A DNA stretch of 64,000 nt from an uncultured Chloroflexia bacterium. GTDB lineage: Bacteria > Chloroflexota > Limnocylindria > QHBO01. Made by a program: the position numbers and the translations under genes. The notes under the pieces were generated by a model. The model was not told where the DNA came from. It made no database searches and saw nothing but the letters and a program-made list of their open reading frames with translations. Shown one piece after another: positions 1-64,000 of the stretch. The stretch is taken from NCBI GenBank assembly GCA_963814375.1, contig CAWFCQ010000007.1, forward strand, positions 64,001 to 128,000. The letters are read 5' to 3'. Each line of letters begins with the position of its first letter. The first letter of the stretch is position 1.

Positions 1-20
1 CTCGTCGTCAGGGTGGGCAT
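1..20 (-). CDS. 5' end of a gene running off the left edge (MPTLTT...)
   Basis: ATG at 20 on the minus strand, 20 nt downstream of the patatin stop; only 6 codons visible. Confidence 0.35.
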
Positions 21-40
21 GGACGAAAAGGACGCCGCCG

Positions 41-904
41 TCAGGCTGCACGGACCGATGCCTCGCTGCGAACTTCGGATGCGCCGATGGTAGCCAGCAC
101 ACGGTGGGTGTCGCGCTCTCCGATCGCGACGGCCCGATCGACCTGCCCGAACTGGAGCGCGTTCATCCATCGCAGCTGCGGGGCGATGAGGAGGTCGGGC
201 GGCTCGGCGACGACCGGATCGGCCCATCGCGCGGTGAGCAGTGCGAGGAAGCGCCGAGCGGTGAGGCGGTCGGCTGGCGTCCCGACGCCCAGGCGCCCGG
301 AGGCGGTCCGCAGGAAGGCGGCGCCGAACCGGCTGGCGAGGAACGCCGGCTTCGGGATGTCCGCCAGCACGCCGATGACCGGCAGGTTCGGCGCCCATAT
401 GCGAGCGAGGCTCACCGGGACGCCTTCCCAGGGACCGGCATCGCACCAGACACCATCGGCGTCGCGGCGGGGCGGAAAGAAGAGCGGCACCGCGATGCTC
501 TTCTCGAGCGCGTCGACCAGGCGACCCGACGTAATCAGCCGAGGCGTGCCGCTGACGAGGTCGAAGGCGGTGATGCCGAACGGGACGGGCAGGTCCTCGA
601 TCAGCGGATCCCCAAGGTCGGTTGCCATGCGCTCCAGCAGCGGTCGCGGATCGAAGAGGGCGAGCCGTCCGCGGCGCACGAGCCGATAGACCGAGGTCCG
701 CTTCCCGGCCGCCGCGATCTCATCCGGCGTGCGACCGGCGGCAAGGCCGGCGCCGACGATCGCCCCCATGCTGGTTCCGACGATGCGCTCGGCCCGCAGG
801 CCGTGAGCGTCGAGCGCGCGCGCGACCCCGACATGGGCCCAGCCGCGTGCGCCGCCGCCCCCGAGGGCGAGGGTGAAGCCATCGGCGAAGGGCGCTTGGC
901 TCAT
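41..904 (-). CDS. Patatin-like phospholipase
   Basis: GGGGARG glycine loop, GTSMG nucleophile elbow, DAG (DGG-like) motif. Confidence 0.9.
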   Translation of the reverse strand: MSQAPFADGFTLALGGGGARGWAHVGVARALDAHGLRAERIVGTSMGAIVGAGLAAGRTPDEIAAAGKRTSVYRLVRRGRLALFDPRPLLERMATDLGDPLIEDLPVPFGITAFDLVSGTPRLITSGRLVDALEKSIAVPLFFPPRRDADGVWCDAGPWEGVPVSLARIWAPNLPVIGVLADIPKPAFLASRFGAAFLRTASGRLGVGTPADRLTARRFLALLTARWADPVVAEPPDLLIAPQLRWMNALQFGQVDRAVAIGERDTHRVLATIGASEVRSEASVRAA

Positions 905-908
905 CGGC

Positions 909-1238
909 TCAGGAGGCCGCGTGATCCGCGCAATCGCACATGTCGCGCAGCTTCGTGTAGGTGAAGAGGCCCGTGTCGTGCCCGTCGGCCCAGATCGGCG
1001 CGAGCGCGTAGCGACCGATCCAGCGCACCTCGTTCATGTGCGTCTGCCGCTCGTCGAAGGCGGTCTCCAGCGTGACGACGCCGGGCAGGCTTCCCTCGCC
1101 CGCGCACAGCGCGCACGGGCAGGCACGGCGAAGGGCCAGCCACGTCCACTCGCCCAGGTGGCCGTCGTCCCAGCGGATGCGCATCTTCCTCGCCGTCTCG
1201 TCGAGCTCCACGCCGATCGGGTTGACGATGTCGGGCAT
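909..1238 (-). CDS. DUF971 / gamma-butyrobetaine hydroxylase N-terminal-like protein
   Basis: WDDGH...LRRACPCALC...GRYALAPIWADGHDTGLFTY pattern; start moved to MPDIVN, just after the upstream stop. Confidence 0.85.
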   Translation of the reverse strand: MPDIVNPIGVELDETARKMRIRWDDGHLGEWTWLALRRACPCALCAGEGSLPGVVTLETAFDERQTHMNEVRWIGRYALAPIWADGHDTGLFTYTKLRDMCDCADHAAS

Positions 1239-1240
1239 GC

Positions 1241-3455
1241 CTAGGGTGCCTCCCAGCGGGCGGTCGTGCCCAGCCACTCAGCGCCGAAGGCGGCTCCGGT
1301 CGACGTCAGCTGCATGACCGGAACACCATCTCCCAGGTCCCACAGGTAGAGGTTCTGAAGGACGCCGCCGCCGGAGGTCGGCCTGCCCAGGGTGAAGACG
1401 ACGCGCTCCCCGTCGGGCGACCATCGCAGGTGGCTCACGTAGCCGGTCGCGGTCGTCCTCGCGAGTGCTCCCTCCTCGTGATTGGTGAGAGCGATCGCCG
1501 TGACGCCGTCGATGACCTCGAAGGTGACGCGGTGGCGGCCGTCCGGCGACCACAGCAGCGGGAGCGCCTCATCGAGCTCGGTGACCTCGCCGCTGGTGGG
1601 GTCGACCTGCCACGTGCCGCCCGCGAGTGCCCACAGTCGGAGCGATCCATCGTGCATCCAGAAGAGCCTGATGGTCCCGCCGTCGTCACTGAGCTGGGCC
1701 TCGGTGATCGGGGGCTCTGCTTCGATCTGTGGCCTCGGAAACGTGAGGCTGGCGAGCTCGCTCGTGTCGCCTGACGCGTAGTCGATCGCGAGCACGTGCG
1801 CGACATCGTTTGCCCCATCCTGCGTGATGCGCACGGCGTACACGACCGCGGCGTCCTCGCCCGAAGGTGAGCGTCGAGATGCCGTCGCCCAGTCGTCGCT
1901 TCTCCTTGCCCGGCTCGATCGAGACGAGGACGTCAGCGAGGAGGCCGGCTCCGACCGTCCCATCCGGAGACCATGCCATGCGTCGCACGTCGAGGGCCGG
2001 GTCCTGCGCGAGCACCGTGGGATCGGTCGACGTCGTGAAATCGTGGTGGAGGAGGTAGATGGGTGCGAGGGGGGCGGAACGGCCCTGGTAGACCATCTCG
2101 AGCGGGCCGTACACGGGTGGCGGGACGGGGGTCGGCGTCGGAGCCGCCGACCCGCTCGGGACCACGCTCGAGCTGGAGGGTGCGATCGTCGGCTCCGGAC
2201 TTGCCTGCGGGGTCTCGTCGGGTAGTCCGACCAGGGCGCTCGCCGACGGCGTGGGTCCGCTACTGGCCCGCAGGGACCCGTCGCCCGCGAAGATGAGCGC
2301 GAGCAGGACGATGACCATGCCTGCCAGGAGCAGGATGATGCCGATGAGCCACGGCACAGCCTGCTCGGCGGTCGTCGGCGCCGGTACGGCCTCCTCGAGG
2401 GACGCATCGTCGTTGAGAGCCAGCGAGGTGCGGATGTCGCTTGACGTCGGCTCGAGGTCCACCGGCCGGGTCGCTGGCTGCGTCGGCTCCCAGCTCGACG
2501 GCAGCACCTGGGTGGCATCCGATTGGTTCGGCCAGCCATCTTCCAGGAACGGGAACGGGTTCGGCGCGGCTTCCGGTTCCGGCTGCTCCTGCGCCTCCAG
2601 CTCTTCCAGCTCCTCTGGCGCCTCGCGCTCCTCCTGCGCCGGCTCCGCGGACTGAGCCGCAAGCGCTGCGAGGGCGGCAATCGCTGCGGGGTCGTCATCG
2701 GCCTGGACGTCGGGGATGGCCTCAACCCCCTCCCCCACCAGAGTCGCAGGATTCTCTGGCTCGTCCGGCAGCCAATCGGGCTCGATCGGCTCCGGCGGCG
2801 ACTCTGTGATCGGCGACTCCGTAATCGGCGACTCCGCAGCGGCGATGGGTGCCGCCTCGACCTGCGGCGGACCCCACGTCTCCGCCTCCAGCTCGGCGGC
2901 CTGGTCCGATGGGCCGGCGTCGGCCGCCTCGACGGTCCATGGATCGGCCAAAGCGGCAGCGGCCCACGGATCGGCCGTCGCGTCCCACGGCTCTGCCAGG
3001 GGCGCAGCGGGCTCATCGCGGATCGGCTCTTCCGCGGGCTGCTCGTCGAACATTTCCGGCGCCGCTGCTTCGGGCTCGACGACTTCCGGCTCGACGGCGA
3101 CGGACTCGACGGCCGCAGCTTCCGGCGGCGGCTGCCACGCGTCTGCGGCGACGGGCTCGAGCGGCGCTTCCTCGGGGGCCGTGGGCAGGGTCGGATCGTC
3201 ATCGGTCCACGACTCGGCCCACGGATCACTCGATGGGTGGTCTGGCTCCTCGATGACGTAGTCGTCGGAGGGCGCGGGAGAGGAAGGCCACGCGTCCCAG
3301 CCCGAGGCGCTGTCGCTGCGCGACTCCTGCCAGGGGTCGTCGGCGGACCAGGGCTCCGGGCTCGGAGGACTCGACGACGGAGTGTCGAGTTCCTCGGATG
3401 GCCATTCGTCGCCATCCGGCCCGGGGAACGGCGGCCGATCCCAGGGACCGCTCAC
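1241..3455 (-). CDS. Membrane protein with long acidic Pro/Trp-rich N-terminus, one TM helix, Ser/Pro/Thr linker and TolB/WD40-like beta-propeller; frameshift near 1860
   Basis: ORF 1686..3455 (N-terminus, TM WLIGIILLLAGMVIVLLALIF, WSPDG) continues in the frame of ORF 1241..3415 (more WSPDG repeats). Confidence 0.7.
2797..2836 (-). repeat. 15-bp tandem repeat encoding ESPIT-ESPIT-ESPP
   Basis: ggcgactctgtgatc/ggcgactccgtaatc/ggcgactccg seen directly. Confidence 0.7.
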
Positions 3456-4375
3456 TCGCGGGCCCCGCTGGGTGCACGGCTCACCGCGGAATCATACCGA
3501 ATGGTGACGACAATGATCCCGAGGACCACCAGCGCGGTGCCCATGGCCAGGCGCGGATCCATCTGCTCACCGAGGAGCAGCACCCCGATCGCGACCCCAA
3601 CCACCGGGAACATATAGGTCACCATCACCGCCATCGTGGCGCCGATCTGCTCGATCAGGAAGAAGTAGAGCACGTAGGCGACGAAGGAGCCGAGCAGTCC
3701 GAGCCACAGGACGGCAAGGACGGTATCGGGCTCCATCGGGACGATGAGGCCGCCATCGGCCAGGAGGGCGAGGATCCACATGTCGATCGCCGCGAAGATG
3801 AGGGTTCCCGCCGCCACCACGTAGCGGTGCGTGCTTCGGATCTGGTAGCGCGAGTAGGACGCGCCGACGGCGTAGGAGAAGGCCGCGAGAACGATCGCCA
3901 GGGCGCCGATGAGTCCGGACGGGCCTGCCCGCAGATCGAGCTCCCGGCTCGCCAGGAGCGCGGCGCCGACGAAGCCGAGCACGAGACCGGTGACGCGCAG
4001 GGCGGTGACCGGCTCGGTCTTCAGGGCGACACCGGCGATGACGAGGCTGAAGATCGGAACGAGCGAGTTGAGCACGGCCGCCGTGCCGGAGTCGACGAAC
4101 AGCTCGCCCCAGCTGATGAGGAAGATCGGGATCGCGGCGTTGACGGTGCCGAGAACGAGGAGCGGAAACCAGTCGCCGGCGCGGCGCGGCATCGGCACGC
4201 GAAGGATCGCCAGCAGCACCAGCATCCCGATCGCACCGAGGGTCATGCGCCAGGCAACGAGCGTGGCGGGCGGGATCTCTTCCACGGCGATCTTGATCCA
4301 CGCGAACGACGATCCCCAGATCAGGCCGAGGAGGACGAAGGCAGCCGGAATCAGCCAGCGCGACGTGGAGGCCAT
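3452..4375 (-). CDS. EamA/DMT family transporter
   Basis: About 10 hydrophobic segments, IWGSSF start motif, two EamA repeats. Confidence 0.9.
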   Translation of the reverse strand: MASTSRWLIPAAFVLLGLIWGSSFAWIKIAVEEIPPATLVAWRMTLGAIGMLVLLAILRVPMPRRAGDWFPLLVLGTVNAAIPIFLISWGELFVDSGTAAVLNSLVPIFSLVIAGVALKTEPVTALRVTGLVLGFVGAALLASRELDLRAGPSGLIGALAIVLAAFSYAVGASYSRYQIRSTHRYVVAAGTLIFAAIDMWILALLADGGLIVPMEPDTVLAVLWLGLLGSFVAYVLYFFLIEQIGATMAVMVTYMFPVVGVAIGVLLLGEQMDPRLAMGTALVVLGIIVVTIRYDSAVSRAPSGARE

Positions 4376-4430
4376 CGAAGAAGGCTACCCGACCGATCCC
4401 GGTGACGCCGGTAGCCGGGTTGGAACGCGC

Positions 4431-5453
4431 CTACGGGACGATCGTCGCCTCGTCGGGCAATCCAACCTCCGCCAGCGCTTCCTCGGTGATCGGCTCCATC
4501 GCCAGCCGCTCCGCGAGCCAGACCGCTCGGTCGGCGACCGCATCGGCGTCGAGAGCGTGGGCGGCCGGATAGCTGTCGATGCGTGTTCCGGCCGGAGCCG
4601 CCGCGACCCATTCCTCGATGTCGCTCGCGACGACCACGTCGTCCGCGGTGCCGAACTGGAGATAGAGCGCGTCGGGATCGGCGCCGCCCACCGCCGGGAC
4701 CGCGTCGAACGGCTCCATCGCGGCCAGGTACGCCTCCCAGCCGTCATCGCCGACGACCGAGCGCACGCCGGCGAACTCGTCGGCGCTGCGCCGCAGGAAT
4801 CCGGTCCAGCTCGGACGGCCGGTGATCGCCACCGTCGCCGCGAAGGGGCCGCCCGTGCCTGCCAGCACCGCGCCCAGGGACGCACCCCACGAGTGGCCCA
4901 CGAAGCCGATGCGCTCGGGGTCGACCTCGGGCCGCTCGGCGAGCACCTGCCACGCGCCGGCCAGGTCGTCCAGGGTCTGCTGGGTCAGCGCCGCCTCGGC
5001 ATCGGGCTCGAAGTAGTTCCCCAGCGTCCCGGTACGGCTGTCGCCCTCGCGGGCAAACGGGGCGTCGATGGTCAGTGCCACCGCGCCACCCGAGGCCATC
5101 GCGATCGCCTCGTCGAGGAAGTCGTCGCGGTCCGTCTCGCTGCCGTGGAGGTAGACGATGCCCGCGTGTGGCCCGGTCCCCTCCGGCACGACCATCCAAC
5201 CGGAGACGCGTCCCCCGCCGGTGCTGGCATAGCTGACGTCGTACAGGGTCGCGCCCTCAAGCTCGGCGCGGACCGACTCCTCGACGGCGAGCGATGCAGG
5301 ACCGGAGGGCGATGGCGGCATGGTCGGTTCCTCCGAGGCTGCGGCCGACGCAGCGTTCGACGCTGGCGAGGCGCTAGGATCGGCGGCGGCGGCGCACGCC
5401 GCGAGGGCCAGGGTGAGGACGGCCGCGGTCGCGGCGGTTGCTCGGCTGCGCAT
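4431..5453 (-). CDS. Alpha/beta hydrolase lipoprotein (dienelactone hydrolase / S9-like)
   Basis: Lipobox LAAC, YLHGS, GHSWG nucleophile, GTADDVV, C-terminal His. Confidence 0.8.
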   Translation of the reverse strand: MRSRATAATAAVLTLALAACAAAADPSASPASNAASAAASEEPTMPPSPSGPASLAVEESVRAELEGATLYDVSYASTGGGRVSGWMVVPEGTGPHAGIVYLHGSETDRDDFLDEAIAMASGGAVALTIDAPFAREGDSRTGTLGNYFEPDAEAALTQQTLDDLAGAWQVLAERPEVDPERIGFVGHSWGASLGAVLAGTGGPFAATVAITGRPSWTGFLRRSADEFAGVRSVVGDDGWEAYLAAMEPFDAVPAVGGADPDALYLQFGTADDVVVASDIEEWVAAAPAGTRIDSYPAAHALDADAVADRAVWLAERLAMEPITEEALAEVGLPDEATIVP

Positions 5454-5475
5454 GATGGTGGAGAATATTCCATCA

Positions 5476-6007
5476 ATGGAGAAGCGTCAACCATCTGAAC
5501 GCGAGGTGCCGGCCGCGGAACGCGACGCGACACCGTCGGAGGCGCGCGCCCTGGCGCATCCATTGCGCCTCCGCATTCTCCGCCTGTGCATCGACGAGGC
5601 CCTGACGAACCGCGAGCTTGCGCTCCGTCTCGGCCGTGACCCCGGCACGACCCTCTACCACGTGCGAAAGCTCGTCGAGCTCGGCTTCCTGAAGGCGGAG
5701 CCGATGCGCCGCGCCGCGTCGGGGCACCTGGAGCAGCCCTACCTCATCACCGGCAAGTCGTGGATGCTGCGGGTCTCGAAGGCCCCCTCGTACTCGACTG
5801 CCGTGCTCGACGCGGTTCGCGACGAGCTGGCAGAGGCAGGCCCGCGGGCAGCGATCAGCACCACGCGCCTCGGGGTGCGGCTGACCGACGCGGACATCCG
5901 CGAGCTGCGGAGGCGGCTGGACGATCTCGCCGGCGACTTCGCCGCACGCGACGACGCCCGGGACGCCCGTCGGGATGCTGCTGATGGCGCACCGCCGTCG
6001 CCGGTAG
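5476..6007 (+). CDS. ArsR-type winged-helix regulator; frameshift near 5958
   Basis: ALAHPLRLRIL...LYHVRKLVELGFL; the natural C-terminus PVGMLLMAHRRRR* lies in another frame ending at 6007. Confidence 0.8.
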
Positions 6008-6032
6008 CGCATCGCCGGTCGACTAGCGCGTT

Positions 6033-6210
6033 TGCGATTTATCACGGCCGATGCACCAGAACCCCGTTTCGGGCGCGGTTCTCGCGATCTATCGCGGCCT
6101 CGCGCGCACAAGCGTCACCTCGGGGCGCGCCTCAGGCGTGCCGGCTCGCGATCCATCGCGAGAACGCAGCCCCGACGGCCGCTGCGGTGAAGTGGCCGCG
6201 ATCCATCGCG
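6033..6210 (+). repeat. Dispersed ~178-bp four-palindrome element, copy 1
   Basis: CGCGATNNATCGCG-like boxes at 6033, 6083, 6147, 6197; homologous to 10874-11050 (reverse) and 49213-49390. Confidence 0.85.
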
Positions 6211-6221
6211 ACGCGCCCAGG

Positions 6222-6425
6222 TCAGTCGGAGGCGGCCCACATGATGGCGCCGACGGTGAAGACGCCGGCCACGAGTCCGATGAAGGCGGCAGTCCCTTCC
6301 GGGCCCTGCCCTTCCACGGTCGGCACCGCTGCGTTGAGGACGGGCAGGAAGATCACCATGTAGGCGAGCCACAGGACGGTGGCGACGCTCGCGATGATGA
6401 CGCGCCGGCTGCGATCACGGACCAT
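6222..6425 (-). CDS. Small two-TM membrane protein
   Basis: 67 aa, two hydrophobic helices, TAGGAT box 8 nt before the ATG. Confidence 0.6.
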   Translation of the reverse strand: MVRDRSRRVIIASVATVLWLAYMVIFLPVLNAAVPTVEGQGPEGTAAFIGLVAGVFTVGAIMWAASD

Positions 6426-6449
6426 GCCGGCCGATCCTAGCAGACCGAT

Positions 6450-7208
6450 TCAGCCGGTCGCCGCGAGCCGAGCCCGCTCCGGCACGCGATGGAAGAGCGC
6501 GGGATCGGCACGCCCCTCCAGCATGCGCAGCTTCGCCGCGGCGACCAATCCGAGCGTCACCTCGCGACCGTCGTCGGCGCCGCCATCGATGCGCCGGAGC
6601 GTCATCGTGCCGATGTGCCCGGCCACCTCGAGGACGGTGAAGGAGTTGCCCGGCCGGATCCCGTTCTCCTGGAGGAAGGTCAGGAGCATGGCATCCTCCT
6701 CGGCCTCCTCGGTGACGCGAAGGATGGTGACCTCGTTGCCCTCCCCTGCCTCGGAGAGCGCGAGGCCGGCGGGACGCTCCGGGGTATGCCCGTCGCGCGG
6801 GATCGGGTTGCCGTGGGGGCAGGTCGGTGGGCGGCCCAGCAGCTCGTCGATGCGATCGGTGACGCGGTCGCTGAACGCGTTCTGGAGGTGGTGCGCCTCC
6901 TCGTCCGCCTCCGCCCAACCGAGGCCGATCACCTCGGTCAGCAGCCACTCGCTGAGGGCGTGGCGACGGAACGTCCGCTCGGCCGCTGCACGGCCGCGGT
7001 CGGTCAGGTTGAGCTGGCGCGTCTCGGCGTCGACGCTGAGGAGGTCCTCGCGCACCAGTCTGTTCACCATCTCGCTGACCGTCGCGGCGCTGACTCCCAG
7101 GCGCTCGGCGACGCGCGCGGCGATGACCGGCTGACCCTCGCCGTGCATGTAGCGAATCACCATGAGGTACTCGGCCGCGGCGTCGGTCGGATCCTCTCGG
7201 GTCGCCAT
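6450..7208 (-). CDS. DtxR/IdeR/MntR family metal-dependent repressor with FeoA-like C-terminal domain
   Basis: EYLMVI, RRHALSEWLL, EAHHLQ, CPHGNPIP motifs. Confidence 0.9.
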   Translation of the reverse strand: MATREDPTDAAAEYLMVIRYMHGEGQPVIAARVAERLGVSAATVSEMVNRLVREDLLSVDAETRQLNLTDRGRAAAERTFRRHALSEWLLTEVIGLGWAEADEEAHHLQNAFSDRVTDRIDELLGRPPTCPHGNPIPRDGHTPERPAGLALSEAGEGNEVTILRVTEEAEEDAMLLTFLQENGIRPGNSFTVLEVAGHIGTMTLRRIDGGADDGREVTLGLVAAAKLRMLEGRADPALFHRVPERARLAATG

Positions 7209-7217
7209 CGCTCGCGA

Positions 7218-9188
7218 CTACTCCTCGCCGGAGCCCGACTGGTCGCGGATCGTGTTGACCACGTTCGCATCGGCCAGGGTGGTGACGTCCCCGAGGTCCC
7301 GCTGCTCGGCGATGTCGCGCAGCAGGCGGCGCATGATCTTGCCCGACCGCGTCTTCGGCAGGTCCGGCGTGAAGAGGATCTGCTTGGGACGGGCGAACTT
7401 GCCGATGGTGTCGGCCACGTGCTCGCGCAGCTCGACGCCGAGCTCGTCGGACGCCTCGAATCCCGCGCGCAGGATGACGTAGCTGAAGATCGCCTGGCCG
7501 GTGAGCGGATCGCTGCGGCCCACGACGGCCGCCTCGGCAACCGAGGGATGCGAGACGAGCGCCGACTCGACCTCGGTGGTCGAGATGCGGTGACCGGAGA
7601 CGTTCATCACGTCGTCGACGCGACCGAGCAGCCAGTAGTAGCCGTCGTCGTCGCGCTTGCACCCGTCGCCGGGGAAGTAGCGGCCGGGATAGCGCGACCA
7701 GTAGGTCTGCTCGTAGCGCTCCGGATCGCCGTAGATGCCGCGCAGCATCGCCGGCCACGGGCGCTCGAGCACGAGGTAGCCGCCGCTCCCCAGCGGCACC
7801 GAGCCGCCGGCCTCGTCGACGACATCGGCGGCGACGCCGGGGAACGGGAAGGTGGCGCTTCCCGGCTTGAGGGTGGTGATGCCGGGCAGCGGCGTGATCA
7901 TGATCATGCCGGTCTCGGTCTGCCACCACGTGTCGACCACCGGGCAGCGCTCGCCGCCGATGTACTTCCAGTACCAGGCCCACGCCTCGGGGTTGATCGG
8001 CTCGCCGACGCTGCCGAGGAGACGCAGCGACGAGAGGTCGTCGTTCTCGAACTCGGTGTGGCCGTACTTCATCAGCGCGCGGATGGCGGTCGGCGCGGTG
8101 TAGAGGATCGTGGCCCTGTACTTCGCCGCGATCTGCGCCCATCGGTCCTTGTCGGGGAAGTCGATGGCGCCCTCGTAGATGATCCCGGTCGTCCCATTCG
8201 CGAGCGGCCCGTAGACGATGTAGCTGTGGCCGGTGACCCATCCGATGTCGGCCATGCACCAGTAGACGTCCGTCTCGGGATGGAGGTCGAAGATGTACCG
8301 ATGCGTCGCGCTCACGCCGGCGAGGTAGCCGCCGGTCGTGTGCATGATCCCCTTCGGCTTGGCCGTGGTGCCGGAGGTGTAGAGCAGGTAGAGGAGGTCC
8401 TCGGAGTCCATCGGCTCCGGGTCGGCGGTTGTGGGCTGGCCCTCGATGAGCTCGTGATACCAATGGTCGCGCGACTCGTCCCAGGCGACCTCGTCGCCGG
8501 TGCGCTTCACCACCACGCAGTGCTGCACCGATGACGTCCGGCCGATCGCCTCGTCGGCCGCCTTCTTGAGCTGGACGGTCGCGCCCTTGCGGTAGCCGCC
8601 GTCGGCCGTGATGACGACGCTGCACTCGGCGTCGTCGATGCGGTCGGCCAGGGCATCGGCGCTGAAGCCGCCGAAGACGACCGAATGCGCCGCGCCGATG
8701 CGGGTGCAGGCCAGCATCGCGACCGGCAGCTCCGGGATCATGGGCATGTAGATGGCGATCCGGTCGCCCTTCTTCACGCCGAGCCCGCGCAGCGCGTTCG
8801 TGAAGCGGCACACCTCCTCGAGCAGCTGCTCGTAGGTGATCGTGCGGGTGTCGCCCGGCTCGCCCTCCCAGTGGTAGGCGACGCGGTCGCCGAGGCCGGC
8901 GGCGACATGGCGGTCGAGGCAGTTGACGCTGACGTTGAGCTTGCCGCCGATGAACCACTTCGCATACGGCACGTCCCACGTGTAGAGCTCGCTCCACGGC
9001 TCCATCCAGTCGAGCCGGTTGCCCTCCTCGGCCCAGAAGGCGCGGAAGCCGTCCTCGGTGGCGGTGCGGTCGAAGATGCCCGGATCGGTCATGACGGCGT
9101 TCGCCACGAACTCCGGCGACGGCGCAAACGTGCGGTCCTCGCGCAGGAGGTTCTCGATCGTCGCCTCGATGTGCTCTTCAGTCGTCAT
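7218..9188 (-). CDS. acs: Acetyl-CoA synthetase
   Basis: YTSGTTAKPKG, DTWWQTETG, PKTRSGKIMRRLL motifs; 656 aa. Confidence 0.97.
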   Translation of the reverse strand: MTTEEHIEATIENLLREDRTFAPSPEFVANAVMTDPGIFDRTATEDGFRAFWAEEGNRLDWMEPWSELYTWDVPYAKWFIGGKLNVSVNCLDRHVAAGLGDRVAYHWEGEPGDTRTITYEQLLEEVCRFTNALRGLGVKKGDRIAIYMPMIPELPVAMLACTRIGAAHSVVFGGFSADALADRIDDAECSVVITADGGYRKGATVQLKKAADEAIGRTSSVQHCVVVKRTGDEVAWDESRDHWYHELIEGQPTTADPEPMDSEDLLYLLYTSGTTAKPKGIMHTTGGYLAGVSATHRYIFDLHPETDVYWCMADIGWVTGHSYIVYGPLANGTTGIIYEGAIDFPDKDRWAQIAAKYRATILYTAPTAIRALMKYGHTEFENDDLSSLRLLGSVGEPINPEAWAWYWKYIGGERCPVVDTWWQTETGMIMITPLPGITTLKPGSATFPFPGVAADVVDEAGGSVPLGSGGYLVLERPWPAMLRGIYGDPERYEQTYWSRYPGRYFPGDGCKRDDDGYYWLLGRVDDVMNVSGHRISTTEVESALVSHPSVAEAAVVGRSDPLTGQAIFSYVILRAGFEASDELGVELREHVADTIGKFARPKQILFTPDLPKTRSGKIMRRLLRDIAEQRDLGDVTTLADANVVNTIRDQSGSGEE

Positions 9189-9280
9189 GCACCGATTCTA
9201 GTGCCGGTCTGGCGGCCGATTCGGCACGCGCCATGCACGCATCGAGCGCGAGGCCCGAGCTCAGCTGGAGGTGAGGACTC

Positions 9281-10793
9281 TTGGCCACCATCACCGCGCC
9301 CAACGTAGGATCCGAAGCACGGACCTACGACTACAAGATCCCATTCGTGATCGGCGCATCCGCCATCGGCACGGTCATCGAGTGGTACGACTTCTACCTG
9401 TACGCCGTGCTCGCCACCTTCCTGGCGCCGATCTTCTTCCCCGGCGACCCGACGGCACAGGTGCTGAGCGCGCTGGCGACATTCGGCGCCGGCTTCGCGG
9501 TACGGCCGTTCGGCGCGATCGTGTTCGGTCGCATCGGTGACAAGACCGGCCGCAAGGTCGCGTTCCTGCTCACGGTCGCGATCATGGGTGGAGCGACCGT
9601 CCTGGTCGGGTTGCTCCCGGGGTACGCCCAGATCGGCATCCTCGCGCCGATCATCCTCGTCACGCTCCGGATGCTGCAGGGCCTCGCGCTCGGTGGCGAG
9701 TACGGCGGCGCGGCGATCTACGTCGCAGAGCACGCGCCGGATCGGAAGCGCGGGCAGTACACGTCGTGGATCCAGACAACGGCGACTGTCGGGCTTTTCC
9801 TTGCCCTCGCCGTGATCCTCTTCTTCCGCGTCACTCTCGGTGACGAGGTGTTCGCAGCGTGGGGCTGGCGCATCCCGTTCCTGCTGTCGGCGGTGCTCGT
9901 GATCGGCGCGCTCTACATTCGCCTGCGGCTGCAGGAGACGCCCGCTCTTCACGCGGGCCAAGGAGCAGGGCAAGACGTCCGAGTCCCCGCTCAAGGACAG
10001 CCTGGGCAACCGCCGCAACTGGGGGCTCATCCTGCTCGCCCTCTTCGGCATGACGGCCGGACAGGCGGTGGTCTGGTACACGGGCCAGTTCTACGCGCTG
10101 TCGTTCATGACCGGCCCGCTGGGCGTCGGCTTCGTTGACGCCTACACGGTCATGCTCATCGCGATCGCGCTGGCGACACCGCTCTTCATCTTCTTCGGCT
10201 GGCTGTCCGACAAGATCGGACGCAAGCCGATCATCCTCGGCGGCTGCCTGCTGGCGGCGCTCGCCTACTTCCCGATCTTCAACGCGATGAAGGGCTTCGC
10301 CAATCCGATCGCGGAGAGCGATCCGGCGACGCCGGCCATCGCGGTGGCCCAGGACCCGAACCTCTTCGGCCTGACTGCGATGGTGTTCATCATGATCGTG
10401 CTCGTCACGATGGTGTACGGGCCGATCGCCGCCTTCCTGGTCGAGTTCTTCCCGACGCGGGTGCGCTACACGTCGCTCTCGCTTCCCTACCACCTCGGAA
10501 ACGGTGAGTTCGGCGGCTGGCTGCCGTTCATCGCCACGGCGATGACCGCCGCGGCCGTGGCCGGCGGCATGTTCGCGGGGCTGGCAACCGTCACGCCTGG
10601 CGGCGCCATGTTCGTCGGACTCTGGTATCCGATCGCCGTGGCGGTGATGACGCTCATCATCGGCGGCCTCTGGATCCGGGAGACGAAGGACGTCCGGATC
10701 TGGGACGAGGTCGGCGGCCACCACGACGAGGTGGATGTCGAGCCGACGACGACCCACGAGGACGCACGGACCGGCGGCGCACTCGCCGGCTGA
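9281..10793 (+). CDS. MFS transporter, MHS (metabolite:H+ symporter) family; frameshift near 9950
   Basis: GTVIEWYDFYLY, RPFGAIVFGRIGD, GGEYGGA in ORF 9281..10138; second half in ORF 10050..10793; GGAGGTGA RBS before the TTG. Confidence 0.9.
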
Positions 10794-10808
10794 CCCTCCT
10801 CCGCCCTG

Positions 10809-10837
10809 GAGGCCGGCGGCTCCGCCGCCGGTCTCTT
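10809..10837 (+). terminator. Hairpin terminator after the MFS gene
   Basis: GAGGCCGGCGG-ctccg-CCGCCGGTCTC followed by TT. Confidence 0.55.
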
Positions 10838-10873
10838 GGTGTCCGCGAGCCACGATCTGATCTCGTCGGCGGC

Positions 10874-11050
10874 CTCAATCGATCGCGGCGAATTCACCAG
10901 AGACCGCTCCGGGCTGCGTTCCCGCGATGCGTCGCGACCTCACGAGCCTGAGGTGCACCCCGAGGTCCGCCTCGTGCGTGGCAGCCCGCGATGGATCGCG
11001 AGATCACCACCTCAGTCCGCGCTCTGGTGAATCGGCCGTGAAAAATCGTG
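10874..11050 (-). repeat. Dispersed four-palindrome element, copy 2 (reverse orientation)
   Basis: Boxes at 10874, 10923, 10987, 11037; the reverse complement aligns with 6033-6210. Confidence 0.85.
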
Positions 11051-11090
11051 TTGGCCTTCCATCACGCCGCGGCCGGTAGCATCGGGACGC

Positions 11091-11696
11091 ATGCCCGACT
11101 TCATTCCAGCCGTCGCGCTCGCGTTCGGTGCGATCTTCATCGCCGAGTTCGGCGACAAGAGCCAGCTCCTGATCCTCGCCCTCGCGACGCGCTATCCGGC
11201 GCGCCCGGTGATCATCGGCGTGGTGCTGGCCGCGGCCGTGATCCAGGGGATCAGCGTCGCCGTCGGTGCGGCCGTGGGTGCCATTCTTCCCGAGACCGCC
11301 GTTGCCGTGGTCTCGGGCGTTGCGTTCCTCGGGGTTGCCGCGTGGACGCTGCGCGGCGAGGAGGACGATGAGGAGGCAGCTGCCGAGTCGAGCAGCACCC
11401 GCGGCGGCCGCCCTGCCGAGGCGATGATCATCGCGACCGTGGCCGGCACGTTCATCCTCGCCGAGCTCGGCGACAAGACGATGCTTGCGACCTTCGCGCT
11501 TGCCGCCAACCAGGGTGCGCTGGCGACGTGGATCGGTTCCACCCTGGGCGAGGTGGCCGCCAATCTCGTGGCGATCGTGATCGGGCGCCAGGTGGGCCAC
11601 CTGCTCTCGCCGCGGCTGGTCCGCATCGGCTCTGCGGCCCTCTTTGCCATAGCCGGGCTGCTCCTCCTCATTGGCGCACTCGCGGCATCGGCATAG
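11091..11696 (+). CDS. TMEM165/GDT1 (UPF0016) Mn2+/Ca2+ transporter
   Basis: Two signature motifs, EFGDKSQ and ELGDKTM. Confidence 0.92.
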   Translation: MPDFIPAVALAFGAIFIAEFGDKSQLLILALATRYPARPVIIGVVLAAAVIQGISVAVGAAVGAILPETAVAVVSGVAFLGVAAWTLRGEEDDEEAAAESSSTRGGRPAEAMIIATVAGTFILAELGDKTMLATFALAANQGALATWIGSTLGEVAANLVAIVIGRQVGHLLSPRLVRIGSAALFAIAGLLLLIGALAASA

Positions 11697-11728
11697 TTCC
11701 CGGCGCGCCGCCTGCTAAGAGCGAAGCC

Positions 11729-12100
11729 ATGCGCACATCGATTGGGCCTGCATTGGTCATCGTCAACCTGGCGACGGTCGTCATCCTCGTCCTGCTTCTC
11801 CTCCAGACGACCGCCTTGCGCGGCGACCTCGACGAGGCACGCGCCGAGCTCGCCGCGCTGGAGGCACATGTCGCAGGCCAGGAGGGGGATGCGCCAGTGA
11901 GCGAGCTGTCGACGCGCCTCACCGAGCTCGAGGGTGAGATCCAGGACCTGGTCGTCGCCGTCAACGAGGACGCGTCCGCCGGCGCCGGAGGGTCGGGGTC
12001 CGAGTCGGAGGTGCTCGGCCGGCTCGACGAGGTGCTCGACCGCATCGACGCGCTCGACGCGCGCGTGGACGAGATCTGCGAGAACGTGCCCGTCTGCTAG
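11729..12100 (+). CDS. Hypothetical membrane-anchored coiled-coil protein
   Basis: N-terminal TM helix, heptad-rich body, C-terminal CENVPVC. Confidence 0.6.
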   Translation: MRTSIGPALVIVNLATVVILVLLLLQTTALRGDLDEARAELAALEAHVAGQEGDAPVSELSTRLTELEGEIQDLVVAVNEDASAGAGGSGSESEVLGRLDEVLDRIDALDARVDEICENVPVC

Positions 12101-13302
12101 GAACCTTTCTCCCGCACCGCGACGAGCAGGATCGCGGCGGCGACGTACGAGCTGGCCATGAGGCCGAACGCGACCGGGTAGCCGAAGGTGGCGGCCACGC
12201 TGCCGACGACGAAGGCCCAGAAGGCGCCGATGCCGAAGGCGAAGGTGAAGTAGACGGCGAAGGCCATGTCGCGGATCGGCCCGGTTGCCCGGTCGGCGAG
12301 ATAGGCCTGGAGGACGGGCGACTCGCTGAAGACGGCCGTCCCGAACGGCAGCAGCAGTGGAACGAGCAGGAGCAGGTTGGCGCCGGCGAGCACGAATGCC
12401 ACGATCCCGACCGCCGAGGCGAGGTAGTACGCGACGAGCGTGCGGCGGCGGCCGAATCGGTCCGAGAGGATGCCGGCGATGATCGGCCCGACCACCGCGC
12501 CGACCAGCAGCAGGGCGTACAGCAGGTTGACGGTCGTGCTGTCGAAGCCGAGCGGTCCCGCCAGGTAGAGGACCATGAACGGCGCCACGATATCGAGCCC
12601 GCGCCCACCGGCCGCGACCAGCGATGCGCCGAGGATGAGCCGCAGGTCACCGCGCCCGAGCACCGCTCGGAGATGCTCCCGCGCCGACCCCGACGCGCGA
12701 ACCCGTTCGCGGTAGTCGGCGCGGTCCTCCCGCACCGCGATCGCGATCAGGACGCCGATGATCAGCGGAGGGATCCCGAACAGGGCGAGCGTCGTCTGCC
12801 AGCCGACGGCGATCAGAAGTGCCCCGCCCACGAACGGCACGAGGATGGTGCCGATGTTCCCGCCGCTGATATGGGCGCTGATCGCGAAGCCGCGCCGCTC
12901 CTCCGGGTAGGCGTCGGAGAGGAGCGCGTTGCCGACCGGGTGCTGCGGGCTGGCGCCGATGCGCGCCACGCTGATCGCCCCCAGCAGCTGGCCGATCGAC
13001 TGTGCCAGCCCGCCGATGAGCAGGCCGGTGCCGAAGATCACCTGCCCGCCCGCCAGCAGCGCGGGTCGCGCGATGTAGCGGGTCAGGAAGCCATACGCCA
13101 GCTGCATCGAGCCGCCGACCGCGGTCGTGATGGCGATGAAGATGCCGATGTCCCGCGTATCGAGCCCGAATTCCACGCTGACGATCGGATAGACGAGGGG
13201 CATCAGTGCCGACTGGGCATGGATCGCCGCATGCGCGGTGGCGATGAGCGCGAGCGTCAGTCCGGGACGGGTGCGGCTGTTACGATCGACGCCGATGCCC
13301 AC
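12097..13302 (-). CDS. MFS transporter (Fsr-like); start codon uncertain
   Basis: About 12 TM segments, HPVG motif, GILSDRFGRRR. Confidence 0.85.
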   Translation of the reverse strand: MGIGVDRNSRTRPGLTLALIATAHAAIHAQSALMPLVYPIVSVEFGLDTRDIGIFIAITTAVGGSMQLAYGFLTRYIARPALLAGGQVIFGTGLLIGGLAQSIGQLLGAISVARIGASPQHPVGNALLSDAYPEERRGFAISAHISGGNIGTILVPFVGGALLIAVGWQTTLALFGIPPLIIGVLIAIAVREDRADYRERVRASGSAREHLRAVLGRGDLRLILGASLVAAGGRGLDIVAPFMVLYLAGPLGFDSTTVNLLYALLLVGAVVGPIIAGILSDRFGRRRTLVAYYLASAVGIVAFVLAGANLLLLVPLLLPFGTAVFSESPVLQAYLADRATGPIRDMAFAVYFTFAFGIGAFWAFVVGSVAATFGYPVAFGLMASSYVAAAILLVAVREKGS

Positions 13303-13792
13303 CTCAACCGCCGCCAGCCGCCGCAAGGTCGCGAAGAACGGGTCGCTGGAGGCGCCGAGCCTGGAGGCCAGCCTCATCTCGACCGTGGCGCCGCTGATGC
13401 GTCACCTGGTGGCCCACGCCCGCCGCCGTCGGGCATGGAGCGAGCTCACCTACCAGCAGTACAACGTCCTGCGCATGGTCGACACGCTCGGGCCGCAGCC
13501 GCAGGCCGAGGTCGCGCGCCGGCTGATGGTGACCGCGCCGGTCGTCACCCGCCTCGCCTCGACGCTGTCCGATGCCGGGCTCGTCGAGCGCCACGCCGAT
13601 CCGAAGGACCGCCGCGCGGTGCTCCTGGCGCTGACCCCGACCGGGCGTCGTCGTGCGCGAGCCATGCGCCGCGACCTGCTCGCGGCCGCCCACGAGCTGC
13701 TCGAGCCGATCCCGGAACAGAAGCGGGCCGCCGTGGAATCGGCGCTCGAGGAGCTCCAGGTCCTGCTCCCGCAGCATTCAGCGCGTCGCTGA
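13295..13792 (+). CDS. MarR family regulator
   Basis: LTYQQYNVL...DPKDRRAVLLALTPTG; TACGAT 8 nt upstream of ATG 13295. Confidence 0.9.
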   Translation: MPTSTAASRRKVAKNGSLEAPSLEASLISTVAPLMRHLVAHARRRRAWSELTYQQYNVLRMVDTLGPQPQAEVARRLMVTAPVVTRLASTLSDAGLVERHADPKDRRAVLLALTPTGRRRARAMRRDLLAAAHELLEPIPEQKRAAVESALEELQVLLPQHSARR

Positions 13793-15176
13793 AGCGGGGC
13801 GGGCGTCCGCCTTTGCCGGGCCGGACGCGGGCCTGGGCGCTGTCGAGGGTCGTGATCCCCAGTGGTCCCCGTTGGAGCGCGTTGCGCAGCCCGACGGCGA
13901 CGATGCCCACCGTGAGCAGGGAGAGCGCCGCGCCCGCGACGAATGCGGCCGGTGTGCCCCAGGCCTCGGCGACACCGCCGGCAAAGAGGCCGCCGATCGG
14001 CGCCGATCCCGCGAAGACGGTCACGTAGAAGCTCATCACGCGGCCGCGGAGCGCATCGGTCACGTTGGCCTGGACCGTCGCATTGATGGTGTTGATCATG
14101 AGCATGCTGGCGTAGCCCGCGGCCATGATCAGAACTCCGGCCACGATCACGTTCCTGGTGGCGGCGATGGCGATGAGAAGCAGCGAGAAGACGAGGCCGC
14201 CGAACAGCATCAGCGGAATGGCTCGCCGGCGTCGCAGGAAGGCCAGTGTCAGCGAGCCTGCCAGCGATCCGACGCCCATCGACGCATACAGCGCGCCGTA
14301 GGCGTCCGGTCCCAGGTCGAGCACGTCGCGAGAGAACAGCGGCAGCAGGATCTGGAAGTTGAAGCCGAACGCGGCGATGCCGCCGAGCAGGACGAGGCAC
14401 CACCGCACGAGTGGGGTGCGCACCGCGAAGTCGAAGCCCTCCTTCAGGCTGTGGAGGACGGGCGGATGCTGCTCGGGGCGTTCGTGCTGACGGATCTGAC
14501 GCGGGTCCATGCGCGCGAGGCCGATGACGACGGCCGCATAGGTGACGGCGTTGATGCCGAGGTTGACCGCCACGCCGGCGATCGACGACCCGGTCGCGGT
14601 CGTCCCGACCGCGATGATGACGCCGGCCAACGCCGGGCCAACCACGCGCGCGGTGTTGAAGGCCATCGAGTTGAGGGCGATCGCGTTCGCCAGCATCGAT
14701 CGCGGCACGAGGTCCGGCGCGAGCGCCTGGCGCAGCGGCATGTCGATCGCGTTGACCAGCCCGAGCATCAGGGCCATCACCATCACCATCCAGATCTGGA
14801 CGACGCCCGTCGCCGTGAGCCCGAAGAGGATGGTGGCCTGGAGAGCTGCGGCAACCTGGGCCGCGAGAAGCGCGCGTCGCTTGTCGATCCGGTCGGCGAA
14901 CACCCCGCCGAACGGCGCCAGCACCATCGACGGCCCGAACTGGAGCACGGCAACGATCCCAAGCTGGATCGGCGAGCCGCCGAGCGACAGGACCAGCCAG
15001 GGCAGGCTGACCTGCTGCATCCAGGTGCCGATGAGGCTGACGACCTGGCCCAGCCAGTAGAGCCGATAGTTCCGAACGCCGAGCGCCTCGAAGCCATGCT
15101 TCAGCCCGCCGAAGGCCGCCTGGAGGGGCAGCGGGCGCGGCTGGTCGGGACGTGGTGCCGGGGCGTTGTCGGCCAA
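13778..15176 (-). CDS. MFS transporter (DUF894/MFS_3 type); 3' end probably frameshifted
   Basis: RNYRLYWLGQVVSLIGTWMQ, NAIALNS, LRGRVMS; the ORF as given reads through into marR. Confidence 0.85.
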
Positions 15177-15196
15177 CGAGGTCAGCCTCCGCAGAG

Positions 15197-15211
15197 GTTG
15201 CCCATGCTAAC
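15197..15211. promoter_or_regulatory. Putative MarR operator (imperfect palindrome GTTGCCCATGCTAAC)
   Basis: Similar to the palindrome at 16602; lies upstream of the MFS start at 15176. Confidence 0.45.
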
Positions 15212-15228
15212 AACCGCGAACGCGGCCG

Positions 15229-16599
15229 TCATGCCGCCTGGCGGAGGGCCTCCGGCTCGGCCGGTTCCCGGAGCCGGGGCAGCGTCGCGCCCTGCAGCTG
15301 CCAGGCGACAACGGCGAGGACCCCGGCGGCCAGCAGCGCGCCGATGCTGAAGGCGACCGGCGCGCCGAACGCCTGGGCCAGCACGCCGGCGAAGAGGCCG
15401 CCGATCGGCGCGGTGCCGGCGAACACGGTCACATAGAGCGCCATCACTCGCCCGCGGAGCGCATCGGGCACGCTGTTCTGGATGGTGACGTTGATGGTGT
15501 TGACCATCAGCATCGCGGCGAGGCCGATGCCGGCGACGAGCGGGAAGACGACGAGCGGGCTGCGCACGAAGCCGAGCAGGAAGGCGAGCGCCAGAAAGAC
15601 GGCGCCGGCCCCGACGATCAACCGCAGCATCGGCCGCTGGCCCGTCCTGAAAGCAAGTGCCAGCGAGCCGATCAGTGAGCCGGCGCCCATCGTCGCGAAG
15701 AGCGCGCCGTACGCGCCCGAGTCCAGTCCGAGCGTGTCGCGCGTGAAGATCGGCAGGAGCGTCTGGAAGTTCATGGCCAGCGCTGCCACGCCGCCGAGAA
15801 GGACGAGTGGCCACAGAACGGTCGGCGTGGCGCGCGCGTACCGCAGGCCTTCGGCGAGGCTCGATCGCACGGACGGGAAGCGCACGGGGCGAGGCGCGCG
15901 ATACAGGGCGGCAGGATCGATGAGGAACAGGCCGACGAGGACCGAGATGTAGCTGATCGCGTTGACCCCGAAGTTGCTTGCCACGCCGAAGACCGCGATC
16001 GTCACGCCCGCGACCGCCGGCCCGACGACGCGGGAGAGGTTGAACGAGGTCGAGCTGAGCGCGATCGCATTCACGAGGTCACTTCGCGGCACCAGCTCGG
16101 CGACGAACGCCTGGCGCACGGGCATCTCGATGGCGTTCACGAAGCCGGCAACCAGGGCGAGCGCGTAGACGTGCCAGATCTCGACGACGCCCGTCGCGGC
16201 GAGGCCGAAGAGGACCGAGGCCTGGACCATGGCGACGAGGTTCACGACGATCAGCGTTCGCCTCTTGTCGAGCCGATCGGCGAGCACGCCACCGAGCGGC
16301 GCGATGACCATCGACGGGCCGAACATGAAGGCCATGACGAGGCCCAGCTGAAGCGGTGAGCCGCCGAGCTGAAGAACGAGCCACGGGAGCGCGACGGACT
16401 GCATCCAGGCGCCGACGAGGCTTCCGATCTGGCCGAACCAGAAGCGCCGATAGTTCGCGTGGCGCATCGCGCTGAAGCCGCGGCCCAGCCCCTCCTCGCG
16501 CTCGTCCGCCGACGACGCCGCCCCTGCGGGACGGCGCTTGCCCTGCGCGGGTGATGGCTTCGCGCCCGTGATGCGGCGCGAGAGGTCGGTGATCGTCAT
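15229..16599 (-). CDS. MFS transporter (DUF894/MFS_3 type), tandem paralog
   Basis: ANYRRFWFGQIGSLVGAWMQ, NAIALSS, LRGRVMA; clearly paralogous to the adjacent MFS. Confidence 0.9.
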   Translation of the reverse strand: MTITDLSRRITGAKPSPAQGKRRPAGAASSADEREEGLGRGFSAMRHANYRRFWFGQIGSLVGAWMQSVALPWLVLQLGGSPLQLGLVMAFMFGPSMVIAPLGGVLADRLDKRRTLIVVNLVAMVQASVLFGLAATGVVEIWHVYALALVAGFVNAIEMPVRQAFVAELVPRSDLVNAIALSSTSFNLSRVVGPAVAGVTIAVFGVASNFGVNAISYISVLVGLFLIDPAALYRAPRPVRFPSVRSSLAEGLRYARATPTVLWPLVLLGGVAALAMNFQTLLPIFTRDTLGLDSGAYGALFATMGAGSLIGSLALAFRTGQRPMLRLIVGAGAVFLALAFLLGFVRSPLVVFPLVAGIGLAAMLMVNTINVTIQNSVPDALRGRVMALYVTVFAGTAPIGGLFAGVLAQAFGAPVAFSIGALLAAGVLAVVAWQLQGATLPRLREPAEPEALRQAA

Positions 16600-16601
16600 T
16601 C

Positions 16602-16616
16602 GTTAGCAATGCTAAC
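16602..16616. promoter_or_regulatory. Putative MarR operator, palindrome GTTAGCA-A-TGCTAAC
   Basis: Perfect 7-bp inverted repeat 2 nt upstream of the MFS ATG. Confidence 0.6.
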
Positions 16617-16749
16617 AAAGTTCCGCGGCTCCTTCAAACGGATCGAAGGACGAATCCAGTTGAGCATCACCGCTCTGATCGGCGATGATGTGCGCACGAC
16701 ACGATCGGTTCGCCAGGCCCAGGAGATCCCGATTCGGAAGAAGCGGCGC

Positions 16750-17994
16750 ATGCCCGCCCTCCGGCCGATACCCCGCGCCCACGTTGCGGCCCTGCTGCTC
16801 TCGCTGCTCGCCGTCCTGGCTCCCGACCTGACGCTGGCGCCCGCGATCGCCGGCGAGCCGCTGGGCGGGCCGAGGCCCATCGACGATTCGGCGCTGCCGG
16901 TCCCGCTCCGCGTCCCCCACGAAGCGGATACCCGGACCGCCGGCGCTCCGGCCCCGGCGCCGGCTCCCGCGCCCGCGCCGGTCCAGACAGAAGTTGCCGA
17001 CGCCGCTCGCTACAAGTCCGCGCTCGACGCCGCGCGCTCGGCGGGATTGGCATACGGGGTCACCTTCGCCGCGGTCCGCGACGGCGAGCTGCTGTGGGCG
17101 GGCGGCATGGGACGGCAGCGCGACGGGCGCACCGAGCTTGCGGCGGACAGCCCGCTCGTCATCGGCAGCGTGACCAAGACCTATGTGGCGGCCACGGTCC
17201 TTCAGCTGGTCGAGGAGGGGCGGCTCGGCCTCGATGACGCGGTGGGCATGCACCTGCCCGAGCTGCGCGGAGTGGCGGGCAAGACCACGGTGCGGCAGCT
17301 GCTCGATCACACCAGTGGACTCGCCGACGTCTTCAACGACACGACGCGGAAGGGTCTCGAGGAGCATCCGGAGCATGCCTGGACGACCGAGGAGGTGCTG
17401 GGCTCGCTCCACGCCCCGTGGTATCAACCGGGCGAGGGCTGGGCGTATGCCAACACCAACTACTACCTGCTCAGCCTCATCGTCGAGCGCCTCACCGGCG
17501 CCACGCTGGCCGATGAGCTCGAGCGCCGCTTCTTCGGCCCGCTCGGGATGGAGGCGACGCGCATCCTGACGCCGGCCGACGCCACGGGCCCCCTGGCGCC
17601 TGCTTGGACCACGATCTTCTGGGGCTCCGGGGCGATGAGCGCCTCCGCCGCCGACGTCGCGCGCTGGGGTGACGCCCTCTACGGCGACAGCCTGCTATCG
17701 CCGACCAGCCGGCGCGCGATGCTGGACCTCAACGACAACGACTACGGCCTCGGCGTGCAGCGTATCGATCTGCCCGGGCTCACCGGCTACGGCCACACCG
17801 GCCTGCTGAACACCTACACCACGCTGCTACTTCACCTGCCGACCGAGCACGTGACGCTCGCGCTGCTCGTCAATCGCAGCGACGTCGACCTGTTCGGCAT
17901 GCTCCTCGCCCACCCCGCCAACGGTGGGCCATCGCTGCTCGAGCTCGCCATCGGCCACGAGCTCGTGCCGCCCGAGGAGCCTCAGTCGCCGTAG
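16750..17994 (+). CDS. Secreted serine hydrolase, beta-lactamase class C / D-Ala-D-Ala carboxypeptidase-like
   Basis: GSVTK (SxxK), YANTNY (YxN), GHTG; signal-like N-terminus and an (AP)n linker. Confidence 0.88.
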   Translation: MPALRPIPRAHVAALLLSLLAVLAPDLTLAPAIAGEPLGGPRPIDDSALPVPLRVPHEADTRTAGAPAPAPAPAPAPVQTEVADAARYKSALDAARSAGLAYGVTFAAVRDGELLWAGGMGRQRDGRTELAADSPLVIGSVTKTYVAATVLQLVEEGRLGLDDAVGMHLPELRGVAGKTTVRQLLDHTSGLADVFNDTTRKGLEEHPEHAWTTEEVLGSLHAPWYQPGEGWAYANTNYYLLSLIVERLTGATLADELERRFFGPLGMEATRILTPADATGPLAPAWTTIFWGSGAMSASAADVARWGDALYGDSLLSPTSRRAMLDLNDNDYGLGVQRIDLPGLTGYGHTGLLNTYTTLLLHLPTEHVTLALLVNRSDVDLFGMLLAHPANGGPSLLELAIGHELVPPEEPQSP

Positions 17995-19647
17995 AGGATC
18001 TCGCGGATGACGGGCATCGGCGGGGTGCCGTGGCTGATCACCGATTCGAGGAATGGCCGCCATGAGAAGGCGTCTCCCGACCGGCGGCGAGCCTCGCGCT
18101 CGAGCTCGGTCATCTCCACGCTTCCCGAGGAAGTAGGAGCACAGCTGGGTCGAGCTGAGGCGCGCGCGGTTCCACTTCTCGGCCGCCTCGGAGCGCTCCT
18201 GGAATCCACCCTCGACCATCAGCGCCATCGCCTCGTCCTCGGTCATGGACCCGGTGTGGATGCGGATGTCCATCAGCGTGTTGGTGGTGGCGCGCAGGAA
18301 GTACTTCCAGTGGGCGAGCATCAGCGCCGGATCGTCGGCGCCGTAGCCGGCGTCCATCATCACCTGCGTCACGTACACCGCCCAGCCCTCGGCGAAGACG
18401 CCGGAGCCGAAGACGGCGCGCGCGAGCGAGGCGCATCGGTTCGACCAGGCCAGCTGGAGGTAGTGTCCGGGAACTGCCTCGTGGATGGTGAGGACCCGGA
18501 GGGCGCGGCTGTTGTTCTCGCGCAGCATCGACTCCACCTGCTCCTCGCTCCAATCCTCGGGCGGCGGGGTGATGGCGAAGAAGCTGTCGAGGCCCTTGTC
18601 GAGCGGCCCGGGCGGGATGAGCATGGCGCCGCCGAAGGCGCGCAGGAACGGCGGGGTCCAGATGATCTGAAGCGGCTCGTCCGCGAGGCCGATGAGGTCG
18701 CGCTCGCGGATGAACGCCTCGATGCGCTCGTGCTCGCCGCGGCAGAAGTCGAGCAGATCGTCGGCCTTCGGGTGGTCCTGGCCGATGGCATCGAGCACGC
18801 GACGGGTGAGCACGTCGCCGTCGTCCGGCATCGGCTCGTCGCCGACCCAGGTCGGCCACAGCTCGCGCGCGATGCGCAGCATCTCGGCACGGATCTCGTC
18901 GTAGGCAGCGGACGCCCGTCGCTCCAGCTCGGCCGGCGTGACGGTGGCCTTGAGCGAGTGGTGGAACTTGCTGGCGTAGAGCTCGGCACCGAGGCGGAAG
19001 TCGCCGTCGGCCTTCGGCAGCAGCTCGTCGCGCAGCCAGACGGTGAACGCATCGATCGCCGCAGTCGCCCCGTCGGCCGCGGCGTCACGCGAGCGCGCGT
19101 CTGCTCGTCCGCATCGGCGGCCATCTCGACGGCGGTGCGGCAGAGGTCCGCGATCCCCGGGATCGTCTCGATCGTCTTCTCGGTGTGGAAGGTCGCGACG
19201 GCACGGCCACGACCGGAGCCGAGGTTCTCCCGCGCCGCGCCGAGGGCGTCCGGGATGCCCTCCATCCGCCCCGCCGCGCTGGCCAGCCGCTGGTCGAGCG
19301 GCGCGAACTCGCGCGTCAGCAGGCCGAAGAGGCCGGCGCCGAGAAGGTAGGTGTACGAGATCGGGTTCCATGAGAGCTCGTCGAGCTCCTCCTCGTCGAA
19401 TCGCAGCTCGTCGATGGTGGCGAGAAGGACGCGTCGATCGATCTCCTCCTCGCGGCTCAGTCCATCGGCCGCCTCGAGGTCCGACCGAGCCTCGGCCAGC
19501 CACGCGAGACGCGCGCGCGCCGGCTTCGGACAGGTCCGGCCAGCGATCGTCGTGCTCGTGGTTGCCCGCCTCGGTGGCGTGGATCGGGTAGAGACGGAAG
19601 AAGTCGGCGAAGAAGGCGTCCTGCGCCTCGGCGAAGCTCGATGTCAT
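17982..19647 (-). CDS. DUF885 family protein; several frameshifts
   Basis: HEAVPGHYLQ, FAEGWAVY, STQLCSYFLG; pieces spread over ORFs 17827..19695, 18369..19265 and 17982..18209. Confidence 0.85.
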
Positions 19648-19739
19648 CCGCGCATGGTGCCAGACGGCGCGACGGCCGCGATCGGTCGTTGGCAAGGCGC
19701 CGGGCGGGCCCGAGCTCGCTCACCGCGGTCGTGATCTGG

Positions 19740-19850
19740 CCCAGCGACGACGAGGCCGCTCGCGTCTAGAGCCGATCCGTGATGTCGCGACGACGAGATC
19801 GAAAGCTCCCGGTCGCCCTGTTGCGCCCGTCGCACGAGATTCCGCTCCAT
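19740..19850 (-). pseudogene. 5' remnant of an ECF sigma factor
   Basis: MERNLVRRAQQGDRE-AFD matches the N-termini of the neighbouring sigmas (MERELVQRAMHGDEEAFD), then homology stops. Confidence 0.65.
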
Positions 19851-19987
19851 CCCTGCCTCGTTTGCGGTCCCGAGTGGGTCCGCCTGCCATGTGTGAGTCG
19901 CGAGCCACCAAAGTCTCGGAATCGAGCCGCGGCGGCCAGCGAGCCGATCGCCGGATGAGTCCGACAGCCGTCCGCAGAATCGGCACG

Positions 19988-20834
19988 TCAGGTCCCCGAA
20001 CCGAATCGACTCGACATGGCCTCACGTTCGGCTCGCTCGGCCTCGGACGTTTCGGGCATGTACGAGCTGTAAATCACCACTCGCTGGCCCTCGATATCGA
20101 GGTAGATCCTGGTCGACCTGACCGGGACGGTGGTAGCGCCCAGCCAGCTCCGGAACTCGCCGCGGTCGCAGTCGGCGAAGTCGGTGCTCGGACCGTCACT
20201 CGATCATCTTCCCGCCGTAGCCGTCGAGCGTGACATCGACGGAACGTTGTCGACGTTGTGGGCCGAGCGCAAGGCCGGCGGCGCGGATCGTCGACCGTGG
20301 CCCGACGGCGGCGTGATCGCGCCGTCCAGCCACTGCCACGTCGAGGTAACCGGGTCATCGTCATCCCGATCCCGAAGCCCGTCGGGAACAGGGGTCGGCG
20401 ACCTCTGCTCACGCAGCCCTGCGCCGACCCAGCCGGCGGGCATGGTCAGCGTCGTGCCCTCGGGGAGGTACCTGCCATCGGGCCGCCTCGGTGGTCAGCA
20501 GGTAGGTCCCTGGCTCGAGGCTGCTATCGGTGAGGCGGGTGGAGTGGGTGTCGGATCCGGCGATGCATCCTCGATCGGGACCGCCGACACTTGGGGCAAG
20601 GAGATAGTTGTAGCCCAGCAGGGCTGCGACGACCACGGCGGCGGCGGCGAGGCCCAGCTTCATGGCGTTGTTCATCTCGGGAGACCTCCGCGCCGGCCAC
20701 CAGGCCGGGCGCTGATGTGTCGAAGGAAGCTCGGCGCGGATGGCATCGCGGACGTCATCGGGCAACGGCGTGTTGCCCTGGTAGTCATCGAGATAGCTCT
20801 CGAGCTGACCGATGAAGTCGTCGTTGCGTGTCAT
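19988..20834 (-). CDS. Putative anti-sigma / ECF partner membrane protein 1; multiple frameshifts, 3' end approximate
   Basis: MTRNDDFIGQLESYL...QRPAWWPARRSPEMNN, TM helix, C-terminal YLDIEGQRVVI; ATGA overlap with the sigma stop. Confidence 0.65.
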
Positions 20835-21380
20835 GCCGTGCCTCGCGTGACGATCGGCTGCAGATCGGCTTCGATCGCCGATCTGAGCTGCTGGAGTGCG
20901 TAGTGCAGCCGAGAGCGAGCCGTGCCGGCGGGCGTCCCCATCCGTTCGGCTGCCTCGGTCGGGCTCAGGCCCAGGTAGTGGACAAGGACGACGACCGTCC
21001 GATGCTCGACGCTGAGTCGCCGGAAGGCGCCGTCGAGCTGGTCCTGGTTCGCGATCAGTGAGGTCGAGTCCGGGACGCCCTCCCCCGATTCGAGGGAGCA
21101 GCCGCAGGTTGCCGCGCTGACGTCGTTCGCGGCGCGCTTCGGCGTAGCAGGCATGCACGAGAAGCCGATGGGTCCAGGCCTCGAACCGATCGGGATCACG
21201 CAGCTGCGGAAGATGCCGCCAGGCATCGAGCAGCGCCTGCTGGGTGGCGTCCTGGGCGAGGCTCGTATCACGCAGGATCCTGCGTGCCACGGAGTGCAGC
21301 GAGTCGCCGATGCGTCCGACGAGCTCGTCGAATGCCTCTTCGTCGCCGTGCATCGCCCGCTGGACGAGCTCGCGCTCCAT
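20831..21380 (-). CDS. ECF sigma-70 factor 1; frameshift near 21090
   Basis: Region 2 AQDATQQALLDAWRHL...RFEAW; region 4 GTPAGTARSRLHYA. Confidence 0.88.
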
Positions 21381-21427
21381 GCCTCACCCGCTGAGTGCGC
21401 TGACCGCGGTCTGCGGCCAATCAGTGA

Positions 21428-21458
21428 GTATGAGTGCGCTCGCTCGCCCAGCGTTCAA
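21428..21458 (-). promoter_or_regulatory. Putative ECF promoter TTGAAC-N18-CTCATAC
   Basis: Same motif and spacing upstream of three other genes in the window. Confidence 0.6.
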
Positions 21459-21465
21459 CCGCGGC

Positions 21466-22712
21466 TCAGGGGTTGATCTCGATCGCCTCGACGATCCCGC
21501 GCAGCTCTTCAGCTCCGCATCCGGACGTCGCTGAACCAGAAGGCGTCGATATGATGCCGTCGCCATCCAGCATGGATGCATCCAGCCTCGCGTGCTCGTT
21601 GATGATCGGCCTTCGACGGTCGAGCATGCGAGAACCGCCAGCCGCCGGCGAGCTCGGGCCCTGAAGCAGGCCGCGATGTAGTTCGGTAATTCGCGGGAGC
21701 TCCGCATCCGTGACGTCGCTGAACCAGAAGGCGTCGATCATGATCCGTTGCCCCTCCACATCGAGTATCCAGACCTCGTCGTGCTCGTTGATGATGGCCT
21801 CACGGGTCCCGAGCACGTTCGAGAATCTCGCCAGCCGAGCGCAGTCGCCGTCGCCCCCTTCGAAGCTGTACTCGACGTGCTTACCGGCGTAGCCGGAGAG
21901 GGTGACGTCGGTGATCGCGGACGCATCGGTGAAGGGCTGCGCAGCGAGACCTTCGGCAAGCTCGTCGACCGACGGACCGAGCGGCGGGTCCATCTCTTCA
22001 GCGCCCGCGCATGCGTCCGCGGCGAGGTTGGGCACGATCGTGACGATGATGCCGCGCCCTCTCGGCGGGTCGTACGAGACCTGGTAGAGGGCGGCCCCGT
22101 GGATGCTGTTTCCCCCCAGATCCCCCAGTCATCGGTGAGCGGCACGGAGACCTGGATCGGGAAGGGGTCGCCGATGATGTACGTGCCTCTGTCGGAGCCG
22201 ACGGAGCGTGAACCCGCATGCCGGCAAGGTCGTCGAGCGCGGCGTCAGCTGCGCGTAGGCGACTCGGTCGCGGCGCCGACGAAGAGAGAACCGGGTCACC
22301 AATGCCGCCCTCTTGCCAGATGGCGAGGGCGTCCGAGGTGAACTCGAGCTGCACGTTCTGCACCGTGGATCCGTCCGGCATCGCACGGTCTCCGCCGAGA
22401 ACGGGTGGACGAGGGCCTCGGCAGCGCGCCGGCCGCCGGACTGTGCGGCGCCGCGTCGTTCGCGCTCGCCGAAGCTGCCGCACGGCGACGAAGGCAATGC
22501 CGACCGCCAGCACGCTGATGGCCGCGGCGGCCAGCCCGAACCGCATCGTTGTTCATGGTTGCAGTCCTCCGCGCCGGCCACCACGTGGCGCGGCGCTGGG
22601 GGGTCGCGTCGAGCTGATCTAGCACGGCGTCGAGGACGCGGTCCGCCGATTCGTGCTCGTCCGCACTCAGCCACGACCGGACGATGCGCGTCACGTCGCG
22701 ATCGGTGCTCAT
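21466..22712 (-). CDS. Putative anti-sigma / ECF partner membrane protein 2; multiple frameshifts and an internal duplication
   Basis: MSTDRDVTRIVRSWL...TPQRRATWWPARRTATMNN, TM helix, C-terminal WILDVEGQRIMI...ELRGIVEAIEINP. Confidence 0.65.
21511..21845. repeat. Degenerate tandem duplication of about 140 bp (21511-21650 vs 21698-21845)
   Basis: agctccgcatccg..gacgtcgctgaaccagaaggcgtcgat and cgtgctcgttgatgat each occur twice; the first copy is full of indels. Confidence 0.75.
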
Positions 22713-23257
22713 TGGGCTACCTCCCGCATCGGTGGGCGAGCGTCGGCGTCGAGCGCCGCGCGCAGCCCGCGCATCGCGTAGTGAAGTCGAGAATTGACCG
22801 TCCCGACCGGGATGCCGAGCACCTCGGCAACCCGCTCGAGCGGCAGGTCGAGGTAGTGGCGCAGGACCACTACCGCGCGGTGTTCAAGGGAGAGCCGCCG
22901 GAACCCGCTCTCGAGCTGATCGCGGTCAACGACGGAGTCGATGCCGTCCGCCGCCATCGGCTCGTCAGCCGGCAGAAGGCGGAGGTTGGGTGCCCAGCGA
23001 CGTTGCTTTCGGCCCTCGGCATAGCAGGCGCGCACGAGGAGCCGGTACGACCAGGCCTCGAAGCGAGCCGGATCGCGCAGCTGCGGAAGGTCTCGCCAGA
23101 TGGTCAGCAGCGCCTGCTGCGTCGCATCCTCGGCGAGGTCGAGGTCGCGCAGGATCCTGCGCGCCACGGCGAGGTACCGATCGGCGATGCCGGCGGCAAG
23201 GTCGGCATAGGCCCCCTTGTCGCCACGCTGAGCTCGCACCACCAGGTCGGTATTCAT
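22709..23257 (-). CDS. ECF sigma-70 factor 2 (intact)
   Basis: AEDATQQALLTIWRDL, GIPVGTVNSRLHYA; 182 aa. Confidence 0.93.
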   Translation of the reverse strand: MNTDLVVRAQRGDKGAYADLAAGIADRYLAVARRILRDLDLAEDATQQALLTIWRDLPQLRDPARFEAWSYRLLVRACYAEGRKQRRWAPNLRLLPADEPMAADGIDSVVDRDQLESGFRRLSLEHRAVVVLRHYLDLPLERVAEVLGIPVGTVNSRLHYAMRGLRAALDADARPPMREVAQ

Positions 23258-23306
23258 CGCCTCATCCGCATGGGCGGCATCGGCTCAGACCGATGCGCTT
23301 CATACG

Positions 23307-23338
23307 GTATGGGTGATTGGCGCCGATGGGAACTTCAA
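23307..23338 (-). promoter_or_regulatory. Putative ECF promoter TTGAAG-N19-CCCATAC
   Basis: Shared motif upstream of sigma 2. Confidence 0.55.
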
Positions 23339-23374
23339 AGTTCGGCGGCGCCGACGGCGGACGCGCCGGGAGGC

Positions 23375-24647
23375 TCAGGCCGGTTCGGACCGCTCCTCGG
23401 GTGGCTTGGCCTCGTCGTCGCCCGACGCGGCGTCCTCGGCCAGGCGGTCGGCGGCGAGCGCGACGACCTCCTCGGGCGGGGCGTCGGGCTGCTCGCTGCG
23501 CACCTCCTCGAGAACCTCCTCCAGCTCGGCCTTCGGCGCGTCCTCGATCGTTCGCAGGTTGACCGCGTAGTTGAAGAAGACGTTCAGGACCGCGAAGATC
23601 GGAATGGCGAAGAGGGCACCCCACAGCCCGGCAATCTGTGCCCCGACCAGCAGGCTCACCAGCACGAGGATCGGATGCATTCCGAGGGCGTCGCGCATGA
23701 GCTTGGGCTGGAAGTAGTTCACGAGCACGGTCTGGACGACGAGGAGCAGGGGCGCGACGACGATCAGCCATTCAGGTTTGAAGATCGCGGTCGCCAGGAT
23801 CGGCGGCACCAGGGCCAGCGGCGGGCCGAAGAACGGGATCAGCATGGCCAGCGCCGAGGCCACCACGATCAGGAAGCCGTACGGAAGACCGACGAGCAGC
23901 ACGACCGCGATCGTGAGCGCCGTCTGGATTCGCGGCCAGGACGACCTGCGCTCGCAGGAATCCGCCGAAGGCCGTCGAGACGGTGCGTTCGAGGATCTCC
24001 GCCTCTTCCGCGTATCGGTTCGGGACGATCCGATTCATCCTGGCGACGATCGCCGTGCTGTCGGCGAGCATGTAGAGGCTGAGGATGATCACGAGCACGA
24101 GCGCTCCGAGGATCGCAACGGTGACGGCGGGCGCCTCCCCGAGCGCCGACTGCGCCAGCCGCAGCGCGGTCGCCTCGACGTCGCGGTAGAGGACGACCAG
24201 GTCCGGCGCAAATTCGCCGAATGAGATCGAGCTCTGCCAATCGGCCAGGGTGGCCTCGATGCGCTCACGAGTCTGCGGGAAGTCCGAGGCCGCCTCCCCA
24301 ACCGACGCGCCGATGGCCGAGGCCGCATAGAAGAGGAGAATCCCGCTGCCGACCAGGGTCGCGGCGTAGACGATGCCGACCGCGACACCTCGCCGCAGGC
24401 CTGCGCGCTCCACGAGCCACGCCACCACCGGCGACAGGACGAAGGCAAGCAGCCAGGCCATGAACACGATGAGGAAGATCTGCGCGAAGCCGCCGAGGAC
24501 CTGAAGGAGAAGGCCGAACAGCAGCAGGCCCACGTAGATCGTGCCCACGATGAGCAGGGCGGACAGCCACCAGCGGTCGCGCCGTCGCCGCGCGCTCGTG
24601 TCCTTCGCTCGGTTGTTTCCGGCCGGCTTCGCCGTTTGCTTCGCCAT
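23375..24647 (-). CDS. AI-2E family transporter; frameshift near 23930
   Basis: LLAFVLSPVV, FGGFLRAQ, IPFFGP, LGMHPILV motifs across ORFs 23772..24737 and 23375..23902. Confidence 0.87.
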
Positions 24648-24726
24648 CTCGTGGCGCAGTCTGCACGTCGCTGTCCAGCTCGGCAGTGCGCGCAGAACGA
24701 GCCCCGCTTCCGTGGGCTCAAGTTGC

Positions 24727-24758
24727 GCAGGGCGCAACCAATGGCGGTTGCGCCCTGC
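24727..24758 (-). terminator. Hairpin downstream of the amidase gene
   Basis: GCAGGGCGCAACC-aatggc-GGTTGCGCCCTGC, perfect 13-bp stem. Confidence 0.55.
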
Positions 24759-24766
24759 CGTCCTAG

Positions 24767-26341
24767 CTAGGGCCCGATCGACGGGATGAACGTCGGCGGC
24801 ACGCGGACCATCGTCGCCTGCTCGAAGTCGTAGGCGAACGCGATCAGATCGGCCTCACTGAACTGTCCGCCGATGAACGAGACCCCGATCGGCAGAACGT
24901 CGTCGGCGTAGCCGGCGGGCACCGTCACGTTGGCCCAGCCGGTGATCGCCGATGGAGTCGACGAGCCGATGAACGGCGAGCCGTCGCTCAGGTCGCCGCC
25001 GACCGGATCGGTCAGCCAGGCCGGCCCGTTCGTCGGCGCGATGATCGCGTCGACGCCGGCGAGCGCCTCGGTGAGGGCGGTCTCGGCGATCCCGTCTGCC
25101 TCGGCGCGGATGGCGGCACATGCGGCGTCGCGGCCGTTCGTTGCCTCGGCCAGCTCGAAGATCTCCGAATCCCACGGGCCCTCGAGCTCCGGGTTGGCCT
25201 CATTGAAGTCGATGACGTCCTGCAGCGTCTTCGGGTATCCCACGCCGGTGTACGTCGCGAAGTACGCCGGCAGATCGGCCTTGAACTCGCACAGCAATGC
25301 GTCGAACTCGGGACCGAAGGAATCCTCGATGGCGACGTCGACCTCGACCACGGTGGCGCCCTGGGCTTCGATGGCGTCGACCGTGGCGTCCATGACGGCC
25401 GCCACGTCCGCGTCGAGGACCTCGCCCTCCGAGATGTAGGTGCCGTCGCGCCACACGCCGATGACCGCCCCCTCGAGCGCATCGGCGTCCAGGGATCCGG
25501 TGTAGTCGGCAGGCGTCGCCGCCATCGCGCCGAGGAGCACGGCTGCATCGGTGACGTTGCGCGCCATCGGACCCGCAGTGTCCTGCTCGGATGAGATCGG
25601 GATGATGCCCTCACCGCTGAGCAGGCCAAGCGTCGGCTTGATGCCGACGATGCCGTTCGCGCCGGAGGGGCATACGATCGAACCGTCGGTCTCGGTGCCG
25701 ACCGCCGCGACGGCGAGGCTCGCCGAGACAGCCACACCCGAGCCGGAGCTGGAGCCGCACGGGTTGCGGTCGAGGACGTAGGCCAGGTTCGTCTGGCCGC
25801 CGACGCCGCTCCAGCCGCTCGACGACGGGATCGAGCGGAAGTTCGCCCACTCGGAAAGGTTCGCCTTGCCGATGATGATGGCCCCGGCCGCTCTCAGCTG
25901 CTCGATGATGTCTGCGTCGGCGGGTGTGCTCCCGGCCAATGACCACGAGCCGCCGGTGTTCGGCATGCCGGTCGTGTTGATGTTGTCCTTCACGATGATC
26001 GGAATCCCGAGCAGCGGTCGATCGTCGCCACGACGCCGGGCCTTGTCGGCCGCGCGCGCCTCGGCGAGGGCCGTCGGGCTCACGGTGATGACCGCGTTGA
26101 GCATCCCGTCCAGCTTCTTGATCCGATGCAGATAGAACTGCGTCAGCTGCACCGCGGTCAGCTTGTGGCTGTCCATCAGCGCCTGGAGCTGCGGGATGGT
26201 CGACGCATCGACGTCGACCCCGCGGACCGTGGTGGAGGTCGGTTTCCTGCCCAGCGCAACTGGCGCGGCGATCGCCGACAGGGCGAGCAGCAGCGCCAAC
26301 AGGATGACAAGACCGATTGACCGTCGGGCGGGACCGTTCAT
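24767..26341 (-). CDS. Secreted amidase (amidase signature family)
   Basis: VKDN, GSSSGS, GTETDGSIVCP; signal peptide; AGGAG-like context upstream not assessed. Confidence 0.92.
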   Translation of the reverse strand: MNGPARRSIGLVILLALLLALSAIAAPVALGRKPTSTTVRGVDVDASTIPQLQALMDSHKLTAVQLTQFYLHRIKKLDGMLNAVITVSPTALAEARAADKARRRGDDRPLLGIPIIVKDNINTTGMPNTGGSWSLAGSTPADADIIEQLRAAGAIIIGKANLSEWANFRSIPSSSGWSGVGGQTNLAYVLDRNPCGSSSGSGVAVSASLAVAAVGTETDGSIVCPSGANGIVGIKPTLGLLSGEGIIPISSEQDTAGPMARNVTDAAVLLGAMAATPADYTGSLDADALEGAVIGVWRDGTYISEGEVLDADVAAVMDATVDAIEAQGATVVEVDVAIEDSFGPEFDALLCEFKADLPAYFATYTGVGYPKTLQDVIDFNEANPELEGPWDSEIFELAEATNGRDAACAAIRAEADGIAETALTEALAGVDAIIAPTNGPAWLTDPVGGDLSDGSPFIGSSTPSAITGWANVTVPAGYADDVLPIGVSFIGGQFSEADLIAFAYDFEQATMVRVPPTFIPSIGP

Positions 26342-26469
26342 CGCAGGAGAACCTCCACGCGGGCGGGGCGTGCGCCGCTCATCGGGCGCAATTGGACGCT
26401 CGCGGAGGCAGCAGGTTTCGTGCCGCAACCCGCAGTCTCTGGCGGCGTGACAGCGGCTACGCTGACAGC

Positions 26470-26907
26470 GTGACGATTCAGCGGATGGACAACGTTGGGA
26501 TCGTCGTCGACGACCTCAAAGCTGCCATAGCGTTCTTCGTCGCACTGGGCCTGGAGCTGGAGGGCGAGGCGACGGTCGAGGGACAGTCGGTGGACCGCGT
26601 CGTAGGGCTCGACGGTGTCCGCAGCGACATCGCCATGCTGCGGACCCCGGACGGCCACGGCCGGATTGAGCTGAGCAAGTTCCACTCTCCGCCGGCGACC
26701 GCCGCCGAGCCGAACGCCCCGGTGAACCGGCTCGGCACGGGTCGCATCATGTTCGCCGTCGACGACATCGAGCAGGTCCTTGCCCGCGCGGAGGCGCTCG
26801 GCGCCGAGCTCGTCGGCGAGGTCGTGCAGTACGAGGACACATACCGGCTCTGCTACATCCGCGGCCCGGAAGGAATCCTCGTGGCGCTCGCGGAGGAGCT
26901 GAGCTGA
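26470..26907 (+). CDS. VOC/glyoxalase family protein
   Basis: RMDNVGIVVDDL...RLCYIRGPEGILVALAE; TACGCT 6 nt before the GTG. Confidence 0.9.
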   Translation: MTIQRMDNVGIVVDDLKAAIAFFVALGLELEGEATVEGQSVDRVVGLDGVRSDIAMLRTPDGHGRIELSKFHSPPATAAEPNAPVNRLGTGRIMFAVDDIEQVLARAEALGAELVGEVVQYEDTYRLCYIRGPEGILVALAEELS

Positions 26908-27417
26908 TGGAGACGTGGCAGGCCATCAACTCCGTGCGTGTCGTTCGAGAGTTCACGGATCAACCGCTCGATGAGGCGCACGTCGAACGCATCCTCAACG
27001 CCGGCCGGCGGACGGGCAGCTCGAAGAACCGTCAGATGTGGGCCTTCATCCACATCACCGACCGCGACCTCCTGGGCGAGCTGGCCGCGGTGGGTCGATA
27101 CGCGGGGCACCTTTCGGGTGCGGCAGCAGCGGTGGCGCTCGTGACGCCGGAGCCGGCGAGCCCATCGGTCATGTGGGACATCGGGCGGGCGGCGCAGAGC
27201 ATGGTCCTGGCCGCCTGGGAGCTCGGTATCGGCAGCGTGCCGGCAACCGTGTACGACCACGACATGGCGCATCGGCTGCTGGGGCTGCCCGAAGATCGGC
27301 GGTGCGACTTCCTGCTGTCGTTCGGTTACCCGGCCGACCCAGAGCCTGCTCACAGCGCCGAATCGATCAGGTGGACGCCTCCCGCTCGAGGAGGTCGTCC
27401 ACCGCGAACGCTGGTAG
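26907..27417 (+). CDS. Nitroreductase family protein; frameshift near 27340-27380
   Basis: VRVVREF, SSKNRQMW, DIGRAAQSMVLAAWELGIGS, FGYP; natural end VHRERW* at 27417. Confidence 0.85.
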
Positions 27418-27432
27418 GACCGATGCCGGCAG

Positions 27433-28337
27433 CTACGGCTCGATCTGGATCGAGTCCACCATCGCCCGGAGCTCGGCCTGGTGCTGCGCCGACGTCCCTT
27501 CGTAGTCATCGGCATGGATCACCACGCGGATGCCATCGACGTCGAGGATCCAGAGGTGCCATCGCTGGCCGGCCCCCTGGGCGTAGATTCCCGGATCCCA
27601 TGGGCGGTAGAACGCGCATCCGGTGAGATCCGCTGGCGTCTGAAGGTCCATGTACTTGCCGGAGTAGCCATCGAGCGTGATGTCGACGGGAGCTGTCGTG
27701 TCCAGCAGCGGATGCTCCGCGAGCGCGTTCGCAAAATCATCCACGCTGGGGCCAACTGGGATGTCAGGGTTCGCCTCGGCGCACGGATCGCTTGCCAGCC
27801 AGCTGCCCCGCATGAAGAGGAGGCTCGTACCGCCAGGCGGAGCTGCGCCCCCGTCAGTCAGCCAAAACACATTCTCGTCACTTTCGAACTGGGTCCAGCC
27901 CTCCGGGACGGTGAACGTGATGCTGATCTCGGCTGCCTCGGTGGGGTCGCAGTCGGGCCCGCTCGGCTCCGGACAGGCGCCCCACCCGCCGGCGTTCGCA
28001 AACGGATGGGCAACATAGGTACCCGCAGCCAGGCGCCCTGTATGGAGGGCAAGGGGAGTGCTGTTGGAATGGGCGTAGGGCCCGGATCTCCCAGGTTCTG
28101 ACCCGGTCCCAGGAATCTGAGGCCGATGAAGGCGACGACCAGGACGGCCGCGGCCGCCATGGCGATCTTCGCGGTGTTGTTCATTTCGGGAAGCCTCCGG
28201 CCGAGCCAGCCGGCCCGGCGCTGGGGGGTCGCGGGGAGCTGATCGAGCACGGTATCCAGGACAGCGTCCGGGAGCGCCGTGACGCCCTCCTCCAGCCACG
28301 ACCGAACGGTGCGCGTGACGTCGCGATCGGTGCTCAT
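27433..28337 (-). CDS. Putative anti-sigma / ECF partner membrane protein 3; frameshift near 28070
   Basis: MSTDRDVTRTVRSWL...TPQRRAGWLGRRLPEMNN, TM helix, ectodomain ending WILDVDGIRVVI...ELRAMVDSIQIEP. Confidence 0.75.
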
Positions 28338-28882
28338 TGCGCAGCCTCCCGCGCAGTCGGCCGCGCGTCGGCGTCGAGCGCCGCGCGCAGCCCGCGCATC
28401 GCGTGATGAAGTCGAGATCGGGCCGTCCCGGCCGGGACGCCGAGCGTCTCGGCGACCTGGTCGAGCGGCATGTCGAGGTAGTGGTGCAGCACCACCACCG
28501 CGCGATGATCGATGGAGAGCCGCCGGAATCCGCGCTCGAGCTGGTCGCGATCGACGACCGCGCTCGAGCCATCCGCCTGCATCGGCTCAACGGAGGGAAG
28601 CAGGTGCATGTTCGGCGTCCATTGGCGCGATCGGCGTCCCTCGGCGTAGCAGGCGCGCACGAGGAGCCGATACGACCAGGCGTCGAAGCGCGCCGGATCG
28701 CGGAGCTGCGGAAGGTCCCGCCAGATCGCAAGCAGCGCCTGCTGCGTCGCGTCCTCGGCGAGCTCGATGTCGCGCAGGATCCTGTACGACACCGCATGGA
28801 GCCGGTCGCCGGCGGCCACGGCGAGGCTTGCGAAGGCCTCTTCGTCACCACGCTGCGCTCGAATCACGAGATCGGTATCCAT
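28334..28882 (-). CDS. ECF sigma-70 factor 3 (intact)
   Basis: MDTDLVIRAQRGD, AEDATQQALL, GVPAGTARSRLHHA. Confidence 0.93.
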   Translation of the reverse strand: MDTDLVIRAQRGDEEAFASLAVAAGDRLHAVSYRILRDIELAEDATQQALLAIWRDLPQLRDPARFDAWSYRLLVRACYAEGRRSRQWTPNMHLLPSVEPMQADGSSAVVDRDQLERGFRRLSIDHRAVVVLHHYLDMPLDQVAETLGVPAGTARSRLHHAMRGLRAALDADARPTAREAAQ

Positions 28883-28929
28883 GCCTCTTCCGCTGGGGCC
28901 GGGACTTCGCAGGGTCCGGCCCTCACACC

Positions 28930-28960
28930 GTATGGGCGCGTCGGTCGAGAACGGACTCAA
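28930..28960 (-). promoter_or_regulatory. Putative ECF promoter TTGAGT-N18-CCCATAC
   Basis: Shared motif upstream of sigma 3. Confidence 0.55.
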
Positions 28961-28969
28961 TCTTCGTGG

Positions 28970-29095
28970 GTCGGCAAGAAGCATCTCGAGCACGTGTACG
29001 ACAAGCTGAAGGTCCGGAGCCGGACGGAGGCACTGGCGCGAACCGGGCGCTCGGTGGGAGCTTCCCCGGGCCCGGCGGTTCAGGGTCAGGACTGA
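28970..29095 (+). pseudogene. 3' remnant of a LuxR-type HTH regulator
   Basis: KKHLEHVYDKLKVRSRTEALAR is a typical LuxR C-terminus; no N-terminal part upstream. Confidence 0.7.
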
Positions 29096-29127
29096 CGCAG
29101 CCGTTCTCGTGCGGCGGACACGTAGAA

Positions 29128-29154
29128 GCCGGGCGGAGCGTGGCTCCGCCCGGC
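29128..29154 (-). terminator. Hairpin terminator after the cupin gene
   Basis: GCCGGGCGGAGC-gtg-GCTCCGCCCGGC, followed by TTCT on the minus strand. Confidence 0.6.
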
Positions 29155-29166
29155 GTCGGCGCGAGG

Positions 29167-29742
29167 TCAGTGACCGCCCATGTCACCGCCTTCCATGGCG
29201 CAATGGTTCTGGTTGGCATCGGCGATCGAAAGCGGTCCATCCGCCGGGAAGTCGAGGAAGGTGGCCACGAGGATTGTCTCCACCGTGGTGCTCGGATTGA
29301 GTGCGCTGTGGACGTTGCTGCCCGGATCGACGAACGCGGTGCCCGCCGGATAAGGTCGGTGCACGCAGTCGCTGGCCTGGATGTAGACCAGCTCGCCCTG
29401 GGCGACATTGACGATCACCGGGCCGGGGTGCGTGTGCCACGGGAACTGCGCGCCCGGCTGAATGGTGAATCGCGCCACAACCGTGCGCGAAGCCTCGGGC
29501 ATGTTGAGGACAGTGGTGCCCTTGCCGTCGAGCTTGACTTTCAGCTGCGCGCCTACCCGATCGGTGAACTGCGCCCGCGGTGTCAGCACCTCGACCGCGA
29601 TCGGTACCGGTGCCGCACGGACCAGGCCGGGCAGAACCGTGAGCGCAGCCAGCGCCATGCCCAGCGTTATCGCGAGGACGAGGCCGGCGACCGCAGCGGC
29701 AGTCCGACGCGACTTGGGCTGAATGCGGGTCAGGGTAAACAT
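29167..29742 (-). CDS. Secreted or membrane-anchored cupin domain protein
   Basis: PWHTHPGP...GEL...FVDPG..VHSA cupin motifs; N-terminal hydrophobic helix. Confidence 0.85.
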   Translation of the reverse strand: MFTLTRIQPKSRRTAAAVAGLVLAITLGMALAALTVLPGLVRAAPVPIAVEVLTPRAQFTDRVGAQLKVKLDGKGTTVLNMPEASRTVVARFTIQPGAQFPWHTHPGPVIVNVAQGELVYIQASDCVHRPYPAGTAFVDPGSNVHSALNPSTTVETILVATFLDFPADGPLSIADANQNHCAMEGGDMGGH

Positions 29743-29805
29743 CGGTGGTGTTCCCTTCCGAGCTCGGGTGAACCGGCCGTCCCGACGGGGCGGTCACGTT
29801 GCTGT

Positions 29806-29836
29806 GTATGAGGCCCGTAGAGCGCGCAACGTTCAA
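29806..29836 (-). promoter_or_regulatory. Putative ECF promoter TTGAAC-N18-CTCATAC upstream of the cupin gene
   Basis: Boxes and spacing identical to the sigma 1 motif. Confidence 0.6.
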
Positions 29837-29885
29837 TCTTCGGATCGCGGTCGCCACCCGCACCTGAGGCGTTAGCCTGTGCCAC

Positions 29886-30613
29886 GTGAGCGAGAACCTC
29901 TGTTACACCGACGCCTATCTGCGTGAGACCGAGGCGACCGTCGTCGAGGTCGACGCCGATGCGCACGCCGTCCTTCTGGACCGCACCGTCTTCTACCCCG
30001 GCGGTGGTGGCCAACCATCGGACGAGGGCGAGCTCGCGGGCGACTCCGGGGGCACGTGGCGCGTCATCGGCGCGAAGAAGCGTGGCGACGACATCTGGCA
30101 CACGGTCGAGGACGGCGCCGAGCTCCCGATGGCGGACACGCGGTCACCGCTCAGCTCGACTGGGAGCGACGGCATCGGCTGATGCGGACGCACTCGGCGC
30201 TGCACGTGCTCTGCGGAGTGGTGTGGCGGGACCACCAGGCGTCCGTCACCGGCGGCAACATGGAGCCGCTGTCGGGCCGGATGGACTTCGAGTTCGAGAC
30301 GATGTCCGGTGAGCTCGTCGGCGAGATCGAGCGGCGGGTGAACGAGGAGATCGCCGCCGATCGCGAGATCCTCGTCAGCATCCTGCCGCGCGAGGAGGCC
30401 TTCGCGATCCCGGACCTCATCCGCACCAAGATCAACCTGCTGCCGGAGGGAATCAGCGAGGTGCGAACGATCGAGATCGTCGGCCTTGACCTCCAGGCCG
30501 ACGGAGGGACGCACGTAGCCCGCACCTCGGAGATCGGCCAGGTCAGGGTGACCGGCTACGAGTCCAAGGGGCGCATCAACAAGCGCATCCGGATCGAGGT
30601 CGCCGACGCCTGA
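29886..30613 (+). CDS. Alanyl-tRNA editing protein AlaX; frameshift near 30140
   Basis: LDRTVFYPGGGGQPSD, RLMRTHSALH, QADGGTHV. Confidence 0.9.
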
Positions 30614-30614
30614 C

Positions 30615-31100
30615 ATGACCGATACGCCCGCGCTGGCGGCGCTCGCCGACTCGGGTATCGCCTTCGACGTGGTGCGCACCGAGCCCGCGCACAGCGCCGA
30701 GGAGAGCGCCGAGCTCCAGGGCATCGAGGTCGGCGCCCTGCTGCGCTCGATCGTCGTGCGGCGCGGGGACGACGACTACGTGTTCGTGCTCGTCCCCGGC
30801 GGGCGACGGTTCGACTGGCCGAAGCTCCGCGCTCATCTCGGCGTCAGCCGCCTCTCGCTGCCCGATGCGGATGAGGCTCGTGCGGCGACCGGCTACGAGC
30901 GCGGCGCGATCACGCCGTTCGGCGCCGCTCACGCCTGGCCGGTCATCGTCGACACCTCGGCAATGGCCTCCGAGCGGATAGCCGTCGGTGGCGGCGCTCG
31001 CGGGGTCAACCTTCACATGGCGCCCGCCGCGCTCGTCGATGCACTCGGGGCTGACGTCGTCGACGTCACCTCGGCGGAGCGACCCGGCACACCGAGATGA
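30615..31100 (+). CDS. YbaK/EbsC family aminoacyl-tRNA deacylase
   Basis: ATGYERGAITPFG and GGGARG motifs. Confidence 0.88.
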   Translation: MTDTPALAALADSGIAFDVVRTEPAHSAEESAELQGIEVGALLRSIVVRRGDDDYVFVLVPGGRRFDWPKLRAHLGVSRLSLPDADEARAATGYERGAITPFGAAHAWPVIVDTSAMASERIAVGGGARGVNLHMAPAALVDALGADVVDVTSAERPGTPR

Positions 31101-31669
31101 CGCGCTCATTCACCGATGGCATCCTCGAGTCGCCCGAGCTCCCGCCGATGCGGATGCGGGTCGACCCCGCGCTGCGCTACATCGGTGCCACCAGCCTCGA
31201 GATCAAGGCGATCGCGCTGGCGGAACGCCATCACTGGGTGACGGCCCGCGACGGCACCGTGAGCCGCATGCTGGTGGTCCAGTTCGAGAGCTTCCTGCCG
31301 TCGAATGACGAGAGCTACCGCTATCGGCTCCCCGACCCGGTGACGATGGGAGGCGCGACGTGGGGCAGCTGGGTCTTCTGCTACGCGGTCGGCGGCGAGG
31401 AACCGGCCCCCGAGACGCTCGATACCGTGCGGCATCTGCGCGAGCGCGGCCTGGAGCTGGCGGACGAGCAGGTGATGGCGCGCTACGCCCGCATCATCGG
31501 CGGCGACGCCCGGCACGAGGTGCTGATCTTCTACCACGAGCCGCTGCGCGCCCTCGGCCACACGCTGGCGACGGCGTCGGTGGACGGCGAGCTGCGACCC
31601 GAGCACGCATCGCTGGGTCGCGACCTCAAGGCGCGAGCGCGTCGGGCGTTCAGCCTGCTCGACGCCTGA
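31097..31669 (+). CDS. Hypothetical protein
   Basis: ATGA overlap with ybaK, typical codon usage. Confidence 0.65.
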   Translation: MTRSFTDGILESPELPPMRMRVDPALRYIGATSLEIKAIALAERHHWVTARDGTVSRMLVVQFESFLPSNDESYRYRLPDPVTMGGATWGSWVFCYAVGGEEPAPETLDTVRHLRERGLELADEQVMARYARIIGGDARHEVLIFYHEPLRALGHTLATASVDGELRPEHASLGRDLKARARRAFSLLDA

Positions 31670-32266
31670 TCGGGCGCCGCACGATCGGCCGAGGAGCCGA
31701 GCTCTTGTTGGCCCGCCGGCGCTCGACTACCTCGAAACCGGCACCCTCGAACATCCCCACCGTTCCCTTGAAGGCAAGGGCCGCCGGCACGCGCTCGCCA
31801 TCGGTGTCGACCGGGTAGGCCTCGAGCAACGTCGCGCCGTGATCGCGGGCGTAATCGACGGCGGCGCTCGAGGAGGGCACGGGCGACGCCCTGGCCACGA
31901 GCGCTCCGTGCGACCACGAAGCAGACGATCGACCAGACCGGCTTGTCGTCGATCGGCGCCAGCACCTTCGAGTGCTGGAGACGCGCATAGTCGTCGCGGG
32001 GGCCGACGCTGACCCACCCGACCGCCTCGCCGTCGCGATAGGCGACCAATCCGGGCGCGCGCTTCTCGGCGGCCGTCGTGGCGACTGCGGCTTCGAGCAC
32101 CTTCCGGTTGCCACTGGCCGTGGCGGCCTGGAAGTCGACGTTGCGGACCCGATACCACGAGCAGAAGCACCACTTCGGATCGCCGCCCTGGCCGGAAAAG
32201 CGCGGCCAGATCACCGAATCGCTTCGCGGTGAGCGGATGAATCTGCAGCGGTACGGCGTCAGTCAC
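31650..32266 (-). CDS. GNAT acetyltransferase; two frameshifts
   Basis: WCFCSWYR, VGWVSVGPR, IVCFVVARSARGQGVA, LEAYPVD, spread over three frames. Confidence 0.82.
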
Positions 32267-33689
32267 GAGCCGATTGTGACCGACGCCGAAGCAGGAAGAG
32301 CGTCCGTGGCGAGTCGCTGACCCGCGCCTCGCGCTCGATCTCGAAGGCCGCACCGAATGCGGTGCGGAATCCCTCGATCGTGTAGCCCTCGAAGATGTCG
32401 CGACGCGCGGCGAGGAGGCGCTGCGTCATCGGGTCCTCCTTCGGCACGAACTCGACGATCGCGCTCGGTGCCATGCGTGCGAACAGCTCCGCCACACCGG
32501 GCAGCGGCACGTTGTTGCCGATCGCGAGGTGATGCACGAGCGCGAGGGCGAGGATCAGGTCAGGCTCGCCGCGCTCGAGGAACGAGGCACGCTCTCGCAG
32601 CCCCCAGCCGATGCTTGGGGAGGGATTGGCGAGGTCGAGGATGAGCGGCAGGATCTCGGGCCGGGCATCGCCACGCACCCGCCGCCAGTGCTCCTCCACG
32701 CTGCCTGCGTCCTGGTCCCAGGCGATGACGCGGTAACCGGCATCGGCGGCCATGGCGCTGTACACGCCGACGTTGGCGCCGACGTCCCAGGCGGTTGTCC
32801 CGCCGACCGACGCCAGCATCTCGCGCACGATCTCGCCCTTGCTGGCGGTCGCCGTCTCGGAATAGGACGTCGCGGTCGCGTACCCGGCCCAGTGACCGGA
32901 CGGCTTCCAGCGCAGCCCCGAGACGGTCCGTCGCAGCGAGTCGAGCAGGGCACGCTGCCCCGTCTCGCTGATACGGCGCTCGCGCTGCTGCCCGGCCTGC
33001 GGCGCCGCCGACCCGGCGGCCCGTCGCTGAGCACCCGCATGAAGGTGGAGGTGCGAGGCGAGGCCGACATTGAGCCTCGTTCGGCCGGGCAGCAGGCGCG
33101 TGGCGAGGTCGAGCGGGATGCCGTCGATGAAGTCGCGCAGCATGAGCCCGCATCGGGCGTCGCGGTGCGCGATGAGGGCAAGGGGCGCCAGGAAATGCTC
33201 GCAGAACTGGCGATACGCGGGCCACGGCTCGGTCGCCGGCGCCTTCTCGAAGCTAAGGCTGTCGATGAGGATCGGGCGACCAGCGTCGAACTGCACGTTG
33301 TAGGCGCTCGCGTCGCGCAGACGCATCCCGGCGTCGAGCGCGCGGCCCTGGATCTCGAGCGTGAGGAGCGCAGCCTCCTTCAGCTGCGAGAAGGACCACT
33401 CGTACGGGTACGAGATGAAGTCGAGCACGCGCGGACGGATGACGGCGATGGCGCCGGGCCGGGCCGCGGCCTCGAGGGGGGCATCGGTGTGGTCGACGAG
33501 CAGCCGGTCGGCGACGAGGCGTTCGAGAAGTCCACTCGAGCCCGCGGCCTCCCAGTCGGCGGCGGCCGGCGGTTGGACCTGTCGGTAGAGGACGCCGTCG
33601 CGGCGGAAGATGAATCCGGACGGGTCGCGGAACGAGGCCGGGTCGACGACCGGCCGGTCAGCGGGTGGAATCGGACTCCTCGCCGACAT
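32259..33689 (-). CDS. NoeA-like class I SAM-dependent methyltransferase
   Basis: SFRDPSG, ISYPYEWSF, DASAYNVQF, QFCEHFLAPL, DVGANVG, LALVHHLAI. Confidence 0.88.
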   Translation of the reverse strand: MSARSPIPPADRPVVDPASFRDPSGFIFRRDGVLYRQVQPPAAADWEAAGSSGLLERLVADRLLVDHTDAPLEAAARPGAIAVIRPRVLDFISYPYEWSFSQLKEAALLTLEIQGRALDAGMRLRDASAYNVQFDAGRPILIDSLSFEKAPATEPWPAYRQFCEHFLAPLALIAHRDARCGLMLRDFIDGIPLDLATRLLPGRTRLNVGLASHLHLHAGAQRRAAGSAAPQAGQQRERRISETGQRALLDSLRRTVSGLRWKPSGHWAGYATATSYSETATASKGEIVREMLASVGGTTAWDVGANVGVYSAMAADAGYRVIAWDQDAGSVEEHWRRVRGDARPEILPLILDLANPSPSIGWGLRERASFLERGEPDLILALALVHHLAIGNNVPLPGVAELFARMAPSAIVEFVPKEDPMTQRLLAARRDIFEGYTIEGFRTAFGAAFEIEREARVSDSPRTLFLLRRRSQSARD

Positions 33690-33840
33690 CGGCGCGTTCG
33701 GGAGCCTCGCCACCGCCGCGGATGCGACGCAGGCCATCGCCGATGAAGCGACGGAAGAAGAACGGGATGGCGAGGATGCCCGCCAGGATCACCTGGAGCA
33801 GCATGCTCCCCGATCCCGGATCGATATAGGCCAATAGCAT
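33658..33840 (-). CDS. Small membrane protein with AYIDPGSGS motif
   Basis: 60 aa, YIDPGSGSMLLQ followed by one TM helix; overlaps the methyltransferase start. Confidence 0.8.
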   Translation of the reverse strand: MLLAYIDPGSGSMLLQVILAGILAIPFFFRRFIGDGLRRIRGGGEAPERADVGEESDSTR

Positions 33841-33870
33841 GAAATCAAGTCCCGGGGTAGTGTTGAGCGG

Positions 33871-35455
33871 ATGTTAACCGGTACGCGCCCGGCCGGCCAC
33901 CGCCGGCGGTTCGACTGGAGCGCGGTGCCGATCCACCCGATCCTCGCCGCCGCCTATCCCGTGGTGTTCCTGTTCGCGATCAACGCGGCCGAGCAGGTCA
34001 CCCTCGAGCCGCTGTGGGCACCGCTCGCGCTCGCGATCGGCGGAACCCTCATCTGCTTCGCGGTGGCGAAGCTGATCCTCGGTGACTGGGATCGCGCAGC
34101 GTTGCTGACGACAGTGCTGGTCATCGCGTTCTTCGGGTACGGGCACGTGTGGAACGCAGCTGCCGGGCGTGGTGGACAGCCAGTGGCCGCTCATCATCGC
34201 GTGGGCGCTGCTGTTCGTGATCGCGCTGATCATCGTCTGGAAGTCGAAGCGCTGGGCACGGACCGCCACGCGCGCCCTGAACCTGGTCGTCGCGCTGGCC
34301 CTGCTGCTGAATGCCTGGGCCCTGGCCGGGACCTTCGTCGCGTTCGGCGCGGCCGCACCGGCGAGCGAGCTGACCGAGCTCGAGCTCCAGCCGCCGTCCA
34401 CCGAGGAGCTTCCGGACGTCTACTACATCATCCTCGACCGATACGCCGGCTCGACCGCGCTGAACGATGTCTACGACTTCGACAACGAGCCGTTCCTCAC
34501 CGCGCTCGAGGACCGCGGCTTCCGCGTGGCGCGGAACGCCCACGCCAACTACATCAAGACTCCGCTCTCGCTCGGCAGCTCGCTCAACATCGACTATCTC
34601 GACACCGATGCCCTCAAGGCCGAGGCATCGTCAGGGGAGGATCGCGAGCCGATCCATCGTGTCCTCCGAGATCACCTCGTCGTCCCGACCGCGCTCAAGG
34701 AGCTCGGCTACCAGTACGTCCACGTTTCGAACTGGTGGCCTCCAACTCTCGAGAACGTCGATGCGGACCGCATCTTCCGCTACGAGGGGCAGGACGAGTT
34801 CTCGACCGTGCTGGCCCAGACCACGCTGCTGCGCGCCTTCAACGAGCCCGAGGCCGCTCCCACCGACCCGTACGACTGGAGCGTTCTCATCAAGCACACG
34901 CGCTACGAGCTCGACCGGCTTGATGAGATCCCCAGCATGCCGGGCCCGAAGTTCGTCTTCGCCCACCTGCTGCTGCCCCATGACCCGTACCTGTTCAACC
35001 CCGACGGCTCAGCCACGACTCGCGAGCAGGTCGCCAGCCAGGGGCAGGTGGTCAGCTATCGGAACCAGCTGCGCTTCGCGAACGATCGGATGCTCGAGAT
35101 CGTCGACCGGATCGTGGACAGCTCGAGCAACGCCGTGATCATGATCCAGGCCGATGAGGGCCCGTTCCCGGCCCGCTATCGAGCGGCCCGTGAGTGGGGC
35201 TTCGAGTGGCGCGATGCGACCGATGCCGAGCTGGAGGAGAAGTTCGGCATCCTCTTCGCGATGCGGGTCCCCGGCGCCGATGTCGACGCCGCTGGCTTCC
35301 ACGACTCCATCACGCCGGTGAACACGTTCCGAGTCATCTTCAACGCCCGGTTCGGCACCGACCTGCCGATGCTCCCCGACCGCATCTGGGCGCACGAGGA
35401 CCTCGACCACTTCTACGACTTCTTCGAGATCACAGACCGCCTCTTGGACGATTGA
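33871..35455 (+). CDS. Membrane protein with sulfatase / LTA-synthase-like extracytoplasmic domain; frameshift near 34165
   Basis: N-terminal TM helices, PDVYYIILDRY, FVFAHLLLPHDPY, IQADEG. Confidence 0.8.
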
Positions 35456-35520
35456 GCCTCCCCGCGCACGGCGGCCCGCAGCCTGACTAATGCTGGCGTG
35501 GCCAGCGTATGACCGGCCGG

Positions 35521-38500
35521 CTAAGGCTTCCCTGGCGAGCGTTTGACAAGATGCGGGCCTGCGGAAGCCAGACGCTCGAGGTGCGGTCGGGCGCCGAGTT
35601 GCCGATACGCCTCCGAGGCGTGCGCCCGCAGCTCATCGGCCTCAGCAGGCTCCACGGTGGCCGCGAGCAGCTCCCGCGTGCGGGCAGCCTCGAACACAAC
35701 CCCCATAGCGTCATAGGCTGCGAGCGCGGATCGAAGGCGGTCCCGCGCGCGTCCCATCCGGCGTCCCCCGGCGGCGACGTCGATCAGCGCTTCGGCGCGA
35801 TCCAATGCGGGTGGCAGGACGGCCAGGGCACTCGCCATGCGCCGGACGCGTGGCATCGCGGCAGCAAGGCCCTCCAGGTCCTCCAATGCGCCGAGCGCCT
35901 CGAGCCAGGCGAGGTACTCGTAAGCGTTCTCCTCGGTCGTGATATGACGGGACGATTCGACGACGCGCTCCGCCATGCTTCGCCCGACGGCCAGGCTGCC
36001 GAGCGCTACACGTGCACGCGCAGCGATCGCATCCGGGGTTCCAATCAGCTCGGCCGGGCTGTTGCGGTCATGGTCGTCCAGCAGTGCCACGGCGCGCGCG
36101 GTCTCCCCGCGATGCGCCAGGACGAGAGCCCCGAGCACCGGCCCACCCCGCACATACGGACAGCCGCGGCCGCGCTCCGAAGCGAGGGCGTCGAGATGCT
36201 CGTCGATGAGCGGCGGGATCTCCTCCCAGCGGCCGAGGTTGAAGAGGACGTTCATCGTCGTGTAGGAGCCGTGCATCAGGTGGTGCGCGCTCATCTGCCG
36301 ACCGCGCTCCAGCGATCGGCGCGCCGGCGCCAGTGCATCGCCGAACCGGCCTCCGACCTCCGCGATCACGTTCGCAGCTTCAAATCCGGTCGACGCCGCA
36401 CGACCGGCGACGAGGCGCTCGTCGAGAGGCAGCGCACGCTCGGCCACAGCGAGGGCCGCTCGGAAGTCACCGACCAGCGAGTGGAGCTGCGCGAGCGTCA
36501 TGCACGCGTTCGAGGCCACGTTTACCAGCTCCATGCGGGTCGCGATCTCCAGCGCATTCTCGGCGGCCGCGATTCGTGCTCGAGCGCCAATCGGGTCGCT
36601 TTGACCTTCCGCGAGCCAGCGTAAGCCGGTCGCGGCCTTGTACGACAGGAGCGACGCCAGGTGCGTCTTTGCACCGGCGGCGGCGATGCCCTCGTCGACG
36701 ACGTCCTCGATCGCTCCGGGGTCGGGGCGGTGGCGGAAGGTACCCCAACGCGCCGCCGCCATGGCGGCCAGCTTTGAGGCGAGCCGCGCCACGGGCTCCC
36801 GGTCACTGAGCTTTCGTCGGACCTTCAATGCCTCGCCCAGCGCCTGCCATGCCTCGTCGCCGTGGTAGGCGGCGTCGTGATCATCACCGATCGCCTCGAG
36901 CGCCTCCGCTCGCTCCTCCTCGCTGCTCGCCAACCGAAGGCCGGCCTCGTGGAGTTCCAGGGCCCGGGCGATGGCCGAACGGCCGCGCAGCTGGTTGCCC
37001 GCGACGAGCTGCGCCCGATAGGCCCGTCGCCGCACCGCGTTCCCGGCCTCGGGGTCGTCCAACCAGGCGAGACGCGCGCCCTCGCCTGACAACGCTGCCT
37101 GGAAGTGCTCGGCGATCAGCTCGGTTCGTTCGTCTGACGAACTGGACGCCGCAGCCAGCCACGCGGCGAACTCGGCGTGCGCCAGTGCGCGACGCCGCTT
37201 GGACATTCCGCCGTACGCGACCTCTCGAATCAGCGCATGACGGAAGCGGTGCTCGCCGGGCTGGCCGGTTCCCGGTCTGGGATCCGGCAGCACGAGTCCG
37301 TGCCCGTGGAGCGCGTCGAGCATCTCGGCGACCCCGGTGGCCATGGCATTTGCCAGCGCATCGGCGTGGAAGAAGCGGCCGAGAACCGCCGCTTCCCTCA
37401 ATGCCCTCTTCTCGAGCGGCGGCAGGAGGTCGATGCGCGACGCGAGCAGCGCATGGACGCTATGGGGCAGCTCTGCGGCGGCGGACACGCCGCCTTCGAC
37501 GACATGTCGCACGATCTCCTCGAGGAAGAAGGGGTTGCCGTCGGCTCGCTCCAGCGCCGCCGCACGCAGCTCGGGTGGGATGCCGCGTTCGCCCACGAGC
37601 TCCGAGAGAAGTGCTTCGCTATCGGCGGCGCCCAGGGGTTCCAGGCGCAGGCGCGACACGGCCGGAAGGCCGGCGACGGCTTGCGCCCATCCGTCGCCGG
37701 CAGGGCGTGCGGTACCGACCATCAGCACCGGTCCGTCCGCCTCGAGCAGCCGCGGCAGCAGCCCGAGCAGCTCGGAGGAGGCCCAGTGAAGATCCTCGAG
37801 CACGACGACCGGCCGGTGGCGGGCCGCGAGGCCGGTGAGCAATCGGGGCCAGGCCCGCTCCAGCTCCCGCGCTACCTCTCGCGGTTCGGCCGCGGCGAGC
37901 CGGCTGTTCGGCACGGTGATGTCGGCGCTGATGGCCAGCGGATCGACGAGCCCATCGACCTCATCGCGATCCACCAGCGTCGCGACCATCGCCCGGAGGC
38001 GCTTCGCCGCCATTGCCGGCCCGTCGGCCTCACCGATTCCGGCAGCCACGTTGATGATCTCCGCCAGCGCTCCGAACGTGACTCGCTGCCCGGCGGCAAG
38101 GCAGCGCCCGCGCAGGATCCGAATTCGCGGGTCATCCTGGGCGAACACGACCTCGAGCTCGCGCACCAGCCGGCTCTTGCCAACACCGGCCTCACCCTCG
38201 ATGACCACGAGGCGCGGTTTTGCATCGGCCAGCGTTCGGTGAAGCGCGTCCCGGAGGATCCGCAGTTCGTCTCCACGGCCGACGAATTGCGCTCCAACCG
38301 TCGCCGGTCGGCCGCGTGCGGGTAGCAACCCGAGCACCGGCCACGCCTTCAGCAGGCCGGCCTTGCCCTTTGCATGCACGGCGCGAGGCGAGTCGAACGA
38401 GATCGAACCACCTGCGGCGCTCGCGGTGTCCTCGCCGACGAGGATCTCGCCCGGCGCGGCGGCCTGCTCCAGTCGAGCGCTGATGTTCACAGCGTCACCG

Positions 38501-38964
38501 GCCACCATCGGTCCCGCGGCCGAGCGGACGACCACCTCACCGCCATTGATACCGATCCGGATCGCGAGCCGAACTCCATGCTGGCGCTCGAGCTGCTCGT
38601 TGATCGTCTGGAGGCGATCTAGCATCTCCAATGCGGAGCGCACGGCACGCTCAGCATCGTCCTCATGCACTGATGGCAGTCCGAAGACGGCCATGACCGC
38701 ATCCCCGATGTACTTCTCGACGTGTCCTCCCCAGCGCTCGAGGATCTCGCTCATCTCGCTGAAGAAGCGACCCAGGATCGCGCTCAGGCGCTCTGCGTCG
38801 AGCCGATCCGCCAGCTCGGTCGAGGAGGCGAGATCGGCGAAGACGACAGTGACGTGCTTGCGCTCCTCGTCCGCCGGCTCCGTCGCGACGGGCTCCGCGC
38901 AGGCGGGACAGAAGCGCGCGTCAGGCGGGAGCGCCGCCGAGCAGCTTGCGCAGGTTACGGTCAC
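35521..38964 (-). CDS. Zn-ribbon + class III adenylate/guanylate cyclase + AAA/STAND ATPase + TPR-like protein
   Basis: CASC..CPAC, FADL, EKYIGDAVM, GDAVNISARLE, GEAGVGKS, VLEDLHW, GNPFF. Confidence 0.92.
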   Translation of the reverse strand: MTVTCASCSAALPPDARFCPACAEPVATEPADEERKHVTVVFADLASSTELADRLDAERLSAILGRFFSEMSEILERWGGHVEKYIGDAVMAVFGLPSVHEDDAERAVRSALEMLDRLQTINEQLERQHGVRLAIRIGINGGEVVVRSAAGPMVAGDAVNISARLEQAAAPGEILVGEDTASAAGGSISFDSPRAVHAKGKAGLLKAWPVLGLLPARGRPATVGAQFVGRGDELRILRDALHRTLADAKPRLVVIEGEAGVGKSRLVRELEVVFAQDDPRIRILRGRCLAAGQRVTFGALAEIINVAAGIGEADGPAMAAKRLRAMVATLVDRDEVDGLVDPLAISADITVPNSRLAAAEPREVARELERAWPRLLTGLAARHRPVVVLEDLHWASSELLGLLPRLLEADGPVLMVGTARPAGDGWAQAVAGLPAVSRLRLEPLGAADSEALLSELVGERGIPPELRAAALERADGNPFFLEEIVRHVVEGGVSAAAELPHSVHALLASRIDLLPPLEKRALREAAVLGRFFHADALANAMATGVAEMLDALHGHGLVLPDPRPGTGQPGEHRFRHALIREVAYGGMSKRRRALAHAEFAAWLAAASSSSDERTELIAEHFQAALSGEGARLAWLDDPEAGNAVRRRAYRAQLVAGNQLRGRSAIARALELHEAGLRLASSEEERAEALEAIGDDHDAAYHGDEAWQALGEALKVRRKLSDREPVARLASKLAAMAAARWGTFRHRPDPGAIEDVVDEGIAAAGAKTHLASLLSYKAATGLRWLAEGQSDPIGARARIAAAENALEIATRMELVNVASNACMTLAQLHSLVGDFRAALAVAERALPLDERLVAGRAASTGFEAANVIAEVGGRFGDALAPARRSLERGRQMSAHHLMHGSYTTMNVLFNLGRWEEIPPLIDEHLDALASERGRGCPYVRGGPVLGALVLAHRGETARAVALLDDHDRNSPAELIGTPDAIAARARVALGSLAVGRSMAERVVESSRHITTEENAYEYLAWLEALGALEDLEGLAAAMPRVRRMASALAVLPPALDRAEALIDVAAGGRRMGRARDRLRSALAAYDAMGVVFEAARTRELLAATVEPAEADELRAHASEAYRQLGARPHLERLASAGPHLVKRSPGKP

Positions 38965-38982
38965 CGTCTCGAGCAGCCCGGC

Positions 38983-40620
38983 TCACGAGCCAGCGGTGGC
39001 CAGCACCGCCCGCTCGGCCAGCGCGATCGGCAGGCCGCCGCTGCCGGTGATGCCGTCGTGGAAGGCGCGCAGCGCATCGGTATCCGCTGATCCGTGGGCC
39101 GCGAAGAAGGCTTCACGGATGCGGACGATCTCGAGACACCCGGTCAGGTACGAGCTCGCCTGCGTCGGCCAGGCGCAGTAGCGCGTGACCTCGGCCTTCG
39201 CGGTGGGCTCAGTCAGGGCGGTGCGCTCGACCATGAAGGCGACCGCCTGGTCCCAGCTCATCTCGCCCATGTGGAGCGAGGTGTCGACGACGATGCGCGC
39301 CGCCCGGAAGATCGCGGCCTCGTGCTGGTACATCTCGTGGCGCAGGTCGGTGAAGAAGCCCTGCTCGCGCATCATCCGCTCCGCGTACAGGGCCCAACCC
39401 TCGCTGAAGTAAGGGGTCCGGTACACCTGGCGCAGCCGGCTCGGGTTTGCCTTCGACATCACCAGGTGCCAGTGGTGGCCGGGGTAGGCCTCGTGGACCG
39501 CGGTGGTGGGGATGCCCGGATAGGAATTCGAGGCGAGCCGCTGCTGGATCTCTTCTTCGGATGCGCCATCGGGCGGGAACGGCACGAAGAAGTGGCCCTG
39601 CATCCGATCGCTGAACGGCGGCGGCTGCATGTAGCTGGCGACCGCCAGGACCGGCCGCTGGAAATGCGGCGAGGGCACGACCGCGCACTCCTCGCCCTCC
39701 GGGAAGCTGACCAGCCGATGCTCGCGCAGGTACGCGCGGGCTCGCTCGGTCCAATCCTCGTAGCCGATGCGCATCGCCTCGGGCGTGGTCGGGTGATCGT
39801 CGTTGAGCTCGTCGAGAACCGATCGCCAATCGTCGGTGCCACGCAGCTCGCGGGCGCAGCGGGCGAGATCGGCGGCGATCTCGTCATAGGCGACCTTTCC
39901 GCGCTCGCGCAGCTCGCGGGCACCGAAGCCGAGCAGCTCCTTCTCCCGCAGGAGGGCCGAGTAGCGCTCCTCGCCGAGCGGGAAGTCGCCCGTGGCGTTC
40001 GGCCGCAGCCCCTCCAGGAATCCGACGTACGCGTCGTAGGCGGACCCCGCCGCTTCACCCGCTTCCGCGAGCCGATCACGCAGCGATGCATCGGCGACCT
40101 GGGCAGGCAGGATCTCGCGGACGTAGCGCGCGCCGGCCCGCGCCTGGTTCGCCGCCCGGTCGAGGAAGATGGCCGGCACGAGCTCGGCGCGCAGGTTGCG
40201 CCGGCCGTCCTCCAGGTTGCCCGGGATCAGCGCCATCCGGGCGATGGCGGCGTCGACCAGCTCCGGCATCGGCCGCAGCTGGTGGAGGAAGAGGGCGAAG
40301 ATGCCCTGCATGCCCGGGTTGAGGTACGTGTCGGGCTGGCGGCGCCAGACCTCGAAGTCGTCGATGATCTGCCGCCCTCGAAGGATGCTGATGACGAGAT
40401 CGCGATCGATCTGGTCGTCGACGCTCAGGGAGACAGTGTCGACCTCACTGAAGGCCGCCAGCCATCGCGTGTCGGCGACGCTTCGGCGAGCGAATGCCGC
40501 CTCGGACAGGTCATCGAGCTGGTCGTCGTACTCGGTCAGCCCCAGGGCGCTGGCGCGCACCGGGGAGTCGGCGAACTCGGCGTCGAGGAACTCGTTGGTG
40601 AGATCGCTGAACGACGGCAT
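38983..40620 (-). CDS. DUF885 family protein
   Basis: HEAYPGHH, FSEGWALYAE, RAARIVVD, PTQASSYLTG. Confidence 0.9.
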   Translation of the reverse strand: MPSFSDLTNEFLDAEFADSPVRASALGLTEYDDQLDDLSEAAFARRSVADTRWLAAFSEVDTVSLSVDDQIDRDLVISILRGRQIIDDFEVWRRQPDTYLNPGMQGIFALFLHQLRPMPELVDAAIARMALIPGNLEDGRRNLRAELVPAIFLDRAANQARAGARYVREILPAQVADASLRDRLAEAGEAAGSAYDAYVGFLEGLRPNATGDFPLGEERYSALLREKELLGFGARELRERGKVAYDEIAADLARCARELRGTDDWRSVLDELNDDHPTTPEAMRIGYEDWTERARAYLREHRLVSFPEGEECAVVPSPHFQRPVLAVASYMQPPPFSDRMQGHFFVPFPPDGASEEEIQQRLASNSYPGIPTTAVHEAYPGHHWHLVMSKANPSRLRQVYRTPYFSEGWALYAERMMREQGFFTDLRHEMYQHEAAIFRAARIVVDTSLHMGEMSWDQAVAFMVERTALTEPTAKAEVTRYCAWPTQASSYLTGCLEIVRIREAFFAAHGSADTDALRAFHDGITGSGGLPIALAERAVLATAGS

Positions 40621-40668
40621 GCGGCGGCTCCTGCTGCAACCCGGGGACCGCTGATTTTAGACCCGGCC

Positions 40669-41805
40669 TCAGTCCTCGGTGATCGCGAGCTCGGAGATGC
40701 CGCCGCCGATCTCGACCTCGTAGCGGTCTGGCGCCCGGTCGTAGGCCCGCGACTTGACGCGGAGGCCGGTACCTGACGACTCTCGCCGCTGGCCGTCGAA
40801 CGTCAGGCGGGAGACGCCGCCGCCGGTGACGAGCAGGAGCGGCACGCCGGCCGGTCGTGACAGGCGCCCCTGGCTCACGCCGCCGGCGATCGCGATCCGC
40901 ACCGTCCCACTCGGCCGTGGCAGGCGCAGCCGGAAGTGGTTGACACCGCCACTGGCGGTGAAGCCCAGCAGGGAAAGTGCCCGGAGGTCGGCGTCGACGT
41001 CGGTGATGCCGTTCTCGATCTCGACGGCCCACGCCGCGCCGGGATGAAGTGCGGCGTCGATCTCGCGGCTGCGCGTATCGATCACCCTGCGGCGATAGCG
41101 CATCGTCACCGTGCCGTCGCTGGTGCGAACGTCCGGCGGCGGGCCGACGAAGGACGCGCGGATGAGCTCGCCGTCCGGCTCGGCGGAGCGAAGCACCAGC
41201 CGGGTGGCGGCCGTCTCGGCGACCATCCGCACCTGCTGGCCGAAGGCCGCGGCGCCGACATTGAGCCGCGGCGCGCCGGTGTGCAGCACGAGCCGGGCAC
41301 GAGCCACCTCGCCGATCGGTGCCTGGTAGGCGTTGTCGAGGATCCCGCCGTAGGTGGCCACTCGGAGGCGGTCGGCCTCGCGAGCGAGGGCGTCGGTGAG
41401 CGCAGCGAGGTGAGCCTCACCCTCGCGCGCGATCGCCGGGCTCACCGCCGCTCCGGCCGCGACCGCGCGCTCGATGAGCGGTGCGTACTGCGCTTCGAGC
41501 TCAGCCCAGCGGGCAGAGTCGACCCGAACGAGGAGGCGCCGACGGTCGGTGGGATCCGACTCGCGGCGCAGGAAGCCGCCGCGCTCGAGCCGGTCGAGCA
41601 CGCCCGTCACGGCGCCGCTCGTGAGGTGGCTCAGCTCGGCCAGCCGCGACGGGGTCATCTCCGGTTCGCTGGCGGCCAGCTCGAGGCAGCGCAGGTCAGT
41701 CGGGTTGATTCCCAGGCTGGCGGCCACCATCTCGTTGGTCCCGATCGCCTCGGTGATCAACCGGCGCAGCGCGCCCGGCAAGGAATTGCGGCTTGACATC
41801 GTCAT
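40669..41805 (-). CDS. MarR regulator fused to a beta-rich C-terminal domain
   Basis: LGINPTDLRCL...TSGAVTGVLDRLE...DPTDRRR, then repeated GG[V/I]S beta segments. Confidence 0.8.
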   Translation of the reverse strand: MTMSSRNSLPGALRRLITEAIGTNEMVAASLGINPTDLRCLELAASEPEMTPSRLAELSHLTSGAVTGVLDRLERGGFLRRESDPTDRRRLLVRVDSARWAELEAQYAPLIERAVAAGAAVSPAIAREGEAHLAALTDALAREADRLRVATYGGILDNAYQAPIGEVARARLVLHTGAPRLNVGAAAFGQQVRMVAETAATRLVLRSAEPDGELIRASFVGPPPDVRTSDGTVTMRYRRRVIDTRSREIDAALHPGAAWAVEIENGITDVDADLRALSLLGFTASGGVNHFRLRLPRPSGTVRIAIAGGVSQGRLSRPAGVPLLLVTGGGVSRLTFDGQRRESSGTGLRVKSRAYDRAPDRYEVEIGGGISELAITED

Positions 41806-41827
41806 CTGTCTTGTTTCATCATGCCGA

Positions 41828-41846
41828 TATCTTAGCATCTAAGATA
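41828..41846. promoter_or_regulatory. Putative MarR operator TATCTTAG-CAT-CTAAGATA
   Basis: Perfect AT-rich 8-bp inverted repeat between the divergent marR and ABC genes. Confidence 0.7.
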
Positions 41847-41860
41847 ATCAGGAGGCAAGA

Positions 41861-42838
41861 ATGCCAACACATGATACACGCGCTATCGAGGCCGACGGGC
41901 TGGAGAAGCGCTATCCGGGCAACGTCACTGCCCTCGACGGGCTGAGCTTCTCAGTCGAGACGGGCACGATCTTCGGCCTGCTCGGACCGAATGGAGCCGG
42001 CAAGTCGACGACCGTCAAGGTCCTCACCACCCTCTCGCGGCCGGATGCCGGCTCCGCAACCGTCGCCGGGCTCGACGTTCTCGCCGACGCGGAGCGCGTC
42101 CGTCGCGTCATTGGCACGGTTGGCCAGCGGATCGCCGTCGATCCGGAGGCCACCGGGCGCGAGAACCTGGAGCTGGCCGGTCGGCTCCACGGCCTCGGCG
42201 GGCAGCGGCTGCGCGAGCGCACCGCCGAGCTGCTCGGCCGCTTCGGACTATCTGACGCCGCGAATCGGATCGCGCGGACCTACTCCGGGGGCATGCAGCG
42301 CAAGCTGGACGTGGCGATGGGCCTCATCCATCGGCCGCGCGTCCTCTTCCTCGACGAGCCGACGACCGGCCTCGACCCCGAGGCGCGCGGCGACCTGTGG
42401 GCCGAGATCGAGCGGCTCACTCGCACCGAAGAGCTCACCATCCTGCTCACCACCCACTACCTGGAGGAGGCCGATCGGCTCGCCAGCCGGCTGGCGATCG
42501 TCGACCACGGGCGGGTGGTGGCCACCGGCTCGCCCGACGAGCTGAAGTCCGAGCTGCGTGGAGACGCGATCGTCGTCGAGCTGACCGACGGCGTCGTCGA
42601 CGAGCGGGCCATCTCCGTCCTGACGCGCGTGCCGGGCATCGGTGAGTCGCTCGTCGATGGCCGATCGCTCCGGGCGCGCGTGGATCGCGGCGCATCCGCC
42701 GTTCCGGCGGTGCTCTCGGCGCTCGAGGGAGCCGGCATCGGCGTCGCCTCCGTCACCGTGAGCCGTCCCTCGCTGGACGACGTCTACCTCCGACACACCG
42801 GCCGGTCCTTCCGGCACACCGAGGAGTCCTACGCATGA
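41861..42838 (+). CDS. ABC exporter ATP-binding subunit (DrrA-like)
   Basis: GPNGAGKS, YSGGM, FLDEPTTGLDP, SLDDVYL. Confidence 0.95.
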   Translation: MPTHDTRAIEADGLEKRYPGNVTALDGLSFSVETGTIFGLLGPNGAGKSTTVKVLTTLSRPDAGSATVAGLDVLADAERVRRVIGTVGQRIAVDPEATGRENLELAGRLHGLGGQRLRERTAELLGRFGLSDAANRIARTYSGGMQRKLDVAMGLIHRPRVLFLDEPTTGLDPEARGDLWAEIERLTRTEELTILLTTHYLEEADRLASRLAIVDHGRVVATGSPDELKSELRGDAIVVELTDGVVDERAISVLTRVPGIGESLVDGRSLRARVDRGASAVPAVLSALEGAGIGVASVTVSRPSLDDVYLRHTGRSFRHTEESYA

Positions 42839-43611
42839 CCGCCGTCGCGCAGTCCTACTTCATGACCCAGCGCCATGCCCGCCAGCTGCTGCGGCAGCCG
42901 TGGTTCGTGGCCATGACCCTCATCCAGCCGGTGATCTGGCTGCTCCTGTTCGGCTCGCTCTTCCGGAGCGTGACCGAGATCCCCGGCTTCGGGTCGGGCG
43001 GAACGTACCTCGACTACCTCGTGCCGGGCATCATCGTGATGACCGCGCTCATGGCGAGCGGCTGGTCCGGCATGGGCGTGATCGAGGACATCGATCGCGG
43101 CCTGCTCGACCGGTTCCTGGCCGGGCCGACGCATCGCAGCTCGCTGATCGTCGGTCGCATCGGCTACGAGGGCATCGCCCTGGTGGTCCAGGGCACGATC
43201 ATGGGGGGCCTGGCCTGGGTCCTCGGCGCCGAGTTCGCCAGCGGGCCGATCGGCTTCGTCGTGCTCCTCGGGGTCGCCATCCTGGTGGCCTTCACCTTCG
43301 CCTCATTGTCGTGCGCGATGGCGCTCACGCTGCGCCAGCGCGAATCGGTCATCGGGGTCAACACGATGCTGACGCTGCCGCTCACGTTCCTGTCGGCCGC
43401 ATTCCTGCCGCTCGCGCTCGCGCCCGATTGGATCGAGACGGCCGCGACCTACAACCCGATCAACTGGGCGGTGGAGGCCGGCCGTGAGGCGCTGCTGGCG
43501 AACCCCGACTGGTCGTTGATCCTGCCGCGCGTCGGCGGGCTGCTCGTCGTGGCCCTTCTCTGCGTGGCACTTGCCACTGCCGCGTTCCGCAGCTATCAGC
43601 GCTCGGCTTGA
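42835..43611 (+). CDS. ABC-2 permease (DrrB-like)
   Basis: Six TM segments, YLVPGI, NPINW; ATGA overlap with the ATPase gene. Confidence 0.92.
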   Translation: MTAVAQSYFMTQRHARQLLRQPWFVAMTLIQPVIWLLLFGSLFRSVTEIPGFGSGGTYLDYLVPGIIVMTALMASGWSGMGVIEDIDRGLLDRFLAGPTHRSSLIVGRIGYEGIALVVQGTIMGGLAWVLGAEFASGPIGFVVLLGVAILVAFTFASLSCAMALTLRQRESVIGVNTMLTLPLTFLSAAFLPLALAPDWIETAATYNPINWAVEAGREALLANPDWSLILPRVGGLLVVALLCVALATAAFRSYQRSA

Positions 43612-43614
43612 GCG

Positions 43615-44646
43615 TCAGCGCGGGGGCGGCAGGAGCTGGCCGAATCGGTCCGGATCTGCGGCGACCGCCGACTGGATGGCGTTCAGCGCCGCGCCCTTGC
43701 GCAGGTTGTCGCTGCTGATCCAGAGCGCGAAGCCGCGCTCACGACCCGGGATGGCGCGCAGGCGGCCGGCGAGGACCGGGTCGCGGCCCTCGACGTCGAG
43801 GGGCATCGGGTGGCGCTCGGTTCCGTCCGCCGGCCGGTACTCGAGCCCAGGCGCCTCGCGCAGGGCCGCCTCGAGCGCGTCGACGGTCGTGTCGCGCTCC
43901 GTCCGGATGTGGAGCGCGACTGAGTGGCCGGTATGGACCGGAACACGCACCGTCGTCGCCGCGACGTCGAGCGAGGGCATCTCGAGGATCTTGCGCAGCT
44001 CCGCGTGGATCTTCCTCTCCTCGCCGCTCCAGCCGGTCTCGTCGAGGACGTCGATCTGCGGAACGACCGAGTCGGCAATGCGCCCGTGGAACGGCGACCC
44101 GTCCGCCTGGTCGCGGTGGTCCGTGCCGCGCTCGGCGTCGAATGCGTCGACGCCCTTGCGGCCCGCTCCGCTGACCGCCTGGTAGCTGGCGAGGTCGACC
44201 GACTCCAGCCCGGCCAGGTCCCGGATCGGCGCGAGGGCCACGACGGCCGCGGCGGTCGTGCAGTTCGGGTTGGCGATGAGGTTGCCGCCTCGGTCGCGCG
44301 CCGCGTGGGCGTTCGCCTCGGGCACGACCAGCGGCACGTCATCGGCCAGGCGGAAGGCGCTCGAGTTGTCGACCACCAGCGGGGCCGATCGTCCCGGCCC
44401 GGCCATGATCTCGCGGCTGTGGGCCGCGTCGACCGCCAGGAAGAGGACGTCGAGCTCACCGGCGCGCTCGTCGGTCAGGACGTGGACCGGCACCGACTCG
44501 CCGGCGTACGCCAGCTCGTGGCCCTCCTCGTGCCCGAAGGCGCGAAGGCAGGCCGCCGGCAGACCGGCATCGGCGAGGATGGAGCAGAAGACGCCGCCCA
44601 CCACGCCCCGAGCCCCCGCAACTCCGACCGTCGGCCACCCGTCCAT
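43615..44646 (-). CDS. asd: Aspartate-semialdehyde dehydrogenase
   Basis: DNSSAFR, VVPEAN, NPNCTT, SYQAVSGAG, VRVPV, DNLRKGAA. Confidence 0.95.
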   Translation of the reverse strand: MDGWPTVGVAGARGVVGGVFCSILADAGLPAACLRAFGHEEGHELAYAGESVPVHVLTDERAGELDVLFLAVDAAHSREIMAGPGRSAPLVVDNSSAFRLADDVPLVVPEANAHAARDRGGNLIANPNCTTAAAVVALAPIRDLAGLESVDLASYQAVSGAGRKGVDAFDAERGTDHRDQADGSPFHGRIADSVVPQIDVLDETGWSGEERKIHAELRKILEMPSLDVAATTVRVPVHTGHSVALHIRTERDTTVDALEAALREAPGLEYRPADGTERHPMPLDVEGRDPVLAGRLRAIPGRERGFALWISSDNLRKGAALNAIQSAVAADPDRFGQLLPPPR

Positions 44647-44732
44647 GCGGGGACCTTACCCGATGCGCCGCTCGGGCACGACGAGTGCAGGAATCGTTGC
44701 AGCCAACACCGCCCATTCCTCTAGAGGAGCCG

Positions 44733-45579
44733 ATGCGCGAGCGCGAGGGATTCCCAGCCGGCGTACCGTCCTGGATCGATCTCGAATCGTCCGACCCCGC
44801 CGAGTCAGCCCGCTTCTATGCCGGCCTCTTCGGATGGCACGTTGATGACCGCACACCGACGGGCGCACCCGGCACCTACTCGGTCGCGACCATTGACGGC
44901 CGCGAGGTCGCGGCGATCCGCTCGGCTGGGCCGGCTTCCACGAAGCCGCCGTCGTGGAGCACCTGCATCGGTGTCGACGACGCTGATGCCGCAGTCATCC
45001 GGGTCCGCGACGCCGGCGGGACGGTGGTCTCCGAGCCAACCGCCATCGGCGATCTGGGACGAGAGGTGGCCTGCATCGATCCATCCGGTGCTCGTTTCCG
45101 CCTCTGGGAGCCGGGCTCGCTGAAGGGCGCGGCATCCGTGAACGCGCCAGGCACCTGGAACTTCAGCGAGCTGAAGACCGGTGACGCCGTGGGCGCTTCC
45201 CGGTTCTACGGCGCGGTCTTCGGCTGGCAGGTCGACGAGGTCGAGATGGGCGCCTATTCCGGGACGATGGTGCGACTGCCCGGCTACGCCGACTTCCTCG
45301 AGCAGTTCGACCCGGGCATTCGGAAACGGCACGCGGACTTCGGAGCCCCGCCGGGATTCAGCGAGTGCATCGCCTGGATCCTCCCGCTCGAGGACGGCGA
45401 ATCGCCTCACTGGAACGTCGCCTTCGCCGTCGCCGATGTCGATGCGCTAGCTGCCACGGCGCGCGAGCTGGGCGGCACGGTCGTCGTCGAGCCATTCGAC
45501 GTCGCCGCCGGTGCGCAGCACCGTGCTCACGGACCCGCACGGAGCGCGCTTCTCCGCCAGCGCCTTCAACCCGGGCTGA
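44733..45579 (+). CDS. Two-domain VOC/glyoxalase protein; frameshift near 45510
   Basis: GVPSWIDL, ARFYAGLFGW, DPSGARFRLW, FYGAVFGW; end FNPG* at 45579; GAGGAG RBS. Confidence 0.85.
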
Positions 45580-45587
45580 GCGGACGG

Positions 45588-46502
45588 TCAGCGCGAGCCG
45601 AACAGGATCGGACGCTCGCCGGCGACCAGGCGGGCCAGGTCGGCGTAGACGGCCGCCGCAGTGACTCGTCCCCCGGCTCCCGGGCCGGAGACCCGGAAGG
45701 TCGCGCCGTCGCCGGTCGTTATCTCGAGCACGCTCTCGACCCCGGTGGCGCCGGCCATCGGGTCGTCGGGCGCGAGGTTCACCGGCTTGACAGTGCGCGA
45801 CTCCGGCGTCGCCTCGGCGACGAGGCGGATCGTCTGCCCCGGCTCGACCGCAAGGCTCGCGATCCCGTGGGCGACCACGTCGGCCTCGGGGCGCCACCGG
45901 CCCCACGCGACGCTCGCCAGGATGGCCAGCTTCTGCGCGGCGTCGCGGCCGTCGACGTCGAAGCTCGGATCCGCCTCCGCGTAGCCCGCCTCCTGAGCTT
46001 CGCGCAATGCCTCGTCATACGAGCGACCATCGCCCATCGCCGAGAGGATGTAGGTGGTCGTCGCGTTGACCACGCCGCGGATCCGCTCGATCGTGCCGGT
46101 GGCCGCGAGGTGCTGCACCGTCTCGATCATCGGCGTGCCGCCGCCGACGCTGGCGCTGGCGAGGAGCGCCGCCACGCGCCGCTCGGCGAGCTCGGCCAGC
46201 TCGCCCCCATGCGTCGCGAGCAGCGCCTTGTTGGCGGTGACGTACGGGGCTCCGCGATCGAGCGTGGCGCGCGCCCAGGCGAGCGGACCCTCCAGGCCTC
46301 CCGCCAGCTCGACCACGATGTCGTCGCCCAACGCGTCGTCCGGCTCGACGAGGTCGACGTCGACGGGGAGGCCGGCACGCCTTCTGTCGCGGACCGCGAC
46401 GTGCGCGAGCTCAAGTGGCAGCGGACCAGACTCGACCAGCGCACCGAGCGCGGAGCCGACCGTTCCCCATCCGATCAGCCCGATCCGCAGCAGGTCGCTC
46501 AT
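45588..46502 (-). CDS. hom: Homoserine dehydrogenase (short form, no ACT domain)
   Basis: GWGTVG, VTANKALLA, SVGGGTP, GYAEADP, GPGAGG. Confidence 0.92.
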   Translation of the reverse strand: MSDLLRIGLIGWGTVGSALGALVESGPLPLELAHVAVRDRRRAGLPVDVDLVEPDDALGDDIVVELAGGLEGPLAWARATLDRGAPYVTANKALLATHGGELAELAERRVAALLASASVGGGTPMIETVQHLAATGTIERIRGVVNATTTYILSAMGDGRSYDEALREAQEAGYAEADPSFDVDGRDAAQKLAILASVAWGRWRPEADVVAHGIASLAVEPGQTIRLVAEATPESRTVKPVNLAPDDPMAGATGVESVLEITTGDGATFRVSGPGAGGRVTAAAVYADLARLVAGERPILFGSR

Positions 46503-46510
46503 CGGCACCG

Positions 46511-46520
46511 AGTCTATACT
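46511..46520. promoter_or_regulatory. Overlapping bidirectional -10 boxes (TATACT on +, TAGACT on -)
   Basis: AGTCTATACT in a 25-bp gap; boxes lie 7 and 8 nt from the two divergent start codons. Confidence 0.65.
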
Positions 46521-46527
46521 CGCCGGC

Positions 46528-46863
46528 GTGGGAGCCACCGAGACCGTCGATCTCTTCTTCGAGCTGATCAACGACGATCACCGCGAGAAGGCGATCGAGC
46601 TGTTCGCCGAGCACGCTGTTCTCGGCGTAAGTGTCCCCGGATCCGATGAGCGCACGAACCTTCGCGGCCGCGACAAGGTCGGCGGCTGGTTCGTCCGGGC
46701 CGGCGACGGCTTTCGGATGTTCACCAACGACAGCCGCAACATGGGCGCCAGCTACATCGCCGACGTGACGGTCATCCGTCCCGGCATCCAGCCGATGCAC
46801 GTCGAGGCGAACTTCCGCGTCGAGAACGGCGAGATCGTCGCCCTCTTCCTCCAGCCGGCCTAG
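46528..46863 (+). CDS. NTF2/SnoaL-like small protein
   Basis: AIELFAEHA...LRGRDKVGGWF...FRVENGEI pattern. Confidence 0.7.
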   Translation: MGATETVDLFFELINDDHREKAIELFAEHAVLGVSVPGSDERTNLRGRDKVGGWFVRAGDGFRMFTNDSRNMGASYIADVTVIRPGIQPMHVEANFRVENGEIVALFLQPA

Positions 46864-47612
46864 GGAAACAGGTCCCGCTCGCGCTCCATCACCAGGACCG
46901 ATGCGCCCGCGTCCGACGGGCGCCACTCGTAGCCCCGCACGAGCACCACCGGTCGCTGCTCGACCTTGCCTCCTGCCAGATCCGCCGCCGACGCAAGCTC
47001 GTCGGCGATGGCGATGACGGTCGCCTGCATCGGGCGTCCGGCGGCATCGGCTGAGCCACGCAGGTCGAGCAGCGCCTCGATCCCCGCTGATCCCACCGCC
47101 ACGTTCACGATCCCGTTGCGCCACGGGCGGCCGAACGAGTCGCTGACAACGATGGCCGGCGAGACCCCCAGCCGCCGGCGAAGACCCTCACGGATGCCCG
47201 ATGCCGACGCGTCCGGATCGAGCGGAAGCAGTGACGCGACCTCGCCGCCACCGACGTTCGAGACGTCGACCCCGGCGTTGGCGCACACGAACCCGTGTCG
47301 GGTGCGGCTGATGATCAGGCCACCCGGCGCCATGCGCACGATCTCGGCCGACTCGCGCAGGACGAGCTCGACCTGCCGTGGGTCCTTGTCCCAGCGCGCG
47401 GCCCAGTCGCGTGCCATCGGCGATGGCTCGACCGAGTCCAGCTCGACGAGCCGATCCTCCGCCTTCGAGACGACCTTCTGGGTGACGACCAGCACGTCGG
47501 CATCGGTGAGTGACAGGTCGGCCGCGGCAGCCGCGATGAGCCCGGCGATATCGTCGCCTGGTGAGACTTCCGGAATGCCCTCGAGCGCGATCAGCTCGAG
47601 GCGGGCCGTCAC
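46860..47612 (-). CDS. cofE: Coenzyme F420-0:L-glutamate ligase
   Basis: TQKVVSKAE, CANAGVDVSN, DSFGRPWRNG, IADELA. Confidence 0.95.
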   Translation of the reverse strand: MTARLELIALEGIPEVSPGDDIAGLIAAAAADLSLTDADVLVVTQKVVSKAEDRLVELDSVEPSPMARDWAARWDKDPRQVELVLRESAEIVRMAPGGLIISRTRHGFVCANAGVDVSNVGGGEVASLLPLDPDASASGIREGLRRRLGVSPAIVVSDSFGRPWRNGIVNVAVGSAGIEALLDLRGSADAAGRPMQATVIAIADELASAADLAGGKVEQRPVVLVRGYEWRPSDAGASVLVMERERDLFP

Positions 47613-48211
47613 GCGGCGTCCCCGAGCTCGAGCCAGCGAGCCAGGTCCGCGGGCGTGTCGAGGTCGAAGGCCAGCCCGGCGCGGTTGACGGCGACGAGCG
47701 GGACGCCGGTCTGCTCGACCTCGGCGACATGCAGCGCGAAGCTGCCGGTGCCGAAGCGGAACGGGATGACGCCCGGCGGGCGGAGCACGAGCGCGTTCGT
47801 GCCGGTCCCGGCCCGGTCGGGGGCGATGGCGACGCCCGGCGAACCATCGGTCGGGAGGGCGCCGATCAGCGTGCGCACATCGTCGGGCTGGAGGTTCGGG
47901 AGGTCGCCGTGGAGCACGACCAGGGTCCGGATGTCGTCGACGAGCGCGTCGAATCGAGCCTGGTCGAGGCCCTCGTTGAGGCCCATGCCGCGCTGGACCA
48001 CGAGCCGCGCGCCCGAGGGCTCCACGACCTCGATCAGCGGGCGCGACGGCGAGATCACGACCACGTCATCGGCCACCTCGCGTGCCACGCGCAGGACGCG
48101 CTGGAGCAGCTGGCTGGCGAGAAACATCCGCTCGTCGGGGCTCAGGGACGTGGCGAGGCGGGTCTTCGCCGCCTCGAGCCCCCGATGCGGGACGATGATC
48201 CGGGCGGACAC
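47609..48211 (-). CDS. cofC: 2-phospho-L-lactate / PEP guanylyltransferase
   Basis: AKTRL, GLNEGL, HGDLP, GTGTNAL, FDLDTPADL; GTG 6 nt after TATCCT. Confidence 0.92.
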   Translation of the reverse strand: MSARIIVPHRGLEAAKTRLATSLSPDERMFLASQLLQRVLRVAREVADDVVVISPSRPLIEVVEPSGARLVVQRGMGLNEGLDQARFDALVDDIRTLVVLHGDLPNLQPDDVRTLIGALPTDGSPGVAIAPDRAGTGTNALVLRPPGVIPFRFGTGSFALHVAEVEQTGVPLVAVNRAGLAFDLDTPADLARWLELGDAA

Positions 48212-48246
48212 CCGAGCAGGATATCGCGATCGTCGCCCGGGGTCTG

Positions 48247-49170
48247 CTACCCCGCCTCCCCGATGAGCGCCTCGGCGAGCGCCGCACGATCGGCGTCGCT
48301 GCGCATGACGGTCGGAAGGACCGATACCGACATCGCCAGCTCGGCTTCGATGGCTGGCGCGAGAGCGGCATCGGTCTCGTCGACGACGAAGCGATCCACG
48401 AGGCCGTCGTACTCGCGTGCCACGCCGAGCGCCGTCGGCTCGAGGCCCAGCGACGCCATCATTCGGTCGGCGGGCCCCTTGAGCGCCTTGCCGCCGACGA
48501 TCGGGCTGACCGCAATCCGGTCGGCGGCGGCCGCGACCGCCTCCCGGACGCCCGGGAGGGAGAGGATCGGCCCGATGCTCACGATCGGGTTGGATGGGCC
48601 GATGACCAGCAGCTCGGCGTCGGCGATGGCGTCGAGCACGTCCGCAGTCGGCTTGGCGTCGCCCGAGAAGCTCACGGCGCGGACCTCCGGCTGCTGGCGG
48701 CGCCGCACGAAGTAGTCCTGGAACTCGAGCCGGCCCTCGTCGGTGTCGAGCAGCGTGCGGTACTCGTCGTCGGTGCAGGGGAGGATCCGGGCGGTGATGC
48801 CAAGCGCCTGCGCCATTGCCGCGGTCGCATCGGTCAGGCTTTTGCCCTCTTCGCGCAGCAGGCGGGCTCGGTGGGCGTGCGTGGCCAGGTCGGCGTCGCC
48901 GACCGTGAACCATGTCTGGTCGCCGTAGCGCTCGAACATGGCGTGCGCCCGGAAGGTGTCATCGCGGATCCCCCATCCGCGTTCGGCGTCGATGAGCCCT
49001 GACAGCGTGTAGAGGAGGGCATCGATGTCCGGGCAGACGAGCAGACCGTGAACCTCGGCGTCGTCGGCCACGTTGGCGATCACCGTCAGCTCGACGCGCT
49101 CGCCGAGGAGCGCAAAGCCGTGGGCCAGCTTCGTGCCGCCCGTGCCGCCGGCCAATACGGTGACCTTCAT
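48247..49170 (-). CDS. cofD: 2-phospho-L-lactate transferase
   Basis: LAGGTGG, CPDID, GDADLATH, FQDYFV, PSNPIVSIGPIL, KGPADRMM. Confidence 0.95.
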   Translation of the reverse strand: MKVTVLAGGTGGTKLAHGFALLGERVELTVIANVADDAEVHGLLVCPDIDALLYTLSGLIDAERGWGIRDDTFRAHAMFERYGDQTWFTVGDADLATHAHRARLLREEGKSLTDATAAMAQALGITARILPCTDDEYRTLLDTDEGRLEFQDYFVRRRQQPEVRAVSFSGDAKPTADVLDAIADAELLVIGPSNPIVSIGPILSLPGVREAVAAAADRIAVSPIVGGKALKGPADRMMASLGLEPTALGVAREYDGLVDRFVVDETDAALAPAIEAELAMSVSVLPTVMRSDADRAALAEALIGEAG

Positions 49171-49212
49171 CGGGTCATTCTGCGGCGATTGGCTTGAGTG
49201 GCGGCACTCATT

Positions 49213-49390
49213 CGCGAAGTGTCGTGAGGACTCCACCAGAAGCCGAGCTCGGGAGCGGTTCTCACGATCTATCGCGGGCACGCACGCATGAGGCGCGCCT
49301 CCGGGTGACGCTCAGGCATACCAGGTCACGAAAGATCGCGGGAACACAGCCCCGAAACGCCGACTTGTGAAGATGGCGCGATAGATCGCG
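49213..49390 (+). repeat. Dispersed four-palindrome element, copy 3
   Basis: Boxes at 49213, 49263, 49327, 49377; colinear with 6033-6210. Confidence 0.85.
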
Positions 49391-49395
49391 GAGGG

Positions 49396-50334
49396 CTAGG
49401 CGGCCTCGAGGGCTGGCTTGACCTCTGTGATGAGGCGCTCCATCGACTCGGCGTCATAGGGCGACGGGAAGCCGACGATGAAGTGGCGGAATCCGATGCC
49501 CAGGAACGGCCGCATCTTCTCGACGACCTGCTCCGGCGTCCCGACCATCTGGTTCTGCCACTCGTCGGCGTTGCCGTTTCGCTCGAACATCGCGGTGTTG
49601 ACGCGGGCGGCCTCGGCCGGGTCGTCGCGGATGATGCAGACCCCCATTCCGACGGTGCGCTCGATCTCCGACTCGTCGCGACCGACGTCCTCGCAATGGC
49701 GCCGCAGGATCTCGTCCTTGTGCTTAACGCTCTCGAACCCGCCGCCGAGATTGCAGGCGTCGGCCCACTGGGCGACGATCCGGAGCGTCTTCTTCTCTCC
49801 TCCGCCGCCGACGAGGATCGGCAGGTGCTCCTGGATCGGCCGCGGCTCGTTCAGCGCCTCGTGCGCCGAGTAGTAACGCGAGCCGGACGGCTTCGTGCCG
49901 TCGAGCATGCCCCGCATGATCGGCACCGCTTCGGCCAGCCAGCGCAGTCGCTCTCCGGGTGAGCCGCCGAACTCGATGCCGAGGCCACGGTGCTCGGTCT
50001 CGAACCAGGCGCCGCCGATGCCGAGGATCGCGCGTCCGCCGCTGATGTGGTCGAGCGTCGTCACCATCTTCGCGACCAGCGCCGGGTTGCGGAACGTGTT
50101 GGCGCCGACCATCAGGCCCAGCGTCGCGCGCTCGGTGGCCTCGGCCCAGGCAGCGAGCGTCATCCAGCCGTCGAGGATCGGGCCGCGGTGGTCGCCGACG
50201 ATCGGGTACAGGTGATCCCACGTCCAGACCGAATCGAAGCCCAGCCGATCGGCCCGAATGCCAGCCTCGCGGACCGCCGGCCAGTCGGTGTACTGCGCCC
50301 AGCAGTTCGCGCCGAGCTTCACCGCATCAGTCAT
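49396..50334 (-). CDS. LLM class (probably F420-dependent) oxidoreductase
   Basis: WTWDHL, RNPALVAKMVTTLDHISGGR, ILVGGGGEKKTL; adjacent to the cof genes. Confidence 0.9.
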   Translation of the reverse strand: MTDAVKLGANCWAQYTDWPAVREAGIRADRLGFDSVWTWDHLYPIVGDHRGPILDGWMTLAAWAEATERATLGLMVGANTFRNPALVAKMVTTLDHISGGRAILGIGGAWFETEHRGLGIEFGGSPGERLRWLAEAVPIMRGMLDGTKPSGSRYYSAHEALNEPRPIQEHLPILVGGGGEKKTLRIVAQWADACNLGGGFESVKHKDEILRRHCEDVGRDESEIERTVGMGVCIIRDDPAEAARVNTAMFERNGNADEWQNQMVGTPEQVVEKMRPFLGIGFRHFIVGFPSPYDAESMERLITEVKPALEAA

Positions 50335-50743
50335 GGCGGATCACCTTCTCGACGCGCATCCGGATGATGACCCGCTCCTGTCCGTCGTAGCGACCGGGAT
50401 CGGCCTCGTAGCGAACGGCCAGTGCACGAATGCCGGCAAGAGCCCGGTCGAAATCGGCGTCCAGGGTCACGGTCCCCCGCAGCGCCGCCCACTTCAGGCC
50501 ATCCTCGAACAGGAGGCTCACGCGCGGATCGGCCTGCAGCTGCCGGTACTTGAGCCGGCGCACCATGGTGTTCATGACGATGACGTCGGCCTCGTCGGGA
50601 TCGAGGTCGAACCACATCACGGACTGGCTCGGCGGCCCGTCGGCGCTGTTCACGGCCAGGACGGGATGGCGCAGCTCGGCGATGAGCCAGGCGCGGAGGT
50701 CATCGGTCAGGACGGCGTCGACCGTCAGGGCGGGATCACTCAC
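50327..50743 (-). CDS. PPOX class (probably F420-dependent) oxidoreductase
   Basis: DGPPSQSVMWF, RLKYRQLQADPRVSL. Confidence 0.85.
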   Translation of the reverse strand: MSDPALTVDAVLTDDLRAWLIAELRHPVLAVNSADGPPSQSVMWFDLDPDEADVIVMNTMVRRLKYRQLQADPRVSLLFEDGLKWAALRGTVTLDADFDRALAGIRALAVRYEADPGRYDGQERVIIRMRVEKVIRHD

Positions 50744-50847
50744 GGGGTCGCTCCTCGATCGAAGGACGGGACCGATTCGGCATCGGTAGCGCCGGGTCGG
50801 TCGCGACTGGGCGCTCTGTTTTCCAGTCTAGCCCTAGACTCGAGAGC

Positions 50848-51978
50848 ATGATCCGGGCCGAGCTGCTGTCGGTCGGCGCCGAGCTGCTGCTCGGCGAGAC
50901 GATCGATACGAACGCGGCCTTCCTGGGCGGCGAGCTGGCAACGCTCGGCCTGCCGTTGAGCAGCGTGCGCATGCTGCCCGACGACCGGGCCGTCATTGCC
51001 GCTGCGTTCGCCGAGGCGAGGTCCCGATCGGCGCTGGTGCTCGGCACCGGCGGCCTGGGGCCGACGCACGACGACCTCTCGCGCGAGGGCGTGGCGGATG
51101 CCCTGGGCCAGGAGCTGCGCGAGGACCGCGGCCTGATCGCAGTGCTGGAGGAACGCTTCCGCGCCTTCGGGCCGATGCCGGCCGCGAACCGGCGCCAGGC
51201 CATGCTCATTCCATCGGCCGAGGCGGTGCCGAACCCGATCGGTTCCGCGCCGGGCTGGTGGATCGACCTCGACGATGTCGTCACGGTCCTCATGCCCGGC
51301 GTCCCCTCCGAGATGCGGAGGATGTGGACGGAAAGCGTCGGCCCTCGGCTCGCCGCGCGCTTCGGCCTCCCGCCGCTCGCGATACGCACGATCAAGTCGT
51401 TCGGCATCGGCGAGTCCGCCCTCGCCGAGCGGCTTGGGACCCTGCTGTCCGTGCCACCGGACGGGGTCGAGGCGGGCATCTACGCGCGCGACGATGGCGT
51501 TCACGTCCGATTCAGCAGTCTCGGCGATGGGGAGGCGCTGGATGGCTGCATCGAGATCGCGCGCGCGGCCCTCGGCGAGGACGCATACGGAGTCGACAGC
51601 GAGGACCTCGCGTCCGTCGCACTCGCGCGCCTCGGTGCGCTCGGGGTGAGCGACGTGAGCAGCTGGGAAGCCGATACCCAGGGAGCGCTGCTCAGCGTCC
51701 TTTCGGCAGCCGCGCCCGCCGACGGTGCGGCCCGTTACCTGGGCGGGGTGCTCGAGATGGGCGTGCCGACCGGACCGCCGGTCGGAGAAGCCGTGCTCCA
51801 GCTGTCGCTGCTGCCCCAGGATGCCCATGGCCGCAGCCGGGTGCGAGTGGCGCTCGCCGGCAGCATCTCGATGCCGATGACCGAGCTACGCATCCACGGC
51901 TCGGGCGCCCAGCGACTCAGGCGCGCCGCGTTCGCGGCGCTCGACGCGGTCCGGAGGATCAGCCCCAGCGACCGATGA
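50848..51978 (+). CDS. cinA: CinA-like protein (MoCF domain intact, PncC domain degenerate)
   Basis: VGAELLLGETIDTN, TGGLGPTHDD, NPIGSAPG, MPGVPSEM, GIGES. Confidence 0.85.
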   Translation: MIRAELLSVGAELLLGETIDTNAAFLGGELATLGLPLSSVRMLPDDRAVIAAAFAEARSRSALVLGTGGLGPTHDDLSREGVADALGQELREDRGLIAVLEERFRAFGPMPAANRRQAMLIPSAEAVPNPIGSAPGWWIDLDDVVTVLMPGVPSEMRRMWTESVGPRLAARFGLPPLAIRTIKSFGIGESALAERLGTLLSVPPDGVEAGIYARDDGVHVRFSSLGDGEALDGCIEIARAALGEDAYGVDSEDLASVALARLGALGVSDVSSWEADTQGALLSVLSAAAPADGAARYLGGVLEMGVPTGPPVGEAVLQLSLLPQDAHGRSRVRVALAGSISMPMTELRIHGSGAQRLRRAAFAALDAVRRISPSDR

Positions 51979-52843
51979 GGCGGACGGCCGCGGGACGAAC
52001 CGCGAAGGTCCATGAAGGTCGTGAGCCGATGACGTCCCCGTCGGCCTGGACGGGTATGTCGGCGCCGTCCAGCGATCGAAGGGTGATCTCCCGAACGTCG
52101 ATGCGATCCGCATGGGGCCGAACGCCGGCGACCCAGCGCGCGGCCTCGATCGCCAGGCGAGGCGCGGGCCCGGGATAGATGCGAAGGGCCACCGTCCCTG
52201 CATCGGTCCGGGCGCCCGGGTTGACCCGCAGGCCTCGACCGTAGAACGGCGTCGTGCTGGCGACGACCATCTCGATCGGACCACGATGCACGGTCCAGCC
52301 ATCCGCGACGACCTCGACACCCGGGCGGCGCCACAGGTCCGGGACGGACGAGGCGATGGCCGTTGCCCAGCCGCGCAGGCGGTGGGCTCCGCCCTCCGCG
52401 TATCGGCCGGCGACGAGCGCGTCCCAGCCGGCGCCGGCGAACAGCGCCAGGCGATCGCCGACGGCGACGAGGTCGATCGGCCTCGCGTCGCGCCGAGCCA
52501 GCACCTCGGCCACCCCTTCGGGGTCGCCGGGCATGTTGAGCAGGTGCGCGGTGGCGTTGCCGAAGCCTGCGGGGATCCAGCCGAGCGTCAGATCTTCGCG
52601 GCCGGCAGCGACGTTGTATGCCGTGGCCAGCGATCCGTCCCCACCGACCATCACGCCGGTGGCGTAGCGCTCGAGCCGCTCGCCGAGCCAGCTGCTCAGC
52701 TCGTCGACGTCACGCGTTTCGATCACGTGGAGATCGGCGTCGAGCGCGCGGCGGGTGAGGTCCACGGCGCGACGCACCCGGTCGGTCCGTCCGCCGCCGG
52801 CCCCCTCGTTGAGAAAGATCGCTGTCGACTGATCAGGCGCCAT
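51959..52843 (-). CDS. Diacylglycerol kinase family (YegS/BmrU-like) lipid kinase
   Basis: NEGAG, GGDGS, PAGFGNA, GAGWDA, QADGD. Confidence 0.88.
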   Translation of the reverse strand: MAPDQSTAIFLNEGAGGGRTDRVRRAVDLTRRALDADLHVIETRDVDELSSWLGERLERYATGVMVGGDGSLATAYNVAAGREDLTLGWIPAGFGNATAHLLNMPGDPEGVAEVLARRDARPIDLVAVGDRLALFAGAGWDALVAGRYAEGGAHRLRGWATAIASSVPDLWRRPGVEVVADGWTVHRGPIEMVVASTTPFYGRGLRVNPGARTDAGTVALRIYPGPAPRLAIEAARWVAGVRPHADRIDVREITLRSLDGADIPVQADGDVIGSRPSWTFAVRPAAVRLIGRWG

Positions 52844-52855
52844 GTTGCCCCGATC

Positions 52856-53464
52856 CTACGGCAGTGCCGCGAGGGCCTCCTCGGCGAGCTCCTCCGGCTC
52901 ACCGCTGACGAGGAACACGACGTCGTCGTTGGCGTAGAGGAAGCCCTCGGTCCCGCCTTCCTCACCCATGGCATGCACGGTCTTGCCGCCGACGGTCATC
53001 TCCTCGCCAACGGCCGTGCCCGACTCCTCCATGACGCTGAGGAACTCGGTCCGGAGGGTGGACTCGTCGGCACCCTCGACCCGGAACGCGAGGATGGTGA
53101 CCCCGGTTTCGGATTCCGCGTCGAACGCAAAGCCGAAGGCGGACACGACGTCCTCCGGCTGCGCCCCAACCCGCTCGAGGAATGCCTGGGCCTCGGGGGT
53201 GATGCCCTCCGAGCTGAAGGCGTCCTCGCCGGACGTGTGCTCGTATTCGATGACGAGTCCCCCGACCTCCTCCGGCAACAGCTCGGCGAGCTCGCCGGCT
53301 CCCTCTCCAAGGCTCGGCTCGGCGTCATCGGACCCCTCGGCGGTCTCGGTCGGGGTGGGCTCCGGAGTGGCCGGCTCAGACTCCTCGGCCGACGAGGACG
53401 TAGACGAGCATCCCGCGACAACGATCAGGAGCAGGCCAAGCAGGAAAACGGGGATGCGGGTCAC
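52856..53464 (-). CDS. Hypothetical lipoprotein
   Basis: Lipobox VAGC, acidic linker; paralog of the next gene. Confidence 0.75.
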   Translation of the reverse strand: MTRIPVFLLGLLLIVVAGCSSTSSSAEESEPATPEPTPTETAEGSDDAEPSLGEGAGELAELLPEEVGGLVIEYEHTSGEDAFSSEGITPEAQAFLERVGAQPEDVVSAFGFAFDAESETGVTILAFRVEGADESTLRTEFLSVMEESGTAVGEEMTVGGKTVHAMGEEGGTEGFLYANDDVVFLVSGEPEELAEEALAALP

Positions 53465-53510
53465 GGGCTCGGCGTCCGCTGACGTGGGTGGCTCGGCGGC
53501 CTGTTCCCAC

Positions 53511-54131
53511 TCACGGCAGGGCCGACAGAACCTCCTCGGAGAGCTCACCCGACTCGCTGACCACGGTGAACATCACGCCGTCGGCAAAGTAGATGTAGGC
53601 CGCTGCGGGCGTTCCCTCACCGGTGATCTGGAGCACGGTCTTGCCACCGACGGTCATCTCCTCGACCGCGCCACCGGTGGGGTTGGCGCCGGACATCAGC
53701 CGCGCGAGCTGCTCGAGCTGCGCCTGCTCCATTCCGGGAATTCGCATCGAGCTGAGGGTCACCTCGGCGGCGTCGCCCCACGTGCTGATGATGTACTCGA
53801 CCTCCGACGGATCGACGCCCGAGCCAGCCAGGGCCTGGCCGAAGATCGGGTTCTGGGCGAAGTCGATGTCGCTGCGCGACATCCCGCCGATCTGGTCGGG
53901 GATCAGGTCGGCCAGCGGGCCGTCGGCGGAGCCTGTCCCATCGGTTTCGGCAGGCTCGGACGCCGCGGGCTCGGACTCCGGCGGCTCGGACTCGGCCGCG
54001 GGGTGCGATGCGCCATGCGACGCGGCCGCATCAGAGGCGGAAGCGGGCTCCGTCGCACTCGCGCCGGGGCTCGAGCACGCCGCCACCGCCATGGCGACAA
54101 GCACGATCAGGATGAGTGAGAAGCGATTCAC
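53511..54131 (-). CDS. Hypothetical lipoprotein (paralog)
   Basis: Lipobox VAAC; shared EEMTVGGKTV and ELxEExLxALP; GAGG RBS. Confidence 0.75.
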   Translation of the reverse strand: MNRFSLILIVLVAMAVAACSSPGASATEPASASDAAASHGASHPAAESEPPESEPAASEPAETDGTGSADGPLADLIPDQIGGMSRSDIDFAQNPIFGQALAGSGVDPSEVEYIISTWGDAAEVTLSSMRIPGMEQAQLEQLARLMSGANPTGGAVEEMTVGGKTVLQITGEGTPAAAYIYFADGVMFTVVSESGELSEEVLSALP

Positions 54132-54212
54132 GTGGGGTTCCTCAGGCTCGGGGGCAGTGGTTGAGCATAGCGCCGGCTCCTGAACCGCGCTTCCGGGACG
54201 ATCGTCCCGTCC

Positions 54213-55604
54213 TCATGTCCGCCCCAGCAGCTCGCCGGTGGGCTCGCGCTTCAGGAATCGGCCATCGCCCGCCGCGCCCAGCCACTCGTCGCCGTCGACG
54301 ACGACCTTGCCGCGTGACAGCACGATGTCGGCCCGACCGGTCACCTCGCGGCCCTCGTAGCACGAGTAGTCGACGTCCATGTGATGGGTCTTCGCACTGA
54401 TGATGTGCTTCGCCGTTGGGTCGTAGAGGACAAGGTCCGCATCGGCGCCGGCGGCAACGACGCCCTTTCGCCCGCCCAGGCCGAACATCCGGGCGGGTGC
54501 CGCGCTGATGAGCTCCACCCAGCGGTTGGGGGTCAGGTGCCCATCGACGACCCCGCCGGAGTGGAGCAGGTTGACACGGTCCTCCACGCCGGGAAGGCCG
54601 TTCGGCACCTTGCGGAAGTCGCCCTGCCCCAGGTCTTTCTGTCCGTGGAAGTCGAAGGGGCAGTGATCGGTCGAGACGACCTGGAGGTCGCCCTTGGCCA
54701 GGCCCTTCCACAGCTCGGGCGCATGGTCGGCCGGGCGCAGCGGCGGCGAGCAGACGAACTTCGCCCCCTCGAAGCCGTTGCCCATGTCCTCGAGGGTCAG
54801 GAAGAGGTACTGCGGGCACGTCTCGGCATAGGCGGGCAGGCCCTCGTCGCGCGCGCGGCGGACCTCCTCGAGCGCATCGGTCGCAGAGAGATGGACGATA
54901 TACACCGGGACGCCCGCCACCTGGGCCAGGCGAATCACCCGGTTGGTGGCCTCGCCCTCCATGACCGGCGAGCGGCTGACGCCGTGGAAGTACGGGTCGG
55001 TGTTGCCGGACTCGACGTTCTGGGCCGCCACGACGTCGATGGCCAGCCCGTTCTCGGCGTGCATCAGTATCAGGCCGCCGTTCCTGGCGGTCTGCTGCAT
55101 GGCACGGAAGATGGCGCCGTCATCGGAGAAGAAGACGCCGGGGTAGGCGGTGAAGAGCTTGAAGTCGGTCACGCCCTCGTCGACGAGCGCGTCCATCTCG
55201 GCGAGGGTGTCATCGGTGACGTCGGACATGATCATGTGGAAGCCGTAGTCGACGCAGGCCTTCCCCTCGGCCTTGGCGTGCCAGGCGTCCAGCCCCTCGC
55301 GCAGCGCCTGTCCCTTGCCCTGTACGGCAAAGTCGATGATCGTGGTGGTCCCGCCGAAGGCCGCGGCGCGCGTCCCGGTCTCGAACGTGTCCTTGGCGAA
55401 TGTCCCGCCGAACGGGAGCTCCATGTGGGTGTGCACGTCGATCGCGCCGGGGATCACCCACTTGTCGGACGCGTCGATGGTGCGATCGGCCGTGACGTCG
55501 AGCTCCTGGCCGATCAGCGCGATCCGCTCCCCGTCGACCAGGAGGTCGGCGGTGGTGGTGGCGTCGGCGTTGATGATCGTTCCGCCCTTGATGAGCGTGC
55601 GCAT
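54213..55604 (-). CDS. hydA: Dihydropyrimidinase
   Basis: PGAIDVHTH, FGGTTTIIDF, FKLFTAY, HAENG, STDHCPF, PNGLPGVE. Confidence 0.95.
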   Translation of the reverse strand: MRTLIKGGTIINADATTTADLLVDGERIALIGQELDVTADRTIDASDKWVIPGAIDVHTHMELPFGGTFAKDTFETGTRAAAFGGTTTIIDFAVQGKGQALREGLDAWHAKAEGKACVDYGFHMIMSDVTDDTLAEMDALVDEGVTDFKLFTAYPGVFFSDDGAIFRAMQQTARNGGLILMHAENGLAIDVVAAQNVESGNTDPYFHGVSRSPVMEGEATNRVIRLAQVAGVPVYIVHLSATDALEEVRRARDEGLPAYAETCPQYLFLTLEDMGNGFEGAKFVCSPPLRPADHAPELWKGLAKGDLQVVSTDHCPFDFHGQKDLGQGDFRKVPNGLPGVEDRVNLLHSGGVVDGHLTPNRWVELISAAPARMFGLGGRKGVVAAGADADLVLYDPTAKHIISAKTHHMDVDYSCYEGREVTGRADIVLSRGKVVVDGDEWLGAAGDGRFLKREPTGELLGRT

Positions 55605-55673
55605 CGGTTCCTCCGTCAACGGCTGAGCAGGACCGCAATCGTAGCCGCCCGGCGGCCCACTACGATGGCCGGC

Positions 55674-56495
55674 GTGAAGCTTGCCGAGCTGCCGCGGCCG
55701 GTCGAAACAGCGAGCATCGAACGTCTCATCAGGCCGGATGCGCCCGCCCGACCGCGCGCGCTGGCGGTGCTCGACGGCGTCCTCGCGGGTCGCGTCTGGG
55801 CGGATGATCCCGCGACCCCGACAGTCGCGCTCGTGATCGAGGACTCCGACGGGACGGTTTTCGCCGGCGGCTCACTGACCGCATCTCAGGTGGCCGACAC
55901 GCTCGCCGACGTCGAGACGGCATCTGGGGACCTCATCTTCGGGTTCGCGGACGGCGACGACGCGCTCCGCGGGATGTTGCCGAGGGAGCCGTACTGGACC
56001 GGCGAGGCGATCGACTTCACCGATCGCCGCCCACCGCCCGACGAGCCCGCAGGACCCGAGCCACCGCTCGAAGGGATGCAAATCGTGGCGCTCGACGCGT
56101 CCACCCTGCCCCTGACCGAGTGGTACCCAGACACCATGCACGCGTTCGGATCGATCGCGCGGTGGACCGAGCTTGGCATCGGCTTCGGCGTTCTCACTGG
56201 CGACGCGCTCGCGGCCGAGGCGACAGCGGGTCCACGCTGCCGCCGCCTCCTGGAGATGGGGGTGCTGACCCGCGAACCCTTCCGGCGGCGAGGGTACGGC
56301 ACGCTCGTCAGCCGCCTGGTAGCCCGTGAAGCCGAGTCCCGCGGCGACCGGGTCTGGTGGAACGCGAATGCCGTGAACGCACCCTCGTTGGCGATCGCTC
56401 GTCGGCTGGGGTTTCGGGCGGAGCGCCGATACGAGCTCGCCGCTTGCCATGCGGCAGGAAACACGCCCGGCGACGATCGATCGCTCGCGGGGTAG
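55674..56495 (+). CDS. GNAT acetyltransferase
   Basis: EMGVLTREPFRRRGYG...NAPSLAIARRLGF; TACGAT 7 nt before the GTG. Confidence 0.82.
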   Translation: MKLAELPRPVETASIERLIRPDAPARPRALAVLDGVLAGRVWADDPATPTVALVIEDSDGTVFAGGSLTASQVADTLADVETASGDLIFGFADGDDALRGMLPREPYWTGEAIDFTDRRPPPDEPAGPEPPLEGMQIVALDASTLPLTEWYPDTMHAFGSIARWTELGIGFGVLTGDALAAEATAGPRCRRLLEMGVLTREPFRRRGYGTLVSRLVAREAESRGDRVWWNANAVNAPSLAIARRLGFRAERRYELAACHAAGNTPGDDRSLAG

Positions 56496-56505
56496 CATCA
56501 CCCGC

Positions 56506-57078
56506 ATGGCAGACGATCGACTCCACTTCACTGGCGACGACGAGGCGGACCGGCTCCTGGTGAGCGAGCCGATGGCGCTCCTCATCGGCTTCGCGCTCGA
56601 CCAGCAGGTGCCGGTTCAGTGGGCCTTCTCGGCGCCCAAGGTGCTCCTCCAGCGTCTCGGCACACTGGACGCTCGAGACATCGCCGCCATGGACGTCGCG
56701 GATGTCGAGGCCGCCTCCAAGGGCCCGCCCGCCGTCCACCGCTACCCGGCTGCCATGGGTCGGCGGGTTCACGAGCTGGCGAGCTATATCGCCGCCACCT
56801 ATGACGGCGACGCCGCCCGGGTCTGGACCGATGCCTCGGACGGCCGCGATCTCGAGCGGCGCATCGGGGCGCTACCGGGCTTCGGCGAGATGAAGGTCAA
56901 CGGGACGCTGGCAGTCCTGGCCAAGCGACTGGACGTACGACCTCCGGGAATCGACGAGGTGCTGCCTGACTGGCCGACGCTCGGCGATGTCGACTCCGCC
57001 GAGGCGCTGGCCGACTACCAGGCCAAGAAGCGCGCCCACAAGGCAGCCATGCGCGAGGCCGCAGCCGCCGAGGGCTGA
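56506..57078 (+). CDS. HhH-GPD superfamily protein
   Basis: ALLIGFALDQQVP, VHRYP, ALPGFGEMK. Confidence 0.85.
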   Translation: MADDRLHFTGDDEADRLLVSEPMALLIGFALDQQVPVQWAFSAPKVLLQRLGTLDARDIAAMDVADVEAASKGPPAVHRYPAAMGRRVHELASYIAATYDGDAARVWTDASDGRDLERRIGALPGFGEMKVNGTLAVLAKRLDVRPPGIDEVLPDWPTLGDVDSAEALADYQAKKRAHKAAMREAAAAEG

Positions 57079-57095
57079 TCCCAGTCACGAGGCCG

Positions 57096-57644
57096 TCAGG
57101 CCTGTCGCTCCGGCTCCGCGCCTCCCGCCCGCACCAGCAGGGCGCCGATCAGCCCCCCGGTCGTGTTCGTGATCACATCCGTCGTCTCCGGCCAGCGGCC
57201 GCCGCCGGTGAGCGCCTGGAGCAGCTCGATCGAGGCGGAGAAGGCGAGCGTGATCCCGACCGCCTGGAGGACGCTGACGGACGGGAAACGCCAGCGCAGG
57301 GCCATCCCGAACGGGATGAAGATGAGGACGTTTCCGATCAGCTCGGCGACGGCGAGGCGCAGGCTGCGCACGCCGATCAGCGCATCGCGCAGGTCTTCGA
57401 ACGGGATGAGCCTGATGCGTGGTGGCTCGTTCATGGCATCCACCGGGCTCAGCAGCGTCAGCACGACGATCAGCGCGATGGACGTCACGAGCGCGACGTC
57501 CCGCGCGGTCACGCCGAAGGCACGCGAGGGTGGATGAAGCACCAGCCTGACCACGAGAACGACGGCCCCCACCGCGGCGATCACGACGAAGATGCCGGCC
57601 ATCGTGCCGAGGGCATCGGCGGCCCACCGGATCAGCGCATCCAC
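57096..57644 (-). CDS. VanZ family membrane protein
   Basis: GNVLIFIPFG, SIELLQ, DVITNTTG. Confidence 0.88.
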   Translation of the reverse strand: MDALIRWAADALGTMAGIFVVIAAVGAVVLVVRLVLHPPSRAFGVTARDVALVTSIALIVVLTLLSPVDAMNEPPRIRLIPFEDLRDALIGVRSLRLAVAELIGNVLIFIPFGMALRWRFPSVSVLQAVGITLAFSASIELLQALTGGGRWPETTDVITNTTGGLIGALLVRAGGAEPERQA

Positions 57645-57664
57645 GGCGCCAGTCTATCGGCGCC

Positions 57665-58153
57665 TCAGGAATCGGTGGCCGGCGCCTCCGGATGCTCGTG
57701 GTCGTGGTCGTGCTCGTCGTGGTCGTGCTCGTCGTGGTCGTGGTCGTGCATCCACGGCGTGAAGGTGATGCCGATCAGCAGCCCTTCCGGGCTGAGCAGC
57801 CGCGACGTCGTCTGGCCCCACGGCTCCTCCTGCGCGCCACGCAGCACGCGGTGCCCGGCAGCCTCGAGCTCCGCCACCGCCTCGCCGACTGCTTCCGCGG
57901 ACTCGACGTCGAGCTCCATCCAAGCCTGCGGCGCAGGGATGTCGGCCGGCCACTCCGCCGATCCGAACGTCGACTCCGCGGCCTGGGACAGCGGCCACAG
58001 CGCGAACGCGTTGACGCCTTCCAGGCTGTCGTTGGTTAGGTAGTCGGGAGCCGCCTCCTCGAGCGGGATGGCCAGGCCGTCGCCCCAGAACGCGCGCGAA
58101 GCATCGGCCTCGCGGACGATCGGTCCGAAGCCGGCGACGAACGCGACCCTCAT
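57665..58153 (-). CDS. VOC/glyoxalase protein with His/Asp-rich tail
   Basis: EEPWGQTTSRLLSPEGL; tail HDHDHDEHDHDEHDHDHEH. Confidence 0.85.
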   Translation of the reverse strand: MRVAFVAGFGPIVREADASRAFWGDGLAIPLEEAAPDYLTNDSLEGVNAFALWPLSQAAESTFGSAEWPADIPAPQAWMELDVESAEAVGEAVAELEAAGHRVLRGAQEEPWGQTTSRLLSPEGLLIGITFTPWMHDHDHDEHDHDEHDHDHEHPEAPATDS

Positions 58154-58524
58154 GCGACCCGCTCCTTGGGAAGCGAGGAAAGGACGCAGAACTCGTTACC
58201 CTCCGGGTCCGCCATGACGACCCACGAGACGTCGCCTTGACCGATGTCGGCGCGCCTCGCCCCGAGCCGCTCCAGCCGTGCAACCTCGCCGTCCTGGTCG
58301 TCCGGCGCGAGGTCGAAGTGCCACCGGTTCTTGATCCCCTTCTCGTCCGGGTTGATCGCGAAGTACACCGGATGGATCCCCGGCCGGCGTTCCTCGTAGG
58401 GGGCGATCATCACGCCCTCCTCGTCTTCGGCGATGACCAGCCACCCGAGTGCGGTGGTCCAGAACTCGGCGAGCGCCTTCGGGTCATGGCAGTCGACTGT
58501 CAGGCTGTTGATGACAAGGCTCAT
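58150..58524 (-). CDS. VOC family protein (glyoxalase-like)
   Basis: DPKALAEFWTTALG, KNRWHFDL, MADPEGNEFCV. Confidence 0.9.
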   Translation of the reverse strand: MSLVINSLTVDCHDPKALAEFWTTALGWLVIAEDEEGVMIAPYEERRPGIHPVYFAINPDEKGIKNRWHFDLAPDDQDGEVARLERLGARRADIGQGDVSWVVMADPEGNEFCVLSSLPKERVA

Positions 58525-58707
58525 GCGCCGATGCTAGCGCCCTCAACCTGACGATTCGTGTCAGGAAAGTGCGCGGACCGAGGTCGATCGGCTGATTGAC
58601 TTTCACGCTCGTCCGCGGCGAGATCGACGTGGGTCGTCGCGTGGACCGGCTCGGCATTGCGCGGCAGGCGACTAAACGCTCCCGCGTCTGGCTAGAGGAC
58701 CACGCGG

Positions 58708-59154
58708 TCAGCACTGGCTGCCGTCGCCTTCGACCTCTCGCTTCAGCGTCGCCAGATCGTTGTCGGCGCGGGCGCGGATCCGTGGCGTGATCAGCGGGGT
58801 GAGCAGTTGCGTGAGGCCGCGCATACGCATGTCGGACTGATAGGTCAGCTCGGTCGCGCCGTCCCGGGCAGCGAGGTCGTAGCTGTCGATCTGGTCGCTG
58901 CCGGACGATGTGATGCGGACAGCCAGTCGCTCGCCGGGGCGTAGCTCGACGATCTCCGTCTCCACCTCGATGCGACGTCCCTCCGCCTCGATGATGTCGC
59001 GCGAGCGTGAGCCGACACGAACGCCGCCTTCGCCGATCGGCTCGGACCCGATGAAGCCGCTGATCCACCGACTCAGCCGGTCGGGCTCGACCAGCCACGG
59101 AAAGACGGTCGCTGGCGGCGCGCCGATCTCGACGCGGGACTCGATGCGGGGCAT
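58708..59154 (-). CDS. SRPBCC / polyketide cyclase family protein
   Basis: VEIGAPPATVF...W...C-terminal DLATLKREVE helix. Confidence 0.85.
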   Translation of the reverse strand: MPRIESRVEIGAPPATVFPWLVEPDRLSRWISGFIGSEPIGEGGVRVGSRSRDIIEAEGRRIEVETEIVELRPGERLAVRITSSGSDQIDSYDLAARDGATELTYQSDMRMRGLTQLLTPLITPRIRARADNDLATLKREVEGDGSQC

Positions 59155-59163
59155 GGAATCTCC

Positions 59164-60051
59164 TCAGGTGCGTTCGAGGACCGGGATCGCGATCTCGGTC
59201 TGGTTCAAGCGGCCGGCAGGATCGATCCGCGTGGTGTGATAGAGCTCGATGGCCGGCACGCCGACGATCTCGATTCGCGGGGCCATGGCCCGCAGCCGCT
59301 CAACGATCGACGCGTACGCCGAAGGGATCGACGCGTACGGGCCGATATGCGTGGTGATCGCGAACGTGCCGCCCTGGATTGCTTCGAATCCGATGCCGGA
59401 CTCATGGGCGGTGACGACTGGCTTGCGATGGACGACCAGGCCAGCGTCAAACCGGAGCTTGCTCGGATCGGTGATCTCCGGGGCGTCGTGGGCGATGCCC
59501 ACGAGGTGTCCGTCCGTTCCGGCGCCGAGCCGAGCGGCGGCGGCCGGCAGCTCGTCCCAGAGGCTGACGGGGACTGACTCGTAGGGACCGATGTATCGCA
59601 CGAAGAGGAGCTCAAGCGGGCGGAGCCGACGGACCCGCGTCTCGGAGAGGTGTCCGATGGCCAGCTCTTCCTCGAGCCCATCCTGCGCACGCGGGCGCCG
59701 TGGGTCAGGCGCGCGGCGCGTTGCCGTTGAGGCACGCCAACGACTCGGTGTCTGGCCGAACCGCCGGACGAAGGCCCGCGTGAAGGTCTCGTGGCTGGCG
59801 TAGCCGCACTCGAGCGCGATCTCGAGGATGGTTGCATCGCGAGTGACGAGCATCCTCGCCGCGCGCTCGAGGCGGAGCCGTTCCACGTGGCGGCGAGGCG
59901 ATTCCCCGGTGGCCGTCGCAAATCTCCGTGCGAAGTGGCTCGGGGATCGGTCGACCGTTGCGGCGAGCTCGGCGACGCTGAGCGTGGAGTCCAGGTTCGT
60001 CTGTGCATGGACGAGCGCCGGCAGGAGCCATCCAATCGAAGCCGCGTGCAT
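59164..60051 (-). CDS. AraC family regulator with GyrI-like effector domain
   Basis: SPSHFARRF, IALECGYASHETFTRAF, HIGPY. Confidence 0.9.
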   Translation of the reverse strand: MHAASIGWLLPALVHAQTNLDSTLSVAELAATVDRSPSHFARRFATATGESPRRHVERLRLERAARMLVTRDATILEIALECGYASHETFTRAFVRRFGQTPSRWRASTATRRAPDPRRPRAQDGLEEELAIGHLSETRVRRLRPLELLFVRYIGPYESVPVSLWDELPAAAARLGAGTDGHLVGIAHDAPEITDPSKLRFDAGLVVHRKPVVTAHESGIGFEAIQGGTFAITTHIGPYASIPSAYASIVERLRAMAPRIEIVGVPAIELYHTTRIDPAGRLNQTEIAIPVLERT

Positions 60052-60100
60052 CGCCGCACCTTTGCATCGGAAGGCAGGACTGTCTTGACGTTTTCGGCTG

Positions 60101-61084
60101 TCAGTTGTCGATGATGGGCCCGTAGAGGTCGAGCTGCTCCTCTTCCTCGCCGTTCATCAGGTAAATGTTGAGCTGCGTGACGCCGACTTCGCGCAACTGC
60201 GCGAGGCGCTCGCGGTGCGCCGATGCCGGCCCGACGATCGCGAACTCATCGGTTATCTGGTCGGAAACGAATGCCGAGTTGTCGCTGCCGACCTCGGCGT
60301 GGTGCCGGTAGTCGTAGCCCTCGCGGCCCTCGACGTAGCGCCACAGCTCCTCGGGCAGGTCGTCCTTCGGGTATTTGTTGATGAGGTCGACCACGTGGTT
60401 GCTGACGAGCGCCGGAAACCATCGGACCTTGTCACGCGCCGCAGCGAGATCGTCGCTCACGTAAGCCGGCGCCGCGGCCATGACCTCGATCGCATCGGGG
60501 TCACGGCCGGCTTCGGTGGCGGCGGCACGAACGAAGCCCATGCACCAGCGGATGATGTCCGGATCTGCGAGCTGGAGGATGACCCCGTCCGCGACGCGGC
60601 CGGCGGCCGCGAGCGCCATCGGCCCGTAGCCGGCGACCCAGATCGGCACGGGGCCGTGCGTGGCCCAATCCATCTGGATCTCGGTGCCGTCGAGGTCCAC
60701 CTTCTCGCCCGCGGTCAGGGCGCGGATGACGCGGCAGCACTCTTCCATGTAGGCGACCGTCGTCGGCTTCTTGCCCATCACCCGCCGCGCTGAGTCGCCA
60801 CGGCCGATTCCCAGGTCCATCCGCCCGCCGGTTATCTCATTGAGCGTGGCCAGCGCGGACGCCGTCACCGTGACATCGCGTGTCGCCGGGTTCGTGACGC
60901 AGGTGCCCAGACGCATTCCCTCGGTTGCCGCGCCGATGAGCGTCAGGAGCGGGTACGGCTCGCGCCACAGCACGTGCGAGTCGAAGATCCAGCCGTGGCT
61001 GAAGCCGTTGGCCTCGGCGCGCTTCGCCAGGTCGACGCTGCGCTGGAAGTGGTGATCCGGCTTGAGCGTGATCCCGAACTTCAT
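60101..61084 (-). CDS. LLM F420-dependent oxidoreductase, TIGR03842-like
   Basis: FDSHVLWREPY, CVTNPATR, GIGRGDSARR, WFPALVSNHV; neighbours hydA and a C-N hydrolase. Confidence 0.88.
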   Translation of the reverse strand: MKFGITLKPDHHFQRSVDLAKRAEANGFSHGWIFDSHVLWREPYPLLTLIGAATEGMRLGTCVTNPATRDVTVTASALATLNEITGGRMDLGIGRGDSARRVMGKKPTTVAYMEECCRVIRALTAGEKVDLDGTEIQMDWATHGPVPIWVAGYGPMALAAAGRVADGVILQLADPDIIRWCMGFVRAAATEAGRDPDAIEVMAAAPAYVSDDLAAARDKVRWFPALVSNHVVDLINKYPKDDLPEELWRYVEGREGYDYRHHAEVGSDNSAFVSDQITDEFAIVGPASAHRERLAQLREVGVTQLNIYLMNGEEEEQLDLYGPIIDN

Positions 61085-61125
61085 TCCGGCCCTCTACTGC
61101 ACCCGTCGACCGTCGAACGGTTCAA

Positions 61126-61336
61126 ATTCACACGATGCGGGCGTTACGCGGGCTCGCGAGCATTGAGCGGTCATGACAGCCCGCCAGTGCCCACCTGGTG
61201 TGAATCCAGGTGCGTTGGGCGGCGGCAACGCTCATTAGGCACATCTCGTGTGAATAGCGACGTTTCGGGCTGCATCCGTTGCGTTACGCACACCTCGTGT
61301 GAATCGGGCGCGTTTCGGCGAGCGATTGCGACGCAC
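61126..61336. repeat. Degenerate ~50-bp-period intergenic repeat with GTGTGAAT core
   Basis: GTGTGAAT at 61198, 61248, 61297; inverted ATTCACAC at 61126. Confidence 0.7.
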
Positions 61337-62185
61337 TCAGGGACGGACGAGGTCGTCGTAGGCATCGGGGCGACGGTCGCGGAAGAACTGCCACGTCTGG
61401 CGCACCTCCTCGATCGTGTCGAGGTCGAGGTCGCGGACGATCAGCTCTTCGTCGTGCGGGTCGCCGACGTCGCCGATGAACTGGCCGCGCGGATCGACGA
61501 AGTACGACTGGCCGTAGAAGTCGTCGTCGCCGAGCGGCTCGATGCCGACCCGGTTGATGGTGCCGACGTAGTAGCCGTTGGCGAGGGCGTGCGATACCTG
61601 CTCGACCCGCCACAGGTACTCCGACAGGCCGCGCGAGGTGGCCGACGGGATGAAGACCAGCTCGGCGCCGTTGAGGCCGAGTGCGCGCGCGCCCTCGGGG
61701 AAGTGGCGGTCGTAGCAGATGTAGACCCCGACCTTGCCGACAGCGGTGTCGAAGACGGGGTATCCCATGTTGCCGGGGCGGAAGTAGTACTTCTCCCAGA
61801 AGCCCTTGACGTGCGGGATGTGCGTCTTGCGGTACTTGCCGAGGTAGCTCCCATCGGCGTCGATGACCGCGGCGGTGTTGTAGTAGATGCCCGTGGTCTG
61901 GTCGTCCTCCTCGTACATCGGCACGATGAGGACCATCCCGGTCTCCTTCGCCAGCTCCTGCATCCGCTTCGTGGTCGGCCCATTAGGAATGTGCTCGGTG
62001 TACGAGAAGTACTGCGGGTCCTGGACCTGGCAGAAGTAGGGGCCGTAGAAGAGCTCCTGGAAGCACATCACCTTCGCGCCCTGCTCCGCCGCCTCGCGCG
62101 CGTACTTGATGTGCTTCTCGATCATCGACTCCTTGTCGCCGGTCCACTCCGCCTGGAGCAGCGCCGCGCGGACGATTCGCGCCAT
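61337..62185 (-). CDS. Nitrilase-family C-N hydrolase (beta-ureidopropionase-like)
   Basis: FQELF, KYRKTHIP, FWEKYYF, YICYDRHFPE (E-K-C triad). Confidence 0.92.
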   Translation of the reverse strand: MARIVRAALLQAEWTGDKESMIEKHIKYAREAAEQGAKVMCFQELFYGPYFCQVQDPQYFSYTEHIPNGPTTKRMQELAKETGMVLIVPMYEEDDQTTGIYYNTAAVIDADGSYLGKYRKTHIPHVKGFWEKYYFRPGNMGYPVFDTAVGKVGVYICYDRHFPEGARALGLNGAELVFIPSATSRGLSEYLWRVEQVSHALANGYYVGTINRVGIEPLGDDDFYGQSYFVDPRGQFIGDVGDPHDEELIVRDLDLDTIEEVRQTWQFFRDRRPDAYDDLVRP

Positions 62186-62290
62186 CGGTTCCTCCATCCC
62201 GCCCGGAGGGCGGCATCGGTCTCACGGAAGGCCGATACAGTACACCGGCCCAACGCCCTCCCCGCGCCCAGCGGGTAGGCTTCACGGCCG

Positions 62291-63466
62291 ATGAATCTCC
62301 TGGACGGCCTCGTCCTGCTTCTCCTTGCCCTCGGCCTGGTCGCCGGTGCCCGTGCCGGCTTCCTCGGCCCCGTGATGGGGCTGCTCGGCGCCGTCGTCGG
62401 CTTCGCGTTGGCGCTGCTCGCCGCGTCGATCTTCCAGGAGCCGCTGGTGGGGATCGAACAGCCGATGCGGGCGCTCATCACGGTCATGGGTCTCGGCGCC
62501 TTCGTCCTGCTCGGCGAGGCAACCGGTGCGGCGCTGGGCACCACCATGAGCCGGGGCATCCGGACCAGCCCGCTGCGGCCGCTCGACGCGGCGGGCGGCG
62601 CGGCCGTCGGCGTGGCGCACGTCGTCCTGATGGTCTGGCTGCTCGGCGGCATCCTCAGCCTGGGGATCGCGCCGCGCTTCGACGAGCTCGCGCGCGACTC
62701 GGTCGCGCTGCGCTTCACCGGCGAGCGACTGCCGCCGCCGACGGCGGTGGCCGGACGGCTGGTCGCGCTCCTCGATACGACCGACCTGCCGCCCCTGTTC
62801 GCCGGCATCGAGCCGCCGGTCGCGGCTCCGGTCGACCTCCCGGACGACGCCGCCACCCGCGCTCTCGCCGAATCGGGGTTGGCGAGCACCGCCCGCATCG
62901 CGAGCAGCGGTTGTGGCTTTGGGCTGGCGGTGGGCAGCGGCTTCTTCGTCTCTCCGACGCACGCCGTCACCAATGCCCACGTCGTGGCGGGCAGCAGCAG
63001 CACCACGGTCACCGTCGGCGGCACGGACCACGATGCCGTGGTCGTGGCGTTCGACCCGCGATCGGACCTGGCGCTGCTATTCGTTGCCGACGCGAACGCC
63101 TCACCGCTGAACCTCAGCCCGCAGGCACCGCCACGAGGGACCGCCGCGGCCGTCCTCGGCTACCCCGGTGGCGGCCCGCTGGCGGCCATTCCGGCCGGCG
63201 TCACGGCAACGCACGCGGTGCCCGGTCCCGACATCTACGGGGAGGGGGCCTACTCACGCAACGTGGTGGAGATGCGATCGTCGATCCAGCGCGGCAACTC
63301 CGGCGGGCCGCTGATCATCGCGCCCGGCGTCGTGGGCGGCGTCGTGTTCGGCGCGTCGCGGGTGACGCCGGACGTCGGCTACGCGATCGGCTCGGACGAG
63401 GCGGTCGCCCGCATCGGCTCGTCTATCGGATCGACGGCGCCGGTCGCCACCGGCGCCTGCCTGTAG
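62291..63466 (+). CDS. MarP-like membrane serine protease (CvpA TM domain + trypsin-like domain)
   Basis: TNAHVV, DLALL, GNSGGP; Cys pair (SSGCG and terminal GACL). Confidence 0.9.
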   Translation: MNLLDGLVLLLLALGLVAGARAGFLGPVMGLLGAVVGFALALLAASIFQEPLVGIEQPMRALITVMGLGAFVLLGEATGAALGTTMSRGIRTSPLRPLDAAGGAAVGVAHVVLMVWLLGGILSLGIAPRFDELARDSVALRFTGERLPPPTAVAGRLVALLDTTDLPPLFAGIEPPVAAPVDLPDDAATRALAESGLASTARIASSGCGFGLAVGSGFFVSPTHAVTNAHVVAGSSSTTVTVGGTDHDAVVVAFDPRSDLALLFVADANASPLNLSPQAPPRGTAAAVLGYPGGGPLAAIPAGVTATHAVPGPDIYGEGAYSRNVVEMRSSIQRGNSGGPLIIAPGVVGGVVFGASRVTPDVGYAIGSDEAVARIGSSIGSTAPVATGACL

Positions 63467-63475
63467 GCTGCCTTC

Positions 63476-64000
63476 ATGCCCTGGAGCCGGCACGCCAAGA
63501 TCGCCTTCATCGGCTCGCATTCGGTTCGGAAGTCGAACGCCGTGCACGCCTTCGCCTCGACCGTCGGGCGGGCCGGCCGATCGGTGGAGGTCGGCCGCGA
63601 GGTGGTCCGCTTCAATCCCCTCGGCCTCAACGAGGGCGCGACGCCCGAGGCGCAGCTCTGGGTGCTGATGGCGCAGGTGCAGGAGGAGCTGCAGCTCGCC
63701 GGGCGCGCCGACATCCTCGTCACCGATCGCTCGGTCGTCGACAACTTCGCGTACTACCTGCGCGTGACCGCCGGGGAGGATCCGTTCGGGGTCGAGCCGC
63801 TCATCCGGCGGTGGGCCGCGACCTACGACCTGTCGGTTCGCCTCCTGCCGGACATCGGGCTCCTGGCCGATGGCGTCCGATCCACCAACGACGCCTTCCG
63901 CGACGAGATCGAGGCGATCCTCGACCGCATCCTGCCGCTCTACCTTCAGCCGGACCGATGGCTCACGATCCCCGCCAGCCAGGTCACCGCCGACTTCGAC
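63476..64000 (+). CDS. P-loop NTPase (AAA_28 / NadR-like), partial at the right edge
   Basis: MPWSRHAKIAFIGSHSVRKS...VTDRSVVDNFAY...LADGVRS; open to the window end. Confidence 0.75.
   Translation, partial: MPWSRHAKIAFIGSHSVRKSNAVHAFASTVGRAGRSVEVGREVVRFNPLGLNEGATPEAQLWVLMAQVQEELQLAGRADILVTDRSVVDNFAYYLRVTAGEDPFGVEPLIRRWAATYDLSVRLLPDIGLLADGVRSTNDAFRDEIEAILDRILPLYLQPDRWLTIPASQVTADFD

Follow-up and report, generated by a model that had tools for sequence, protein, structure and literature searches.

The window, a stretch of 64,000 nt, comes from a 2.5-Mb, Limnocylindria-like genome of 70% GC and contains three minus-strand pairs, in each of which a gene for an ECF sigma factor precedes the gene for its partner, a putative anti-sigma factor (Table 1). 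The three partner genes are paralogs. In pair 3, the TGA stop codon of the sigma gene overlaps the ATG of the partner gene (ATGA), and in the family, 112 of 115 members showed translational coupling between sigma and partner. The sigma factor of pair 3 matched TIGR02937 with 61.5 bits (cut-off 42.9), while that of pair 1 is distributed over ORF 20409-21380 (N-terminal part) and ORF 20831-21271 (C-terminal part) and is covered by a Sigma70_r2 match at C7:85120-85323. The putative promoter motif of pairs 2 and 3 recurs upstream of the sigma genes of the family. The organisms are uncultured, and none of the public sequencing runs searched contained more than 14% of the words sampled from this stretch.

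Table 1. Positions of the sigma/partner pairs and of the elements inside the partner genes (numbering of the window).
Feature	Position	Strand	Details or basis
Putative sigma-dependent promoter, pair 3	28930..28962	-	GATTGA, spacer, CCCATAC
ECF sigma factor gene 3	28334..28882	-	Pfam Sigma70_r2 and Sigma70_r4_2
Partner (anti-sigma) gene 3	27433..28337	-	ORF list; canonical ATG 28337-28335
Predicted sigma-binding domain, partner 3 codons 1-51	28185..28337	-	complex model
Hairpin 5' of internal RBS, gene 3	28199..28221	-	8-bp stem, -16.4 kcal/mol, z -0.91
Internal site, gene 3	28199-28182	-	CGG AGG CTT CCC GAA ATG
Internal GGAGG (CGG AGG), gene 3	28194..28198	-	sequence and family codon counts
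Internal in-frame ATG, gene 3	28182..28184	-	codon 52; then AAC AAC and membrane helix
Putative promoter, pair 2	23307..23339	-	TTTGA, spacer, CCCATAC
ECF sigma factor gene 2	22709..23257	-	Pfam Sigma70_r2 and r4; TIGR02937 60.6 bits (cut-off 42.9)
Partner gene 2	21466..22712	-	ORF list and sequence; canonical ATG 22712-22710
Hairpin 5' of internal RBS, gene 2	22571..22596	-	-20.2 kcal/mol, z -2.18
Internal site, gene 2	22571-22554	-	CGG AGG ACT GCA ACC ATG; GGAGG 22570-22566, 9-nt spacer, ATG 22556-22554 (whole 22554..22570)
ECF sigma factor gene 1	20831..21380	-	split over two frames in this assembly
Partner gene 1	20015..20834	-	canonical ATG 20834-20832; one frame change inside
Hairpin 5' of internal RBS, gene 1	20690..20712	-	-17.8 kcal/mol, z -2.56
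Internal site, gene 1	20690-20673	-	CGG AGG TCT CCC GAG ATG; GGAGG 20689-20685, 9-nt spacer, ATG 20675-20673 (whole 20673..20689)

The initial annotation had reported a GGAGG and an in-frame ATG inside each partner gene, separated by a spacer of fixed length and free sequence. Reading of the minus strand confirmed the positions, and the spacer was 9 nt in 3/3 copies with differing sequences; AAC AAC followed the internal ATG in all three. Because the genes are paralogs, this agreement is no test in itself. What required correction was the reading frames: in this assembly, all three partners shift frame downstream with respect to intact homologs. Partner gene 1 aligned with P0023 in frame -3 (20834-20499) and then in frame -1 (20614-20015). 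Partner gene 2 is broken directly after ATG AAC AAC and once more further on, and aligned with P0086 over 22712-22548 in frame -3 and 22113-21658 in frame -2. In partner gene 3 the shift lies near 28080-28044, where a tblastn alignment with P0082 passed from frame -3 (28337-28044) to frame -2 (28080-27439).

The 3' end of the 16S rRNA, GGATCACCTCCTTTCT, contains CCTCC. As a measure of chance, we took 1934 long, high-GC3 ORFs from this genome and counted the in-frame ATG codons in their inner parts; 10 out of 8578 had GGAGG exactly 9 nt upstream. We then surveyed the family, which comprises 1703 clusters at 50% identity, using 207 distinct nucleotide versions from 140 loci, 186 of which cover the site. 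The arginine before the membrane helix was encoded by AGG in 165 of 178 members (CGG 6, CGC 4, AGA 3), versus 5 of 687 codons in five other conserved Arg columns of these genes (9, 12, 25, 40 and 41). Outside the junction, 3.3% of the family's Arg codons were AGG (n=735), compared with 8.75% in the genome's inner ORFs (n=42427). With 4.19 bits, this column had the highest synonymous-codon bias among 84 columns, and AGG was held over two taxonomic families and divergent subfamilies. The preceding codon was CGG in 87 members and TGG in 74 (the next most frequent, ATG, in 9), so that GGAGG outlasts an Arg/Trp exchange.

Indels between AGG and the start column were seen in no member, and the start codons in that column were ATG (161 members), GTG (10) and TTG (2). 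Where valine stood there it was encoded by GTG in 10 of 11 cases, compared with 31% of the Val codons elsewhere in these genes (binomial p 6.9e-5). GGAGG with a start-capable codon exactly 9 nt downstream was present in 143 of 186 members. The other 43 comprised 26 with a start codon and no exact GGAGG, of which 21 retained GGAG, GAGG or AGGA, 13 with neither signal, and 4 with GGAGG alone. The ribosome-binding site (RBS) and the start codon were kept or lost jointly (odds ratio 17.9, Fisher p 3e-7, an overstated value since members are kin, as are all p-values for the family). The AGG enrichment, retention of the methionine and constant spacing that the initial annotation had predicted were therefore all found, and beyond expectation. 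In 17 of 186 members the start codon was absent, indicating that some copies can do without the element. Among divergent members, the GGAGG of L144 falls in a different codon register (ctG GAG Gga), and L142, L124 and L149 have a TTG start with a shorter spacer. Arg-Arg, Met and Asn at the junction are also conserved as amino acids, and part of the pattern is thus due to selection on the protein.

Directly upstream of the RBS, we found a covarying hairpin of 8-9 bp whose last pair includes the base immediately before GGAGG. Its positions paired in 83.4% of cells, versus 24-54% after sliding of the partner strand, and its covariation score (0.226) was reached by 0 of 500 shuffles (mean 0.171). 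The stem codons changed in concert, CGC or CGT being combined with GCG in 93 members and CGG with CCG in 7; the pair CGG-GCG was not among the 25 commonest. The best-folding stem had its end at the base preceding GGAGG in 108 of 119 members. Energies averaged -14.85 kcal/mol, compared to -10.89 after synonymous recoding, and in 95% of members the hairpin folded better than its own recoded versions. The copy in gene 3 is the weakest of the three in the window and no better than shuffled sequences (z -0.91). The median z was -1.62 in members with RBS and start codon (n=119) and 0.06 in those without both (n=10); the excess stability is gone where the other signals are lost. Within 300 nt on either side of the internal ATG, folding was weakest just past it, at +5 to +10 (-6.8 to -7.2 kcal/mol, GC 0.58), compared with -8.3 at the canonical start. 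In a 160-nt context, GGAGG had a mean unpaired probability of 0.28, lower than the overall mean (0.35), and a stable hairpin abutting the RBS could block 30S binding as well as aid it. Three nucleotides 5' of the stem stands a conserved A, the third position of column 38 in 70% of members, where 68 of 88 Pro codons were CCA, versus 45 of 588 genome-wide for Pro before CAG. This A and a single-stranded ACCCCACA flank lie 5' of the hairpin. An RNA model search of the host genome recovered only the six family sites and three marginal matches (E 0.35-0.55). At the level of sequence comparison, these data establish nucleotide-level selection on the hairpin, the RBS, the spacing and the start codon, together with their joint loss.

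To see which part of the protein precedes the internal start, we modeled the N-terminal 51 residues of partner 3 with sigma factor 3. The complex scored 0.86 (best control, 0.02), a mark that 116 of 157 solved complexes attained, as did 2 of 215 mismatched pairs; these counts hold roughly as our own alignments were used. Three runs shared at least 90% of contacts, partner pLDDT was at least 80, and partner residues 2-42 lay at the sigma interface. This pass may reflect likeness, since ECF sigma/anti-sigma complexes have already been solved. With residues 2-42 modeled on sigma, a product starting at Met52 would be devoid of the sigma-binding part, in keeping with the earlier proposal of a short form without this cytoplasmic domain. 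By the models it retains the membrane helix (residues 54-76 in homolog P0008) and an ectodomain resembling PsbP, DcrB and LpqN. The partner protein matched no Pfam family and reached only 23.4 bits against an NCBIfam anti-sigma model (cut-off 100). In Foldseek, the P0008 ectodomain model resembled PsbP, Mog1, DcrB, LpqN, Apa and MTC28 folds (E 7e-5 to 1e-3; 11 chains at E<=0.001, target TM-scores 0.38-0.54), but with only 9-16% identity and no Pfam match; this moderate resemblance in fold tells little about function. Among the C-terminal parts, 156 were complete and fell into clusters of 127, 10, 6, 2 and 2 members and nine singletons, a single N-terminal module being shared by several unrelated ectodomains.

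The reading that we consider likely is that a selected internal translation start yields a sensor-only isoform, and in this family of soil Chloroflexota anti-sigma factors each gene probably gives both a full regulator and this shorter protein. The partner would be a single-pass anti-sigma factor, with residues 1-51 as the part that binds the ECF sigma factor, residues 54 to 76 or so as the membrane span, and a linker leading to an outside domain of roughly 200 residues. Between the sigma-binding part and the helix, the mRNA appears to contain a second, complete initiation region, consisting in order of the stable hairpin, GGAGG (built from a CGG or TGG codon and AGG), the free 9-nt spacer, ATG or rarely GTG or TTG, and a weakly structured, A-rich stretch. 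Ribosomes loading there would produce a protein with a Met-Asn start, a cytoplasmic tail of 5-6 residues and the same helix and ectodomain, lacking the sigma-binding domain. We infer from the conservation that this short protein is made. Its production is probably uncoupled from sigma, perhaps with an excess of the short form, because the full-length product starts at the ATGA overlap and has a perfect GGAGG less often (of 115 canonical starts, 50 carry it at 7 nt and 63 lack an exact GGAGG). A possible role of the short form is to tune the switch, taking signal, protease or partners away from the full-length sensor; another option is that the operon has the ectodomain itself as its output. 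The family codon alignment and the complex model both favor the two-product interpretation of the initial annotation.

The short form may instead be translated from an mRNA of its own, generated by a housekeeping-type internal promoter or by cleavage just 5' of the hairpin, so that ribosomes do not enter on the full-length message. The hairpin is placed as a protective 5' stem-loop would be, and the conserved A and single-stranded flank precede it. We nevertheless judge this unlikely: in the 5' parts of partner genes, 0 of 130 reached a score of 10 for a promoter of the family's own type, the only type scored (median upstream of sigma genes, 20.7), and the flank is GC-rich with no -10 box evident by eye. 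Shine-Dalgarno sequences that stabilize mRNA without starting a protein occur in Bacillus, and the hairpin and GGAGG might similarly act on RNA only, for instance as a 5' stabilizer on a transcript that was processed or had started internally, where a bound 30S subunit shields the downstream message, with no useful short protein. The covariation and the conserved A would fit such a role, which we find improbable given that it leaves unexplained why an in-frame start is conserved at a constant distance of 9 nt and why only start-capable codons are used there, and that no family-type promoter was found in the 130 5' parts.

We hold it to be slightly less probable still that GGAGG is a programmed elongation pause, at which the ribosome pairs with the message and waits at about 50 residues while the N-terminal domain folds onto sigma just made from the same mRNA, or while membrane targeting is prepared. 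The element lies in frame just 5' of the sole membrane helix, sigma and partner are translationally coupled, and Fluman et al. 2014 (PMC4359368) proposed Shine-Dalgarno-like pause sites in E. coli membrane-protein genes, likewise within coding regions near membrane segments. However, a pause requires no start codon, yet one follows at 9 nt in 143 of the 147 GGAGG-bearing members; valine there is almost always GTG, the start and GGAGG disappear jointly, and the low-structure window past the ATG is a mark of a start. Moreover, the pauses in the available text of PMC4359368 precede the second membrane segment or the exit of the nascent chain from the tunnel, whereas here the first and only helix follows, at codon 54. 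A pause could still arise as a side effect. Finally, the site could be the fossil of a fusion between a small anti-sigma module and a once independent gene for a secreted or anchored protein, as the common module on unrelated ectodomains and the signal anchor-like opening of the short form might suggest, but as a description of the present state this is very improbable and the earlier suggestion of it was not supported, since AGG was held while synonymous sites elsewhere were randomized (Arg column 41: CGC 46, CGA 30, CGG 26, CGT 22) and compensatory changes maintain the hairpin, which is not how unselected relics behave. As past history, a fusion is plausible given the sharing of the module.

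The selected internal start that we favor has counterparts elsewhere. infB, clpB and cheA are internal-start genes with two isoforms. As in the bacterial internal starts surveyed by Meydan et al. (bioRxiv 10.1101/520783), an RBS and start lie in frame inside an ORF and would give an N-terminally shortened product minus one domain; in contrast, the evidence here is comparative alone, the element is held over a large family, a covarying hairpin abuts the RBS, and the host gene encodes an anti-sigma factor. Our literature search found no report of such a hairpin-RBS internal start in an anti-sigma factor. A conserved intragenic start was also described for Vibrio cholerae Fha as 'gene-in-gene coding' (PMC13389060), where, according to the available text, full-length and shorter isoforms cooperate; the protein and system differ, and cooperation would be hypothetical here. 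The predicted sigma-binding domain can be compared with two known types. NepR and CnrY represent short two-helix anti-sigma domains, and the domain here is similarly a very small helical one modeled between the sigma-2 and sigma-4 regions, but it is fused to a membrane helix and ectodomain, and the likeness is one of the modeled structure. RseA and RsiW represent single-pass anti-sigma factors co-transcribed with an ECF sigma factor. The partners resemble them in following the sigma gene with an overlap and in their layout of a short sigma-binding N-terminus in the cytoplasm, one membrane helix and a domain on the outside, and differ in their lack of a Pfam match, their sub-threshold NCBIfam score, the internal start, and a binding part of about 45 residues in two helices.

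ECF (group 4) sigma-70 factors consist of sigma-2 and sigma-4 domains only and are about 180 aa long. The window carries three gene pairs on its minus strand, in which an ECF sigma factor gene precedes a partner gene whose ATG overlaps the sigma stop codon as ATGA; an ATGA or GTGA overlap of this kind was found in 112 of 115 family members. Sigma factors 2 and 3 matched PF04542 and PF08281/PF04545 (Sigma70_r2 and r4) and scored 60.6 and 61.5 bits, respectively, against TIGR02937 (cut-off 42.9). No Pfam family was found for the five window partner pieces or for seven of eight full-length homologs, and the sole Pfam match of the eighth, P0135, was Sigma70_r2 in its first 80 residues. The NCBIfam anti-sigma model NF052375 reached 23.4 bits, below its cut-off of 100, so that known anti-sigma families were not matched. 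The nearest named relatives of the window were Chloroflexota MAGs, several of them labelled Candidatus Limnocylindria.

Reading frames were broken in all three window partner genes and also in several unrelated genes nearby. Because the source assembly (2.52 Mb, 69-70% GC), of which the window is C7:64001-128000, consists of only 8 contigs, these breaks look like insertion/deletion errors such as arise in long-read assemblies; gene decay is the less likely cause.

We modeled sigma factor 3 with partner residues 1-51. The complex scored 0.86 and the best control 0.02; among solved complexes, 116 of 157 attain the mark of 0.86, as do 2 of 215 mismatched pairs. At least 90% of contacts were common to the runs, the pLDDT of the partner was at least 80, and partner residues 2-42 contacted both sigma regions (10-61 and 111-169). 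Since such complexes were already solved for other families, this result speaks for likeness, not for binding. The AlphaFold model of an intact homolog, P0008 (mean pLDDT 80.9), showed two short helices, a membrane helix at residues 54-76, a low-confidence linker and a well-modeled domain from about residue 100 to 299, i.e., the single helix and extracytoplasmic domain of a single-pass anti-sigma factor. The modeled ectodomain resembled PsbP, DcrB, LpqN, Apa and MTC28 folds with moderate scores. Among 156 complete C-terminal parts, 127 shared this domain and the others formed clusters of 10, 6, 2 and 2 plus nine singletons, the minor types including one that is beta-propeller-like. This variety indicates that a module composed of the binding domain, hairpin, ribosome-binding site, start and helix has been combined with different sensors. 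Stand-alone copies of the ectodomain were not found in the source genome at E<=0.01, all 4 matches lying inside family loci.

The initial annotation had placed a GGAGG and an in-frame ATG at the junction before the membrane helix of each partner gene, and a reading of the sequence bore out its coordinates in all three (see the table). The 16S rRNA of the source genome has the usual CCUCC (CCTCC) tail. Genome-wide, GGAGG stood exactly 9 nt upstream of only 10 of 8578 in-frame internal ATGs in long ORFs.

Coordinates of the features discussed, in the window unless a contig is named
Feature	Position	Strand	Remark
DUF885-like ORF	17827-19695		mid-gene reading-frame change
Sigma factor 1	20831-21380		mid-gene reading-frame change
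AI-2E-type transporter	23375-24737		mid-gene reading-frame change
Internal site, gene 1	20689-20673	minus	CGG AGG, 9 nt, ATG AAC AAC
Internal site, gene 2	22570-22554	minus	CGG AGG, 9 nt, ATG AAC AAC
Internal site, gene 3	28198-28182	minus	CGG AGG, 9 nt, ATG AAC AAC
Column 38 codon, before invariant Gln	28226-28224, 22601-22599, 20717-20715	minus	third-position A in about 70%
Two-box motif, pair 2	23339-23307	minus	
Two-box motif, pair 3	28962-28930	minus	
Second tandem array, three sigma/partner pairs (loci L015-L018)	source assembly (G000), contig C5:178700-183400		more divergent N-terminal domain

The family was then sampled with codon-blind profile searches. The N-terminal module turned up in 138 of the 301 genomes that were sampled from the source's class, a tally that takes in six genomes flagged as unpublished. 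In a phylum-wide sample of 401 genomes it occurred in 22, all from two families of that class, and was not found in the other classes sampled. A search of 1.84 billion representative proteins (E<=0.001) gave 1703 clusters at 50% identity, with a typical length of about 290-300 aa and aligned from residue 1. DNA was fetched for 153 loci. A first look found CGG or TGG, then AGG, nine nucleotides and ATG or GTG in 45 of 46 members, including two loci from unpublished genomes that were dropped afterwards. Every profile match was then aligned codon by codon, yielding 207 different nucleotide versions drawn from 140 loci, 186 of them covering the three key columns; these 207 versions at the DNA level compare with roughly 1700 clusters in the family, and the members are kin, so that the statistics below are overstated. 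The source genome itself has six copies: besides the three of the window there are three on C5, and all of the latter have TGG AGG or CGG AGG, 9 nt and ATG AAC AAG. As a separate observation, relatives commonly have 3-6 such pairs in a tandem array, e.g., at C7:327-353 kb of genome G108 and C6:137-158 kb of genome G081.

In this alignment the codon-level predictions of the initial annotation, namely enrichment of AGG at the arginine before the helix, a fixed 9-nt spacing and retention of the methionine, were all upheld. AGG made up 165 of 178 arginine codons at this position, compared with 5 of 687 codons at five other conserved arginine columns of the same genes. Codons at these control columns were scrambled among CGC, CGG, CGT and CGA, and the sequences are therefore distant enough for synonymous sites to have turned over. 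Synonymous codon bias along the gene was at its maximum at this arginine (4.19 bits). The preceding codon was CGG in 87 members and TGG in 74, so that GGAGG persists when Arg and Trp are exchanged, and the stretch from AGG to the start column was free of insertions and deletions in every member. The start column itself read ATG in 161 members, GTG in 10 and TTG in 2, and the list of its twelve most frequent codons has 14 instances of others; valine in this column was encoded by GTG in 10 of 11 cases, as against 31% elsewhere in these genes.

The two signals were also linked. GGAGG, a Shine-Dalgarno sequence fitting the 16S tail, and an in-frame start 9 nt downstream were found together in 143 of 186 members, GGAGG without a start in 4 and neither in 13; the other 26 had a start without an exact GGAGG, and 21 of these keep its 4-base core. 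Divergent members keep the site despite other amino acids: in one it is shifted to a different codon register, and in three the start is TTG after a spacer of 6-7 nt. An exact GGAGG preceded about half of the family's canonical starts, 50 of 115 having it at a 7-nt spacer, compared with 147 of 186 internal sites. Among 542 ATGA/GTGA gene junctions, GGAGG lay inside the scanned upstream window at 51 and peaked at a 7-nt spacer (25 cases); a first-start-in-ORF test of ribosome-binding sites at ordinary gene starts gave a weak signal. Local folding (40-nt windows, ±300 nt) was weakest at +5 to +10 from the internal ATG (-6.8 to -7.2 kcal/mol, GC 0.58) and reached -8.3 kcal/mol, i.e., was stronger, at the canonical start. 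The AGG preference, the GTG choice at valine, the joint loss of the signals and the folding minimum show selection beyond that on the protein, and as read from these alignments the signals define a second, predicted initiation region under purifying selection. In the source genome, three of four usable membrane anti-sigma partners outside the family had no methionine before the helix, a hint only given the crude ORF picking.

A further element precedes the ribosome-binding site. Accessibility profiles revealed strong pairing in two arms, located at -37 to -29 and -23 to -15 relative to the internal ATG. The arms form a stem of 8-9 bp that closes a loop of about 4 nt; its last pair is on the base before GGAGG, and its one bulged base is the third position of column 41, which varies freely. 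In 108 of 119 members, the best fold stopped exactly at the base that precedes GGAGG. The codons of the two arms covaried: CGC or CGT occurred with GCG in 93 members and CGG with CCG in 7, and the pair CGG-GCG was absent among the 25 commonest codon pairs. In an alignment of 131 sequences, 83.4% of cells could pair, compared with 24-54% when the partner was slid, double-change cells numbered 41 against 19.5 expected, and the covariation score was 0.226 versus 0.171; none of 500 shuffles reached these values. Distant members have quite different stem sequences, e.g., CGGGAC/GTCCCG. The stems were on average 4 kcal/mol more stable than synonymous recodings, with z below 0 in 95%, and this excess was gone in members without site and start (median z 0.06, n=10) compared with those having both (-1.62, n=119). 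The hairpins of window genes 1, 2 and 3 had energies of -17.8, -20.2 and -16.4 kcal/mol and z values of -2.56, -2.18 and -0.91, respectively.

Column 46 was GCG at all 92 alanines and column 45 CCG at 75 of 82 prolines. Codon-pair bias was rejected as the source of this fixation; genome-wide, GCG encodes 1114 of the 2522 alanines that precede CGG or TGG, and we attribute GCG at column 46 to the stem. Codon-pair bias also failed to account for column 38, where CCA made up 68 of 88 proline codons, versus 45 of 588 before CAG genome-wide. The third base of this column lies 3 nt before the hairpin, within the single-stranded flank ACCCCACA; conceivably its A marks a site of processing or of a start, or avoids a C-run able to pair with GGAGG. 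RNAalifold on the codon alignment recovered only a 4-bp stem (-3.8 kcal/mol) and mutual information only subfamily signals, because an inserted codon and the bulge shift the register. An Rfam scan of 19500-29500 at E<=1 gave no match to the hairpin and one unrelated weak hit (25343-25434). A covariance model of the element found only the family's six sites and three marginal hits in the source genome.

Upstream of the sigma genes (loci L003-L130) we observed a conserved motif, (A)GATTGA(G/A), about 19-20 nt and CCCATAC, located 40-47 nt before the sigma start codons and followed in the leader by a variable GC hairpin; sigma factor 1 and its orthologs have the variant GTTGAAC...CTCATAC. This motif probably serves as the promoter by which this ECF group is autoregulated. 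A scan of the 5' parts of the partner genes for the same motif led us to reject an internal promoter of the family's own type, and the default is therefore that both forms would come from the message starting at GATTGA...CCCATAC upstream of sigma. Production of the short form from a processed or separately started RNA is the least improbable of the alternatives, though still unlikely. Read-through or termination-reinitiation in the sigma frame ending at the internal ATGA was rejected as well: from one start to the other, the +1 frame was open in 75 and the +2 frame in 65 of 119 members, which is no signal.

A product initiated at Met52 would be a membrane-anchored, sensor-only form. We tentatively propose a two-output gene, in which this predicted isoform may be made independently of the sigma-coupled form, probably in excess, and may serve as a built-in decoy or co-sensor, setting both the threshold of the ECF switch and its shut-off. 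Competition of the putative short form with the full-length sensor is the favoured mode, and upstream translation or temperature could act on the isoform ratio through the hairpin. The hairpin and GGAGG might instead act as RNA only, which we consider improbable, as the start codon would be left unexplained. A purely elongational role of GGAGG, as a programmed pause, meets the same objection and seems slightly less probable still. PMC4359368 places Shine-Dalgarno-like pauses in membrane-protein genes ahead of the second membrane segment, or at a stage when the chain is still inside the tunnel; the family site, in contrast, lies at codons 47-48, before the only helix, and has a conserved start-capable codon 9 nt downstream. 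The fossil fusion junction offered as an alternative by the initial annotation is contradicted by the conservation of the signals across the family and can practically be dismissed. Among the family loci we found no split variants with a stop at the junction, short matches being locus ends or frame breaks. The lineage is uncultured, and no public sequencing run contained the sampled words of the stretch beyond a share of 0.14.

Bacterial internal starts that give two proteins per gene are known chiefly as single cases, or through ribosome profiling in a few model species. In the present family, comparative genomics alone points to an internal start held across a large family, on unusually clear evidence: a rare codon and a spacing that are fixed, a start position occupied by start-capable codons, and a covarying hairpin that decays together with the other signals. 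The element sits at the one point that divides the sigma-binding domain from the sensor. If our proposal is correct, it would represent a previously undescribed layer of ECF regulation common to a whole class-specific family, and a short form, if made, would be a component outside current models of sigma/anti-sigma stoichiometry and regulated proteolysis in soil bacteria. For this family, gene callers give one of two likely products. In the literature searched, which left most subscription journals uncovered, we found no report of such an element in anti-sigma genes or Limnocylindria sigma factors.

Two minor observations concern the composition of the family. One member, L005, is in a MAG titled Candidatus Methylomirabilota, i.e., labelled as another phylum, which may reflect a binning error or transfer. 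Finally, in the homologs P0135 (520 aa), P0106, P0133 and P0038, the partner module begins at residue 82-189, in one case with Sigma70_r2 in front; these proteins may be sigma/anti-sigma fusions, or gene calls that run through a lost stop codon.
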